A stretch of DNA of 64,000 bases from a bacterium (lineage in GTDB: Bacteria > Electryoneota > JAOADG01): positions 256,001-320,000 of the forward strand of contig OY820579.1 of assembly GCA_963681965.1 (NCBI GenBank), in the 5' to 3' direction. The position numbers were made by a program, and so were the translations under genes. Below the pieces are notes generated by a model that was not told where the DNA came from, ran no database searches, and saw only the letters and a list, made by a program, of their open reading frames with translations. The stretch's first letter is position 1, and each line of letters opens with the position of its first letter. Below, one piece after another: positions 1-64,000 of this stretch.

Positions 1-63
1 TGATACTATCAATTCTATGGTTTAAGAATTGATCTGCCCCCATTATTTGTACCAGTGTCTATG

Positions 64-939
64 TCACACTGGTCTCATTCCTGCGTAGCGTAGCGGAGCA
101 GGAATGAGTGGTAACTCTGTTTCCGGTGCCGGCGGCAGATAGCCCAAAGAGCTGTGCGGTCGAATCGTATTGTAATGGTGCCGCCATTGTTCGATAATCA
201 CCTTTGCTTCCAATATGGTATCAAAGATTTCACCCTTCAGCAACAGTTTCAACCGACAGTTAAAACTTTCGATGTATCCGTTTTCCCACGGGCTGCCAGG
301 CGTAATAAACAAGGGTTGCACATCAACCCGGGGCAGCCACGCTAGTACCTCATTCGCCGTAAACTCAGGGCCATTGTCACTACGAACATGAATCGGTGTA
401 CCTCGTACTACAAACAGTTCTTCCAGTACGCAAAGAACATCATCCGCCTTGATCTTCCGGGCTACCAGGATCGCAAGGCATTCCCGGGTGTATTCGTCCA
501 TGATCGCAAAGATCTTGAACGAACGACCATTCGACGTATGCCACGTGACAAAGTCGAAGCTCCAGACATGATCCGGATGTTCCGGACGTAGACGGATGCA
601 GGAACCATCATTCAGCCACAGTCTTCGACGCTTCTTCTGCTTCTTCGGGACCTTCAGTCCGGACTGTCGCCAGATCCGTTCCACCCGTTTGTGGTTTACC
701 CGCCAGCCGATGTTACGGATCATCGCCGTTACGATCCGGTAGCCATACCCGCCATACTGGCAAGCCAGAAATACCACCAGCGAGACCAACGGGCCTTCGT
801 CGGCACGACGAAGCGGTGCATACCGGTGACTCGTTCGTGGTTCGCAAAGAACCGTACAGACCCGTCGTTCCGAGACCCGATCAATGCCCAGCGAATGGCG
901 AACAGTAAGCGCAGTCTCGCGACGCTTCGCCGGGCACAC
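64..939 (-). CDS. IS3-family transposase OrfB (DDE/rve integrase core)
   Basis: WSFDF, RSDNGPEF and PGSPWENGYIESFN catalytic motifs; probably made as an OrfAB fusion by -1 frameshift at G-GGA-AAA (942-948). Confidence 0.95.
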   Translation of the reverse strand: MCPAKRRETALTVRHSLGIDRVSERRVCTVLCEPRTSHRYAPLRRADEGPLVSLVVFLACQYGGYGYRIVTAMIRNIGWRVNHKRVERIWRQSGLKVPKKQKKRRRLWLNDGSCIRLRPEHPDHVWSFDFVTWHTSNGRSFKIFAIMDEYTRECLAILVARKIKADDVLCVLEELFVVRGTPIHVRSDNGPEFTANEVLAWLPRVDVQPLFITPGSPWENGYIESFNCRLKLLLKGEIFDTILEAKVIIEQWRHHYNTIRPHSSLGYLPPAPETELPLIPAPLRYAGMRPV

Positions 940-1214
940 TATTTTCCCTTGAGAGCCTCCTGCAGGATCTCTTTGTCCAAGGTCAGATCAGATACGACCT
1001 TCCGAAGACGGCCATTCTCGCGTTCCAGTTCCTTCAAACGCTTCGCCTGATCCAGCTTCAAACCACCGTATTCCTTGCGCCAGTGGTAGTAAGTATGTTC
1101 CTGGATGCCCAACTTCCGGCAAACTTCACGGACGCTCATCCCCTTCCCAATCTCAACTTCCGCTTCACGAAGCATCGGGATAATCTGCTCCGCAGTTCGC
1201 TTCACTCCACGCAT
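939..1214 (-). CDS. IS3-family transposase OrfA (HTH)
   Basis: EQII..LREAE, TYYHWRKEYGG, RLKELERENGRLRK typical of OrfA; SD GGAGG upstream. Confidence 0.95.
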   Translation of the reverse strand: MRGVKRTAEQIIPMLREAEVEIGKGMSVREVCRKLGIQEHTYYHWRKEYGGLKLDQAKRLKELERENGRLRKVVSDLTLDKEILQEALKGK

Positions 1215-1316
1215 GAAAACCTCCCATAAAAGGTACTACTCTGACATAGAGAGTGGTACTACTTTCGGGGGCTAGATCAACTATACAGTAATTAATTCAA
1301 AAACCAATCAATTATC

Positions 1317-1348
1317 TTGACAAATGTGCAAAGATCTGCTGATATTAT
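1317..1348 (+). promoter_or_regulatory. putative sigma70 promoter
   Basis: TTGACA (1317-1322), N18, GATATTA; same layout upstream of the paralog at 3227. Confidence 0.5.
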
Positions 1349-1423
1349 TTTGGAGGGGTGTCTTCACGGTTGATGCCCTCATCGACTCACTACTCACTTG
1401 AAAGACCTGCTAAAGAGGTTCTT

Positions 1424-3019
1424 ATGGATACGCGCGATTCTCGGTATGGTTCTGTTCACCCCTTCCTAACAATTGTCATTGGAATTTTTCTACTCGGAAA
1501 TTTTACAATCGCAGAAGCCACGATTTCAATTACTCGTTTGTTCGGTCACCAGTACAATGGTCAAACCTGGGGTGTTCGTGCCCGTGGCGATTACCTGTAT
1601 GTAGGAAATACTTACGGCTTGTACACCTGGAATATCGCAAACATCACTGAACCAGTTTTTCAGTCGCAGCTAAACACGACCTGGACCAATGAAGTTGTGG
1701 ATCTGGATTCAATCACGGGCTTAATTGGTAGCACCTACAATGGATTAATCACATTAAATCTTTCGACTCCGAGTCAACCGAGTGTGGTTTCGATCGATCC
1801 ATCGAACAATATCGATCAGATCGTTCGAGATAACTCCTTGGTATATGTTGCCGATCGCAATGTTGGCATCAAGGTTTATACGGCGAATGCTTCCCATTCA
1901 GTTTCTCTGCTGTACACCATCCAGTATGCGGGAGCGCAAGGATTCACAATCTACAACAACCGAATTTATATCGCATCAATGAACGGGTCGATCGGAATCT
2001 ATTGGCTTCGGGGTACCGAAACGGAGCCACAATTTCTCGGTTCCATCGCGACCAATGGCATGGTCCGAAGATTATTGGTTCGTGACAATATTCTATATGC
2101 TGCCAACCAAAGTAGCGGTGTCACTATTTGGGATGTAACGAATGCAGCTAGTGCAACGGAACTTGGACATTGGTCAAATCCAACGCATACTGTTTCCTCC
2201 TATGCTGCTTTAGCCTGCGATCTTCAATTTTACGACAAATACCTCTTTGTTGCGGACTGTTGGGGCGGAATCGTGGTGCTCGATATTACCAATCCGCGTA
2301 TACCCAGAGAAGTCCTACGCTACGAACAAAGTAGTGCTGTTGAAATACGAATTCGTGGTAATTACTTATTTGTTGCCGATTACAATCTCGGTTTCACAAT
2401 TTTTCGAATTACTGAAGACGGTGGTACTCCACCACCAGCTTTTCAGGTATTATATCCCAATGGTGGCGAAGTGCTCAGAACGAACACACTCGACACAATC
2501 CGATGGGAATCCCATTCGCCCTACGCATGGGTATCAATCTTGATTAATTATAATTATCCAATAGACCAATGGCAGGTAGTCGCATACCAAGCTTCTAACA
2601 ACGGATGTTACCCTTGGGTAGTAACTGGCTACGATGCCGATAATGTTCGAATCAAAGTGTGCGCAGAAATCGAACCGGAATCCTTCGATATCTCGGATAA
2701 CAATTTCTCAATGATCGAAAATGTGGAATCGTCCATTTCCGATCGAGTGCTACCAATTAGCAGTCGTATTTCGTACGCATATCCCAATCCATTCAATGCA
2801 ACCACGACCATTTCTTTCTCTTTGCCGAAATCATCCAATACTCATCTGGATATTTTCGATAGTCGTGGACAGTTAATCGAAACGTTGCTTTCCCGACCGC
2901 TTCAAGCAGGTGAACATCGTGTTCAATGGAATGCTGAAGGGAATGCCAGTGGGACTTATTTTTATCGATTAACCAGTGAAAACCAGAGCATCAGCCGAAG
3001 GATTATTTTAGTAAAGTAA
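1424..3019 (+). CDS. secreted LVIVD-repeat beta-propeller protein with Ig-like module and T9SS/Por C-terminal domain
   Basis: Signal-like N-terminus; repeated YLxVAD..G..I.DI.NP..P units; YPNGGE module; YPNPFN...GTYFYRL...ILVK tail; start moved to ATG 1424 after GAGG. Confidence 0.85.
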   Translation: MDTRDSRYGSVHPFLTIVIGIFLLGNFTIAEATISITRLFGHQYNGQTWGVRARGDYLYVGNTYGLYTWNIANITEPVFQSQLNTTWTNEVVDLDSITGLIGSTYNGLITLNLSTPSQPSVVSIDPSNNIDQIVRDNSLVYVADRNVGIKVYTANASHSVSLLYTIQYAGAQGFTIYNNRIYIASMNGSIGIYWLRGTETEPQFLGSIATNGMVRRLLVRDNILYAANQSSGVTIWDVTNAASATELGHWSNPTHTVSSYAALACDLQFYDKYLFVADCWGGIVVLDITNPRIPREVLRYEQSSAVEIRIRGNYLFVADYNLGFTIFRITEDGGTPPPAFQVLYPNGGEVLRTNTLDTIRWESHSPYAWVSILINYNYPIDQWQVVAYQASNNGCYPWVVTGYDADNVRIKVCAEIEPESFDISDNNFSMIENVESSISDRVLPISSRISYAYPNPFNATTTISFSLPKSSNTHLDIFDSRGQLIETLLSRPLQAGEHRVQWNAEGNASGTYFYRLTSENQSISRRIILVK

Positions 3020-3226
3020 TCGGCTTGACCGCATTCGATTATGAGTTAACTGAAAATCGTATTTGCATTCATCACATCTCAGAGAAGCGACGAATCGGCA
3101 CTCTTCGTGCAGCTTCCTTGTTTATGCAAATTACTGATTTATTGATTCATACAAACAAACACCAAACCGACTATTTTTGATATATCGGTGAAATTCCAAG
3201 AATTATTTCTGGACATGTTTTTTGTA

Positions 3227-3257
3227 TTGACAAAAGTATCGGGTTCCGTCGATATTA
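3227..3257 (+). promoter_or_regulatory. putative sigma70 promoter
   Basis: TTGACA (3227-3232), N18, GATATTA. Confidence 0.5.
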
Positions 3258-3324
3258 AGAGTGTATTGCATTAATAGGTAGTTTTTCCAACTCACTTGAT
3301 CGCATAATAACTGCAGAGGCTGCC

Positions 3325-4911
3325 ATGAATGACATCATCCCGCGTCACAGATTCACTTTTTTTGGGATTCTGCTGGTTACTTCCATTCTCTTCAGTTCCG
3401 TTGCTCCCGCATTCGGTCAGATCAGTATCGCTCGAGTATTCAATCACCCCTACAATGGACAGACGTGGGGTATTCACGCACGCGGTAATTATCTTTATGT
3501 AGGCAATACTTATGGGTTTTACACTTGGGATATAACGGATATCGAAAATCCATCGCTTTCAAACTCGCAGGATGGAAATTGGGTAAACGATGTTGTCGAC
3601 ATCAACGATACGTACGGGTTGGTTGGTACTCAAGATGGACTTCAAACGCTGAATCTGTCGGATCCGGGATCACCAACTTTTGTCGGTACTACTGCAGGAA
3701 CATACAACGATCAGGTGATCGTGTTAAACAACTTAGTGTATATTGCCGATCGCAATGTTGGTGTTAGAATCTACAATATTGAATCACTTCCCGCGCTTCA
3801 ATTAGCTGGTACGGTTCAACTTTCCGGAGCACTCGGAATTACTTTTTACAATAATCGGCTGTATGTGTGTACTTGGAGCGGCGAAATCGTTGAATACGAT
3901 CTGTCGGTATCGTTAACTCAGCCCCAACGACGTGGTTCAGTTCAGACAAATGGGTTGGTTCGGCGAGTTTTGGTGCGGGACAATGTCTTGTATGCGGCAA
4001 ATTACAACTACGGCGTTACTTCTTGGGACGTCACAACAGCGGGACGATTTACCGCCTTGGGGCATTGGACCAATCCTACTTCAACGATGTCGGGATACTC
4101 CGCCCAAGCGCACGATATCCAGTTTTACGATAAATATCTCTTTGTTGGTGACGGTTGGGGTGGAGTTATCATATTAGATATCACCAATCCCCGATTGCTT
4201 CGCCAAATCTTCCGCTTCGAGCAAAGTGCAGGTGTAGAGTTACGTGTACGCGGTAATTACCTCTTAGTCGCCGATTACAATATCGGCTTCTCGATATTCC
4301 GCATCAGTATCACCGGAAATCCGTTACCACCGTTCCATGTGACTTATCCCAACGGTGGAGATAGTATCCGAATCGGGTCACTTGACACAATCCGCTGGGA
4401 AACGCATTCGCCCTATGCTTGGGTAACAGTATCGATCAATTACAATTATCCTACCGATGCCTGGCAAACAATTGCTTCGTCCGTTAGCAACGGGGGAATT
4501 TTACCTTGGCTCGTTACCGGGTACGATGCACAGAATGTTCGGGTAAGAGTATCCGCCGAGATTGCTCCGGATGTGAACGATATATCAGACGGTGATTTCA
4601 CCTTGTATGAAGAAGCCGAACAATCCGTGACCGACCAAGCGATACCGGCACGATTCGATTTAACGAAAGCCTTCCCGAATCCCTTCAACAATATGACGAC
4701 CATCTCGTTTTCGCTACCGAAATCCGGCGATACTCGCCTTGAGATCTTCGACAGTCGCGGCTACTTAGTAACAACACTTGTTGCCGGACAAGTCAGTGCG
4801 GGAACGCATTCGATACAATGGGATGCCCGTCAAAATGCTAGCGGAACGTATTTCTATCGACTCCGCAGTGGCGATCGGAGCGAAACCCGACGTCTCGTAT
4901 TGCTGAAATAG
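3325..4911 (+). CDS. secreted LVIVD-repeat protein with T9SS CTD (tandem paralog of 1424..3019)
   Basis: Colinear with the upstream gene (YNGQTWG..ARG.YLYVGNTYG, QFYDKYLFV.D.WGG, WE.HSPYAWV); FPNPFN CTD. Confidence 0.87.
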   Translation: MNDIIPRHRFTFFGILLVTSILFSSVAPAFGQISIARVFNHPYNGQTWGIHARGNYLYVGNTYGFYTWDITDIENPSLSNSQDGNWVNDVVDINDTYGLVGTQDGLQTLNLSDPGSPTFVGTTAGTYNDQVIVLNNLVYIADRNVGVRIYNIESLPALQLAGTVQLSGALGITFYNNRLYVCTWSGEIVEYDLSVSLTQPQRRGSVQTNGLVRRVLVRDNVLYAANYNYGVTSWDVTTAGRFTALGHWTNPTSTMSGYSAQAHDIQFYDKYLFVGDGWGGVIILDITNPRLLRQIFRFEQSAGVELRVRGNYLLVADYNIGFSIFRISITGNPLPPFHVTYPNGGDSIRIGSLDTIRWETHSPYAWVTVSINYNYPTDAWQTIASSVSNGGILPWLVTGYDAQNVRVRVSAEIAPDVNDISDGDFTLYEEAEQSVTDQAIPARFDLTKAFPNPFNNMTTISFSLPKSGDTRLEIFDSRGYLVTTLVAGQVSAGTHSIQWDARQNASGTYFYRLRSGDRSETRRLVLLK

Positions 4912-4934
4912 CCGGAATTATTTGGAATATGGTG

Positions 4935-4961
4935 AAAAGCGGATCGACCGATCCGCTTTTT
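4935..4961. terminator. bidirectional intrinsic terminator
   Basis: AAAAGCGGATCG-AC-CGATCCGCTTTT between convergent genes. Confidence 0.85.
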
Positions 4962-4972
4962 CGTTTCAATTA

Positions 4973-6307
4973 TTATCTTCGAAGCGAGTTATTCAATTCG
5001 GAAATACTGCCGATTTGCCAATGGGATGAACTAGAATCGGGGCGAGAAGACAAAATCTTATTACAAAGCGAGTCGAGTTCCTGAGTGTGATTTTGAAGGA
5101 ATTGCGCCTCTTTAACGGGGAATGCCATATCAATTCCGCCAAACGCTACAGGAAATTGAATCAAAACGAATTTTTCATCGTTAATCATTACTTCACTGAC
5201 AGATTTCACATAGTTCACAAGTCCGGGAAGGGTATCCGGAATTTGTTCCGAAAGCGCTGGTGAATAACGATTGAGAAAAAAGTCGGTAGGGAATGCGATA
5301 TTGTCGAAATCGTTTCGGACGTTCATTGCACGAACCATCGCATTCAATCGAAATAGTTGTTCCAATCCTTTGAACCAAATGTTCTCTTCCGCTAACTGAT
5401 CGTATAGTGTAGAAAAATCGGTTGCGAATCCCTGTGCCAGCGAATCAATACCACCACTGCGTCCAAGTTTCCCATGAATGTCGGCAACCTCTTCTTCAGT
5501 AAGAAGAACTATTGGACAGGTGGAGAGCATGACAATACGATCGGCAATTTCAAAATGAGGATACGGGACAAGCAACGAATCTTCCGGTCGGAACGATTGT
5601 AAATGAAACCAGAATCGAGCATTGTTAAAAGGCGCATTATGGTGTTTCTGCTGCTGCATCATTGACTCATTACGAGCAATAAAGCGATCCAGATACGACT
5701 GAACACCGGGAAACTTGACGAGTTCAAGCGAAGCTTTTTTCATTGTATAATCGGCTTCGACCATAACTCGCGAATGATGCGAGTTGTGCGGTATTCCCCG
5801 AATTACGATCTTTTGACCACGCCAACCACGCTTTACACTATCGAGGTCGGTTGCAATCTCTTCCAACGAACGTTCTTTTTCAGATCTAATTCCCTGACGG
5901 AGAAACCGTTGCAGCGCTTTGATACTATGCGGATTCGGTTCAAGCGAGCAGTAAGGTGGCACGGAATCAAGTAATACATTTCGAAGAATATCGACAAAAT
6001 CGTCGAGATGAAGTGGAGGGTGATCGGAAGTTGTTCCAAACAAAACGATGTCTCGATTTTTCGCGTCCATGATATAGCCATCGAAATTTGTCAAGCCATA
6101 AAATCGAAGTAATGAATCGTTACTTTCTGGACGAAGCGAGTCGGTCGATTCAACAACCGACATCAATGATCGCAATGATACTGCAGTGATCGGTTTTCGG
6201 TCGTCGAGTGAGAGACCAAAGCACGGAATCGAAAACAAGGCGATGAGTATGAGTAGAAGAGTTTTGGAAAAATGTATTTTCTGGTTCACCGATTTGAAAA
6301 ATACCAT
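4973..6307 (-). CDS. DUF1598-like secreted protein
   Basis: Signal-like N-terminus; RDIVLFG, PPLHLDDF, CSLEP, GIP..SH.SRVMVEADY.MK and RFWF motifs resemble DUF1598. Confidence 0.65.
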   Translation of the reverse strand: MVFFKSVNQKIHFSKTLLLILIALFSIPCFGLSLDDRKPITAVSLRSLMSVVESTDSLRPESNDSLLRFYGLTNFDGYIMDAKNRDIVLFGTTSDHPPLHLDDFVDILRNVLLDSVPPYCSLEPNPHSIKALQRFLRQGIRSEKERSLEEIATDLDSVKRGWRGQKIVIRGIPHNSHHSRVMVEADYTMKKASLELVKFPGVQSYLDRFIARNESMMQQQKHHNAPFNNARFWFHLQSFRPEDSLLVPYPHFEIADRIVMLSTCPIVLLTEEEVADIHGKLGRSGGIDSLAQGFATDFSTLYDQLAEENIWFKGLEQLFRLNAMVRAMNVRNDFDNIAFPTDFFLNRYSPALSEQIPDTLPGLVNYVKSVSEVMINDEKFVLIQFPVAFGGIDMAFPVKEAQFLQNHTQELDSLCNKILSSRPDSSSSHWQIGSISELNNSLRR

Positions 6308-6403
6308 CTATTGAAATCTCCAAGTAAGGAGTATGTGCAATAAAAAACACTTGAAATGTAATAATATCAAGTAAAATTCAATACATCGACATAATTAATG
6401 TTA

Positions 6404-7295
6404 GGTAATTAGTGGTGGTTTGGCACAATAGTTGACAGATATAGCACGATCATTTTGAAGATATCCTGATCGCGATTATTGTACCTGAACTCGAGCTCTT
6501 TGAGATACAGCGGAAAAGTCTCTTTCGAAACGCCATGGTGTTTCATCAACCGTTCCTTTGCCCAGCTCCAGAACCCTTCGAGTCCATTGATGTGAACACG
6601 ACCTTTCACAAATTGTTTGCCGTGATCGACTTTCAGATGGCGATAACCGCAGCACATTAGACTGTCGTAGCTGCGAAATTTGTCGGTGTAAATGATGCTG
6701 CCGCGACGAACTTTTTTTACCGTTAACTCGACCAGCGTCTCGGCACTGACATCGGGAACCACTTCTACAACGACTTTGCCATGTTGCTGGAGAATGCCGA
6801 ATACCGGGACTTTACCGGCCGCACCACGGCCACGGTTCCCTTTGCGATGGCCGCCGAAATAACTTTCATCGAGCTCGATGTTACCGCCCAGCGGCGGACT
6901 AATCTGATTCGTCAGGATCGCCAAGCGAATCGTGGTAACCGCTTTGTAAGCCGTTCCGTAATCGAGATTCAACTGGCTCGCAATCTTGCGCACCGACTGC
7001 TCGAGCTCAAACAATTTTACGATACGAAGCCATTGCTGGCAACTCAAAGAACCATGGTTGATCCATCTGCCACTGAAGTCGTGGAAGGTGTATTTGCATT
7101 CCGAACAGCGATAACGATGGTCCGATAACCGATATAGTTTTCGGGTGTTACAACGGGGACAAAATCGCTGTTGGTTTTTCCAGCAAAATCCCAACACGAA
7201 TTTTCGTGCTGTTTGTTCGTTCTTAACCAAGTGTTCGTAAGTAATTAGATCCATGATCACAAGATAATACTTGTGCCAGACCACCACTAATTACC
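6404..7295 (-). mobile_element. IS1595-family insertion sequence, 892 bp
   Basis: 25-bp TIRs GGTAATTAGTGGTGGT(T/C)TGGCACAA with one mismatch; perfect 8-bp TSD TAATGTTA at 6396-6403 and 7296-7303. Confidence 0.97.
6409..7254 (-). CDS. IS1595-family transposase
   Basis: Zn finger CPRC..CSEC, HTH, ELDESYFGG, IYTD, HINGLEGFW, YLKELEFRYN; likely start ATG 7254. Confidence 0.95.
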   Translation of the reverse strand: MDLITYEHLVKNEQTARKFVLGFCWKNQQRFCPRCNTRKLYRLSDHRYRCSECKYTFHDFSGRWINHGSLSCQQWLRIVKLFELEQSVRKIASQLNLDYGTAYKAVTTIRLAILTNQISPPLGGNIELDESYFGGHRKGNRGRGAAGKVPVFGILQQHGKVVVEVVPDVSAETLVELTVKKVRRGSIIYTDKFRSYDSLMCCGYRHLKVDHGKQFVKGRVHINGLEGFWSWAKERLMKHHGVSKETFPLYLKELEFRYNNRDQDIFKMIVLYLSTIVPNHH

Positions 7296-7374
7296 TAATG
7301 TTAATATACTCATAACTGTGATCGATTTCATCGGTTCTTGATTTTGATTTCAAATCAATTTGAAACGTGATCGC

Positions 7375-7410
7375 AAAAAATAAGCGGATCGATGCTCGAT
7401 CCGCTTATTT
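7375..7410 (-). terminator. intrinsic terminator of dnaK
   Basis: Minus strand ATAAGCGGATCGA-GCA-TCGATCCGCTTAT followed by a T run. Confidence 0.88.
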
Positions 7411-7429
7411 CTGAATATGCGCAGATGCA

Positions 7430-9508
<2,079 letters not shown>

Positions 9509-9926
9509 CTATGTCTGATATTGTCAGTTGTTTGGCAGAAGATTTTGAAGCTGTCATATCTAAAATCATCCTGAACTGTCTCCCTGCATCATCGGGAAGA
9601 ACTCAACTCCTACCGAAATGAATTTCCACCAATATCTCGTTATGTTCAGTTTAATTCTTCGGTATATTTATCATTGAATCCCATCGAATTTAAGCATCTA
9701 GTTGATTCTGTTGATTCAACTGATTCCGGATGAAATTTCCTTGATCCTGGAAAAGATAGCACTTGGAAGCATATTTTGACTGAATTGCGAGCAAAAAATC
9801 CGATTTAGCATACAATATTCTGCGTAATTATGTGATTTAGTAATAAGCTCAATTGTGTCTTTTCTCACCAAATCCGATTATTTTACTGAAATCAACTTTG
9901 TTCAATACCCTTGGAAGACAGGATCA

Positions 9927-10925
9927 ATGATGAACATCAATATTCCCAAATTAATCGATCAATACCTTCACCATCCCGATCCATCGATTCGGTATCAAAC
10001 ACATACGCGACTGCTTGGTGAATCTCCGGATTCGATCGAGCTGCGAAAACTGCGGAATGTAATCAAAACTTCGCCGCGGGTATTGACATTACTTTCCGAA
10101 CGGATTCGCGATGGCAGTATCCCGTACAACGCGTATGGGAAATGGTACGGCGCTCATTGGGTGCTCGTGCAACTTGCCGATCTCGACTATCCACCAGATG
10201 ACGAATCATTACGTCCGCTGTGCAAACAGGTACTCGATACCTGGTTGGATAAATTTTATCTCAATCAAGTGCCTTTGATCGAAGGGCGGTATCGCCGGTG
10301 TGCATCGCAACAGGGTAACGCGTTGTATGCAATGTGCAAGCTGGAGCTGGATGACGACCGGTGCGAGCAATTGGTTGAATTACTGTTGAAATGGCAATGG
10401 CAGGATGGTGGTTGGAATTGCGATAAGAAACCGGAAGCCGGCATTTCCTCTTTTACCGAAACCCTCATTCCATTACGCGGTCTGATCTGGTATCAAAAGC
10501 GACGCGGAAAGATCGATGTATCGCAAGCAATTCGGCAAGCCGCAGAGATCTTTCTTCAGCGGGAACTGTTTAAACGGAAACGCGATGGTAAAATTGTCGA
10601 TCGCAATTTTGTGGAATTGCATTATCCCCGGTATTGGCACTACGATATCTTATTCGCTCTGACAGTGCTGAATGAAGGGGGATTGCTGGACGATCCGCGA
10701 TGTAAAGCCGCTCTCGATTTGCTTTTATCGAAACAGTTACCCGATGGATCTTTTCCCGCCGAAAAGAAATATTTTTTCTCCATTGAAAAGTTTTATCCCA
10801 ATGGAAGCCGTGCAACAGGCTATTCGCTTGAGTCTTGGGAACCGCAAGGGAAACGAATGGGAAATCCTTACCTTACTATCGATGCCTTGCAATGCTTGCT
10901 TGGGACAAACCGTATTGCACACTAG
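9927..10925 (+). CDS. hypothetical protein, prenyltransferase/terpene-cyclase-like (alpha/alpha) barrel
   Basis: QW-like repeats LLKWQWQDGGWNC and LLSKQLPDGSF; YPRYWHYDIL motif. Confidence 0.65.
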   Translation: MMNINIPKLIDQYLHHPDPSIRYQTHTRLLGESPDSIELRKLRNVIKTSPRVLTLLSERIRDGSIPYNAYGKWYGAHWVLVQLADLDYPPDDESLRPLCKQVLDTWLDKFYLNQVPLIEGRYRRCASQQGNALYAMCKLELDDDRCEQLVELLLKWQWQDGGWNCDKKPEAGISSFTETLIPLRGLIWYQKRRGKIDVSQAIRQAAEIFLQRELFKRKRDGKIVDRNFVELHYPRYWHYDILFALTVLNEGGLLDDPRCKAALDLLLSKQLPDGSFPAEKKYFFSIEKFYPNGSRATGYSLESWEPQGKRMGNPYLTIDALQCLLGTNRIAH

Positions 10926-10969
10926 TATTTCATCAGTGACATCGTACAATTGAATTTCAGGAACATCTT

Positions 10970-12010
10970 ATGAAGCGGTTATTTATTCTTTTTTTTGCTG
11001 GATTTCTCTGCTCGAATCTCGTTTTCGCAGCATCGGCAACACCTGACAATTTGATGGCAGCCATTGCCAAAGAAAGTGGCAAACGGTACTGCAATGCATC
11101 CGAGTATAATGGCGCCGGGTCGGATAAGCTGCAACAAGTCATTTCGACCTTTAACTCACGGGGATATTTGAAGAATTATCGATATTACGTCTTATCCTCT
11201 TCCGATTGGAACGCCTTTGCCAGTTCCGGTAGTTGCTCGCCCGATCTCGTTTGCGTGTTGGAAGGGTTGTTAGCCGAGGTCAAGTCCACTGATGAGTTGG
11301 CAGCGGTTATAGGTCACGAATTGGTTCACAACAATAAACACCATGGCAGCAATCAGCAATCGGCAGCAATGGCGGCGATTTTAATCGGAGCCGTGGTGTC
11401 CGGCAAGAATGATGCCGGACAGGCGCAAGCCTTCGCAGCGATGATGGCGAAGGGATTTAGTCGAACGGACGAAGCCGAAGCAGATCGAGAAGGTCTGTTT
11501 ATGATCACTGAATCGGGGTACAACCCGATGTCGGCAGTCGGATTATGGGAACGGATTTCTGCCAAATACGGATCGGGTGGTGCAAGATTTTTGATGGATC
11601 ATCCACCAAGTCCGGCACGAGCAAAAGAACTCCGACGGTTGGTGAAAAAACACATGGTTCAAACCTCGGACGGACATTGGCGGATTGTCTCGAAACCATC
11701 TTCAAGTTCTTTTTTCACAATGGAAAATCGATATAGTAACGCGATCGGAGCAGCAGTTGTCAGCTCCGGTACGTATTTATTAACAGAAGTGAGTGTGATG
11801 AACTACAACTTTTCGCGATTAACCTTCAAGGAAGATGGAAGTAAGACACTGCAATGGGCAGGTGCGGGGGCGGTATTCGGGTTTTTGTTTCCATCGGATT
11901 TCATTCTCGGTTACCGAAATGGATTAACAGGTCGATCTCCAATCAGGGGAAAAATTCATTTGTCGGGTAATCGTAACGAATTTTCAATAGGTTTGAATAT
12001 TCTGCACTAA
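10970..12010 (+). CDS. M48-family zinc metallopeptidase, exported
   Basis: Signal peptide; NAFA, ELAAVIGHELVH, FSR..E.EADREG, DHP. Confidence 0.9.
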   Translation: MKRLFILFFAGFLCSNLVFAASATPDNLMAAIAKESGKRYCNASEYNGAGSDKLQQVISTFNSRGYLKNYRYYVLSSSDWNAFASSGSCSPDLVCVLEGLLAEVKSTDELAAVIGHELVHNNKHHGSNQQSAAMAAILIGAVVSGKNDAGQAQAFAAMMAKGFSRTDEAEADREGLFMITESGYNPMSAVGLWERISAKYGSGGARFLMDHPPSPARAKELRRLVKKHMVQTSDGHWRIVSKPSSSSFFTMENRYSNAIGAAVVSSGTYLLTEVSVMNYNFSRLTFKEDGSKTLQWAGAGAVFGFLFPSDFILGYRNGLTGRSPIRGKIHLSGNRNEFSIGLNILH

Positions 12011-12121
12011 TATTTGTGATACAGAGCACTCAATATTTGTATATAGCTTTACGGTTATCTTGTACTCGATTGGTCGGTAACCTATTCTGAACTGTTATCG
12101 TCAAAATGAAAGGGGCTACCG

Positions 12122-12613
12122 ATGTTCCACCCTTCAATGAAGCTGGTTTTTGTAATTCTGAGTGTCTTCTCTGTTGCACTGTATGGATTCGCGCAAACGT
12201 CGACAATTATTCCCAATCGCACGCTGCCATCGGCTTTTTCCAGTAGTGGTAGTGGATTTGGAACGATTGCTGGAAGCGGTTCGATCGGTATGGGAAGTTG
12301 TTCGGGATTTTCATCGAACAGCTCTTGGAGTAGCCCGATTTCAACACCCTCGCTATCTTCGATGAACCAGCTCTCCGGTTCATCCACTTTAGCGGCGAGT
12401 AGCAAACTCACTTCGCCGCTATCGGCGTTTGCTTCACCGATCTCCACTTCGTTACAGATTGCCGAATCATCCAGCCCATTTTCCGGTGGCTTACAACCCA
12501 CTGGAACCGGCGATAACAAAGCAATCGATTTTCAGCGTAAGGCAACCAATATTCGTCCCAGCGGACTTGGGATTTCATTGCCAACTCCCCAATTCAGCAA
12601 CTCATCCCGATAA
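12122..12613 (+). CDS. Ser/Gly-rich low-complexity exported protein
   Basis: Signal peptide (..LYGFA/Q); SD AAGGGG; very Ser-rich body. Confidence 0.55.
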   Translation: MFHPSMKLVFVILSVFSVALYGFAQTSTIIPNRTLPSAFSSSGSGFGTIAGSGSIGMGSCSGFSSNSSWSSPISTPSLSSMNQLSGSSTLAASSKLTSPLSAFASPISTSLQIAESSSPFSGGLQPTGTGDNKAIDFQRKATNIRPSGLGISLPTPQFSNSSR

Positions 12614-12680
12614 ATTCAGTTCGAGTTGAAGTTTTTCTAGGGCGATGTTATCGCCCTATTTTTTTGTATAATTGTGTTTC

Positions 12681-12776
12681 TTGAAAATAAGTTGTCATGT
12701 TTCGGTGTCAGGCTTCGCCTGACCTGCGGGTGGACACGGAGGTCCGCCCCTACTACCGATAACAACTTATTTTCAA
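12681..12776. repeat. small MITE/REP-like element
   Basis: Perfect 15-bp TIR TTGAAAATAAGTTGT...ACAACTTATTTTCAA enclosing hairpin GTCAGGC-TTC-GCCTGAC and a GTAG-REP (12728-12753, minus). Confidence 0.7.
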
Positions 12777-12832
12777 AAGATACTATATTACGCGAAGTAG
12801 AATTATTGAAACCCGTTAAATGAATCATTCAA

Positions 12833-14566
12833 ATGCTGAATACATTCGTCAATCGAAATCACCACTTCCTACTTATTGCGATTCTACTCGCACTGATTTA
12901 CTTCATCGTCATTATGCAATTCTATGCACCGGCATTCTCAACGCCGGATGCCCAAAGCTATTACGGGCAAGCCGGTTTGCTTGCCAGTCATAGTACGACA
13001 ACCCTTCGACTTGAAAACCCACTTCAATATGCCGGTCAGCATTGGTATGAATCCGAACCGAATACTTTTTATTGCGTGCATCCACCAGGACTGCCGGCGA
13101 TAATTGCGTTATTCGATTTTCTATTCGGATTTCGCGCAGGCTTTCTGGTGAATCCCTTGATGGCAGCTCTTTCACTATTAGGGTTGTATCTGTTCGCAGA
13201 AAAAATTACGCATCATCCAGGCTGGTCGCTGTTTTCGATGATACTCATGGCATTGAGTCCGATCGCCAACGAACATGCGTTGTTTGGATTCTCGCATGCA
13301 GCACTGGCAGCGTTTCTCTGTTGGGGATTGTACTTTTTGATCTGTTGGATCGAAAAACCGAGTTGGTATTTCGCACTGCTCTTTGGCTTATGTCTCGGAA
13401 TGATTCCGACCATCCGATATGCCGAGGGCTTGCTTCTCTTTGGCGCCGGGATCGTTGTCGGTTTTCTAATTATTCGCAAACATTCGAAGCATCGAAACTC
13501 GGTGCTATTCGCAATTATGGGATTGGCAATTCCGCTCGTGCCGTTACTGCTTCGTAATCAGTTCGCATATGGTGCATTCTGGCGCACCGGATACTCCGAA
13601 CATATCAATCAAGCAACTTTCACACTCAATTATGCACTCCAACACGCGCCACTTTACCTCTTAAAGTTACTGACCGAAGGCAATGGCGCAGCATTTTTGT
13701 TGGGAGTCGTTGGCATTGTGTATTTGTTTCGCAATCCCGAACAGCGGCTCTTGGGATGGTTATTTTTGCTTTCGATTATTCCAACGACATTGCTTTATAT
13801 GTCGTTTTGGTGGCCGGTTGATGCACAATCACTACGGTTCATTATGCCAACTCTGTATCTCTATGCCGCAGCCGCAGCAATCAGTCTGCATCGTCTGGAA
13901 AAGATCAAACGAACTTTCGCAATGATCATCGCAGGGATCGCGCTGATTGGATCGATCACAATCGGGCTACCTGCTTCACATGTGGCGTTGAGCAATCTAT
14001 ATCAACAAAATTCGATTGTCGATAAAACGGTTCGAGCGATTGAAGCGAAGATCCCTCACGGAAATATCATCATTACGAACGAAGCATTATGTCAGAATCT
14101 CGATTACTACGGCATCTGGCGACTAACTCCGACGGCTTATTTTCTCCTCCCCACGCCACCAGCGATACCGCCGATGAGAAGTACGACAGGACAAGAAATC
14201 CGAACACCCTCGCGCAACGAGCGACTTGCGGCAAAATATCGTGCAATCGCACCTGATAAACGGTTCGAAGCAATCACCCTTGACGCATTTCAATGGACTG
14301 ATCAAGTCGGAAATTCGCTCTACTTTGCCGGTCTTCCCGAACAGATCGAACTATTTCGCTGGTTATTACCGCTGAACGATACACTGATCGTCGTCGATAC
14401 AATTCCGCTCCCAGCGACGACGATGAAAATGAATCACAACAAAAATATTCGTCCGGCAACGATACCATTTTCACCTCCATTCGAATCACACTCACTTCAA
14501 ATCTTCGATTGGCAGCTTGATGGTAGACCGATTATTTTGGCAAAGTGTGAACGAATTCACCACTAG
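12833..14566 (+). CDS. GT-C fold membrane glycosyltransferase (ArnT/PMT-like)
   Basis: Many TM helices; PD..SY, HPPGLP, TIRY, LRFIMP motifs; soluble C-terminal domain. Confidence 0.8.
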   Translation: MLNTFVNRNHHFLLIAILLALIYFIVIMQFYAPAFSTPDAQSYYGQAGLLASHSTTTLRLENPLQYAGQHWYESEPNTFYCVHPPGLPAIIALFDFLFGFRAGFLVNPLMAALSLLGLYLFAEKITHHPGWSLFSMILMALSPIANEHALFGFSHAALAAFLCWGLYFLICWIEKPSWYFALLFGLCLGMIPTIRYAEGLLLFGAGIVVGFLIIRKHSKHRNSVLFAIMGLAIPLVPLLLRNQFAYGAFWRTGYSEHINQATFTLNYALQHAPLYLLKLLTEGNGAAFLLGVVGIVYLFRNPEQRLLGWLFLLSIIPTTLLYMSFWWPVDAQSLRFIMPTLYLYAAAAAISLHRLEKIKRTFAMIIAGIALIGSITIGLPASHVALSNLYQQNSIVDKTVRAIEAKIPHGNIIITNEALCQNLDYYGIWRLTPTAYFLLPTPPAIPPMRSTTGQEIRTPSRNERLAAKYRAIAPDKRFEAITLDAFQWTDQVGNSLYFAGLPEQIELFRWLLPLNDTLIVVDTIPLPATTMKMNHNKNIRPATIPFSPPFESHSLQIFDWQLDGRPIILAKCERIHH

Positions 14567-14695
14567 AAAAACAAAATAATTATCTTCCCGTTCAGTATTA
14601 CCAATAAGATTGGATATTTTTGTAATCATAGTTGTAAATGAGCAAATTATTCGTACCTTGCTCAGGCAAGTTACTAGAGCAAGGATTATAATAAT

Positions 14696-15205
14696 ATGAC
14701 GTGGATGATTCGAAGTCGCGTGTTTTTTTCGCTGATCGCGATGATGGTATTTATTCAAGCGAAACCGGTAAAAGCAATCTCGTTATTCGACACTTGGGAT
14801 ATTCAGATCGCCCCACCTACTATGATGGTGGGTACGTGGGAAGGTGTCGGCGATAACTTGATGAACGTCGAATACTGCAAGCAGCGCAAGATCTCTTTTT
14901 ATATTGTCATTGGCTCGACCGGACGGGTATCCGGCACCATTGGCGATGCGACGATTATCGAAGGTACTTTTCAGCGGGTTGCCTGGTTCAAACGCTGGTT
15001 TGGCAGTCCGGAATATCGAATACTATTTACGCTGAGCGGTCCGATTGTCGCAAAAGAAAAATTTGTTCGCGAAAGTGGGATTCTCATGCTTGACCCCAAA
15101 CCGATCGATAAAATGATCGGTACATTCGAATCGGATAAAGGGTCATTCGGCAGTGAAACCAGAACGATGACAGTCGTCAATATCAACTACACTCACGTGT
15201 ATTGA
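14696..15205 (+). CDS. hypothetical exported protein
   Basis: SD AAGGA; signal-like N-terminus; beta-rich; followed by a terminator. Confidence 0.6.
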   Translation: MTWMIRSRVFFSLIAMMVFIQAKPVKAISLFDTWDIQIAPPTMMVGTWEGVGDNLMNVEYCKQRKISFYIVIGSTGRVSGTIGDATIIEGTFQRVAWFKRWFGSPEYRILFTLSGPIVAKEKFVRESGILMLDPKPIDKMIGTFESDKGSFGSETRTMTVVNINYTHVY

Positions 15206-15219
15206 TTCTAACATTTTGC

Positions 15220-15255
15220 AAACACCCCGTTCTGGTTTCGAGCGGGGTGTTTTTT
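15220..15255. terminator. bidirectional terminator
   Basis: AAACACCCCG...CGGGGTGTTTTTT between convergent genes. Confidence 0.85.
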
Positions 15256-15274
15256 ATTTTATGCGAAGATACTG

Positions 15275-17422
15275 TTACTTGATATAAGTAATTCTCGACG
15301 TAGACCTTACCTTGCCACCGATCGACAATCTCACAAAATAGTTCCCCGATGCTACTGCTTCCGGACTCCACCGTGCCTGATGAACTCCTGCTGTTGCAGG
15401 ACCATTCCAAAGCGTCGAAATCTGTTTTCCACATTCATCTACAACTTCGATCCGGCAATACTCGGATTTCGGAATCGAAAACGAAATCATCGTAGAATTG
15501 TTAAATGGATTGGGATAAGACTTCAGGATCGAGACACTCGTCGGTAGAATCGAACCAGTTTCCTCATCAACTTCCAACGCGGTTGATACGTCGTAGATGC
15601 CCAAATTTGTGGAATCAGCAACATAAACGTAGCGATTCACGGTCAACCCCATTGCAGACCCCGGCGTCCGATAATATCCGATCGTTCGCATCTGGGCAGG
15701 ATTGGTGACATTGATTACCCGTAAACCGCGATTCGATTCCGCAACCAGCAACGCATTGCCAGTGATGGCAAAACTCGTAGCACCACTCAACGAATCGAAC
15801 GATCCGAGCAAACTCGGAGCAGCAGGATTGGTAACATTAAGCACCCTGATCGAAGTGGAACTATTGAGTACATACAGAGTGTTACCATTGGCTTTCAAAT
15901 CGAGAATCGAACTCGCTGCCCCTTGATAAGAACCTAACAACGATGGGGACATTTGGTTTGTGCCATTCAGAATGTGCACTTGACCATTCGCCAATCCCAG
16001 ATAAACGGTCGTTCCAACAACATCGACCGCGGAACCGGAAGAAGTAGTCAGTCGATAGGCTCCGGCATAACTGGGACTATCGGGATCGGACAGATCGAGT
16101 ACACGTAAACCATTGCCAATGGCTGCCCACATCGTCGATCCAGTAACAACCATATCGGTAATGGGGCGATTTTCCACGTAATTCATTACATAAGTTGGTA
16201 CAGCAGGATTTGTTACATTAATAATGTCGATTTGTCCGGTGCCGCGACTGACATAGGCACGATTACTGTAAACCACCGTCTGTAATGCATCCGTCGAGAT
16301 ATTCGTCCTTCCTACCACAAACGGAGAATTGGGATTGGTAATATCGAAAATGACTAAACCACCTTGTCGGTTGGAAACGTAGGCGTAGTTCCCAGAAATT
16401 GACACGTCGCGATCAATTCCTCCAAGATTAAAAGTGGTGTGAGTTTGAGGCGAGGTGGGTGTGGAAATGTCGGTTATACGCAGTCCGTTTGACGAGAGAT
16501 AAACCATATTGGCATTCCCATCCACAGCACCACAATTGGTGGGAGCAGTATAGAGATAACTGATTGTCGGTGCCGTGGGAGATGCGACATTGGCGATCGT
16601 CAGTCCCGCGGAATTGGTCATCAGAGCCAGGTTATTCACGACTTTGATATTCGACCAGCCACCGGTAGCCGGACGCAAGATTCTACCTGCCGGTCTCGGG
16701 GGATGCGCGCTGGTTACATTGAAAATGGACAAACCATTATCGTTGGGTACATACAGATAATTCCCCACCAGATCGAATTTTTGGGCCGGAGTCGACATCA
16801 CACCATCATTTACCGGATGCGCGGGATTCGTCATCGCCAGAATTAGAAAATTTGCGCTATCGGCGACAAAAGCAACGGTATCGCGAATTTTCACATCGCT
16901 TGTCCAGCCCGGAGTATCCAATAGCCATGTTCGCTGAGGATTCGCCGGAGCTGAAACATTGATAACCACTAGTCCCGAATCGCCTGCCGATACATAAGCG
17001 TATCCCGCAGAAGTTACCGTAACATTATTCGCATGTCCGGGAATAGCGATGAAGCTGGTGACGATCGGATTCGACGGCGTCGTGACATTTAAAATCCATA
17101 AACCGACATCGCGCTGTACGACGTACGCATAATTGCCAACAACATCGAGTGCTTTGGCAAATCCGAGATTGGAGTTAAAACCGACCTCGACCGGTTGCGA
17201 TGGATTCGTAACATCGACAATCCGGAGTCCACCATTTCCGAGTGCCATATACACTCGATTATTGGACATCCAGTGGATGTCCTGAATGGTTCCGATCCAA
17301 TTGTGGTAATAGTTGCCGAGGCAACTGACATTTGCGCTATCTTGAGCGACAACAAATGAAGTGAAAGTGATCACAAGAGAGAATACAACTAACAAGGGAA
17401 TTCGATTCCATTTCAAATTCAT
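15275..17422 (-). CDS. secreted LVIVD-repeat protein with T9SS CTD
   Basis: More than ten GNYAYV...GL.I.DVTNP..P repeats; signal peptide; YPNPFN...GNYFVRL...YIK. Confidence 0.9.
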   Translation of the reverse strand: MNLKWNRIPLLVVFSLVITFTSFVVAQDSANVSCLGNYYHNWIGTIQDIHWMSNNRVYMALGNGGLRIVDVTNPSQPVEVGFNSNLGFAKALDVVGNYAYVVQRDVGLWILNVTTPSNPIVTSFIAIPGHANNVTVTSAGYAYVSAGDSGLVVINVSAPANPQRTWLLDTPGWTSDVKIRDTVAFVADSANFLILAMTNPAHPVNDGVMSTPAQKFDLVGNYLYVPNDNGLSIFNVTSAHPPRPAGRILRPATGGWSNIKVVNNLALMTNSAGLTIANVASPTAPTISYLYTAPTNCGAVDGNANMVYLSSNGLRITDISTPTSPQTHTTFNLGGIDRDVSISGNYAYVSNRQGGLVIFDITNPNSPFVVGRTNISTDALQTVVYSNRAYVSRGTGQIDIINVTNPAVPTYVMNYVENRPITDMVVTGSTMWAAIGNGLRVLDLSDPDSPSYAGAYRLTTSSGSAVDVVGTTVYLGLANGQVHILNGTNQMSPSLLGSYQGAASSILDLKANGNTLYVLNSSTSIRVLNVTNPAAPSLLGSFDSLSGATSFAITGNALLVAESNRGLRVINVTNPAQMRTIGYYRTPGSAMGLTVNRYVYVADSTNLGIYDVSTALEVDEETGSILPTSVSILKSYPNPFNNSTMISFSIPKSEYCRIEVVDECGKQISTLWNGPATAGVHQARWSPEAVASGNYFVRLSIGGKVRSTSRITYIK

Positions 17423-17695
17423 AGTTCCTCCAGAAACATCAAACGAGTGAAGTCATCATATCAGGGGTTGATTGAGAACAGTAGACTACAATTCTCGACA
17501 CAGTCTACGAATTGACCGAAGCATCAAACAACGAATGTTTTCACTTACGCGCAATAAGTCCATATAATTATCGAGCAATTCGGAAGTTATAGTGTAACAG
17601 AATTAAACATTCTGCTTTAAAATTTGTGATTTATATCATCGGGTGTGATAAAGAACACAACTCTGAGTCGGAGTTATTCTTCGTAATAATTCAAT

Positions 17696-17725
17696 AAAAA
17701 ACCCCCGCCAATTCCAGCGGGGGTT
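17696..17725 (-). terminator. intrinsic terminator
   Basis: Minus strand AACCCCCGC...GCGGGGGT followed by T run. Confidence 0.8.
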
Positions 17726-17745
17726 CATTCACAATAAGAAGTTGT

Positions 17746-19275
17746 TTACTTTATATACACCACTCGTTTCATCGATACGTGATTGTTAGCTGATAATCGG
17801 ACAAAATATTGTCCGGAAGATGCCGACTTCGGTTGCCATGAAACATTGTGCCAACCTGCTGTCATCTGACCTGAGTAGAGTGTCTCGAACGTTTGACCGA
17901 TCGAATTCACAACATCAATTCTGACGGATGCATCGTAGGGTACTGCCACGCGCACGGACGTTGCCGAGTTGAACGGATTGGGATAAGCGTCAAGCAGCGA
18001 AAATTCGGTGGGAATAGTGCTCGAAGAATTTGACGCGAGCGATCGTTTCAAACTGGCGGTCCGATTGGGGAATGGCATCGTATTCAAAGTATTCATCGCA
18101 TACTGAGCCATAGAATCGCTGATGATTTGTGCATTACTTGCCGATAAGGGAGTCGTCATTGCGCGAAGAATTGTGTTGACACGAGCGCGCTCACCGGACA
18201 GGATCGGATTTAAAATTGCATTCAAGTTTTGCGATAAGATCGTGGTCGAAGTTACAGTGGCAGAATCGAATAACACATTTGCTCGATTGCACAGATCTGA
18301 AGAAGATTGGTTTTCATCGGTTAATATCGACGAAACCGATTCCTGCTGTGGCCAAACCGGAACCACAGTTGTCGATAGTGGTTTTCCAAGCATAAACCAG
18401 CAGACTGGCGGGAGCCAACCGCTTGACGTTCGTTTACCACTCTGAATGAAGATTGCACTTACTGTGGTTTTCCGACAAACGCTACCGGAGAAATCGAGTA
18501 CTTTATCTTTCACCGAATAATCGTAGCGAAGTGAAGTCCATCCCTCAGGCGCGATATCGCGTGCGATCGTGAACATCGAATCGATCCGGATGTTACTTCG
18601 GCTGATCTGGTTGCTGATTAACTGCTGTGCTCGTTTACGTCGAAAAAATCCCCACTGACTATTCTCGGTCGGGGCAGGACCAGAGAGACTATAATTCGCA
18701 CGAGCGGTATAGGAATAAGAAGCATCGATCGGATAGGTCGCATAGGAAGATCGACCCGCTTCAAACACAGAAATCGATCCCGTCGAATCGAAAGCGATAT
18801 AGTTGCATGGCACAACTCGACCACCACCGGCGGTATTCGTGGAATCAAGAATACGACGGAATTGTCGAACTGTCGTACAAGTCTTCAGAGCCAGAGTTTG
18901 AATTCGACCATCGTCGTCGTATCCGGTATTACCCGTACCGATATTGTTGGAGTTGCTGTTGATGATGGCAAAGCCTGCTTCATTCACGCCACCATAAACG
19001 ATATCGCCATCATCGCCATATCCGATGCCGACATATTTCATCCCATTGAGACCGCGACCCTGATGAACAACTTGATTTCGGTCCGAAACATCGCGATTCT
19101 TCCACAAGTGAATTCTTCCATCGGTCGTTTGTTCGGGACGGATAACGGCAATCGTGCACTCCAAGCGAGGTTGCGGTAGTTGTCCGTGCAACAATAATGT
19201 CGCAGCTAATGGAATAATTAGAGCAATTCCAGTAATCATCTTTAGAGGTTTTCGGAAATTGGTCGATTGAGCCAT
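17746..19275 (-). CDS. secreted Ntn-hydrolase (C45/C69-like) with T9SS CTD
   Basis: E/CTIAVI nucleophile Cys after signal region; DGR.HLWKNRD, GGVNEAGFAI.N; YPNPFN CTD; start uncertain (19275 has GAGG). Confidence 0.8.
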   Translation of the reverse strand: MAQSTNFRKPLKMITGIALIIPLAATLLLHGQLPQPRLECTIAVIRPEQTTDGRIHLWKNRDVSDRNQVVHQGRGLNGMKYVGIGYGDDGDIVYGGVNEAGFAIINSNSNNIGTGNTGYDDDGRIQTLALKTCTTVRQFRRILDSTNTAGGGRVVPCNYIAFDSTGSISVFEAGRSSYATYPIDASYSYTARANYSLSGPAPTENSQWGFFRRKRAQQLISNQISRSNIRIDSMFTIARDIAPEGWTSLRYDYSVKDKVLDFSGSVCRKTTVSAIFIQSGKRTSSGWLPPVCWFMLGKPLSTTVVPVWPQQESVSSILTDENQSSSDLCNRANVLFDSATVTSTTILSQNLNAILNPILSGERARVNTILRAMTTPLSASNAQIISDSMAQYAMNTLNTMPFPNRTASLKRSLASNSSSTIPTEFSLLDAYPNPFNSATSVRVAVPYDASVRIDVVNSIGQTFETLYSGQMTAGWHNVSWQPKSASSGQYFVRLSANNHVSMKRVVYIK

Positions 19276-19770
19276 GGGCTGCCTCGCTATATTGTTTTGA
19301 GAAAATTTTCTCAATCTGATGGAATAAAATAACCAAGGTTTATCCTATCGCACGTGTTTCACATCACATTCATTAATGAAATTGCCTATTTAAAGCTATT
19401 GTGCACAGATCACACCATAAAAGCTCATCCTAAATATTCATAAACGAGAGCTATGCTTTCGTTTATGAATAACGTAATCTCGATAAAAAATTCGCTAGTA
19501 TTATCTGGATTGTTGGTAATTGAGCAGCAATGCCTTTGATATCTTGCATATCTACTTTATTTATTGTGCTTTAACTAAAAACAGTAAACTCGAACCAAAC
19601 AAACGATACCACATATTCAGTCAGTACCGGTATTTTTACTTTCAAGACAAGCAGGTTAAATACTTTTCCGATTCGGTTTTACATACTTCCATCTTGTACT
19701 ATTTTCTCGAAGAGGTATTCGAGGTTAGAGATACCGCCTGAAGAATCGTGATGATTAGAGTGAGGTGAAG

Positions 19771-21111
19771 ATGAGATTCGCAATAACGCTGCTCTTTGTT
19801 GTGATACTGGCAAGCAACCCAGCAATCGCATATTATGGTGCACGGTATGAACCACCCGACGGTACAATCATTCACGGTTGCGGATGGGATGGTTACAACA
19901 GCCAAGCTTATTACAACAGCATGTTTCCATCCACGCATCATCCTCTGGTTTTGCAAGCATATTTTTCCATCCCCGGCACTCGAACATCCACCGTTGCCCG
20001 ATGTATACAATCAATGACACTTTCCATCGTTCATCCCGATAGCCAATACATCGAACTTGGTGTTCATTTTACCGATGCAACGAATAGCTATCTCGACTCG
20101 GTCTTCGCATTAACCACATCGCTGGATCGCTACATCGACACACTCGCACGCGCGTTTCAACAAGTGAATCGACCCTTCTTTCTCCGGATCGGGTTCGAGT
20201 TCAACGGAGTTTGGAATCCTTACCACCCATATATCTATCCACTCGCGTTTCGAAAATTGGTAACTCAATTACGCGCACGCGGGATCAATAATTTTGCTTC
20301 GGTGTGGTGCTATGAACCCGATGCGCCAGCCGATTTCGCAGATTCATCTGCTCAAGGGTGGAAATGGTATCCCGGCGACGATGTCGTCGATTGGTTCGGT
20401 CTCGATCCATTCGATATGGATCATTTCAATCCCACTCTCCCGGATTCCTTTCGTGGAGATTTAACGAAAAAAGGACGTACGGAGCGTTTCCTGCAATTTG
20501 CCGAGCAGCGCCGCAAACCGGTTTATCTGAATGAATTATCAGCTCGGAATGTTTTTATCGTTCCAGATTCGCTCGATCAAAATCACACACAAGGTCGATC
20601 CGACTGGGAATATTGGTTCGTTCCTTTCTTTCAGTTTGTGCGGAATCATCCCAATATCAAAGGGTGGAATTATATCAATCTCGATTGGACACATTATTCT
20701 ACTTATCTGACTTGGGGCGACGCTCGATTGGAAATCAATTCATACATCCGCGAGCGGTGGATCGATTCACTCCAAACACCCAGGTTTCTCAATGCCGGGT
20801 ATGATCTTACCCGACAGGTTTCGGTTCGAGAACAGCGCGATGTGGTGCCATCGAGTTTCAATTTCTCGATTTATCCCAACCCATTTAACGCTACAACAAC
20901 AATCAATTACTCCCTCCCTTTTTCTAGTGACGTGAGACTAACATTGTTCGATATCTCCGGACGTGAAGTTTTCCATCAAACATCTCTTACCCAAACCAGT
21001 GGCGAACACCGGTTGACAATCGACGGACAGCAATTCGTTGCTGGCATGTATTTTCTTCGAATACAGGCGGGACATTTTTCCGCGACGAAAAAATTGGTCT
21101 TATTAAAATAA
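19771..21111 (+). CDS. secreted GH26-like glycoside hydrolase with T9SS CTD
   Basis: FLRIGFEFNG.W, WYPGDDVVDWFGLD, KPVYLNE (two catalytic Glu); YPNPFN CTD; SD GAGGTG. Confidence 0.82.
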   Translation: MRFAITLLFVVILASNPAIAYYGARYEPPDGTIIHGCGWDGYNSQAYYNSMFPSTHHPLVLQAYFSIPGTRTSTVARCIQSMTLSIVHPDSQYIELGVHFTDATNSYLDSVFALTTSLDRYIDTLARAFQQVNRPFFLRIGFEFNGVWNPYHPYIYPLAFRKLVTQLRARGINNFASVWCYEPDAPADFADSSAQGWKWYPGDDVVDWFGLDPFDMDHFNPTLPDSFRGDLTKKGRTERFLQFAEQRRKPVYLNELSARNVFIVPDSLDQNHTQGRSDWEYWFVPFFQFVRNHPNIKGWNYINLDWTHYSTYLTWGDARLEINSYIRERWIDSLQTPRFLNAGYDLTRQVSVREQRDVVPSSFNFSIYPNPFNATTTINYSLPFSSDVRLTLFDISGREVFHQTSLTQTSGEHRLTIDGQQFVAGMYFLRIQAGHFSATKKLVLLK

Positions 21112-21144
21112 AAAAAACGCCACTCACCGAAACCAGTGAGTGGC
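21111..21144 (-). terminator. terminator between convergent genes
   Basis: GCCACTCAC...GTGAGTGGC with adjacent A/T run. Confidence 0.7.
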
Positions 21145-21168
21145 AAGAAAATTTTTTAAGATGTCGAA

Positions 21169-21840
21169 TTATACTTTCGATTCTTTCGGTCGAATGTCTT
21201 CATAGAAATGTGCCATCGAGGTGTAAATGTAGGGTGACAGCCAAAGACATCCGATGAACAGTGTCAACACACATAGTATCGCCCATCCGAAGAACCGCCA
21301 ATAGAGGCAGAATAACTTCATCTTGTATCCCATCATCATTTCCTGGCTCTTCTTGAGCGCATTCATCGCACCAATTTCGGGATTGTCCGCTAGAATAAAG
21401 AACGACATGGAATAGGATAGTCCCTTGATAATTCCGGGAACGATCAGAAGCAGTGTCCACAGTATCGTGAAGAGCATCACCAACAGATAGAGTGGAAATG
21501 CGGTGGAAAACTTATCGAAGCCATCGAATATTTTCGAAACCTGGACATTTTCGTTGCGCGCTAGACCGAGGTAGACGAATACCCCTCCTAACGCCAACGG
21601 ACCGCCGATGAGTAGCGAGATAAAAAATCCGATAAACGGAATCTGACCGGTAAGGCTAAGTGCAATAAGAATCGCCGCGGCTCCCACTGCAGTACCCCAT
21701 TTACCGCGGAGCGAGTCCAGCGCTCGCGACTGTAATTCGGCGTTTAAAGTTAATCCACGAGGCAATGGTACCGGTTCGGATTTTGGTTCTTCCGTAGGGG
21801 GAGGTGGATTGATTCCAAAGGCATCGTTCTCTTCAGACAT
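21169..21840 (-). CDS. DUF975-family integral membrane protein
   Basis: L.GKWG, LWTLLLIVPGIIK..SYSM..FIL, S..MM.GYK.KLF.L, GCLWL.PY; start MSEE at 21840. Confidence 0.88.
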   Translation of the reverse strand: MSEENDAFGINPPPPTEEPKSEPVPLPRGLTLNAELQSRALDSLRGKWGTAVGAAAILIALSLTGQIPFIGFFISLLIGGPLALGGVFVYLGLARNENVQVSKIFDGFDKFSTAFPLYLLVMLFTILWTLLLIVPGIIKGLSYSMSFFILADNPEIGAMNALKKSQEMMMGYKMKLFCLYWRFFGWAILCVLTLFIGCLWLSPYIYTSMAHFYEDIRPKESKV

Positions 21841-22046
21841 TGGCAGCTCCAAATTAGTTGTACCGAGGTAAGGTTCGAGAGTAGATCTAGCAAAATACAA
21901 ATAAGAAAAAATGGTTCAAGATGATTAGATTGTCCGCAATATATATTGTAAGTAGCGAATAATGCAATGGGAAGAAGGGGTTTGAAGCATTTATTGAAGG
22001 CGAATTCTGAGAACGGAGTAGTGGAAATCATGGCAATGAAATGAAA

Positions 22047-22069
22047 CAGGCGGGCATTACACCCGCCTG
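22047..22069 (-). terminator. intrinsic terminator
   Basis: CAGGCGGG...CCCGCCTG followed by TTTC on the minus strand. Confidence 0.65.
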
Positions 22070-22092
22070 CATCCGTTCGCTATTCTTTCGAT

Positions 22093-23214
22093 TTACTTCG
22101 TCAAAACCATCTTCTTAGTGGTAGTGAATCCCTTTGTTGAAAGTGTGTAATAATATGTTCCCGATGGAAGGGTACTGGCATTAAACGCAATTCGATAATT
22201 ATTTGGGGTCTGATACCCATTCACCAATGTTTGCACCTGCCTCCCCAAGGCATCGAAGATAGTCAAACGAACATCTCCGGCTTTCGAGATACCGTAGGTG
22301 ATATCGGTACTCGGATTAAACGGATTCGGGAAATTCTGTGCGAGGGCATATTTCGTTGGGATCGGTCCGCCAAGCGCATTGGCGGATGGAATCGCCATCA
22401 CTACTGACGGATACAGCTTTTCTACACCATCCATTGCGACATCGGCAATACGATAATAATAGGTACGACCATTCTGTACGCGAGTGTCGGTATACTGGTA
22501 GGATTTACCGGTGGCGCTGTTTCCGCAACCATCAATCCGGGCGAACACTTCGCCGGGTTGCCCCTCCTGGGTTGAGCGATAGAGATTGAAATGAGAATTA
22601 TTGGTCTCCGATTCGGTTTTCCAATTCAATGTCACTTGTTTATCACCACCAAACGCAACAAACGACGTCATCTCGACAGGCAGTACGGAACCGTTATTAA
22701 TCTCAATCTCTACAGAATTAATCCAACAGGTACCGTTATCCCAATATTCAGCCGAATATCCCCAATCGCCACCCGACATCAGCCCATTGAATTGCGCCAA
22801 CTCATTAAATCCGGTATTGAAGGTTCCATTATACGGTCCAGTTCCATCATAAATGGAAACAACTGCAGTTTCATCAAAGACCGTATTGGAAAAATTCGAT
22901 CCGGATAGGGTGCCATTGCGCCAATGAGCAAAATTCGCTCGGGCAGTACCTCCGGGATCCATGATAAAAGTTCCAAACCGGCTGTTATCGGGACAGGTTA
23001 CATCGATGCGGACGCGAACGCTGGTAATGACTACATTTTGTGCGACGTTGACCCCAAATCCGATAAAACCTCCCATCATAGAACTCCCGTTCAGTTGAAT
23101 CGGGGGTCCATAATATCCGCCTGAAGCAACGAATGGCTGGGCTGCCAATAATGAGGCAAACGTAAGAATCGAAACTACCGCTAATAAAGTTCTTAAACCT
23201 GTACCAATCTTCAT
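22093..23214 (-). CDS. secreted protein with proprotein-convertase P-like domain, Fn3-like domain and T9SS CTD
   Basis: ITSVRVRIDVT..P.GT..L.QFNG....GDW; LPVEMTSF linker; LAQNFPNPFNPST...SGTYYY...KKMVLTK. Confidence 0.8.
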   Translation of the reverse strand: MKIGTGLRTLLAVVSILTFASLLAAQPFVASGGYYGPPIQLNGSSMMGGFIGFGVNVAQNVVITSVRVRIDVTCPDNSRFGTFIMDPGGTARANFAHWRNGTLSGSNFSNTVFDETAVVSIYDGTGPYNGTFNTGFNELAQFNGLMSGGDWGYSAEYWDNGTCWINSVEIEINNGSVLPVEMTSFVAFGGDKQVTLNWKTESETNNSHFNLYRSTQEGQPGEVFARIDGCGNSATGKSYQYTDTRVQNGRTYYYRIADVAMDGVEKLYPSVVMAIPSANALGGPIPTKYALAQNFPNPFNPSTDITYGISKAGDVRLTIFDALGRQVQTLVNGYQTPNNYRIAFNASTLPSGTYYYTLSTKGFTTTKKMVLTK

Positions 23215-23522
23215 GATACTCCCTTTCTTGAATTAGATTGACAATACCTGGTTGCGTGCTATTTGTTAAAAGGAAAAACCAGCTCGCTGAAAGTCTGGAT
23301 GTGAAGAAAGTAGCAAATATTGGTTTACGAATCGAGATCGCGATAACCAACAAATCATTTTTATCGTTTAAAAAATAAATCACTTCGCTATAAAATATTT
23401 TCGCGAATTTCAAAACGAAGGCGTTGGCGGGTCGTTTTTGAATTCTGAGCCATTGGAGAAAATGATCTGATCTGATCGCAGGATTTGAGGAGCTGAACCA
23501 ACCGAATGGAGCATAGACAGCA

Positions 23523-24095
23523 CTACAATATCTCGACACGTCCGTTTTCGAGACGGTAGATCGTTCCAACGATCTGTACTGATTTAGATCGGCAAAACGG
23601 ATGAATGACCGGAGATTGGCTGATATGCTCACGTGATGCCAGTATATTCGCACGTATCGCATCAATCGTTGCCATTGCCGGGTCTTTCGGCAGGTGGATG
23701 TTCGAGCGGATCGTTTGATAAATCGGTTTGAGATGTGTGTCGGGAGTTTTTGAGCCCAGCGCATTCATCACTGCAGCACAACCGGTATGTCCCATGACAA
23801 TCACCAGTTGGACCTTAAGCGCAGTGAGCGCGAATTCGATACTCCTCAAAACAAATTCATCGACCAGATTGCCCGCATTGCGGATGACAAACAGATCGCC
23901 GAGCCCTTGATCGAAGACGATCTCCGGAGAGATGCGCGAATCGGAGCAAGTCAGGATCGCTGCGACCGGCTGCTGTTCGTCAATCAACGTGGTTCGGTAA
24001 TCTGGTTCGCGATGCGGATTCAGCGATTTCCCGGAGGCAAACCGACGGTTGCCATCGATGAGTTGCGCGAGAGCGTGCTACGAAGATTTGGAAAT
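23523..24095 (-). pseudogene. beta-class carbonic anhydrase, probably disrupted
   Basis: CSDSR, GDLFVIRNAGN, HTGC; homology extends upstream (ALAQLIDGNRRF) to an in-frame TAG at 24078-24080; the SD GGAGA is followed by ATT, not ATG. Confidence 0.65.
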
Positions 24096-24258
24096 GTTTT
24101 TCTCCGATTCGTTTTACAAGAAGTACGAGTAAAGGAATATTCGACTAACAATCAAAGATATTCAAGAGTGCGGGGTTGGTTCAAGGGGAAAGAAGTGGGA
24201 TGTGTTCAGGGCGTCGCGCATTACTTGATTGCTTAAGATGTCATAGTTGAGGATGATT

Positions 24259-24594
24259 TTATTTATAATCAGTTAGAACCATGTTAATTTGCCGTTTCAA
24301 TTCAGGTAGATCACGCGACACTACGGTCCAAATTTCGGTCAAATCAATGTTGTAGTATACATGAACAAGCAAGTTTCGCATCGCAATAATCTGACGCCAA
24401 GGTATCTCCGGGTGGTCGGTTAATACCTCCGGATTAAGCTTCGCTATTGCTTCGCCTGTTTGTTGCAAATAATGAACGATCCAAGTCTGAATTAATTCGT
24501 CGCTTTCGAACCGCTCTTTCCCAAATGAACTGTACTTTTCGATTCGGTCGATCGCTTCGAGAATATCGACCAGCCGCTGTCGATCGTCTCTCAT
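24259..24594 (-). CDS. HepT-like HEPN RNase toxin (DUF86)
   Basis: GEA, PEIPWRQIIAMRNLLVH.Y (RX4H). Confidence 0.92.
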   Translation of the reverse strand: MRDDRQRLVDILEAIDRIEKYSSFGKERFESDELIQTWIVHYLQQTGEAIAKLNPEVLTDHPEIPWRQIIAMRNLLVHVYYNIDLTEIWTVVSRDLPELKRQINMVLTDYK

Positions 24595-24881
24595 AGCGGA
24601 ATTGCCTCAGTTAGCGCACGGGGCTTGATATAATCTTTGAGAATTCGATCCGTAGCAACATCGACTTTCCGGCACAATAGATCCTCGAGTTCGACAATTA
24701 ACGAAGCATGATCCAGTAATGAAGTTTCTGGAGTCAGATCGACCAGAAAATCAATATCGCTGTCTTCGCGATCATCTCCTCGAGCGACCGAGCCGAAGAT
24801 CTTAATATTACTCGCACCATATTTAGACGCAATGCGGTAAATTTCATCGCGTTTAGAGCGAAGTACGTCTAACGTTGTCAT
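24591..24881 (-). CDS. MNT minimal nucleotidyltransferase antitoxin
   Basis: FGSVARGDDREDSDIDFLV; ATGA overlap with the toxin gene. Confidence 0.93.
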   Translation of the reverse strand: MTTLDVLRSKRDEIYRIASKYGASNIKIFGSVARGDDREDSDIDFLVDLTPETSLLDHASLIVELEDLLCRKVDVATDRILKDYIKPRALTEAIPL

Positions 24882-25120
24882 GGGTTCCTCCGATGATGAA
24901 AGATACGCTCTTTGAATTCGAAATTAAACCCCATACTGATTAAGGTCGAAAAAATTCAAATTGAACACTCGCTTCAATCAAACCGGTTCAGGCGCTAGCA
25001 GTAGTACTAAGTTTTTTATTATTAAATCAAGAAAAGTAAGCGTATAAACATTCAATTTGCTATTCTGAATATTTCAATCTAACTTTAACCTGCAGAATGA
25101 AAGCCTAACAGGTATTACTG

Positions 25121-25858
25121 ATGAATTTAAAAGAAGCACGGATTATCCTTGGTGTTGATGAAAGTTCTTCTCTCGAAGAAGTTAAGGTTGCCTACCACAA
25201 TGAAGCTCAACTGATTCATCCAGATAAACACCAACAATCTTCTGAAAATATTAGAAAACATGCTGAATCAAAATTCAAATCATTACTAGAAGCATATAAT
25301 ATTATAGTACAAGATCTATTATCACATCAACATCAGAATCCATATACCAATCAAAATTCAGAATTTTCTACACACGAGTACACAAAAGAAACCTCTTCGA
25401 CTGCAGTAAATTATACTGTCAGTGATGCCGTTATTGTTTTTCGTTCAATTGGTGATGTGCTCGATTTTCGAAGACGTAATCCTGTGGCTTTTGATGCAGA
25501 CATCGTTTTGCACCCAATAATAGTAAGAGGAAAAATTAGTGACATTGATGATGTCCCGAATGGGTATCGCGTGATTCTGAACGAAATGTTAGGATTTGAA
25601 ACAAACAAATGTACCTGCTACTTTCATCAAAATAAGGAAACTCAAGTTAAGAATCTCGATGTGAGTAACAAAGTACGAATCATAGGATTACTGAACAAAC
25701 CATTGGATTATTCAGATATTATATTAACCAATTGTATAGTAAATTTTGGTTACATATCGTCAAAAACTATCGCACCCACTACTAAGGGAAGACGGATTCT
25801 TGTACAATTGTTTTTTGCTTTAATCTTTGCATCCATTTATTATAGATTTTGCAGATAA
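25121..25858 (+). CDS. J-domain protein with OB-fold-like domain and C-terminal TM anchor
   Basis: ILGV....EEVK.AY...HPDK; VRGKISDI...C.F beta pattern; hydrophobic C-terminus; AT-rich. Confidence 0.75.
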   Translation: MNLKEARIILGVDESSSLEEVKVAYHNEAQLIHPDKHQQSSENIRKHAESKFKSLLEAYNIIVQDLLSHQHQNPYTNQNSEFSTHEYTKETSSTAVNYTVSDAVIVFRSIGDVLDFRRRNPVAFDADIVLHPIIVRGKISDIDDVPNGYRVILNEMLGFETNKCTCYFHQNKETQVKNLDVSNKVRIIGLLNKPLDYSDIILTNCIVNFGYISSKTIAPTTKGRRILVQLFFALIFASIYYRFCR

Positions 25859-26391
25859 TAAAGTGTTTATTATATTATTTAATATTATTATTCACCAATT
25901 ATTGTGCTAATTTTTTGAACTTATGCTCCAAGATTGTTTTTTATTGATTCTCAGTTCTATCCACAAATTGCAACTTCACGACATTCTCGAGCTAGGCATA
26001 AACCTCCAAGATGATATCAATCTTCGCTTGACTGAGGGCGTAAACCGCAAACAAAACCCTCGCATCCATCCCATCTTATATCGATCTCTGCTACCTAGCC
26101 TCACGGCATTCCATCATTCCTATTCACATCGTAAACGAATCGCAAATTTCGTTTTGTGTTATAACGGTGGTTATAACATCGTTATAACGAAAACCCCTCC
26201 ACGTGAATTAATTCACATCTTAATGCATTGTTTCTTCGTTCAGCCATTTTCCTAAACATCGATTCTTCGTTCACCTCTCTCGATTCATGCGTTTCAACCC
26301 CGAAATCCGGAATCCGCGCAGATTCCTCCTTCCCACGATTTTGCCCCCGCAATCCCCGCATTGTCAACACCCAAACCACGACCTAAATATC

Positions 26392-26425
26392 AAAAACCCC
26401 CCGCACTCGCTTGAGTACGGGGGGC
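26392..26425 (-). terminator. rRNA operon terminator
   Basis: Minus strand CCCCCCGTACTC...GAGTGCGGGGGG followed by TTTT, just after 5S. Confidence 0.85.
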
Positions 26426-26436
26426 TAAAAAAAGAA

Positions 26437-26555
26437 TGCCGGCGACTACCTACTCTCCCACACCCTTATCAAGTGCAGTACCATCGGCGCAACTGGTCTT
26501 AACTGCTCTGTTCGGAATGGGAAGAGGTGTTGCCCCAGCGCTATGGTCGCCGGCA
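26437..26555 (-). rRNA. rrf: 5S rRNA
   Basis: Closing helix TGCCGGCGAC/GTCGCCGGCA; conserved CCATTCCGAAC and GATGGTACT..GGGAGAGTAGGT. Confidence 0.97.
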
Positions 26556-26818
26556 AAATGCCGTGGGACGCGAAGTTTCGGGTCGCGATCGGAACTTTCG
26601 CTCTACGACCGCAGCCTTCCACTCATGTCCAGATGTCAAACGCAGCTCACGCTGCTCAATGCAGAAGGGTACAACTAGTGTACCCCGCGTGTCTTCTGAC
26701 TCACCACGAAGGTAATCAGCGCACACTTAGGAAACAAATTCGTTATGGCAAGGGTATGGGTTCTTGTTAGCAGCACGTCAAGGATCTCTTATGGATCCAT
26801 GGCGACCAAAAAAAGATC

Positions 26819-29790
<2,972 letters not shown>

Positions 29791-30108
29791 GAAAAAGTCT
29801 TTTTTTATCGACACAGATCCATAGGGGATCCTTTCGGTGCTGTTATCAAGATGCCATACCCTTGCGATACGAATTGTCAAAGATCCGGTCCATGATAGGT
29901 ATTAGGTTTTAGGTGTTGGGGGATGGATACAAAAACCACTAGCCAACAAAAGCTAACCCTGATGAATGGACTGTGTCCCTGGAGTGGCGAATGGGCATCG
30001 TCGCAAAGCAGAACGTCCCGCCGCACTCGATTATCACTCACAAAGACCATCTAAAGAACTTGTTAAGAAAATTATCGCAGACACGAAGTCTGCGTAGTTT
30101 TCTATCCG

Positions 30109-30181
30109 TGGAGATTACCGGGTTCGAACCGGTGACCTCCTGGTTGCAAACCAGGCGCTCTCCCAACTGAGCTAAATCCCC
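30109..30181 (-). tRNA. tRNA-Ala(TGC), CCA not encoded
   Basis: GGGGATTTAGCTCAGTTGGGAGAGCGCCTGGTTTGCAACCAGGAGGTCACCGGTTCGAACCCGGTAATCTCCA. Confidence 0.97.
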
Positions 30182-30185
30182 CGGG

Positions 30186-30259
<74 letters not shown>

Positions 30260-30432
30260 AGAAGCCGAAGCGGGAAGCAAATAACCTTTGTCCCAATATT
30301 CGACGACATTTGCGCGGCACACAGCCAATTTTGGCAATAAAAACTTTTCGTTATCTTGTTGCAAGACTCGAATTCGATCAGATACTAATGCAGTTAGCAT
30401 ACTGCTTCTATCGAACCGGCTTGCTTTTCTCC

Positions 30433-31958
<1,526 letters not shown>

Positions 31959-32162
31959 TTGAATGAGTTTAAAACTGTAGTTCGCTCAAGATTCACTCAA
32001 AGTTTAAATTGCTTATTATGACTGTGCGCGCGCTATGTCAAAGATCCTGTTACCCACGTTCGGGGTGAGGTTCGGTCGGGCTCAGCGAGATGCGATCCAG
32101 ATGCATTCGATGACAAACCCCCGCAAGCGGGGGCGTTGGTACCGCCGAACTTAAAGCCTTTT

Positions 32163-32191
32163 AATATACGCTAGAAACCGACGTTTGTCAA
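32163..32191 (-). promoter_or_regulatory. rRNA operon sigma70 promoter
   Basis: Minus strand TTGACA-N17-TATATT about 200 bp upstream of 16S. Confidence 0.8.
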
Positions 32192-32571
32192 GCACCGCCT
32201 CACTGAGCGGGCTAACTTATTGTTTTTTCGTTTTAAACAACTTGCCTTATGGCTTCCGTCGTACCTAGCGAAACTTACAAAGAAAGAACTCGATTATCAA
32301 CGATCTCAAAAACAAAGTTGATTATTTTCGTGCCGAGAGTATAGTAGATTCCTCAACCGTTGTCAAGTCACTCTCAGCGGCATTGCCTCCAAATAATGAT
32401 AATATATTGTTATACAATAAGATATATTTCTGAGAGCCTGAGACTAAATCACTCTAAAACAATAGTAGGATCACTCGGAGGAGGAGTTTTGTGCGGCTCT
32501 CGATCATACCGCAGCCAAATAAGTGGTGGGATTGAGATCTTCTTGAGATTGTTTCAATCATTTATTGAGAT

Positions 32572-33660
32572 TCACGATGTCAGAAATCCCTTTAGCGAGC
32601 GCATCAATCCACTGTCGTATTCGGTAAGTGTTAATTGATCGATCGTGCCGTTGCGATACTTAAGCTGAGCCAGCGACGATCCCTGCAACGATTTCCACAA
32701 TTCACCGGAAAATGCTCCGGCATCGATGACGCGATACGGACGGCTGTAAAATGGTTTCACCTTCTCGGGTAGCAGTTCGGTCAGCTCCAGTGCGTTATGG
32801 ATTCGCGCCAGCGATTCGTATGCTTTGACCAGCCATAATTCACGCTCGAAGTCGTGATCGACGTGTAGCGCATCGGATAAATATTCTTCAAATTCTTCGC
32901 TGCAAGGCAGCTTTCGAAACGCCACTCCCAACCACTTGACATAAGGGTAGTAAGTACGTTCGTAGAGAAAGCAGAGATTCATCAAGTGATGGACAATGCG
33001 CCCGCCAATCAGTTGCGCGCCGATGGTATCATTCAACTCGTGACTGCGTCCGACCAGCGGTTCGAGTTCGGCAAGCTTCGACCATTCCACGGCAAGTTGA
33101 TAGCGCCAGACCTCGTCGGGAAAATAGGTGAAGCGATCGCACTGCAATTGCAGTTGTTTCAGACCATCGTGAAAGATTTCGCCGCGGGTGATTTCCAACA
33201 GTCGTTGTTGCGGGAATAGCAGCCAGTCTTCGTTTTTCAATTCCCAATTCAGATCGACGCCGAGTTCATCGAAGAAAAATTTCTTGATCGTGGTGACAAC
33301 AATTTTATGTCGAATCGGCGGCGCTTTGATCGGCACCATCGACTGCGTGCCGTCGGTTCCTTTGGCGGAGAAATTGGTCGGAAAGCCGAGGAACGAAACC
33401 GGCAATCGCGTCGAGAAAAATTGGAAGAGAAGATGTTCAAAATTGTCGTATTCATCTTCGCGCAAAAAGAGTAATAGACGCGGTCCCCACTCGTGATCCA
33501 TCGAGCGCGCAGTGTCGTAGCCGAGTACATCGGAACCGGGACCGATCAATGCGGCGGAGTAGCGCAGTTGCGGCCAATAGGTCGCGATCAGTGGTTTGAC
33601 CACTTCGCCAAAGAGGCGACGCGATAATTCGAGACCGGGGATAAAAGAAACTTCGTTCAT
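32572..33660 (-). CDS. DUF4037-domain protein
   Basis: GLELSR, G.GSDVLGYD..RS.DHEWGPRL, GEIFHD, YPYVKWLG, PFYSRPY. Confidence 0.85.
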   Translation of the reverse strand: MNEVSFIPGLELSRRLFGEVVKPLIATYWPQLRYSAALIGPGSDVLGYDTARSMDHEWGPRLLLFLREDEYDNFEHLLFQFFSTRLPVSFLGFPTNFSAKGTDGTQSMVPIKAPPIRHKIVVTTIKKFFFDELGVDLNWELKNEDWLLFPQQRLLEITRGEIFHDGLKQLQLQCDRFTYFPDEVWRYQLAVEWSKLAELEPLVGRSHELNDTIGAQLIGGRIVHHLMNLCFLYERTYYPYVKWLGVAFRKLPCSEEFEEYLSDALHVDHDFERELWLVKAYESLARIHNALELTELLPEKVKPFYSRPYRVIDAGAFSGELWKSLQGSSLAQLKYRNGTIDQLTLTEYDSGLMRSLKGFLTS

Positions 33661-33677
33661 TTTACAATCTCATTTAT

Positions 33678-33900
33678 GTAGAGGCAATTCGCGAATCGAT
33701 CGAACCAAATCACTTACAGAAAAAAAAATCGCAGGCTCGGAGGCCTGCGCCACCATCAGAAAAAAGAGGAGTTTGACTTCGTCGAGCGCTACGCGGTTGC
33801 TTCGTCTCTGCGGGTGCACAAGGTTGCACCCTTCGTTCCTCGCAACGACAAATCAAGACAAAGAATTCAAGATAGAGCGAACACGGAGGAACGCCCATAC
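33678..33900. repeat. cluster of REP-like palindromes
   Basis: GTAGAGGCAATTCGCGAATCG (33678), GTGGCGCAGGCCTCCGAGCCTGC (minus, to 33753), TTGCTTCGTC..TTCCTCGCAACGAC unit (33795-33864), degenerate GTAG-REP (33875-33900). Confidence 0.7.
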
Positions 33901-34125
33901 CGATCATTCGACAATTTGCCCAATTTCGTAACACACTCAATGTAATTACCGGACAATATCGAAACACTGTTTCAAAACGGGATTCCGATAATTTTGTAAT
34001 TACGCGAAATCTTTCGCAAATTGTGGTGTTCATTCATTCGCTGCTTCGAAATCGGTTTCGAAATCAGCATTTTGTTCTTAACAAATGCCTGTTTCACAGG
34101 CGCGACTTTGATGAGGATTACCCGT

Positions 34126-35958
34126 ATGTCAACCCGAGAAATCATGCCTTCCGCGCTGCGGGAACAACTCCGGTTCCGGTTGCAGGATCTGTTGATCCGC
34201 GACGATGCCGACTACGAATCGCAAATGACGGCACTCGCCGAAATCACCGACGAACTATGCACCTACGCCGGGAAATTAAAAACCAGTCCCGAAAACGTAC
34301 ATGCCTTCTTCAAATTGCTCGATCAGTTCGAAGACAAATCCGCCGCAGTGATCATGTACAGCTATCTGGCACAGGCGATCGACACCCGCAAGGCGGGATT
34401 GGTCAGTACGCTGTATGCGCGCTTATCGCAATTCTCCGCACGGCTGGTGTTTGGACCGCTTGAGATCAAGGAAATCGATGAAGCGACTTGGGCAGCTTGG
34501 ACGACAAAGCTTCCGGCACTCGCAGAGTGGAATGAGGCGCATCGCCAGCTCCGAAAAGACATTCCCTTCACACTGAGTAAGACCGAAGAAGAGCTGCTGG
34601 CGAAGCTCGACACGCCGCTGACCGGCTGGCAAAACGATTTCTACGAGACGTTACTCGGTCATACCGAATTTGAAGAATTCGAAGTTGATGGCAAGACCCT
34701 CAATGCAATGCGCGACTCGTCGGCGTTGCTTCGGGTGAAAGATCGCGACCTTCGCGAAAAGGCGTGGCAAGCATTTTATAAAGGGTACAACGATCAGCGC
34801 GACATGTATGCGTTCTCGCTCAGCCGTCTGATTTCCACAATCAATACTAAGGCGCGCATTCGTCATTTCGACGATGCTCTGCACAGCCAAGCGCACAATA
34901 TGGATCTGACCCGCGAACAGGTCGAAGGGTTGTTTACCAGTGTCGAAGCGTTGCAACCGCTGCTACGCCGCTATCAGCAAGCCGACTGCAAGCGCCGTTC
35001 GAAGCTGCTGGGGATCGCGGAAATCGAACCGTGGGATATGGAGCAGGAAGATTCCGAATTCGAATTGCCGACGTTCCATGCGACCGATGCATTCACCCAG
35101 ATCAAGGATGCACTCGCAATTCTCGGCGACGACGTCAGTCGCGAACTGAAGCTGTTACTCGATCCGACCGAAGGTCGAGTCGATATGTACGGCGGTCCGA
35201 ACCGCACACCGGGTGCGTTCTCGATTAACGTGGGACGCCGCCCCGGATTCTTTTACCTCGATCAATACCACGGCACCTTGAATCAGGTTCGAACCATCGC
35301 GCACGAAGCGGGACACACCGTGCATTTCTCGCTGATGAAAAAGCAGGATCTTCCGCTGTACACGATGAATGGTCCGTCGTACGTAACCGAAACGGCGGCA
35401 ATGACGTTCGAAGAGATTCTGCAGAACTACGTGATTGCGCATTGCGACGACGCGAAAGTCAAAGAGTATTTCGAATTCGAACAACTGCGCGGTACCGTGA
35501 AAGCGATTCGCATCGGTTATCAGGCGATGTTCGAGAACAAGTTGTATGCCGAGATTCGCGATCGCGACGATGCCGGTAAAGCACCGATGAATGCCGACGA
35601 ATTCGACGAAGCCGCCGCTCCGATTGCCGACGCCGTAACATTGTTCTACGGCAAATACCCGAAGCAGTACCAGACCCTCTGGCAGTATATTCCCCACCTT
35701 CACGGTGTACCGCAGTATCTGGTGAATTATCTGGTGTCGTCGTTATTGACGCTGGAATTAGTCGGCAGACTCGATGCGGAACCGGCATTCGCCAAGTCGA
35801 TTACGAAGCTGTTCTCGCAACCGTTCGACCGTCCGACCGCGGCGATGCTCAAGGATTGCGTCGATATCGATTTCTCCGGCACCGGCTGGTACAGCCATGC
35901 GGTGAAGCGAGTCGAGGAACGCGTGTTGGCATTCGAAAAGAAAGTCGCTACGATGTAA
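34126..35958 (+). CDS. oligoendopeptidase F-like (M3B) peptidase
   Basis: RDLREKAW, EPWD, GAFS, TIAHEAGH.VH, E..A, W.YIPH..Y; start after SD GAGGA. Confidence 0.85.
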   Translation: MSTREIMPSALREQLRFRLQDLLIRDDADYESQMTALAEITDELCTYAGKLKTSPENVHAFFKLLDQFEDKSAAVIMYSYLAQAIDTRKAGLVSTLYARLSQFSARLVFGPLEIKEIDEATWAAWTTKLPALAEWNEAHRQLRKDIPFTLSKTEEELLAKLDTPLTGWQNDFYETLLGHTEFEEFEVDGKTLNAMRDSSALLRVKDRDLREKAWQAFYKGYNDQRDMYAFSLSRLISTINTKARIRHFDDALHSQAHNMDLTREQVEGLFTSVEALQPLLRRYQQADCKRRSKLLGIAEIEPWDMEQEDSEFELPTFHATDAFTQIKDALAILGDDVSRELKLLLDPTEGRVDMYGGPNRTPGAFSINVGRRPGFFYLDQYHGTLNQVRTIAHEAGHTVHFSLMKKQDLPLYTMNGPSYVTETAAMTFEEILQNYVIAHCDDAKVKEYFEFEQLRGTVKAIRIGYQAMFENKLYAEIRDRDDAGKAPMNADEFDEAAAPIADAVTLFYGKYPKQYQTLWQYIPHLHGVPQYLVNYLVSSLLTLELVGRLDAEPAFAKSITKLFSQPFDRPTAAMLKDCVDIDFSGTGWYSHAVKRVEERVLAFEKKVATM

Positions 35959-35977
35959 TCATCTCGTATTCAAATAT

Positions 35978-36012
35978 AAAAAAAACCGGAACGATATACG
36001 TTCCGGTTTTTT
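35978..36012. terminator. bidirectional terminator
   Basis: AAAAAACCGGAACG-ATATA-CGTTCCGGTTTTTT. Confidence 0.9.
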
Positions 36013-36015
36013 AAT

Positions 36016-36210
36016 GTAGAGGCGATTCGCATTCGCACCACCAGTGTTGAACTACATTGGGAGGTACCCTTTAGGGTCGCCTTTTCAAAATTGACAACTG
36101 AGGTGGCGTGAAAGAAAACCCAACTCTGAGTTGAAAAAGAATCGAAAAGAGTGGATTGCCACGTCAGATACTTCGCATCTTCCTCGCAGCGACAAATCAA
36201 AACACAAGAT
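36016..36210. repeat. cluster of REP-like palindromes
   Basis: GTAGAGGCGATTCGC (36016), ACCCTTTAGGGT, GGATTGCCACGTC..TTCCTCGCAGCGACAAATCAA (36153-36210). Confidence 0.65.
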
Positions 36211-36280
36211 TCAGGAGCTTGCCTCTATATACGCAAAGACCTAAACTGCTAACAAAGGAACCGTGAAATTCGCTTCTAGA

Positions 36281-36595
36281 TTATGTACTTTTATCTTTTC
36301 GATAAATTTCCTTGCCATACCGATCGATATGTTCGAGCAGTTTCGGATTAGTGATTTTGTCGTAAAGCAGGATGTCGACCTCTTGCGGAATCGAGAGGTT
36401 CGACATCTCAGCTATGACCTTGACCAATATGTCAACGGTTAAATCACTCCCGAACAAAGCGATATCGACATCCGAAGTATTGGTAAATGTCCCTATCGCA
36501 CGAGAACCGAACAGCACCGCTCGCTCAACCTGCGAAACAGCGGCGAGGATTGCGAGAATCGCGGCTCGATGCCTGTCTTTGAGACCATCATCCAT
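36281..36595 (-). CDS. MNT nucleotidyltransferase antitoxin
   Basis: LFGSRA.G.....SDVDIAL, VDI. Confidence 0.9.
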   Translation of the reverse strand: MDDGLKDRHRAAILAILAAVSQVERAVLFGSRAIGTFTNTSDVDIALFGSDLTVDILVKVIAEMSNLSIPQEVDILLYDKITNPKLLEHIDRYGKEIYRKDKST

Positions 36596-37004
36596 TTTGG
36601 CGTTTTTGTTCCAAGCGGTGGTACAACCGTCGCAGTGCCGGAGTGTACTGCTTGCCGATCAACTCAACGGCTTCTTTGGCTAAATCGGCACGATAAGTAT
36701 GACTTAGCAGATTGCGTTTGTCCAGACTATCGAGCAACGTTTCGGCATCTTCTTCGCTAAGATATTCCGTCTCAAACCCTTTGCGGATTACCTCACGCGG
36801 GCTTTTTACATCATACCCTTCATAGAAGAGCAAGTCCTTCAGAGTTTTCCAGGCAAGCTCGAAAGTAAATGCAAACATCTGTACTAAACCAGCGCGCTCG
36901 AGATCGGAATAAACTTCTTTCTCGCAGGCTGCATCGAGCTGTGAGAATGCTTTTCCAAAGTTCTCGAAGCGTTGTTGCCAGCGGTTTTCGTCACTGTTCG
37001 CCAT
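36588..37004 (-). CDS. HEPN nucleotidyltransferase substrate-binding protein (HI0074-like toxin)
   Basis: RWQQRFENF, GLVQ.F.FTFELAWKTLKD, SPR, RNLLSHTY. Confidence 0.9.
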   Translation of the reverse strand: MANSDENRWQQRFENFGKAFSQLDAACEKEVYSDLERAGLVQMFAFTFELAWKTLKDLLFYEGYDVKSPREVIRKGFETEYLSEEDAETLLDSLDKRNLLSHTYRADLAKEAVELIGKQYTPALRRLYHRLEQKRQNG

Positions 37005-37016
37005 AGTTGATTCGCC

Positions 37017-38411
37017 TTACAACTTCACCGGCTCACCCGGTGCATTGACGTGTACATCGAGCGTGTTTCGGAGTTTCAATAGCTCAGTTTTGAAGATCTC
37101 CTGCTGACTCGCTTCGCCGTGGACCAGCATCACCTTGCGAAGATTGCCATCCATCTTATCGACATACGCCAGCAATTCATCCTGCCCGGCATGCCCGGAA
37201 TAGTTGTTCAGGATCTTCACCCGGGCATTTCGTTGCAGCACCTCACCAAATAGCGAGATCGTGGGTTCCCGGTCGGCTAGCTTGCGTCCAAGCGTATTGG
37301 CAGCCATATATCCGACAATCAGTATCGTCGTGTTGGGACTCTGGATCCGATTGCGGATATGATGAACGATGCGACCTCCTTCACACATTCCCGATCCAGC
37401 GAGGATCACGATCGGACCGCGGAGACTGTTCAGCGCCATCGAGTCTTCCATCCGGCGGGTGTAGGTGATGTCGTGTTCATCGAACGGATCGCCCTTCATC
37501 AGGAGCTTGCGAAATTCGTCATCGACCAGTTCCACATGTCGCTGAAAGACTTTGGTAACATTCATCGCCAGCGGTGAATCGACGAAGATCGGTAGTTTCG
37601 GAATTCGACCCGCAGCCCGCAATGCGGCAAACTCGAAGAGCATCTCCTGAGTTCGTTCCAGCGAAAATGCCGGGATCAGAAGTACCCCTTTGGTTTCGAT
37701 GAGACGGTCGATTTCCAGCGCTAGCTCTTCGCGACCATTTAGGATGGGATCGTGAAGGCGAGCGCCATAGGTTGTCTCCATGAGGAGATAATCCGGGGAT
37801 GGCGGTGTCGCAGGATCGTTCAGGATCGGGAGGTTATTCCGTCCAAGGTCTCCGGAAAAGACCAGTCGTTTTGGAAAATCAGTTGCACCCCATTCCAGAA
37901 CAATTTGTGCCGAACCTAAAATGTGCCCCGCTTCTATCAGTTTACAGCGTACACCCGGGACGGGTTCGAATACTTCGCCATACTCATGTACTTCGAAGCG
38001 CTCCATCACCGGTGCAATATCCTCCGGGGTATAGAGTGCGTTATGCTCCGGTTCACCGCGCCGACGGTGTTTCTTGTTGACAAATTCGATATCGCGGGCT
38101 TGCAGGTAAGCCGAATCGGATAGGATATAGTAAATCAACTCCATTGTCGCCGGGGTGCTATGGATCTTCCCGGTATACCCCTCGATGAGGAGGCGTGGTA
38201 AGGTTCCGCAATGGTCCAGATGGGCATGCGACATGACGACCGCATTCACTTTATCGGCAGGAAATCCGAAGTGACGGCTCTTATCGTAGCTTTCCCTGCG
38301 TTTTCCCTGAAACATTCCACAATCCAGAAGTACTTGTTTTCCTTCGTATTGGAAAATGTGCCGGGATCCAGTTACTTCCCCTGCAGCTCCGTAGGATGTG
38401 ATCGAGGGCAT
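37017..38411 (-). CDS. MBL-fold beta-CASP ribonuclease
   Basis: GAAGEVTGS, DCG, SHAHLDHCG, AGHILGSA, SGDLG, ETTYG, SGMCEGGR, SGHA, VHGE. Confidence 0.93.
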   Translation of the reverse strand: MPSITSYGAAGEVTGSRHIFQYEGKQVLLDCGMFQGKRRESYDKSRHFGFPADKVNAVVMSHAHLDHCGTLPRLLIEGYTGKIHSTPATMELIYYILSDSAYLQARDIEFVNKKHRRRGEPEHNALYTPEDIAPVMERFEVHEYGEVFEPVPGVRCKLIEAGHILGSAQIVLEWGATDFPKRLVFSGDLGRNNLPILNDPATPPSPDYLLMETTYGARLHDPILNGREELALEIDRLIETKGVLLIPAFSLERTQEMLFEFAALRAAGRIPKLPIFVDSPLAMNVTKVFQRHVELVDDEFRKLLMKGDPFDEHDITYTRRMEDSMALNSLRGPIVILAGSGMCEGGRIVHHIRNRIQSPNTTILIVGYMAANTLGRKLADREPTISLFGEVLQRNARVKILNNYSGHAGQDELLAYVDKMDGNLRKVMLVHGEASQQEIFKTELLKLRNTLDVHVNAPGEPVKL

Positions 38412-38545
38412 AAGTTACCTCTTTCCGCTGAGTTGATCATGAATAATATGTAATTTCCGGAACATATCTTCGTAGTAAATGGAAACGACTTGACTCGGGT
38501 TCCGGAATCGAATATTTTATTTCTAACTATGATACTGCGTGCGAC

Positions 38546-38944
38546 ATGATGAAAACACTATCTCTTCTTCTCGGCTGCGCTTTTGCGCTCACGGTGTTTG
38601 CCGGATCGATCTCCGATCTCACCGTAACGGCAAGTGAATCCCGGATAGTTGTACGCTGGCAATCCTCCGACGAGGGTGGTCTAAGTCGTTTCGTCTTGCA
38701 ACGAAGCGTCGACCGGAGCGACTTCTCGGATATCAGCACGATTACCCCACGGGGTACTCAAACAGCCTATCAGTTTATCGACACCGACTTATACAATGTC
38801 GATAAGACACCGCGCAATTTTAGCTATCGATTGAAATTCGTCAATCGCGATGGTACAACTAGCTATTCGATAACGCGCGATGTCACAATTCAAATTTCCT
38901 CGATCCGCCGAACTTGGGGCAGTATTAAAGCCATGTTCCGCTAA
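38546..38944 (+). CDS. small secreted Fn3-like protein with C-terminal TWGxIK motif
   Basis: Signal peptide; V.W.S..E.....F.LQRS...Y.F.D...YRLK....DG..SYS; ends RRTWGSIKAMFR. Confidence 0.75.
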   Translation: MMKTLSLLLGCAFALTVFAGSISDLTVTASESRIVVRWQSSDEGGLSRFVLQRSVDRSDFSDISTITPRGTQTAYQFIDTDLYNVDKTPRNFSYRLKFVNRDGTTSYSITRDVTIQISSIRRTWGSIKAMFR

Positions 38945-38962
38945 TTTTGACAGAACTTGATT

Positions 38963-38988
38963 AAAGGCGCCTCGGGCGCCTTTTTTTT
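38963..38988. terminator. bidirectional terminator
   Basis: AAAGGCGCC-TCG-GGCGCCTTTTTTT. Confidence 0.85.
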
Positions 38989-39583
38989 ATGCCGGAACGA
39001 TTGACTTCCAACCATCCAACACTAACTGTCGCAACTGCTCCAAATCGCCGTTATTCGTTAACACTCGTGAAGCGAGCGGGATTTTAACGGATTCTGCCCA
39101 CTGTGCTGCACGTCTGCGAGAAATCTGATCGTCCGTCAATCCTTTTTCCTGCAGTCGTTTTCGAACGATTTCGGGATCGGCAACCACTAACCAGACTTGC
39201 TGAAAATCGGTTTGTCGTCCATACTCAAAGATCAAAGCACCATCGAGGACAACTACCGGATGCGTCTCGGAAAATGCGCGCATCTTTGCCCGGGTTCGCG
39301 CTACCAGTCGCGGACTGACGATCGCATTGAAGTCCGATACGGCGATCGGGTCACCGAAGAGTCGACCGGCGAGCACGGCACGATCAAGTAATCCATCGGA
39401 TCGGAACAATCCTTCACCAAACCGGTCGGTAAGTGCCGCTCGATATTCGTAATCCTCAACCGCCATTTGGTGTGCTTCGAGATCGGCATCGACGATTGCG
39501 GCACCCAGTTCTACCAGCATCGCAGTAACCGTACTTTTTCCGGAACCGATATTTCCAGTAACACCAAGCCAGACAGCACTCAT
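38987..39583 (-). CDS. coaE: dephospho-CoA kinase
   Basis: GVTGNIGSGKSTV, DAD, LDR..LA, R..AQ, NNG. Confidence 0.93.
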   Translation of the reverse strand: MSAVWLGVTGNIGSGKSTVTAMLVELGAAIVDADLEAHQMAVEDYEYRAALTDRFGEGLFRSDGLLDRAVLAGRLFGDPIAVSDFNAIVSPRLVARTRAKMRAFSETHPVVVLDGALIFEYGRQTDFQQVWLVVADPEIVRKRLQEKGLTDDQISRRRAAQWAESVKIPLASRVLTNNGDLEQLRQLVLDGWKSIVPA

Positions 39584-42500
39584 CTCAGGATTGCCACCTT
39601 TCCCTTTTGAATCGAGCCATTTTTTTCGGCAACGACAAAATAGATTCCAGATGCGACTTCCGCACCCTGCTCATTTGTTCCATCCCAAATCACACTTCCC
39701 GACGCCCCTTCGCTAATAAGTCGTTTCACCGAGAATCCGGAAGTGGAATAAATCATCACTTTTGCATCCTGCGGTAAGCCTGCAATAACGATACGTTCAT
39801 TTCGATCAAGACGTGCCGGATTGGGATAAATAAACAACGATTCCAGCGTCGTCGGTTGAGTCGAAATTGAGATACTATTGTAGTTACTGTTCAAGAATTG
39901 ACCGTTACGTGATCGAATTGTCGAAAGCGCCGTCACATCGTACAAAATGCCAATTCGTCCGATCGGTGTCGCTGCCGCTGGTATCAATCTGACGGTTACG
40001 GAATCGACTTGCTCTACGCGAGCAATAATCACATTCCACTTAGTCAGAGTATCGCGGGTCTGTTCGCGATTGGCAACAATCCGGAACGCAGCAGAGGTTA
40101 TCGTTGTATCGACATACGGGAGCGAAAAGGTAACGACAATACAACCATTTTGAATCATCGCAGAATTCATAAAGAATTGCTTGGGTGGCGCCGGGGGAAA
40201 GTAGAGTTGTACCGAATCGACACCTGCCAGCGGTGACATATCGCGATCGTAGATGTTTTCCAATTTAAGAGTATATGTACCAGTAGGAGGTTTCGGATCG
40301 AACCGAAGCAACAATTCGACACCTTCGCGACTGGAAATTACACTTACGGGATAAGTCGACGGTTTCAATCGGAAGCGGTTGGGGATCAATGCATCGTCAT
40401 GAATCGAGCGACTGAATACCAATCGAACGCGATCGGGATCGGAATAATTCGCCGAAATCAAGTGCGGCGGAATATGTGCTAATGCCGGTGCATCGCTGGA
40501 AAATACCCCAAGCGGTTGAGCAAACGTTGAACTATAAGCCGCGACCCGATACTTGAACGGTTCGGTCGATTCGTAGACGTTGGTATCGAGATAGGTTGTT
40601 CCGACCAACGATGGAATTGTGTCGACCGGATCGTCACCGTGCGTTTTAATCAACCAATACGATTGTGCATTGCTTACCGCATTCCACGAAACCGAGATGC
40701 GATTAGTATCGAGCGGTTGGGCAATTAATCCCGATGGCGTTAACGGTTGCGATGTGGTCGATCCGGTATATTCAAGAAAGCGAAATTGCGTGCCATCATT
40801 GTAGACCAGCTCGGGACGGTGGTTATTGTTGACATCGAACAGCGCGACCGTGTTCGATCGAGCATTCATCGCTTGATATACAATGCGCCAGTGGCGGGTC
40901 GAATCAACTTTCATGACGAGTAAGTACGGCGAAGCGCTGATAAATATTTCCTTCTTGCCATCGCCGTCAAGATCTCCCATCTCGACACCGGAGTTGAATC
41001 GACTGGGGTTTAACGCACCATCGATTGTCAGTGAATCCAATCGCGCCATGCGACTTGGTTCGGTGCCCGAAGACGACATCCAGCGGTAAAGGTAAAAGAC
41101 CCATTTTCGGAATGGAAAATCGCGCTCCGTTTGAACTTTGGTAGCGGTTTCGTATCCTCCTACGAATTCATCAGTACCATCGCCATCGACATCACCAACG
41201 GCAAAATAGTCGGTCGCATTTCCATCACCGAGCGAATCCCATTTGAATGTAATCCAATGCGTATCTTGTCGTCGAGTTAGCATGAGATCGCCATCGGCAT
41301 CGCCCCAGACTCCGACGCAACTGTTGCTGCCGAGAATCTTTCCAACTCGAAAGCGCGGACGTCCAACAATATTTATTCCCCTCGACGGATTTACGATAGT
41401 AGCCGTGGTTTCAGCCGAGAAAGTGTTATTGACACGTCGCCAGACTGACCAAACTTCGTAACGGCTTTGGGCATACTTTCGATCGTTACGGATGATAAAA
41501 TTCCCGGTCGCTTCATCGTTGGGATCGAAAACAAAGAGACCGGCACCATAGGCTCCATTGGCTTCAATGGGAACCAGCAACGAATCGGGTCGAGGATAAT
41601 CGTTCCGAGCCGCAACATGAATTCCCGTAGTACCACCGGCGAACAACATCAGTTCCGGAATCGAATCGCGATTCACATCGAGCGCATTTTGCGGAATCGC
41701 TGTACCATAATATCGTACCCGCACGAAAGTCGAGTCGTATAATTTCATCAACCACAAAGAATCGAAGGTATTCATCTCCGAATAGATATTCAGCAATACT
41801 TCAGGTCTGCCATCACCCCGCCAATTCATCTGCTGTGGCATTAGATAGCCATTAGGCAGGTGGATATTCGGCAATTCTACCAACGGCAACGATGGATTGG
41901 ATACTGGCAACGAAGGTATCGTAAACGGTGACGAAATCGATTGGATACCGCTATTGTTGATCGCAATGATACGCGCGACATCCCCGGCAACCAGATTATC
42001 GCTAGTCGTGAATGTCAAGGCATTTTTCGTATCGATGTACGGGAACGGTCGCGAAACCGTCACTCCGTTTCGAGTCCATTGAAATGTACACCGCGTTTGA
42101 TCGTCGGTAGCGACCTCGACTCGCCATCCCCACCTGCCATTTACCAATGCAGGAGTGATCATCTTGCGTTTGATGACCGGTGCGGTAGCGTCGTGTCGAA
42201 TTATCACCCGCGATTCGTAGGGGTTTCCATCGCCAACTTCAACCACCAGTCGAATAGTAATGATTGAATCGGAAGCAGCGATGCGTATCGTGTCGAGTAC
42301 TTCCTGTACTTTTTGCCGCACTGAGGCGACACGAACAGCCACCCACCGACTAGGATCGCTACCCACGCCGTAATACAACGACCATGATAACAATCTCGGT
42401 CCGGAAACAGTACCCACCACCGGACAGATTGTATCGGCAATCGAAGCGCCATCAAGTGGCGACAAGATTCTTACTTCCGCCTGTCGAGGGGTACGTAATG

Positions 42501-43821
42501 CGCGATCGGCATTCAGCGTACCGTGACCATACTCCAAATCCCAGCCGTTTCCAGCCGGTGGAGGATCGGCGGAAACACAAAGAATGTTTTGAATTTCCGA
42601 TGGATTTAGAGTACTGTCGCGCGATAGCAACAAAGCCGCTGCCGCCGAAACAAACGGCGCCGCTAAACTTGTACCACTGGCGTAGGTCCACTGTAAATTT
42701 CGCGAGGCAGTTAGAATACTATCACCCGGGGCTATTAGGTCGAGGGCGCTGTTGTATGTGGAAAAGCTCGCGCGGTAGCCATCTCTCGTACTCGCACCAA
42801 CTGAGATGACTGTCTCGTATCCTGCAGGATAATTGATTCGATTGTCCGAGGAGTTGCCGGCAGAGGCAACCAGTACCACATTTTTCGATCGTGCATACTC
42901 GATCGCATCACGAAGCAATGGAGCAACGACTTCGTCGCCGAAGGACATATTGACGATATCGGCTCCGTTATCGGCAGCATAGATCAGTGCTGAAGCAACG
43001 TCGTCCTCGGATAGAAATCCATTGGCATCGCCGGCACGAAGCGTCATCAAACTAGCGTTCGGCGCGAGCCCAATCACACCGACTTGGTTTGCTGCTGCGA
43101 CAGCGACACCGGAAATCAAAGTTCCGTGTCCATACACGTCGGCGAGGTTATTGTTGTTGTCGACAAAATTCCAACCGTGCGCATCATCGACGTAACCATT
43201 ACTATCGTCATCGACTTGATTGGAATCGCGCAAGGCACCGGCTTCACCAGGATTATTCCAAAGTATCGGAGCTAGATCGGGGTGGAATATATCGCAACCG
43301 GTATCGATAACACCAACGACAACCGATGGGACTCCGCTCGTTACTTCCCACGCTTGGAATGCGCGAACTGCAGCAAGACCCCATTGATCGGAGGTCAATG
43401 AATCCGGATCAGGCACATGATGCACGACAAAGTGCCGCATCCGGTAAGCATTTTCAACCGCAACGAGTGTCCGTAATTCGGCAACGACACTGGCTTCGGC
43501 ACCATTGGTTGTAATTATTTTTCGCCATTTTGACAGCGGAATCGCATCTTCCGATGCGTGGTGGCGGGTGATTGCCGATGAAATATTCGAAACACCGGAA
43601 ATCGATGCGATCCGATTGATTGTAGCAGACGATTCATCGGTGAGTTTTACTAATACAACGCCCGGTACCTCGCGTGTAGTAGTCGGCAAAGCTAGCGTGT
43701 TAAATGAAGCGAATACATTGCCTACAAAAAGCAACCAGAATACCGATATGAACGCAGCAAGTTGTCTTAACAAAGGAAAAGATCGCTGGCGCATCCGATC
43801 AGAATTGAAAGAATTGATCAC
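39580..43821 (-). CDS. secreted S8 subtilisin-like protease with FG-GAP/VCBS repeats, Fn3/Ig domains and T9SS-type CTD
   Basis: Triad VIDTG, HGT, GTSLAAP; GDVDGDG and GDLDGDG repeats; IYPNP...WDG.NE.G..VASGIY...KVAILR. Confidence 0.9.
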   Translation of the reverse strand: MINSFNSDRMRQRSFPLLRQLAAFISVFWLLFVGNVFASFNTLALPTTTREVPGVVLVKLTDESSATINRIASISGVSNISSAITRHHASEDAIPLSKWRKIITTNGAEASVVAELRTLVAVENAYRMRHFVVHHVPDPDSLTSDQWGLAAVRAFQAWEVTSGVPSVVVGVIDTGCDIFHPDLAPILWNNPGEAGALRDSNQVDDDSNGYVDDAHGWNFVDNNNNLADVYGHGTLISGVAVAAANQVGVIGLAPNASLMTLRAGDANGFLSEDDVASALIYAADNGADIVNMSFGDEVVAPLLRDAIEYARSKNVVLVASAGNSSDNRINYPAGYETVISVGASTRDGYRASFSTYNSALDLIAPGDSILTASRNLQWTYASGTSLAAPFVSAAAALLLSRDSTLNPSEIQNILCVSADPPPAGNGWDLEYGHGTLNADRALRTPRQAEVRILSPLDGASIADTICPVVGTVSGPRLLSWSLYYGVGSDPSRWVAVRVASVRQKVQEVLDTIRIAASDSIITIRLVVEVGDGNPYESRVIIRHDATAPVIKRKMITPALVNGRWGWRVEVATDDQTRCTFQWTRNGVTVSRPFPYIDTKNALTFTTSDNLVAGDVARIIAINNSGIQSISSPFTIPSLPVSNPSLPLVELPNIHLPNGYLMPQQMNWRGDGRPEVLLNIYSEMNTFDSLWLMKLYDSTFVRVRYYGTAIPQNALDVNRDSIPELMLFAGGTTGIHVAARNDYPRPDSLLVPIEANGAYGAGLFVFDPNDEATGNFIIRNDRKYAQSRYEVWSVWRRVNNTFSAETTATIVNPSRGINIVGRPRFRVGKILGSNSCVGVWGDADGDLMLTRRQDTHWITFKWDSLGDGNATDYFAVGDVDGDGTDEFVGGYETATKVQTERDFPFRKWVFYLYRWMSSSGTEPSRMARLDSLTIDGALNPSRFNSGVEMGDLDGDGKKEIFISASPYLLVMKVDSTRHWRIVYQAMNARSNTVALFDVNNNHRPELVYNDGTQFRFLEYTGSTTSQPLTPSGLIAQPLDTNRISVSWNAVSNAQSYWLIKTHGDDPVDTIPSLVGTTYLDTNVYESTEPFKYRVAAYSSTFAQPLGVFSSDAPALAHIPPHLISANYSDPDRVRLVFSRSIHDDALIPNRFRLKPSTYPVSVISSREGVELLLRFDPKPPTGTYTLKLENIYDRDMSPLAGVDSVQLYFPPAPPKQFFMNSAMIQNGCIVVTFSLPYVDTTITSAAFRIVANREQTRDTLTKWNVIIARVEQVDSVTVRLIPAAATPIGRIGILYDVTALSTIRSRNGQFLNSNYNSISISTQPTTLESLFIYPNPARLDRNERIVIAGLPQDAKVMIYSTSGFSVKRLISEGASGSVIWDGTNEQGAEVASGIYFVVAEKNGSIQKGKVAILR

Positions 43822-43828
43822 GCAATCC

Positions 43829-44896
43829 TCATACGATCAAGAGATTCTTAGGAGCTTTGTTCAACGATTTAGCACCGCTCGGTGTGAGTAACACATCGTC
43901 TTCAATTCGCACACCACCGAACTTATCGATGTAGATCCCCGGTTCGATCGTAAAGATCATATTTTCTTTCAAGATATTCGGATCGGCGGCACTTACCCGC
44001 GGCCAACTATGAACATCAATTCCGAGACCATGACCGAGACCGTGACCGAAGCGGTCGCCATATCCTGCTGCTTTGATGATATCGCGTGCCACCGCGTCAA
44101 GTTCAGCGGTTTTCATTCCGATCTTTGCCGCTTTGATGGCGGCGACCTGTGCTTTAAGAACGATATCGTAAATTTCCCGTTGCTTGGCATTGACTTTTCC
44201 GACAGCAATCGTGCGCGTCAGATCGGAGGCATAACCCTGATAGTAACATCCGAAATCCAGTGTCACGAATTCGCCACTCTTAATTTTTTTCTCGCTCGCC
44301 CGACCATGCGGCAACGCGCCTCGCCAACCGCTGGCTACAATCGGTTCGAAACTGTCGCCGTCGGCACCTAATTTTCGATGGAGATAAGTGATCTCGGCAC
44401 CAATATCGAGTTCGCGAACGCCGGGTTTGATCAACGGTAGTACTTTTTCGAACACTTGATCGGTAATCGCGGCAGCTTTCTTGTGCAACTTGATTTCATT
44501 GGCATCTTTGATCGCGCAGACCGGTTCAACAACATTCGCACTTGCGATCAATTCACTATTAGACCAGACACGTTTTAACGCTTCTACCTGCTCCAACGTG
44601 AAGGCTGCCGCTTCAACAAGTATTTTCGCTGCCGGTTTTAATGCAATATTCGTTTCCAGTTCGTGACTGAAGGATCGTTTGTAAACGACGACTTCGGCGC
44701 CATCTATTTGCTGAGCCGCTTGCGATTCGTATCGGAAATCGGTGAAGAAGTACGCTTTTTTCGGATAGATCAAGAGAATTCCGGCAGATCCGGTAAAACC
44801 GCAGAGGTAGCGTACATTCGCGAGCTTGGTGACGATCATCGCATTGGCTTTACGCTTGACAATTTCTTTCTGAATCTGTTCAATCCGCGTCTTCAT
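43829..44896 (-). CDS. Xaa-Pro aminopeptidase/dipeptidase (M24B)
   Basis: NVRYLCGFTGS, TDFRY, PHG, DFG, SDLTRT, HGLGHGLG.DVH, EPGIY, GVRIEDD. Confidence 0.95.
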   Translation of the reverse strand: MKTRIEQIQKEIVKRKANAMIVTKLANVRYLCGFTGSAGILLIYPKKAYFFTDFRYESQAAQQIDGAEVVVYKRSFSHELETNIALKPAAKILVEAAAFTLEQVEALKRVWSNSELIASANVVEPVCAIKDANEIKLHKKAAAITDQVFEKVLPLIKPGVRELDIGAEITYLHRKLGADGDSFEPIVASGWRGALPHGRASEKKIKSGEFVTLDFGCYYQGYASDLTRTIAVGKVNAKQREIYDIVLKAQVAAIKAAKIGMKTAELDAVARDIIKAAGYGDRFGHGLGHGLGIDVHSWPRVSAADPNILKENMIFTIEPGIYIDKFGGVRIEDDVLLTPSGAKSLNKAPKNLLIV

Positions 44897-46244
44897 TGGT
44901 TCTCCGAGTAGTGGGTTGCGATAACGCAAGCTGTTCCAATTGTGCCAAACGGGTTTTGAAATCAAACCGGTCGGGTTGTTGTTTGATCAATTCTCGATAT
45001 ACTTCGGCAGCACGCTGAAATTCCGTTTGCTGAGCATAGAGTTCAGCGATGGTCTTCGAAATGAGTGGTCGCGGTTTCTTACGGGGTTTCGGTGGTTCTG
45101 CCTGTTCCGTTTCGTGTGGCATTTCTTCGAGTAGCCCCGGCTCCATTGATACTGGAGTTTGCGACATCGCTTGAATTTGCAATTCGACAATCGCAGCGAT
45201 GGTCGGATCGGTTTCTTCGATCCGCGGTTGTTCAATGGTCGTTGAAGAAAAAGCAGTCGTCGGAACTTCTTCGGCGACTTCTACTGGATGAGGAATATCG
45301 ACAGCGGTTTCTTCCGCTAATGGTGTTTCTTCGGGTGGCAATTCGACAGCCGCTACGACTTCATCTGGCGCAAGTGGCTGTTCCCAAATTGGGTTCTCGA
45401 CGGCGATCGGCGCCTGCTGTTCTTCTGCAACCGCAGTTTCACCTTCTACTGCTGGATTCTCAGTCTGAACATTTGTATCGCTCGTTAGCGGTACAGAAGT
45501 TGTGAGTAATTGTGCATAGGGATCGGGTGGTGGTAGCGCCGGGATTGGTAATTTCTCGATTGAAGGTTGTGGAAAAGCGATTTCGGCGATGGACATTTGC
45601 GGCTTAATCGGTTCCGGAGCAGGTTTCTTCAGTGGTTCGGGTTTGGGCTGCGGACGTGTTACTTCATTCATACGAAGATTAGAAATCGCCTCGAGCGATT
45701 TCAACGATTCAACTGCCTCATTAAGCCGTTGTTCAATCTGATCGCCAGATAGCAGCGATGCTGCCGCCGAGTATAAAAACAACCCGTCGTCAAGCTTGTT
45801 CACAAAGAAATCTAAATTTTCCGATACTGTCTGCTGTAATCCCTCTGTAACGGCAGTGACCAATTTTCGTTCGACTGTCGTATCGAAAGGATCCAACTGA
45901 TACAGTTCCGCCCAAAGTCGTAAAGCGCCTTCTTTTTCACCTTGACGCTCATACAGTTCGGCTAGCATCGCCGCACCGTATCGATCGAAACCGACTTTTT
46001 CCAGCATTGTGGTTACGTGAATTACTGCGTCGCGAATATTCCCGGTTTCCGCTAACGCATGAGCCAGCATCCATTGCCCGGGCATATACTCGGGATGGGT
46101 GTTCACGCCACGGACAGCGGTTTTCAGCGCCGCTTTCGGTTCATTCGCATAGAGAAAATCTTCCGCTACGCGCGCGAACATCCGGGGATATGATTTGCTC
46201 ATCTCCCGACGACGCTTGATTAATTTTTTTTCGATGCTATTCAC
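44880..46244 (-). CDS. TPR protein with long Pro/Glu-rich linker
   Basis: N-terminal TPR-like helices, acidic/Pro-rich centre, C-terminal SKTIAELY..Q....A..VY..L. Confidence 0.75.
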   Translation of the reverse strand: MNSIEKKLIKRRREMSKSYPRMFARVAEDFLYANEPKAALKTAVRGVNTHPEYMPGQWMLAHALAETGNIRDAVIHVTTMLEKVGFDRYGAAMLAELYERQGEKEGALRLWAELYQLDPFDTTVERKLVTAVTEGLQQTVSENLDFFVNKLDDGLFLYSAAASLLSGDQIEQRLNEAVESLKSLEAISNLRMNEVTRPQPKPEPLKKPAPEPIKPQMSIAEIAFPQPSIEKLPIPALPPPDPYAQLLTTSVPLTSDTNVQTENPAVEGETAVAEEQQAPIAVENPIWEQPLAPDEVVAAVELPPEETPLAEETAVDIPHPVEVAEEVPTTAFSSTTIEQPRIEETDPTIAAIVELQIQAMSQTPVSMEPGLLEEMPHETEQAEPPKPRKKPRPLISKTIAELYAQQTEFQRAAEVYRELIKQQPDRFDFKTRLAQLEQLALSQPTTRRTNEDAD

Positions 46245-47658
46245 ATTGTTCCTGTAACCGTTGCATCCGAAGCGCTGCGACGATCCAATCGCCTCGAGCG
46301 GTAAGCCATTGCTGCTCGGACGATAACCGATCCTGTTGCGCTTCCAACCATTCGCGCGAAGATACAGTACCCGCTTGAAATCGGCTTGCGGTCATGGATT
46401 CCCGTAACCTAGAAAGTTGCAACAGCTTTTCGGCACTTACAAGCCGTTCCCGGGCATCAGCCAATTTTCGAAAGGCGTCACGTACCGTTCGCTCGGCATC
46501 CCGCACTGCATCGCGGTATGACAGCTCTTGCTCCCGGAGGTTAAGTCGCACTTTTTCCAGCCGTAAAAGGTACTCATTACGATCCAATAACCCCAACGTG
46601 AGCGAAAGTGCCCCGCCTTTGGAAGCAGACAGTTTATCCAGTGCAGAGGGACGATCGGCATCGCGACCATCCCAATTTTGAAACAACGTCCCTTCAATTT
46701 GCAAGGGTAGTGGAAATAGGCTGCCATTTGAAGTTCGTTTCGCCTGCTCATATTCCAGCCGTGCAATCCTCGTTTCAGGCAGCTTCGCTGGATCGACTTT
46801 GAAGACGGCATTCGTATCGAATTGTGGCAACTTCGGATCAGTCGGTATTTCAATCTCGATATTCGGTGCTAATCCTAGACGGTCTAGGAACTTCTCACGA
46901 ACCGCTTCGAAATTTCGGGTCGCTGATGCCGCCGCCATCATTCGACCGAGTGCAGACACTTCGATTGTCAAATATTCCGTCTGAGGAATTAACCCGGCAT
47001 CGAATTTACGCTTTGCCAATGCCCGCGAAGAGTCTGCAATCGTCGCATCGTTGATTGTCAATTTCAATTGTCCATCGGTATTCATAAAACCGATATAATC
47101 GGATATCAGCGACAACTCGAATTCGCGCTCTTTTACTTTGCGTTGTTCTTCGATCTGAATTCGCTGTTGACCGGCATTCCGGTAAGATCGCCCGGTCGGA
47201 TCGCCCGACAACAATTTCCAGCGAAGATCGGTCTGATAGGAAACGCCATACTCGGAATTTTCCGATTCACCACCCACCGAATATTTACGCTTCCACTCGG
47301 TACCATTCGCATTTACTTGAAATCCGAGCGGCAGTTCCTGTGATACTGTCAATCCCAAGGATGTTCGACGATCGCGATCGCGCACCCATTGACTGAGATA
47401 AGTGGAATCGGTTGAATTGTAGAATAGCTGCTCACGTAACGATTCGGTTTGACTCGGATAAGTCGACGACGCTTCGATTTTAGGCCAATAACTGCGACGG
47501 TCAAGAGTCGAATTGATGATACCGATTCGGTAATCGCGTTCGATTCGTTGCTGTTCGGCACCGTGCTGGCGCGCCAATTGCTGTACCGTCGACCAATCGA
47601 GGGTGACACCGAATGCGACCGAGAGCGAGAATAACCAACTGAAAATTACTTTCAACAC
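46237..47658 (-). CDS. TolC-family outer membrane efflux protein
   Basis: Duplicated KFDAGLI / RFQAGTVS..E.L.AQ motifs; downstream of MacA/MacB-like genes. Confidence 0.85.
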   Translation of the reverse strand: MLKVIFSWLFSLSVAFGVTLDWSTVQQLARQHGAEQQRIERDYRIGIINSTLDRRSYWPKIEASSTYPSQTESLREQLFYNSTDSTYLSQWVRDRDRRTSLGLTVSQELPLGFQVNANGTEWKRKYSVGGESENSEYGVSYQTDLRWKLLSGDPTGRSYRNAGQQRIQIEEQRKVKEREFELSLISDYIGFMNTDGQLKLTINDATIADSSRALAKRKFDAGLIPQTEYLTIEVSALGRMMAAASATRNFEAVREKFLDRLGLAPNIEIEIPTDPKLPQFDTNAVFKVDPAKLPETRIARLEYEQAKRTSNGSLFPLPLQIEGTLFQNWDGRDADRPSALDKLSASKGGALSLTLGLLDRNEYLLRLEKVRLNLREQELSYRDAVRDAERTVRDAFRKLADARERLVSAEKLLQLSRLRESMTASRFQAGTVSSREWLEAQQDRLSSEQQWLTARGDWIVAALRMQRLQEQCE

Positions 47659-47725
47659 GAGTATGCTATGCTTTCAGTTTGAGATAGGAATTTGAGCAAC
47701 AATTTTTTTAATGCAAGAATGACTG

Positions 47726-48991
47726 TCATCCGCTATAGCGCAATGCTTCGATCGGATCGAGTCGCGCAGCTTGTTTGGCAGGAAACATTCCGAAAACGAT
47801 CCCCACCGCGACGGCAACCCCTAGTGAGACGACCACCGACCAAATCGTAATAACCGTAACCCATCCGGCAGTAATAGTCACAATATATGCCAGTGCGATA
47901 CCAAGAATCATTCCGATAAATCCACCACCACCGGAGAGCAATGCCGCTTCGGTCAGAAACTGTCGAGCGATTTCCCATTGCGTTGCACCAACAGCGCGGC
48001 GGATACCGATTTCTTGCGTTCGTTCCAGTACCGACGAAAGCATGATATTCATAATGCCAATACCACCGACCAGCAGAGAAATGCCGGCGATCGCCGCCAT
48101 AATGATTGTGAAGGTTCGTTGGGTACGGCGACTTTGTGCCAACAGCTCTTCCGGGACAATGACTTTGAAATCCGGGGCACCGCGATGACGGCGATCGATA
48201 ATCTGTTTGATCACTTTCGTACCGGGATCGATGTTTTGTTCGGATTCCATCTGCACCAGCAATACTTGAGCAGTATTGCGTTTCGAGCCACTCATCAATA
48301 GTTGAACGGTGGTCTTTAGCGGAACAAATACTTCCTTATCCGGTTCCCAATCGGGCATACCGGGGATTTTCCAACTAGTTCCCATTGGATCGAGCACACC
48401 GACAACGCGGTAGGGATCCTGCCGAATGCGAACATATTTCCCGACAGCAGGTTCGGTCGGAAACAGTTTTTTTGCCGATTCAGCACCGAGCACGACTACT
48501 CGCGCACAACTCTGTTCGTCGATGTCATGGAGAAAGCGACCCAGTCGAATCGTGCGATTGGTGGCATAAAAATACTCCGGTTGCGTTCCGACGACCGACA
48601 ATCCTTGCGCCAGCACACTGCTGCGGACATTTTCAAATTTCCGTACCGATGGCACCACTCGTTCGACACCGGGTGTGATTGCGGCAATCGCGACGCCATC
48701 ATCCTGCGTCAGTCCATCCGGATTGATTTTTTTTGCTTCATCCGCCTTCTCGGCTTCAGCTTGTTGGATAACGTAGATATTGCGCAAACCCAACCGTTCG
48801 ATGGCGGAGATTGCATCGCGTTTCGCACCCTCGGTAATTGCCAGCATTGCAATTACGGCAGCGACTCCGAAGATTACTCCGAGCGAAGTCAAGAGCGTTC
48901 GAAGACGATGCGCGCGAAAACTGCGCAGACTATCTTCGATCGACTGCTTGGTGGTTGCCCACGATTTTTGCAATCGGTTATCGACCACCAC
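47726..48991 (-). CDS. MacB/FtsX-type ABC transporter permease
   Basis: LRTLLTSLGVIFGVAAVIAM, SLLVGGIGIMNIML.SV.ERT.EIGIRRAVGA, PA..AARLDPIEALRY. Confidence 0.95.
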   Translation of the reverse strand: MVVDNRLQKSWATTKQSIEDSLRSFRAHRLRTLLTSLGVIFGVAAVIAMLAITEGAKRDAISAIERLGLRNIYVIQQAEAEKADEAKKINPDGLTQDDGVAIAAITPGVERVVPSVRKFENVRSSVLAQGLSVVGTQPEYFYATNRTIRLGRFLHDIDEQSCARVVVLGAESAKKLFPTEPAVGKYVRIRQDPYRVVGVLDPMGTSWKIPGMPDWEPDKEVFVPLKTTVQLLMSGSKRNTAQVLLVQMESEQNIDPGTKVIKQIIDRRHRGAPDFKVIVPEELLAQSRRTQRTFTIIMAAIAGISLLVGGIGIMNIMLSSVLERTQEIGIRRAVGATQWEIARQFLTEAALLSGGGGFIGMILGIALAYIVTITAGWVTVITIWSVVVSLGVAVAVGIVFGMFPAKQAARLDPIEALRYSG

Positions 48992-50327
48992 GCCGTCCCG
49001 ATCGCTTGGGTTCTGCTTTTTCCGAACTTTGACTGGTCATCTGATCGGTTTGCTGATCGCCTTTTTTGATTTTCTGACTCAACAGTCGAACACGATCACC
49101 CGGTTCCACACCATTCTGGATCACAACAAAATCGTCATTCCGTTTTCCCAGTGTCACTTTTGTTCGGGATGCACCGGTTGCGCCAACACGCCAAACATAC
49201 GAAGCCGAATCGATTTCAACGGCATCGATCGGCGCGAACACCGCATCGGGAATTACATCGGCTTGAATCGTTACCGTGGCAGACATCCCCGGTTTCATCG
49301 TTGCCGACGAGGAATCGATTGCCACAACAATATCGAATACTTTCACTTCAGGATCGGATTCTTTACGACGTGCCAGAACGGAAACATCCTTCACATGACC
49401 CTTGAATGGTGGATCGGGAAAAGCATCGAGGATTACTTTTGCAGGTTGTCCCTTGGCAATTTTCGCGACATCGACTTCGTTGACTTCGATTTTCACTTCC
49501 ATCGAAGAGAGATCGGGAATTTCCAACAATGCCATACCGCGCCACGGTTGATCGCCAACCTGCACCTTGGACATGTTGTTGCCCTTCCAGATCTCCTGAT
49601 AGACAACCAATCCCGGTTGTTTGGCAAGAATTGTCAATTCACCTAGATCGGTTCGCGCTTTGTCCAAGTCGAGTTGGGCTTGTTTGATTTTCAATAACAG
49701 TGTGCGTTCATCTGCGGAATCGGACATTGCTTCGGATCGAATGCGATCTTTCGCCTGTTTAAATGAAATCTCGGCTTGCCGCATCGCTAATTGCTCTTCC
49801 TGCTTCTTAACATCCGCCTCGAATTCCATTTGCGTTAATCGCAATCGTGCCTGCTTGTACTGGGCGTCTGCCGATTCCGAATCGCCAACCGATTTTGCCC
49901 GATTGGCAAGCATTTGCGATTGGCTCTTTTGCAGGTTGGCTATGGCAATTTCCAATTCCGCCTGTTTGTCGTCGATTTTCTTTTGCAGTTCCGTGGGATC
50001 GAATTGAATCAACATATCGCCAACATTTACCGTCTTCCCTTCCGGAACCATGTTGATGATTTGAAGATTCGTTTGCGATTTCGGCGCCACAATCGATGAC
50101 GAATTGACTGCGCGAATCACGCCGCTTTCGACCACTTCGATCCGAAACGCACCCTTCTGAACCACCGCCGTGACGTACTCTTCGCTGGAATGAAAGAGTA
50201 GATAATATCCCAGAAAGCATATAATCAGAGCAACTGGAAACGCTAAATACCATCTTTGGTAAATTAGCTTCTTGAATTGTTTCCAGCGAGTTGCTTCAGT
50301 TGAGTTGTTTGATTGATTTTCACTCAC
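48978..50327 (-). CDS. MacA-like periplasmic adaptor (membrane fusion protein)
   Basis: TM anchor, VPEG..V..GD.L, coiled coil, V.E.D...I..GQ, MKPGMSA; GTG start overlaps pyk stop. Confidence 0.9.
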   Translation of the reverse strand: MSENQSNNSTEATRWKQFKKLIYQRWYLAFPVALIICFLGYYLLFHSSEEYVTAVVQKGAFRIEVVESGVIRAVNSSSIVAPKSQTNLQIINMVPEGKTVNVGDMLIQFDPTELQKKIDDKQAELEIAIANLQKSQSQMLANRAKSVGDSESADAQYKQARLRLTQMEFEADVKKQEEQLAMRQAEISFKQAKDRIRSEAMSDSADERTLLLKIKQAQLDLDKARTDLGELTILAKQPGLVVYQEIWKGNNMSKVQVGDQPWRGMALLEIPDLSSMEVKIEVNEVDVAKIAKGQPAKVILDAFPDPPFKGHVKDVSVLARRKESDPEVKVFDIVVAIDSSSATMKPGMSATVTIQADVIPDAVFAPIDAVEIDSASYVWRVGATGASRTKVTLGKRNDDFVVIQNGVEPGDRVRLLSQKIKKGDQQTDQMTSQSSEKAEPKRSGRRGGR

Positions 50328-51721
50328 AAGTCTCGCACCTGTACGAAGTTTGTTTGTCCTGCCACCATTGGCGGCCACCCGCCAGTAACAACCACGCGAT
50401 CACCGTGGGTCAATCCGAACTTGCCTTTGATTGCCGTTAGCGATGCTTCAATCGGATGATTATCCAATGGGATCTCAACTCCACTTACACCGGAAATGAG
50501 TGCTAATTTGCGTAAGACCGACGGATCAGCCGACGTGGCAATAATTTTAGCCCGGGGACGGAACCGCGCTACGCGTCGTGGTGTCAAGCCACTCGCCGTT
50601 GGCGTCACAATCGCCGAAGCTTGCAGATCCAAGCTCATCCATGCCGAGCCGCGAGCGATTGCCTCTTCCGTCTCACTCTTTCCACCGCGTCGGCGCAACA
50701 TCATCTCGGTATCAATATCGCGTTCCGCTTCGACCACGATTCGCGCCATGGTCTCGATCGTTCGGATGGGGTGTTTCCCCGAAGCCGTTTCTGCCGACAG
50801 CATCACTGCATCGGTATACTGCCAAACGGCATTGGCGACATCGGATGCCTCAGCACGGGTTGGGCGATAGGATTCGATCATCGATTCCAACATCTCCGTT
50901 GCGGTAACGGCGATTTTACCTGCCGCTAGCGACGATGCGAGCGCTTGTCGCTGATAGCGCGGGACATCTTCGAGCGGCAACTCGACCCCTAAGTCGCCAC
51001 GAGCAACCATGATGCCATCGAAACTCTGAATGATTTCCGAAAGATGTTGAATCGCTTCGGGGCGTTCGACTTTCGCCATAATCCACGCGGTACTGTTACG
51101 CTGTTTCAACGCCTCGCGTAACGAGAGTGCTGCATGGGGACTGCGGACAAACGAAAGTGCCACCCAGTCGACATCGGCAGCAGCCGCATCGAGTGCGGCA
51201 AGATCCTGTGGTAATAAATCGGGTAAATCGAAGCGAGTCCCGGGAAGATTGATCCCCTTTCGGGTATAAATCATACCACCGGAAATCACTTTTGCTTTGA
51301 TCGATTTTGCTCCGACTTCGATTGTTTCGACTTGAACCCGACCATCGAACAGAAGAATTGGTTCACCCGGTTTTACTTGACGCACTAGCTCCCAATCGCC
51401 GGCAGGAATGCCACCCGTTTCACCGTCGGGGACGAAAGTAATGATTTCATCATTTTTGAGTTCGAGCCCTTCGGCTGGAAGCGTTCCAACACGCAGCTTC
51501 GGACCGGGGAGATCGAGCAACACAGCAACCTGCTTATCCGCTAATCTTGCCGCTTCACGTAATTTGGGAATCCATTCGCGCAACTGATCCGGTTTACCAT
51601 GCGATGCATTCAAACGAAACGCATTCGCTCCGGCATCCAGCATTGCTTTTAAAGTAGACACTTCGGTACAGGCTGGTCCGACGGTGGCAAGGATTTTGAC
51701 ATGACGGTACTCACGATCCAT
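50324..51721 (-). CDS. pyk: pyruvate kinase
   Basis: KILATVGPA, RLNASHG, DLPGPKLR, KGINLP, AKVE, MVARGDLGVE, ATEMLESM, PTRAEASDVANA. Confidence 0.97.
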   Translation of the reverse strand: MDREYRHVKILATVGPACTEVSTLKAMLDAGANAFRLNASHGKPDQLREWIPKLREAARLADKQVAVLLDLPGPKLRVGTLPAEGLELKNDEIITFVPDGETGGIPAGDWELVRQVKPGEPILLFDGRVQVETIEVGAKSIKAKVISGGMIYTRKGINLPGTRFDLPDLLPQDLAALDAAAADVDWVALSFVRSPHAALSLREALKQRNSTAWIMAKVERPEAIQHLSEIIQSFDGIMVARGDLGVELPLEDVPRYQRQALASSLAAGKIAVTATEMLESMIESYRPTRAEASDVANAVWQYTDAVMLSAETASGKHPIRTIETMARIVVEAERDIDTEMMLRRRGGKSETEEAIARGSAWMSLDLQASAIVTPTASGLTPRRVARFRPRAKIIATSADPSVLRKLALISGVSGVEIPLDNHPIEASLTAIKGKFGLTHGDRVVVTGGWPPMVAGQTNFVQVRDL

Positions 51722-51830
51722 ACACCCTCCCAGGGGATAGGTTGAATTAACTTCATCTAATTGACTGTTTCTTCACTGTACAAATCATGAATTGATGGTG
51801 TAGTCGGTACTGCCAGTACATCTCATCCAA

Positions 51831-52778
51831 CTACGAAGTTAGACTCTTAGCGCTTAAGATTGGTTGCACGATCTGTAGAACCCGTTGCGCGATTTTATTC
51901 GTACTGTCATCGGGAGTGACGTCGACCCAATGCATTCCTTCGGTGTGCCGGAACCAAGTCATCTGGCGCTTTGCATATTGCCGGGTGACAATATTGATGC
52001 GCTCTTCCGTTTCCGCTAACGATAACTCATTCCGAAGATAGGCTGCAATTTCGCGATAGCCGTGAAATTTCTCACGCTCGATTGCGTCACCGTATCCGGC
52101 TTCGAGCAACTGCCGTACTTCATCGATCCACCCTTCGCGCAGCATGATCGCAGTACGTTGTGCAATCCGCCGCACCACATCGCTGCGTTCGCGACGGAGA
52201 CAGACATAAATCGGTTCGAATTCAAACCGATCGGTTCCGTTTTGCCACCAATCAGACAACCGTTTGCCGGATGTATGAAATACTTCCAAGGCGCGCTCGA
52301 TCCGGATATAATCATTCGGTTGAATCTTCTCCGCGATTACCGGATCGACTTGCTGCAACTCGAGATGTAGTGCCGGAACGCCGGATTGTTCAGCTCGATC
52401 GCGCAATTTCTCACGGTATTCCGGATCGATCGGGGGTCCTTGAAAAAGACCATCGAAAATTGCTCGATAGTAGAGACCTGAACCACCCACCAGCACTGTC
52501 GGCTTACCGGATTGCAACAATTCTTTGATTTTGTCGCGTGCCAATTTGGCAAATGTACCGGCAGTCATCGGTTCACGGGCATCGTGAAAATTCGTCAGGT
52601 GATGCGGAACTTGCGCCTGTTCTGCCGCCGTCGGTTGCGCGGTACCGATAATAAAATCGCGATACAATTGCCGCGAGTCGATCGACAGAATTTCCGCGCC
52701 AAGTGCGAGCGCGACGTCGATACCGACGGCGGTTTTACCGCTACCGGTGGAACCGACGATGCAGACAAGTTTCTTCAT
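51831..52778 (-). CDS. miaA: tRNA dimethylallyltransferase
   Basis: GSTGSGKT, DSRQLYR, GGSGLY, RALEV, TRQYAKRQMTWFR; follows mutL. Confidence 0.97.
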   Translation of the reverse strand: MKKLVCIVGSTGSGKTAVGIDVALALGAEILSIDSRQLYRDFIIGTAQPTAAEQAQVPHHLTNFHDAREPMTAGTFAKLARDKIKELLQSGKPTVLVGGSGLYYRAIFDGLFQGPPIDPEYREKLRDRAEQSGVPALHLELQQVDPVIAEKIQPNDYIRIERALEVFHTSGKRLSDWWQNGTDRFEFEPIYVCLRRERSDVVRRIAQRTAIMLREGWIDEVRQLLEAGYGDAIEREKFHGYREIAAYLRNELSLAETEERINIVTRQYAKRQMTWFRHTEGMHWVDVTPDDSTNKIAQRVLQIVQPILSAKSLTS

Positions 52779-54628
52779 CCGCCCGACCTGCCGAACCGGC
52801 GGTCGAGTTCATCGATCGTCAATTGAATTAATACCGGTCGACCGTGCGGACAGGCATAGGGTAAATCGCACCGGAATAATTCTTCCAACAATGCCTGCAT
52901 TTCGTTCAGCGAAAGCGGCATACCCGCCTTCACTGCGGCTTTACAGGCAAACGTGGCTGCGAGGCGGTCCATTTGTTCGGGACGTGCTTCGAAATCGCGA
53001 CGATATTGATCGAGCATCTGCCGGATCAGATTGTCTTCCGGAGCAATATTCTTCAATCCCTGTGGCGAACCATTGAGCATGAGTGTTGTCGAATCTTTGA
53101 CCGAGAGTCGAAAACCGATCCGCTCGAAATTCGGTAATAATTCGCGCGCAATCGCTACATCTTCGGGACTGGCGGCAATTTCAATCGGAAACAGCAGCTC
53201 CTGTACTTTCCAGCCGTCGCGCGCAATCGCTTTGATCGCCTGTTCATATAGAATTCGCTCGTGCGCTACATGCTGATCGATGATCACCAAGCCCGACGGT
53301 ACTTGTACGAGGATATACTTCCCTTGAATCTGCCAGAGACCACCCGCCTCGCCGCGACCAAACCCGGCAGCAAGTTGCTGTAGTTCGGTTTCGTCGGAAG
53401 CACTCGCCAGTTCCCCATCGCCAACCTGTGTTTCCCACGAGCGTTTGGTTTCCAGCATTGAATATTGCGTTACCGGTCGATCGCGATAGCGTTTGGGAAT
53501 ATATCCCTGCGGTTGATCGAAAAATCCACTTTCACGACGTTTCTCGATGCGCTCGGGTCTGAGATCCTGCGGTACGTAGCGATCGGAAACGGGTTTGGTA
53601 CTGACCGGATCGGAATCGAAACGGTGCGGCGGTTCAGTCATACCACCGCTGCGAAGGGCATCGCGGACGGCATCGACGACTATCCGCCGGATTAGCGGCT
53701 CATTGTCGAATTTCACCTCTTCTTTCGAAGGGTGAACATTGACATCGAACGCTTGCGGTGTCAGTTCGACAAAGAGGATGTAAAACGGAAAAGTGCCCGG
53801 TTCGGCGATTTGTCCCAGTCCGGAAATCACGGCATTGGTAATGAGCGGCGAGCGGATCAAGCGATTGTTCAAATAAAGGTGCTGGTCGCCGCGCTGCATG
53901 CGGAGCAGAGAGGCAGTACCGATCATGCCGGTAATGCGAATCCCGCTCTCTTCCCATGCAACTGGTCGCAAATCACCGACGATTTTTTCGCCAAACACCT
54001 GTGCGACCCGCTCTTCAATGGTGCCGGGGGCAAGGTCGTAGAGCACTTCATCGTCGTTGACAAATTTCCACGCGATTTCGGGACGGGACAAAGCAAATCG
54101 TTTGAAGCGTACGTGAATATGTCCGAATTCGGTCGCATTCGATTTTAAGAAACGACGTCGTGCCGGAACATTGTAAAACAGATTCTTGATCTGGAACGTT
54201 GTACCCACTGGAGCGGCAAGCGGCTCGATCCGTACGATCCGACCGGCATCGATTGCCAAGTACCACCCGGAATCCTCGGCGGCGGTACGGGTTTTTACTT
54301 CGACCCGGGCGACCGATGCAATCGACGGCAGCGCCTCGCCGCGAAAACCGAGTGTGATCAGGGTGTCGAGATCTTCGAATTGCTTGATTTTACTCGTCGC
54401 GTGGCGCTCGAACGCGAGCATCAGATCTTCGCGATCCATTCCGAAGCCGTTATCCGTCACTTGAATCAAGTTGCGTCCCGCTCCACGGATCTGAATTTCA
54501 ATCCGTGTAGCTTCGGAATCGATGGCATTCTCCACCAATTCTTTCAATACCGATGCTGGACGCTCGACGACTTCGCCGGCGGCAATTCGATTAGCGACTA
54601 TTTCCGGAAGAACACGAATACGCGACAT
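52775..54628 (-). CDS. mutL: DNA mismatch repair endonuclease MutL
   Basis: IAAGEVVERPAS, GFRGEAL.SI, DVNVHP.K.EV, DQHVAHERILYE, ACK, CPHGRP. Confidence 0.98.
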   Translation of the reverse strand: MSRIRVLPEIVANRIAAGEVVERPASVLKELVENAIDSEATRIEIQIRGAGRNLIQVTDNGFGMDREDLMLAFERHATSKIKQFEDLDTLITLGFRGEALPSIASVARVEVKTRTAAEDSGWYLAIDAGRIVRIEPLAAPVGTTFQIKNLFYNVPARRRFLKSNATEFGHIHVRFKRFALSRPEIAWKFVNDDEVLYDLAPGTIEERVAQVFGEKIVGDLRPVAWEESGIRITGMIGTASLLRMQRGDQHLYLNNRLIRSPLITNAVISGLGQIAEPGTFPFYILFVELTPQAFDVNVHPSKEEVKFDNEPLIRRIVVDAVRDALRSGGMTEPPHRFDSDPVSTKPVSDRYVPQDLRPERIEKRRESGFFDQPQGYIPKRYRDRPVTQYSMLETKRSWETQVGDGELASASDETELQQLAAGFGRGEAGGLWQIQGKYILVQVPSGLVIIDQHVAHERILYEQAIKAIARDGWKVQELLFPIEIAASPEDVAIARELLPNFERIGFRLSVKDSTTLMLNGSPQGLKNIAPEDNLIRQMLDQYRRDFEARPEQMDRLAATFACKAAVKAGMPLSLNEMQALLEELFRCDLPYACPHGRPVLIQLTIDELDRRFGRSGG

Positions 54629-54745
54629 GAAGTACCAATCTTTTCATTCGATAACGGCTTAGATGTTTTGTCAATATACTATTTTTCCCGTCGATTCGGG
54701 ATAAGAACACCCGGTGGACACGCAAATTTCCACCGCCAGAATCCA

Positions 54746-54785
54746 ACGGGGCGATTGATCGGTACAATTCGAACAGTCGCCCCGT
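54746..54785 (-). terminator. hairpin downstream of citF
   Basis: ACGGGGCGATTG...CAGTCGCCCCGT; weak U tail. Confidence 0.5.
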
Positions 54786-54810
54786 ATGATACAACCAGCA
54801 AAATTAACGA

Positions 54811-56397
54811 TCAGTCGCCGCCGCCACCGCTAATGGTGAATTGCGGCAATTGCTTGAGCTTGAAAACAGTGTCGATAATAGTGCCATCGACCCATTTCAC
54901 GACACCGATCGGCTGATCGGTGAAATCCGGTTTCTTGGGTACACCACCGCACATCTTGTCGATTTCCTGTTTGATGTCAGCCAGCGGTCGAATCGGGAGT
55001 CCCGATTTCCGGGTCGCTTCGATCAAATCCTTGCGGAGGGGATTGATTGCGATCCCGCGCTCGGTGACGATTACGTCGATCAATTCGCCCGGTCCGACCA
55101 GCGTGGTCACGCGATCGACAATCACCGGAATGCGGTCGCGCATCGCGGGAATCGGGAGGATTGTACACTTCGAGAAGAGGCAATTCTGCCAGCCGCCAAT
55201 CCCATGCAGCAGCAAACCATCGCTGTGCGAGACGACATTGGCGTTGAAATCGAGATCGACTTCGGTCGCGCCGAGCACTACTGCATCGATCAGCGAGGCG
55301 AAATTCCCTTTGCCATGCCAGTTATAGCTAGTGAAGGGGGAAGTATTGACATGACGCGGATTCTCGCGCATCGACCGAACACCGTCCAAATCGAACGTCT
55401 GACCATCGAGGATATATTCGGTCAACCCCTCTTCCAGCATCTCGACGAGGTACTTGTTCGAACCGCCGCGAACGAAACGCGCCTTCACCCCTTTGCGCTT
55501 CATGATCTCCTTGAGGTAAATCGCGAAGGCGAGGGACGTGCCACCGGCACCGGCTTGGAACGAGAAACCGTCGCGCACGATTCCCGCAGCGTCGCAGAAT
55601 TTCGCCGTCAATTCGGCGATATAGAGCCGGTCGGGCGATTTCGTGAGTTGGGTTGTACCGCTGACAATCTTGGAGGGATCGCCGATCTTGTCGAGGACGA
55701 CGACGCAATCGACATTCTGACCTTGGATTTGCCACGGGATGCAGGGGAATGGCACCAGATTGTCGGTAACGACGATAACGTGATCGGCATATTCGGAGTC
55801 GACGAGTCCAAATCCGAGCAGACCGCATGCGGACGGACCGCGATCGCCGGTGGCATTACCGAGCGAGTCGGCAGTGGGGGCAGCGACGATGGCGATATCG
55901 ATATGTACTTCGCCATCCTGTACCGCCTGCCAGCGTCCACCATGACTGCGGAGCACCGCCATGCCGGGGAGCATCTTCCCTTCACTGACGTAGCGTCCGA
56001 GTGGACCGTTGAGCGACCCTTCGATATGATGGATCATACCCGATTCGAGGTGCTTGATCAGCGGTTCGTGGCACGGGAATGCGGCACTGGGGAACCAGCG
56101 CAACCCTTTCACGCCAAGTTCGGCACACGCTTCAAAGACCCGGTTCATCACCAAGTCGCCGTTGCGGAAATGGTGGTGCGAGGAAATCGTCATACCGTCG
56201 CGCAAGCCGCATTTTTCCAGCGCTTCGCGCAGCGAGCCGACGACTTTATTGCCGTCGAGCGGATATTGGGCACACGACCGGATCGGCGGTGCCGCTTTGT
56301 GTCCGGTCGGGATATACTTTCCGACCCCTTGATACGGGATCGACTCGACCCCATTCACGACTTCCGGAACGGGGCGATTGGCAGCATTTGTTTTCAT
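54811..56397 (-). CDS. citF: citrate lyase alpha subunit (citrate CoA-transferase)
   Basis: GL.DGMTIS.HHHFRNGD, RSHGGR, GFSFQ.G.GG.SLA, D.Q.FD, E.D..FN.NV, VTERGIAINP, DGT.ID.V. Confidence 0.9.
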   Translation of the reverse strand: MKTNAANRPVPEVVNGVESIPYQGVGKYIPTGHKAAPPIRSCAQYPLDGNKVVGSLREALEKCGLRDGMTISSHHHFRNGDLVMNRVFEACAELGVKGLRWFPSAAFPCHEPLIKHLESGMIHHIEGSLNGPLGRYVSEGKMLPGMAVLRSHGGRWQAVQDGEVHIDIAIVAAPTADSLGNATGDRGPSACGLLGFGLVDSEYADHVIVVTDNLVPFPCIPWQIQGQNVDCVVVLDKIGDPSKIVSGTTQLTKSPDRLYIAELTAKFCDAAGIVRDGFSFQAGAGGTSLAFAIYLKEIMKRKGVKARFVRGGSNKYLVEMLEEGLTEYILDGQTFDLDGVRSMRENPRHVNTSPFTSYNWHGKGNFASLIDAVVLGATEVDLDFNANVVSHSDGLLLHGIGGWQNCLFSKCTILPIPAMRDRIPVIVDRVTTLVGPGELIDVIVTERGIAINPLRKDLIEATRKSGLPIRPLADIKQEIDKMCGGVPKKPDFTDQPIGVVKWVDGTIIDTVFKLKQLPQFTISGGGGD

Positions 56398-56555
56398 GGG
56401 TTGTTCACTCGTGTGTGAATTCAGTTGAAACAATAAGGTAATAAGGATTTGAGGCGAATGCATGACATCAGCGAAAAGCGTTATCCGTCGTGGATTTGCG
56501 AAACCAAGCAGGTTTCAGGGTATTCATCCGCAATGGCGACCCACATTCGTCTTGA

Positions 56556-56645
56556 TCTTGTATCTTGATTGGTCGTTGCGAGGAATGAAACGTAGGAACG
56601 TCAGCCGTACGGCTGACTTCCGAAGTGGAATGACGAAGCAATCTC
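56556..56645 (-). repeat. REP-like repeat with nested hairpin
   Basis: Inverted copy of the 33795 and 36153 unit: GAGATTGCTTCGTC...TTCCTCGCAACGAC.AATCAAGA. Confidence 0.75.
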
Positions 56646-56686
56646 CGCCTGAGTCTTGGATCCTTTCTATGAATGCGATACTTCGA

Positions 56687-56911
56687 TTAAAAGACAGCGA
56701 CGGGAATTTGCCGCAATTGGGTCGATTGATCGCGATTCTTGCGGATTTCTTCGATTCGACGCACACTATCGGCAGCGAGTGTCTCGCTCCCGCAGTGGGG
56801 ACATTGCAATACCGGCAGATTTTCAATCAAGAATAACCCCTCCCCCTGTCCGAAAGAACGGGTGATCCGACGTTCAACGAAACCTTCTTTACCGCAGATG
56901 GAGCATTTCAT
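56687..56911 (-). CDS. YgiT-type zinc-finger protein (MqsA-like antitoxin N-domain)
   Basis: MKCSICG...IENLP..QCPHCG.....A......E. Confidence 0.85.
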   Translation of the reverse strand: MKCSICGKEGFVERRITRSFGQGEGLFLIENLPVLQCPHCGSETLAADSVRRIEEIRKNRDQSTQLRQIPVAVF

Positions 56912-56919
56912 GGGCATAT

Positions 56920-57939
56920 CTAAAATGGTAGATCGTCATCGATCTCATTTTTCCCGACATGTTCTTTAACATTTTCACTACACGTTTGTTGACATAAGAA
57001 ATATCCGGATTGCGTTAATGTAAAATATTCTATTTCTAAATTGTGAGTGTCCGATTTTACACTACTTCTATTGATTAATTTCATCTCATTTTCAACTGTT
57101 TCGAGATCTTTATATAAATCGCCAACTTCAACAAAAATCCAACTACTTCTGTCATCTAATTCAAATGGTAGGTTAATACTGCTTGATGAATAAGCTGATT
57201 TAACTATATCATTTAAAATACCAAAACAAATATCTCCATTCTTATACATAAATTCTAATGAACGCGCCTGATTGTCGTTCAGTACCGACCACATACCCAT
57301 CAACATTCTTTTTTCATTTTCGCTGGGTTGATCCGTATTAGTAGAAGTTATTTCACTGTTTGTCGTTACTGAGTTTTTCGCAAACCTATGGAAATTTTCG
57401 CTGGTAATTTTACTATTATCGTAAACATTTTGTGGAACATCTCGCATTACATTATTCATCAAACTTGAAATACAGTTGATAATCTCATTTGCAAATTCCT
57501 CTTCAGTATTATACTCTTTATAGAGTATGTTCTCTTGAAGTGTTTTCTTATACTCCTGCAACCTATCAAATTGGCATCTATCGTGATTTTGAGGTATATC
57601 TCTCGTGCAAAAAAACAGCATTACCTTTTTATTATTCTTTCTTGCCTCCTCGATTTCATGAATAGTTCCACTTGGATATTTCTGTGTAGGCGATCCAATT
57701 TTGCTCCAGAATATACCTATGACGACATCACATTCATCTGCCGCTTGTTCTTGAATAACTTCCTGAGGATGCCCATCAGCAGGATATACGTTTTCCCAAC
57801 CTTTAGCAAGAATGACGTAGTGAGTATTACTAGAATTAATATCATTCCACTTTTGGATTTGTGCCTTTAAGATGTTTCTTTCACGTTCAACATCATTTGG
57901 TGACGCAATGAAAACGGAAATTACTTTTGCTGGATACAT
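56920..57939 (-). CDS. DUF4062/TIR-like domain protein
   Basis: VFIASP.DV..ER, PQ..I, CD..IGIFW..IGSP, SGT..EI; AT-rich; ends DDDLPF. Confidence 0.8.
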   Translation of the reverse strand: MYPAKVISVFIASPNDVERERNILKAQIQKWNDINSSNTHYVILAKGWENVYPADGHPQEVIQEQAADECDVVIGIFWSKIGSPTQKYPSGTIHEIEEARKNNKKVMLFFCTRDIPQNHDRCQFDRLQEYKKTLQENILYKEYNTEEEFANEIINCISSLMNNVMRDVPQNVYDNSKITSENFHRFAKNSVTTNSEITSTNTDQPSENEKRMLMGMWSVLNDNQARSLEFMYKNGDICFGILNDIVKSAYSSSSINLPFELDDRSSWIFVEVGDLYKDLETVENEMKLINRSSVKSDTHNLEIEYFTLTQSGYFLCQQTCSENVKEHVGKNEIDDDLPF

Positions 57940-58115
57940 TTTCAGTCCTTACTAGAACCGCACGACAAAGATTAATTCAGTTCTCTTCTCACAATAAATT
58001 ACAATATTTTTTCCTTCAAATCTACCAACCATTGACATTTTAACAAATCAAGCAGATCTTAACTAATACACTCAATTTTTACCCAACTTACCGATCAAAG
58101 AAGCGAGACGTTTTC

Positions 58116-58508
58116 ATGGATCTCACCACCGCCTATCACGCCTTGCGGATACCGCCGGGTAGCACGCCGGAAGCGGCGAAGAGCGCCTTCGACGGGATGA
58201 CGCAATTCCTGCAAGCGGACAGCGCGGAAAACTTGTCCGAGCTGCAGCAGATTGCGCTCGAAGAGAAGCGCAATTACCTGCAGGACGCATTACAAACCAT
58301 CGCAACCGAACACGCTTCTCGGATGGAACGCGCCCAGCAATTCGCCAAATCCGACGCGGAGCAGTCCGATCACTCCCAACTATCTCCCGCCGCACAGGAA
58401 GCACTGGCGAAATTTGGCGCCGCATCCAATCGCGAGGCACAGGAGCGGGAAGATTCTGACCGAAATAACATGAACGGTATCTCATTCAATATGTGGCAGT
58501 GGTTTTAA
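58116..58508 (+). CDS. J-domain-like protein lacking HPD
   Basis: AY..L.I..G......K.AF and A.EK...LQ.A...I helical pattern; QAD in place of HPD. Confidence 0.55.
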   Translation: MDLTTAYHALRIPPGSTPEAAKSAFDGMTQFLQADSAENLSELQQIALEEKRNYLQDALQTIATEHASRMERAQQFAKSDAEQSDHSQLSPAAQEALAKFGAASNREAQEREDSDRNNMNGISFNMWQWF

Positions 58509-58564
58509 TATCGTTCACTACGGCAATCATTCCGATTGCACCACACCACTTCGACTAAAACGCA

Positions 58565-58590
58565 CACGGCACGACTTTCGTCGTGCCGCG
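58565..58590. terminator. hairpin between convergent genes
   Basis: CGGCACGAC-TTTC-GTCGTGCCG. Confidence 0.65.
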
Positions 58591-58618
58591 GTCGTAATAA
58601 ACAAAATACAATGAAACG

Positions 58619-60817
58619 TTACTTCACCAGCACCAGCTTGCGAACGGCACTGTACCGGCTAGCCTCGAATTTGAGGAAGTAAATACCGGTTGCCAGTTTG
58701 TCCGCGCGGATGAGCTGTGAATGCGTGCCCGCATTGACTTTACCGCTGAACAACGTTTCCACTTCACGCCCGGTTACATCAAACAGTCGCATCGTGATAT
58801 TCATCGATGTCGGCACTGTGAAGTTCACAGTCGTGGAGGGGTTGAACGGATTCGGATATGCTTCACTGACCGTAATCGCACTCGGCATTTCGATCGGCTC
58901 GCCAGCGGATTGGGTACCGTTGCCGACGCGCAATGCAACCGGAATGGTTACCGGTGCCGGGATATTCCCGCGGAACTGGATCGTTCCAGTCAGCGAGGAG
59001 TCGGTGTGGATATTATACGAATTCGCATTGATACCGATCGTACGTTGTGCTCCGGCACCCAACACAAACGAAACCGGCGACGCATTGCCCCAACTGTACA
59101 ACGGGGACAAATTCAACGTGCGACTCGCTGGAACCGCGGTATTGTATGCAATCTGAGTGAATTCGGTGGCACTCGACTGAATACCGATGGTGGCACTGCT
59201 CAAATTACCAGTCATATTCCGATAGACAAATTTGATCGTTCCGTCATTGGCATTCAAGATAATTTCGAACGACATCGTCGAGGACGGATCGCCGGTGCGA
59301 TACACATCTTCCCACGCGAATACTGCAATCCCACGTTCCAAATCGGTCAGGTAATACGCTTGTCCATCCGGAACCGTAAGATCATCCCAGAACGGTGCGA
59401 GCATGGTCGTCGCCACATTCGTCGGGAATTCGGTATTCGTCGTACTTGTCGTCGTACGAATCGAATTGAAAGTGATGAATCCACTCGAGGACATAATAAA
59501 CTGTGGATAATAATACCCGAACATCGGGAATTGAATATCCATCGGGTACGGACCTACCGCCGTATTTCGACCAACCGGACCGAGTTGCGAGTTGCCGGTA
59601 TCGGCAACAAACCATTCGGTTCCAGAGGTTGAATATTGGTATTCGTTTCGACCCAAAACCGCCGAAACAGTACCGATAAACCGATCGGTTCCGGAATTGC
59701 GGATCGTGATACTGGCATTGTCCTGCGCCAACGTATCCATCGTGAACGATAGACTGTCGGGACTTAGCGTAATAGAAGTGATTCCTACTACCTGGAAATT
59801 CTTGGGCGAGATTTCGACATGATTCCCTTCGACAATCTTAATTCGGCATGCCGTTGCAGTCGGACCCGGTACCGTCCAAGTGTAACTTCCGGTATTCGGT
59901 GCTGATGTCGTAATTGTGTCCCAAGTGCCAGTCGGATAGTTCCGATTGTAGAGCAGCGTCAAGTTGCCGGAGAACACCAAGGGTTCCCACATGATGTGAG
60001 TGGTGTCGCCGACAAAGAACAACTCGTCGCCTACTGGCGCCGTGACGTTGCAAGTGGTTTTGTACGCCGATTGGTATACTTCACGGGCAGAACCAGACGA
60101 AGTCTCATTCTGAACCCACACGATAGCAGCACAGCTATCCGCAGTGAATGCCGTCGCGCCAGTCGATCTCACCGGAAATTGACCGGTAAACGTCAACGTG
60201 TCGGATGTTCGACCGGAATGTGTAAAGCTGTAACCCGCAGAGGTACTTCCGGCAAAACCATCGAATGGCCAATAAAACGTGGTCATTCCATTTCGGGTCG
60301 CCGTTGCCAGTCGCTTGAATGTTGTGACAATACCGATGCGAAGTTTTACGTTGTTGAATGCACTGTCGGCAACCGCTTTCACAATCACGTTGAGGGTATC
60401 GCGATTGGCACTGGGACTGTTGATCACCTTCAGCCAAATATGCGAAGCCACTCGTCCACGATTGGTAATAGCGGTTAACATTGCAGCGGCATTCCCTGCA
60501 CTCGACGACGCTCCGTCGAGATATCCCGCCGGAATTGAATTTACACCATATGCAGTACGTCGCGCTTCGTTATCGGTCGGATTTGCCAAATACCAGATAT
60601 CGTAATTGGCTGTCGGCCAATTCTGGTGGTAAAAAACTGGTGTTACTACGTCTCTTCCTTGCCCCGCAAGAAATGGATCGAGCCACGCGTGCTCGGTCGC
60701 ACAGCCGGGTCAAGACGTGCTGGTAAACCCTTCGAACAAGACCGTACGCGGATAACTGAAAGCAGTTACCGAGCAGGCGAGTACGAAGAGCGCGGAAAAT
60801 AAACGCAATTTCTTCAT
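58619..60817 (-). CDS. predicted secreted selenoprotein: Omp28-like thioredoxin (UxxC) domain, Ig/NIDO-like domains and T9SS CTD (732 aa, Sec36)
   Basis: SD GGGAG, ATG 60817, signal peptide, RTVLFEGFTSTS-TGA-PGC, YHQNWP, YGVNSIP...DG in frame with listed ORF 58619..60589; LAPFWDDL; YPNPFNPST CTD. Confidence 0.82.
60676..60698 (-). promoter_or_regulatory. putative bacterial SECIS element
   Basis: mRNA GA-C-CGAGC-ACGCGUG-GCUCG-A-UC hairpin, apical loop about 20 nt 3' of the UGA; folded by eye. Confidence 0.55.
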
Positions 60818-60973
60818 CGATACTCCCATTCTCAAAGAATCAAACACTCTTCGCCAAACATCGGTTTAGCTACTCTATAATAATCAATTCCAGTACATTC
60901 CAAAAACAATCTCTTTGCTATTTTAATTTTTTCCAATGTTGTCTAAAAAAGTGTCAGTCGATCGCATGAGAGT

Positions 60974-61001
60974 AAAAAAACGGAGCACCTAAGTGCTCCG
61001 T
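60974..61001 (-). terminator. terminator of SOD gene
   Basis: Minus strand ACGGAGCAC-TTAG-GTGCTCCG followed by TTTTTTT. Confidence 0.88.
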
Positions 61002-61030
61002 CCAGTCCGAATGAATGATATTCTGTGAAG

Positions 61031-61624
61031 TTAGTGGCAACCAGCGAATCGCTTACTGACATCTGCCCAATTCAACAAATTCCACCAAGTTTCGACAAAA
61101 GCGGCTCGTTTGTTCTGGAATTTCAAATAATAAGCGTGTTCCCAGACATCCAGAACAAGCAACGGGGTAACACCCCAGACCGTTAGATCCTGATGCTTTT
61201 CCGATTGCAGAATTTCCAGTTTCTTGCCACGCGGTTCCCACGCTAAAATTGCCCAACCGCTACCCTCAACGGCAACAGCGGCTGCGGAAAACTGCTTCTT
61301 GAACGTTTCGAAACTACCGAAATCGCGATTGATTTGCTCGGAAATCGGACCAGTCGGCAATCCACCAGCATTGGGTGCCATATTTTCCCAATACATCTGA
61401 TGCATGAAGTGTCCGGAACCGTGAAATGCTACTTCTCGCGACCAATGCTTCACCAACGAAAAGTCGCCGGCTTCGCGGGCAGCGGCAAGTTTCGCTTCGG
61501 CATTGTTCAGTCCGTCGACATAGGCTTTGTGATGCATATCGTGATGTAAACGAACAGTTTGTTCGTCCATGTGTGGTTCTAACGCGTTGTAAGCATACGG
61601 TAATGGCGGTAATTCGTACGGCAT
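61031..61624 (-). CDS. Fe/Mn superoxide dismutase
   Basis: LPPLPYAYNALEP, HH..HH..YV, GSGW, DVWEHAYY; metal specificity not assigned. Confidence 0.97.
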   Translation of the reverse strand: MPYELPPLPYAYNALEPHMDEQTVRLHHDMHHKAYVDGLNNAEAKLAAAREAGDFSLVKHWSREVAFHGSGHFMHQMYWENMAPNAGGLPTGPISEQINRDFGSFETFKKQFSAAAVAVEGSGWAILAWEPRGKKLEILQSEKHQDLTVWGVTPLLVLDVWEHAYYLKFQNKRAAFVETWWNLLNWADVSKRFAGCH

Positions 61625-61819
61625 TTTGTTACTCCTCAAATTGTCGGAACAGCCGGGGAAACCGGCATATTTACATTCAAAAGATTGTTACAATATTACT
61701 GTAAAATGGTACGGATTTCGGATTCAAACGTTGGCAGTGCCGATTTCGTTGATCCAGCGTAATACTCTCTGAGTGATATCAATGAAATCGAGTTCCAGAG
61801 GTAATCGAAAAAAACGGTC

Positions 61820-62710
61820 TTACTCATGTTCCGGACGGGTTTTCCAGCGGCGATGTAACCACAACCATTGCTCGGGATATTCCCGAACGGTTCGTTCCAA
61901 GCGAGCGGTAATCCGTTTCATCCCCTCTTCGACAGCGGCATCGTGATCGGCAGGTAGATCGGACAAGTCCATCCGTTCATAGGTTACTCTAAATTTTCGA
62001 TTTCCGAGCCGGATCCCTTCGGTAAAGAAAACCGGTGCCCCGGTACGTAACGCAAACACCATTGCACCTCGAGGTGTCGAAGCGAGTCGCCCGAAAAACG
62101 GCACAAATACCCCTTCCCGGTGCCCATCTTGATCGCAGAGGAGCGCAATCAGTCTACCGCTTCGAAGTGCGCGGAGCGTGCCTTTGGCAGCATTGTCGTT
62201 GCGATTCACAATCTCGATGCCGCATCCTTGGCGAAGCGAGTCCATTTCAGCTTCGATCAATCGGTTGGCTTGCGAGGCAACGATGTAGGTGAGCGGGATA
62301 CCGCTTAACGAGGTTCCCGCTCCCATCCATTCCCAATTACCGAGATGCCCGGAAACACCGATTGCCCCTTTCCCTTCGGCAAGTCCGGCACGCAATTCTT
62401 CCAAACCGCGGAACTCCATCTGACTGGTAATATTTTCTGAAGTCAGCAACGGGAGCCGAGCAAATTCCGCGAGTGTTCTTCCAAACGAGCGGTACATTTC
62501 ATTGGCGATTTGGTGGCACTCGGATTCGGTTTTTTCGGGAAATGCCAGCATCAATTGTTCGATCGCCACCCGCTTCCGAATACCAATCAAAGCAATCAAT
62601 GAACCAATTCCCGCACCGATCGCGCGCGAAGTTTGCAACGGCGTTATGCGAAAGATCGATTCGATGCCACGAATTGCCCACAGCTCCAATTTTGCCCGAA
62701 AAGAATGCAC
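61820..62710 (-). CDS. lipid A lauroyl/myristoyl acyltransferase (LpxL/HtrB family)
   Basis: H.GNWE, DQ, FVPFFG, PEQWLWLHRRWK. Confidence 0.92.
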   Translation of the reverse strand: MHSFRAKLELWAIRGIESIFRITPLQTSRAIGAGIGSLIALIGIRKRVAIEQLMLAFPEKTESECHQIANEMYRSFGRTLAEFARLPLLTSENITSQMEFRGLEELRAGLAEGKGAIGVSGHLGNWEWMGAGTSLSGIPLTYIVASQANRLIEAEMDSLRQGCGIEIVNRNDNAAKGTLRALRSGRLIALLCDQDGHREGVFVPFFGRLASTPRGAMVFALRTGAPVFFTEGIRLGNRKFRVTYERMDLSDLPADHDAAVEEGMKRITARLERTVREYPEQWLWLHRRWKTRPEHE

Positions 62711-64000
62711 TACTTCTCCGTCAAGGTGTATACTTTATCCCAATTATCCGGTGGTGGATCGCGTAAGTACCCTAGCGATCGTTCGTAAAATGTCTTTGCC
62801 GGACCATCGTTGGGATCCAATGCCAATACTCGTTTGAATAAGGTACAAGAGGTTTCGAATTCCCCTTCGTCGTACTTTTGTCGTGCTTCACGGAAAGTCG
62901 CGAGCAGCGTCGCTAGTTTCGGAGGCAGCGATCCGTTGTTTTCCGCAACGACTTCATAGATCTCGACGACCTGGGTTTTTCCAATTACCCGGATGCGGTC
63001 GAGAAACCTCGTCACAAAAGCGTCGCCAAGTTCACTGAGGGTATCGGCGCTACAGATAATAGTGGTTTCGTAAATCTTATTGACGCTTTCAAGTCGAGAT
63101 CCAAGATTGACAGCATCACCCATTACGGTATAATCGAAAACATCTTCGGAGCCCATGTTTCCGACAATCATGTCACCGGTATTGATCCCGACCCGGGAAT
63201 ACAATTTCGGGCGCGACTCATTTGCCCATTTAGTACGAAGTTCAGCTAACTTTCGCTGCATTCTCAACGCAGAGCGGCATGCTCGGATGGCGTGATCCGG
63301 ATAGTGAATTGGCGCGCCGAATTCAGCCATAATCAAGTCGCCTTCGTACTTATCAATAATCCCTTCTTCCGCAAGAATCTCCCGCGTCATCGCCGTTAAA
63401 TATTCGTTCAATAAACTGACCAGAGCTTCCGGCGACATCCGTTCCGAAATTGAGGTAAAACCGGCAACATCGGTAAAGAGTACCGTAAGTCGACGACGTT
63501 CCCCACCAAGGCGTAACATCTCCGGTTTGTCGAGGAGTTCACCAACAACCTTTTTGGGAACGTAGCGACCGAACATTCCGCGGATTTTCGCTTTCTCTTT
63601 CTGTTCCCGCAACACTCGTCGTAATACCGTCAGAATAAACACCAAGCTGATCGACGACATCGGCGCTATCGATTGTGTCATGTAATTGCCATAGATGAAC
63701 ACAAACGCGGATCCAAAGAACACCAGTAAAATCGACGCTACTGTGATGATCACACCTACCCAGACACTGCGGTGGTGTGCTACCCACCAGACTGGAATAC
63801 AAAGCAGAAGCCAGATGAAGAATTGAATCCAAAATGAGATTCTGATCAAGAAGCTATTGGAAAGAAGTGTCCAGAGCGCATGTGCGTGAATCTCGACCCC
63901 GGGCATTTTAGCTGGTGAGGGGTCGTACAAATCGAATGGTGTCGAGCGAACGTCCTGCATCGCCGGCATCGTATTACCGACAAATACGATTTTATCTTTA
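62710..64000 (-). CDS. CHASE2-sensor class III adenylate/guanylate cyclase with C-terminal TPR (5' part outside window)
   Basis: MPGVEIHA (CHASE2 end), three TM helices, LFTDVAGFT.ISE, DKYEGD, GNMGS....DYTVMGDAVNLGSRLE. Confidence 0.93.
   Translation of the reverse strand, partial: KDKIVFVGNTMPAMQDVRSTPFDLYDPSPAKMPGVEIHAHALWTLLSNSFLIRISFWIQFFIWLLLCIPVWWVAHHRSVWVGVIITVASILLVFFGSAFVFIYGNYMTQSIAPMSSISLVFILTVLRRVLREQKEKAKIRGMFGRYVPKKVVGELLDKPEMLRLGGERRRLTVLFTDVAGFTSISERMSPEALVSLLNEYLTAMTREILAEEGIIDKYEGDLIMAEFGAPIHYPDHAIRACRSALRMQRKLAELRTKWANESRPKLYSRVGINTGDMIVGNMGSEDVFDYTVMGDAVNLGSRLESVNKIYETTIICSADTLSELGDAFVTRFLDRIRVIGKTQVVEIYEVVAENNGSLPPKLATLLATFREARQKYDEGEFETSCTLFKRVLALDPNDGPAKTFYERSLGYLRDPPPDNWDKVYTLTEK

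What the first reader, a model, noticed from the sequence alone, without database searches (positions are those of the whole stretch)
58619..60817. Predicted T9SS-exported selenoprotein: Omp28-like UxxC thioredoxin hidden by an in-frame UGA
Seen: SD GGGAG, ATG 60817, signal peptide MKKLRLFSALFVLACSVTAFS, then YPRTVLFEGFTSTS-TGA(60712-60710)-PGCATEH...YHQNWP...NP....RR..YGVNSIP..YLDG, continuing in frame into the listed 656-aa ORF, which on its own lacks a signal peptide despite its CTD. Known: Omp28-like domains begin VL.E.FT..WCxxC, UxxC is the classic Sec replacement of CxxC, and bacterial SECIS hairpins lie just 3' of the UGA. TGA is a normal stop elsewhere in this window. Inference: a 732-aa surface or extracellular selenoenzyme with Ig/NIDO-like stalk domains. 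I know of no characterised T9SS-secreted selenoprotein, and standard annotation would truncate this gene.
Basis: partly seen in the sequence, partly recalled or inferred. Interest (0 to 1): 0.92.

Follow-up and report, generated by a model that had tools for sequence, protein, structure and literature searches.

The report
Secreted thioredoxin-like selenoprotein gene, mis-annotated
A gene that seems to be cut by a stop codon is really one 732-residue exported redox protein in which that codon encodes selenocysteine; it is a well-supported case, but a distant relative of this protein type was already predicted to be a selenoprotein in 2008.

Summary
On the minus strand, ATG 60817, a signal peptide and an in-frame TGA (60712-60710) run on to TAA 58619. 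This makes one 732-codon frame with U36-P-G-C39.

The selenoprotein reading is strongly supported:
- The genome has tRNA-Sec, selA, selB and selD.
- Two of three paralogs carry TGA in the same column.
- Across 61 related genomes, 45 of the 46 homologs flagged "1 TGA" have the TGA exactly there. The 23 non-TGA homologs examined have Cys (22) or Ser (1).
- RNA hairpins 3' of the UGA covary in Sec members and are at chance level in Cys members.

The head domain models confidently (pLDDT 92.7) as a thioredoxin fold plus beta-sandwich. Its only strong PDB match is P. gingivalis HBP35, a T9SS cargo with thioredoxin activity. The C-terminus is a type-A T9SS sorting domain, and SprA and PorU are present.

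NCBIfam NF045500 ("Omp28-related selenoprotein", also called "GOS_C", 2008) is a distant relative. The window protein scores 15-17 bits against a 200-bit cutoff, so it is a separate clade with a different architecture.

A second conserved hairpin at +40..+58 is unexplained. There is no expression or selenium evidence.

The parts
58619..60817 (-). Whole coding sequence: 732 codons plus TAA, with one in-frame UGA read as Sec.
   Evidence: The same architecture occurs in paralogs and homologs.
60920..60947 (-). Sigma-70-like promoter match (weak, consensus only).
   Evidence: The number of matches found was not above the number in shuffles.
60823..60827 (-). Shine-Dalgarno GGGAG, 5 nt before the ATG.
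   Evidence: read directly from the sequence.
60755..60817 (-). Signal peptide, aa 1-21 (MKKLRLFSALFVLACSVTAFS). The likely cleavage site is just before YPR.
   Evidence: judged by eye because no signal-peptide predictor was available. Homologs show the same hydrophobic leader directly before [YF]x[R] and strand 1.
60710..60712 (-). UGA codon 36, read as selenocysteine.
   Evidence: The column holds U in 45 homologs and Cys or Ser in 23.
60701..60703 (-). TGT codon 39, the resolving Cys of UxxC.
   Evidence: Invariant column C16 in the 42-sequence alignment A5.
60676..60698 (-). Proximal SECIS-like hairpin, +15..+37 from the U of UGA. Its core is CGAGC / loop ACGCGUG / GCUCG, with the apical loop starting at +23.
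   Evidence: -9.4 kcal/mol. Family-wide, 39 of 44 Sec members have a hairpin of -7 kcal/mol or better with its loop starting at +16..+32, against 10 of 22 Cys/Ser members.
60655..60673 (-). Distal hairpin, +40..+58: UUUCUUGC / loop GGG / GCAAGGAA.
   Evidence: It is 90.7% paired in 20 Sec members, with compensatory changes in 5 of 7 pairs, and 41.1% paired in the 8 nearest Cys/Ser relatives.
60068..60748 (-). HBP35/Omp28-like head, aa 24-250: a thioredoxin fold (aa 24-123) followed by a beta-sandwich (aa 127-249).
   Evidence: AF2 model with pLDDT 92.7 and pTM 0.90. Foldseek hit to 5y1a (HBP35): E 3.9e-9, TM 0.78. Profile hits to 1fo5, 5y1a and 2r2c. Pfam Omp28 matches 40 of 42 homologs.
59330..59497 (-). 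NIDO-like segment, aa 441-496 (the matched N-terminal part of the domain).
   Evidence: PF06119 scores 19.2 bits here, below the 25-bit cutoff. It scores above the cutoff in L025, L026 and L030, which share the architecture.
58631..58858 (-). Type-A T9SS C-terminal sorting domain, aa 654-729.
   Evidence: PF18962 scores 41.4 bits (cutoff 27) and TIGR04183 scores 39.7 bits (cutoff 23).
58565..58590 (-). Intrinsic-terminator-like hairpin after the stop codon.

Best explanation
The minus-strand frame 60817-58619 is one gene for a 732-residue selenoprotein.

Shown:
- The UGA at codon 36 sits at the first position of a thioredoxin-type [U/C]xxC motif, at the N-terminus of helix 1. In homologs this column holds either Sec (TGA) or Cys.
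- The genome has the full bacterial Sec-insertion machinery.
- RNA hairpins directly 3' of the UGA are conserved by compensatory change, and only in the TGA-bearing members.

Inferred mechanism:
- SelB with Sec-tRNA(Sec) is recruited by the proximal hairpin (apical loop from +23). A second hairpin at +40..+58 may assist. Sec is inserted and translation continues.
- The signal peptide takes the protein through the Sec translocon.
- The C-terminal type-A sorting domain hands it to the T9SS (SprA translocon, PorU sortase). The protein ends up on the cell surface or in the medium.
- There the HBP35/Omp28-like head, with its U36-P-G-C39 centre, acts as a selenol/thiol-disulfide oxidoreductase, as the Cys homolog HBP35 does in vitro.
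- The all-beta middle, which includes a NIDO-like module, serves as a spacer or binding part.
For: Sec machinery:
- tRNA-Sec scores 63.8 bits (over cutoff), and ARAGORN calls it SeC with anticodon tca.
- selA scores 481 bits, selB 364 bits and selD 337 bits. selD has its own in-frame TGA.

Conservation:
- Two of the three paralogs in this genome carry TGA at the same column and the third has Ser. They are 43-46% identical to the window protein.
- In 61 related genomes there are 122 matches, 46 of them flagged '1 TGA'.
- I fetched all 46. In 45 the TGA is at this column; in 1 it is not.
- Of the 76 matches without TGA I examined 23: 22 have Cys and 1 has Ser.

RNA structure:
- Folding z-score against codon-order shuffles is -1.30 for Sec members (n=44) and -0.17 for Cys/Ser members (n=22), p=0.0002.
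- A proximal hairpin of -7 kcal/mol or better occurs in 39 of 44 Sec members and 10 of 22 Cys/Ser members, p=9e-6.
- In the triloop subgroup, 93.8% of cells are paired, 8 of 8 pairs show compensatory changes, and 0 of 500 shuffles reach this. The same structure on Cys members gives 29.5% paired.
- The distal hairpin is 90.7% paired in Sec members and 41.1% in the nearest Cys/Ser kin.
- selD in the same genome has a comparable hairpin with a G-first triloop at +24..+26.

Protein:
- See for the head, and for the CTD.
- T9SS machinery: SprA about 700 bits, PorU 619.5 bits, and at least 150 CTD ORFs.
- HBP35 has thioredoxin activity that depends on its two Cys, and it carries a T9SS CTD (abstract of PMC2907840).

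Sequence integrity: contigs from 4 runs are identical over the site.
Against: - There is no direct evidence of expression, selenium incorporation or secretion. No RNA run was listed.
- The window protein itself scores below the curated cutoffs for Omp28 (no hit), NF045500 (15-17 bits against 200) and NIDO (19.2 against 25). Its family assignment rests on homologs, the profile and the fold.
- Its own proximal hairpin uses a register shifted relative to its closest relatives, breaking 2 of the 4 consensus pairs. Its 7-nt loop starts with AC, not G.
- The well-conserved distal hairpin lies about 45 nt from the UGA. That is farther than the usual bacterial SECIS spacing, a figure I recall rather than tested.
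- The hairpin subgroups A3 and A4 were picked by eye, A3 by the very feature then counted.
- The sequences are kin, so the p-values overstate the case.
- The signal peptide was judged by eye.
- An electron donor for a redox enzyme outside the cell is unknown.
Confidence: 0.82

Rival explanations
1. It is a real selenoprotein and T9SS cargo, but the U-x-x-C pair mainly binds a ligand rather than cycling as an oxidoreductase. Candidates are heme (as in the hemin-binding function of HBP35) or a soft metal or metalloid chelated by selenolate and thiolate.
For: The closest characterised relative, HBP35, binds hemin and is needed for growth under hemin limitation (abstract of PMC2907840). No obvious reductant exists outside the cell. 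One paralog has Ser instead of Sec or Cys, and one homolog (L070) has C-U-G-G-S. The redox pair is therefore not strictly required in every member.
Against: The resolving Cys is invariant in the 42 aligned members. The cis-Pro-like P73 and the position of U/C at the start of helix 1 are classic thioredoxin catalytic geometry. HBP35's thioredoxin activity depends on the two Cys. I did not examine where HBP35 binds hemin.
Confidence: 0.2
2. The TGA is a nonsense mutation or a true stop. The locus would then be a pseudogene, or a 35-residue ORF followed by the annotated N-terminally truncated protein (620-656 aa).
For: Table 11 gives exactly these two ORFs, and the public protein set holds the 620-aa form. 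A different CTD gene in this genome (C1:3601649-3602998) does have a lineage-specific in-frame TGA that looks like a plain nonsense mutation.
Against: The TGA is at the same column in 45 homologs from 24 genomes, including 2 paralogs only 43-46% identical. The frame is conserved on both sides. The truncated product would lack the signal peptide and half of the thioredoxin fold. Hairpins specific to Sec members follow the codon. In the control pseudogene the TGA occurs in only 1 of the 61 matches found across the 61 genomes, and the column holds R/G/Q/A/T/E, never Cys.
Confidence: 0.03
3. It is a sequencing or assembly error (true codon TGC/TGT), or the organism reads TGA as a standard amino acid throughout its genome.
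For: None was found. This is only the general possibility for a single in-frame stop.
Against: Contigs from 4 runs in 2 studies show no difference at the site, although one may be the source of the assembly. The same TGA occurs in paralogs and in other genomes. Eleven of 34 long ORFs in the window end in TGA. The genome carries a dedicated tRNA-Sec and SelB.
Confidence: 0.01

Closest known systems
HBP35 of Porphyromonas gingivalis (PDB 5y1a): hemin-binding T9SS cargo with a thioredoxin domain
   Same: It shares the two-part head, a thioredoxin fold plus a beta-sandwich. Foldseek gives E 3.9e-9 and TM 0.78 over 245 columns, and it is the only PDB hit at E<=0.001. The profile hit is 3.4e-6. Both have a redox motif at the start of helix 1, an N-terminal export signal and a T9SS C-terminal domain. 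Thioredoxin activity in vitro is reported in the abstract of PMC2907840.
   Different: HBP35 has CxxC, not UxxC. Aligned identity is only about 11%. HBP35 is about 344 aa, whereas this protein is 732 aa with an added all-beta middle that includes a NIDO-like module. Heme binding was not tested here.
NCBIfam NF045500 'Omp28-related selenoprotein', listed as 'Hypothetical protein GOS_C' (Zhang & Gladyshev 2008; in the table of the 2026 review PMC13188914)
   Same: It is a predicted UxxC selenoprotein with a Trx-like fold and many Cys homologs (passages of PMC2398784; review table). The N-domains of 39 of 42 family members here match this model weakly.
   Different: The window protein scores 15.2-17.1 bits against the 200-bit cutoff. 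None of the 61 related genomes has a match above the cutoff; the best is 63.4 bits. In the passages I read, GOS_C is described as a hypothetical protein of unknown function, with no mention of T9SS, Omp28 or NIDO.
Omp28 family (Pfam PF11551; NF033782 Omp28 family outer membrane lipoprotein; PDB 2r2c)
   Same: PF11551 matches 40 of 42 family N-domains at E<=0.01 and scores above its gathering cutoff in L037, L040 and L045. Chain 2r2c aligns to the beta-sandwich half.
   Different: The window protein itself has no PF11551 hit. Members here carry T9SS CTDs. I saw no lipobox in the homologs' signal peptides, though this is by eye only.
Known Sec-containing thioredoxin-fold proteins of bacteria (Trx, Grx, DsbA-like, DsbG-like, thiol:disulfide interchange protein; UxxC)
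   Same: Sec replaces the first Cys of CxxC in a thioredoxin fold, and Sec and Cys forms coexist across species (table of PMC13188914). A small SECIS hairpin with a G in the apical loop follows the UGA (PMC1088965 passages).
   Different: Those are cytoplasmic or periplasmic single-domain proteins. This one is a large multi-domain T9SS cargo. In its subgroup it has a second conserved hairpin at +40..+58.
MJ0307-type minimal thioredoxin (PDB 1fo5; TIGR00411)
   Same: It gives the best sequence-profile match to the thioredoxin half (E 6.5e-8, profile positions 2-98). TIGR00411 matches 6 of 42 members.
   Different: It is an 85-residue cytoplasmic archaeal protein with CPHC and no added domains.

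Membership tests
Bacterial SelB/SECIS-dependent selenoprotein gene | In-frame UGA aligned with Cys in homologs, with conserved coding sequence on both sides. | tested here: met
   Forty-five homologs have U at the column. Of the other homologs examined, 22 have Cys and 1 has Ser. The alignment flanks are conserved.
Bacterial SelB/SECIS-dependent selenoprotein gene | tRNA-Sec, SelA, SelB and SelD encoded in the genome. | tested here: met
   all four score over the curated cutoffs. The genome is 99.9% complete and a single contig.
Bacterial SelB/SECIS-dependent selenoprotein gene | A stem-loop just 3' of the UGA with a small G-containing apical loop, conserved in Sec members only. | tested here: met
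   At family level. The window gene has a hairpin of -9.4 kcal/mol with loop ACGCGUG starting at +23. The loop contains G, but not in its first two positions, and the register differs from close kin.
Bacterial SelB/SECIS-dependent selenoprotein gene | Selenium actually incorporated at the UGA. | not testable with these tools
   This needs 75Se labelling or mass spectrometry.
NF045500 Omp28-related selenoprotein (GOS_C) | Score at or above the curated cutoff of 200 bits. | tested here: not met
   The score is 15.2 bits for the full protein and 17.1 bits for the head. None of the 61 related genomes scores over the cutoff.
NF045500 Omp28-related selenoprotein (GOS_C) | UxxC motif in a Trx-like fold. 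| tested here: met
Omp28 / HBP35-like head (PF11551 plus a thioredoxin domain) | PF11551 at or above the gathering score (34.9 bits). | tested here: not met
   The window protein has no hit at E<=0.1. Homologs L037 (37.1), L040 (35.7) and L045 (45.8) pass, and 40 of 42 match at E<=0.01.
Omp28 / HBP35-like head (PF11551 plus a thioredoxin domain) | Fold: a thioredoxin domain packed on a beta-sandwich, as in 5y1a. | tested here: met
   The model has pLDDT 92.7. Foldseek to 5y1a gives E 3.9e-9, probability 1.00 and TMq 0.78.
Thioredoxin fold oxidoreductase | [C/U]xxC at the N-terminus of helix 1, and a cis-Pro loop before strand 3. | tested here: met
   In the model, U is residue 13 and C is residue 16, before helix 14-30. 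The invariant P73 sits before strand 74-77. The cis conformation itself was not checked.
Thioredoxin fold oxidoreductase | Disulfide reductase or isomerase activity. | not testable with these tools
   There is only the analogy with HBP35.
T9SS type-A cargo | C-terminal sorting domain scoring over the cutoffs. | tested here: met
   PF18962 scores 41.4 against 27, and TIGR04183 scores 39.7 against 23.
T9SS type-A cargo | N-terminal Sec signal peptide. | tested here: inconclusive
   A typical basic / hydrophobic / AxS pattern is seen by eye. No predictor was available.
T9SS type-A cargo | T9SS machinery in the genome. | tested here: met
   SprA totals 700 bits in one frame. PorU scores 619.5 against 420. 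There are at least 150 CTD matches.
T9SS type-A cargo | T9SS-dependent secretion and CTD cleavage. | not testable with these tools
   This needs secretome or mutant work.
NIDO domain (PF06119) | Score at or above the gathering cutoff of 25 bits. | tested here: not met
   The window protein scores 19.2 bits at aa 441-496. L025 (30.1), L026 (28.7) and L030 (36.1), which share the architecture, pass.

The most novel reading that the evidence does not exclude
This is one of three paralogs of a phylum-wide family of cell-surface or extracellular selenoenzymes exported by the T9SS. The compartment and the export route have not been reported for bacterial selenoproteins in the literature I could search. 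In this subgroup Sec insertion would use a bipartite signal. The usual proximal hairpin would be joined by a second, independently covarying hairpin about 45 nt downstream, whose G-first triloop resembles the SelB-binding loop of the genome's own selD SECIS. In that arrangement the proximal stem would act partly as a compacting spacer.
Probability: 0.3. Interest if true: 0.72.

Novelty: new variant of a known kind. Interest (0 to 1): 0.52.

Why it matters
- Annotation. This gene, its two Sec paralogs and at least 42 homologs in 23 other genomes are likely truncated by standard gene callers. Here the deposited product lacks the signal peptide and the catalytic half of the head domain.
- Biology. 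This would place a selenocysteine redox centre on the outside of a Gram-negative cell, delivered by the T9SS. It extends the single characterised Cys precedent, HBP35. It also raises the question of what an extracellular selenol does, and what re-reduces it.
- RNA. Sec-specific hairpins in several subgroups, with different loops and registers, plus a second hairpin in some, form a natural series. It could be used to define what SelB in this phylum accepts.
- The case is not a new principle. UxxC thioredoxin-fold selenoproteins are common, and a distant Omp28-related selenoprotein family has been known since 2008.

Tried and rejected
- Rfam scan of 60400-60900. Only chance-level hits were returned. 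I saw no bacterial SECIS family among them.
- Expression. No RNA holder was listed for this stretch. The runs I laid are contigs only, so they say nothing about transcription.
With two single proteins it found nothing.
- Sec machinery against Sec-form presence across genomes. selA scores over its cutoff in 57 of 61 genomes, so the comparison has little power. The three genomes without a match are G001, G004 and G043. G001 has 720 contigs and yet carries TGA forms. G004 and G043 have only Cys forms.
- Link to the upstream Fe/Mn superoxide dismutase gene (61034-61639). A terminator-like hairpin separates the two genes. SOD lies next to the homolog in only 1 of 36 loci, the window's own. I rejected the link.
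- Full-length AF2 model built from 5 sequences. Mean pLDDT was 61.5 and pTM 0.38, too weak for a fold search. It suggests only an all-beta middle, so the 'Ig-like' claim stays unverified.
- Scan of all CTD genes in the genome for upstream in-frame TGA. I used my own CTD HMM and a crude signal-peptide heuristic, and looked only at the last TGA before the CTD. Of 234 CTD frames, 100 had an upstream in-frame TGA. Only the three known paralogs combined a leader with UxxC. One further candidate (C1:3601649-3602998) was rejected as a nonsense mutation. Another (near C1:2844135) was not followed up.
- A single hairpin register for all 44 Sec members does not exist. Registers differ between subgroups, so the covariation tests were done per subgroup.
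- Supplements of the selenoproteome papers were not seen. They may list members of this clade.
Full report
**Observation**

On the minus strand GGGAG (60827-60823) precedes ATG 60817. A basic and hydrophobic leader of 21 residues follows, then YPRTVLFEGFTSTS, then TGA (60712-60710), then PGCATEH. The frame stays open to TAA 58621-58619, giving 732 codons. Under table 11 the locus splits into a 45-aa ORF and the listed 656-aa ORF. The public protein collection holds only a 620-aa product of this gene (P0002), so gene callers did truncate it.

TGA is an ordinary stop here: 11 of 34 ORFs of at least 250 aa in the window end in TGA. Contigs from four public runs (two studies) are identical over 60300-60900. 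Three span the whole stretch, and one may be the assembly's own source.

**Sec machinery**

The genome is a single 4.24-Mb contig, 99.9% complete. It encodes:
- tRNA-Sec (63.8 bits, over cutoff; ARAGORN calls SeC with anticodon tca);
- SelA (481 bits), SelB (364 bits) and SelD (337 bits), with SelD itself carrying one in-frame TGA.

**Sec/Cys alternation**

The genome holds three paralogs of the same architecture, 43-46% identical in the head. Two have TGA at the same column (U-P-Y-C and U-S-F-C). One has AGC, Ser (S-P-E-C).

A six-frame search of 61 related genomes (the tool's kinship labels run from same genus to same phylum) found the head in 57 genomes. There were 122 matches, 46 of them flagged '1 TGA'. 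That count is mine, from the table, and it agrees with the per-genome totals.

I fetched all 46.
- In 44 the TGA is at the first position of the xxC motif by pattern match.
- In one more (L070, motif Y-C-U-G-G-S) it is at the same column by eye.
- In one (L084) the column is Cys and the TGA lies elsewhere.

Of the 76 matches without TGA I examined 23: 22 have Cys and 1 has Ser. Sec forms occur in 24 of the 61 genomes and in five of the eight family-level groups. None was seen in groups f2 (15 genomes), f6 (12) or f7 (1).

A contrasting control came from the same genome. Another CTD gene (C1:3601649-3602998) has an in-frame TGA that appears in only 1 of the 61 matches found across the 61 genomes. 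Homologs carry R/G/Q/A/T/E at that column, never Cys. That is what a plain nonsense mutation looks like, and the finding's TGA does not look like it.

**RNA 3' of the UGA**

Over +4..+70, Sec members (n=44) fold more stably than Cys/Ser members (n=22). Mean MFE is -21.1 against -17.6 kcal/mol. The z-score against codon-order shuffles is -1.30 against -0.17, with Mann-Whitney p=0.0002.

A single hairpin of -7 kcal/mol or better, with its apical loop starting at +16..+32, is present in 39 of 44 Sec members and 10 of 22 Cys/Ser members. Medians are -11.1 and -6.2, p=9e-6. The sequences are kin, so these p-values overstate the case.

Registers differ between subgroups, so I tested covariation per subgroup.
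- **Triloop subgroup.** I picked 16 sequences by eye because they share an 8-bp stem with a GNC-type triloop at +21..+23. This is selection by the feature itself, which I flag. RNAalifold finds the stem. 93.8% of cells pair, 8 of 8 pairs show double-sided changes, 0 of 500 shuffles reach this, and slid partners give 26-48%.
- **Negative control.** The same structure on the 22 Cys/Ser sequences pairs 29.5%, which is chance level.
- **'NWGU' subgroup (10 sequences).** RNAalifold predicts a proximal hairpin with loop GAUCC(C), and also a distal hairpin. 92.1% of cells pair, against 85.4% in shuffles and 27-52% with slid partners.

The window gene's own proximal hairpin has the core CGAGC / ACGCGUG / GCUCG, with the loop starting at +23 and -9.4 kcal/mol for +11..+40. 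It is in a register shifted relative to its seven closest relatives.

selD in the same genome has a long hairpin with a G-first triloop (GGA) at +24..+26. So the family's proximal hairpins resemble a bona fide SECIS of this organism. [quoted passage not shown] The usual UGA-to-loop spacing I cite is recalled, not checked.

**A second hairpin**

In the window's subgroup and the NWGU subgroup (20 sequences, chosen by eye) a distal hairpin occupies +40..+58. In the window gene it is UUUCUUGC / GGG / GCAAGGAA.
- 90.7% of cells pair.
- 5 of 7 pairs show compensatory changes.
- The covariation score is 0.632, against 0.227 in shuffles, and 0 of 500 shuffles reach it.
- In the eight nearest Cys/Ser relatives of those subgroups, the same columns pair 41.1%, which is chance.

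The distal hairpin is not family-wide: 23 of 44 Sec members against 9 of 22 Cys/Ser members have one, p=0.32. I cannot say what it does.

**The protein**

An alignment of 42 head domains has these invariant columns: the resolving Cys, E6, D50, P73 (in the position of the thioredoxin cis-Pro), G79 and G172.

AlphaFold2 on this alignment gives pLDDT 92.7 and pTM 0.90. The model is a thioredoxin fold with U/C at the N-terminus of helix 1, followed by a beta-sandwich. Its only PDB match at E<=0.001 is HBP35 of Porphyromonas gingivalis (5y1a): E 3.9e-9, TM 0.78, 245 columns.

The sequence profile finds:
- the MJ0307 thioredoxin 1fo5 (6.5e-8);
- HBP35 (3.4e-6);
- Omp28 chain 2r2c (0.011, aligned to the sandwich half).

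Pfam Omp28 matches 40 of 42 members at E<=0.01, and NF045500 matches 39 of 42. The window protein itself is below every one of these cutoffs.

[quoted passage not shown] It shows thioredoxin activity that is abolished by mutating the two Cys, and it binds hemin.

**Export**

The C-terminal domain of the window protein scores above both curated cutoffs: PF18962 41.4 against 27, and TIGR04183 39.7 against 23. The genome encodes SprA (about 700 bits), PorU (619.5 bits) and at least 150 CTD frames. My own HMM found 234 CTD frames.

**Middle region**

The middle carries a NIDO-like segment. It scores 19.2 bits here. It scores above the 25-bit cutoff in three homologs with the same architecture. Other subgroups keep the head and the CTD but have a different middle, with weak ThuA and DUF4159 hits. 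A full-length model is of low confidence (pLDDT 61.5).

**Gene context**

The gene looks monocistronic. Terminator-like hairpins lie before it (61003-60978) and after it (58590-58565). The upstream SOD gene is not a conserved neighbour.

**What is known**

[quoted passage not shown] The 2008 GOS paper describes GOS_C as having 74 Sec sequences, 312 Cys homologs, a Trx-like fold and unknown function (PMC2398784, passages).

The window protein scores 15-17 bits against that model's 200-bit cutoff. None of the 61 related genomes has a member above the cutoff; the best is 63.4 bits.

Full-text searches gave nothing relevant:
- 'Omp28' with 'selenoprotein' returned 0 papers.
- 'selenoprotein' with 'type IX secretion' returned 1 irrelevant paper.
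- 'selenocysteine' with 'T9SS' returned 2 papers. One I checked and it is unrelated. The other I judged only by its title.
- Haft's 2022 preprint does not mention Omp28 or T9SS.

Within that library I therefore found no report of a T9SS-cargo selenoprotein. Supplements and subscription journals were not searched.

**Verdict**

This is a genuine, mis-annotated selenoprotein gene (about 0.93). It is very probably a T9SS cargo (about 0.8) with an HBP35-like redox head. A thiol/selenol-disulfide oxidoreductase role is the best functional guess (about 0.6), with ligand (heme or metal) binding as the main rival.

It is a new variant of a known kind. The chemistry (UxxC in a thioredoxin fold) and a distant sister family are known. 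Three things are new relative to what I could find: the T9SS-exported multi-domain architecture, its spread across this phylum with multiple paralogs, and the second Sec-specific hairpin.

Noticed in passing
G000:C1:2411001-2414803 (loci L027, L001): The Sec paralog U-S-F-C lies about 1.5 kb downstream of the tRNA-Sec gene on the same strand. One short-chain dehydrogenase ORF (adh_short_C2, 249 aa) lies between them. This may be coincidence.
   Followed up: partly
G000:C1:201711-203930 (locus L025): The fourth paralog has Ser (AGC) at the Sec/Cys column (S-P-E-C) and lacks both hairpins. It is a monothiol-type variant of the same architecture.
   Followed up: partly
L070 (G053:C17:48088-49198): One homolog has Y-C-U-G-G-S. 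The Sec is at the usual column, but Cys sits immediately before it and Ser replaces the resolving Cys.
   Followed up: no
G000:C1:3601649-3602998, minus strand (L113/L114): A T9SS-CTD gene with a signal peptide and a CxxCH motif has an in-frame TGA found in only 1 of the 61 matches across the 61 genomes. Homologs carry R/G/Q/A/T/E at that column, so it is a probable nonsense mutation or pseudogene. An intact paralog lies next to it at C1:3604043-3604633.
   Followed up: yes
G000:C1 near 2844135, plus strand: A CTD protein with WxVG-type repeats has a TGA directly after its signal peptide (...AQPG-TGA-EWQNPLPQ...). I did not check it against homologs.
   Followed up: no
G000:C1:4177383-4178309, minus strand (L018): selD is itself a selenoprotein gene (...DCAG-U-AAKIG...). 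Its SECIS is a long hairpin with the apical triloop GGA at +24..+26.
   Followed up: partly
Loci L029, L037, L040, L045, L052: Other subgroups keep the Omp28/HBP35-like head and the CTD but replace the Ig/NIDO middle with a different module, which gives weak ThuA and DUF4159 hits. The redox head therefore behaves as a portable module on T9SS cargo.
   Followed up: partly
Related genomes G006, G007, G011, G012, G016, G017, G021, G025, G029, G033, G037: Several genomes of the phylum, among them 8 of the 9 sampled in group f5, have two full-length selA matches above the cutoff.
   Followed up: no
Window 56923-57939 (-), 61034-61639 (-) and 61823-62710 (-): The neighbours are a DUF4062 protein, an Fe/Mn superoxide dismutase and a lipid A acyltransferase. 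None is conserved next to the homologs examined; only SOD was tested.
   Followed up: partly
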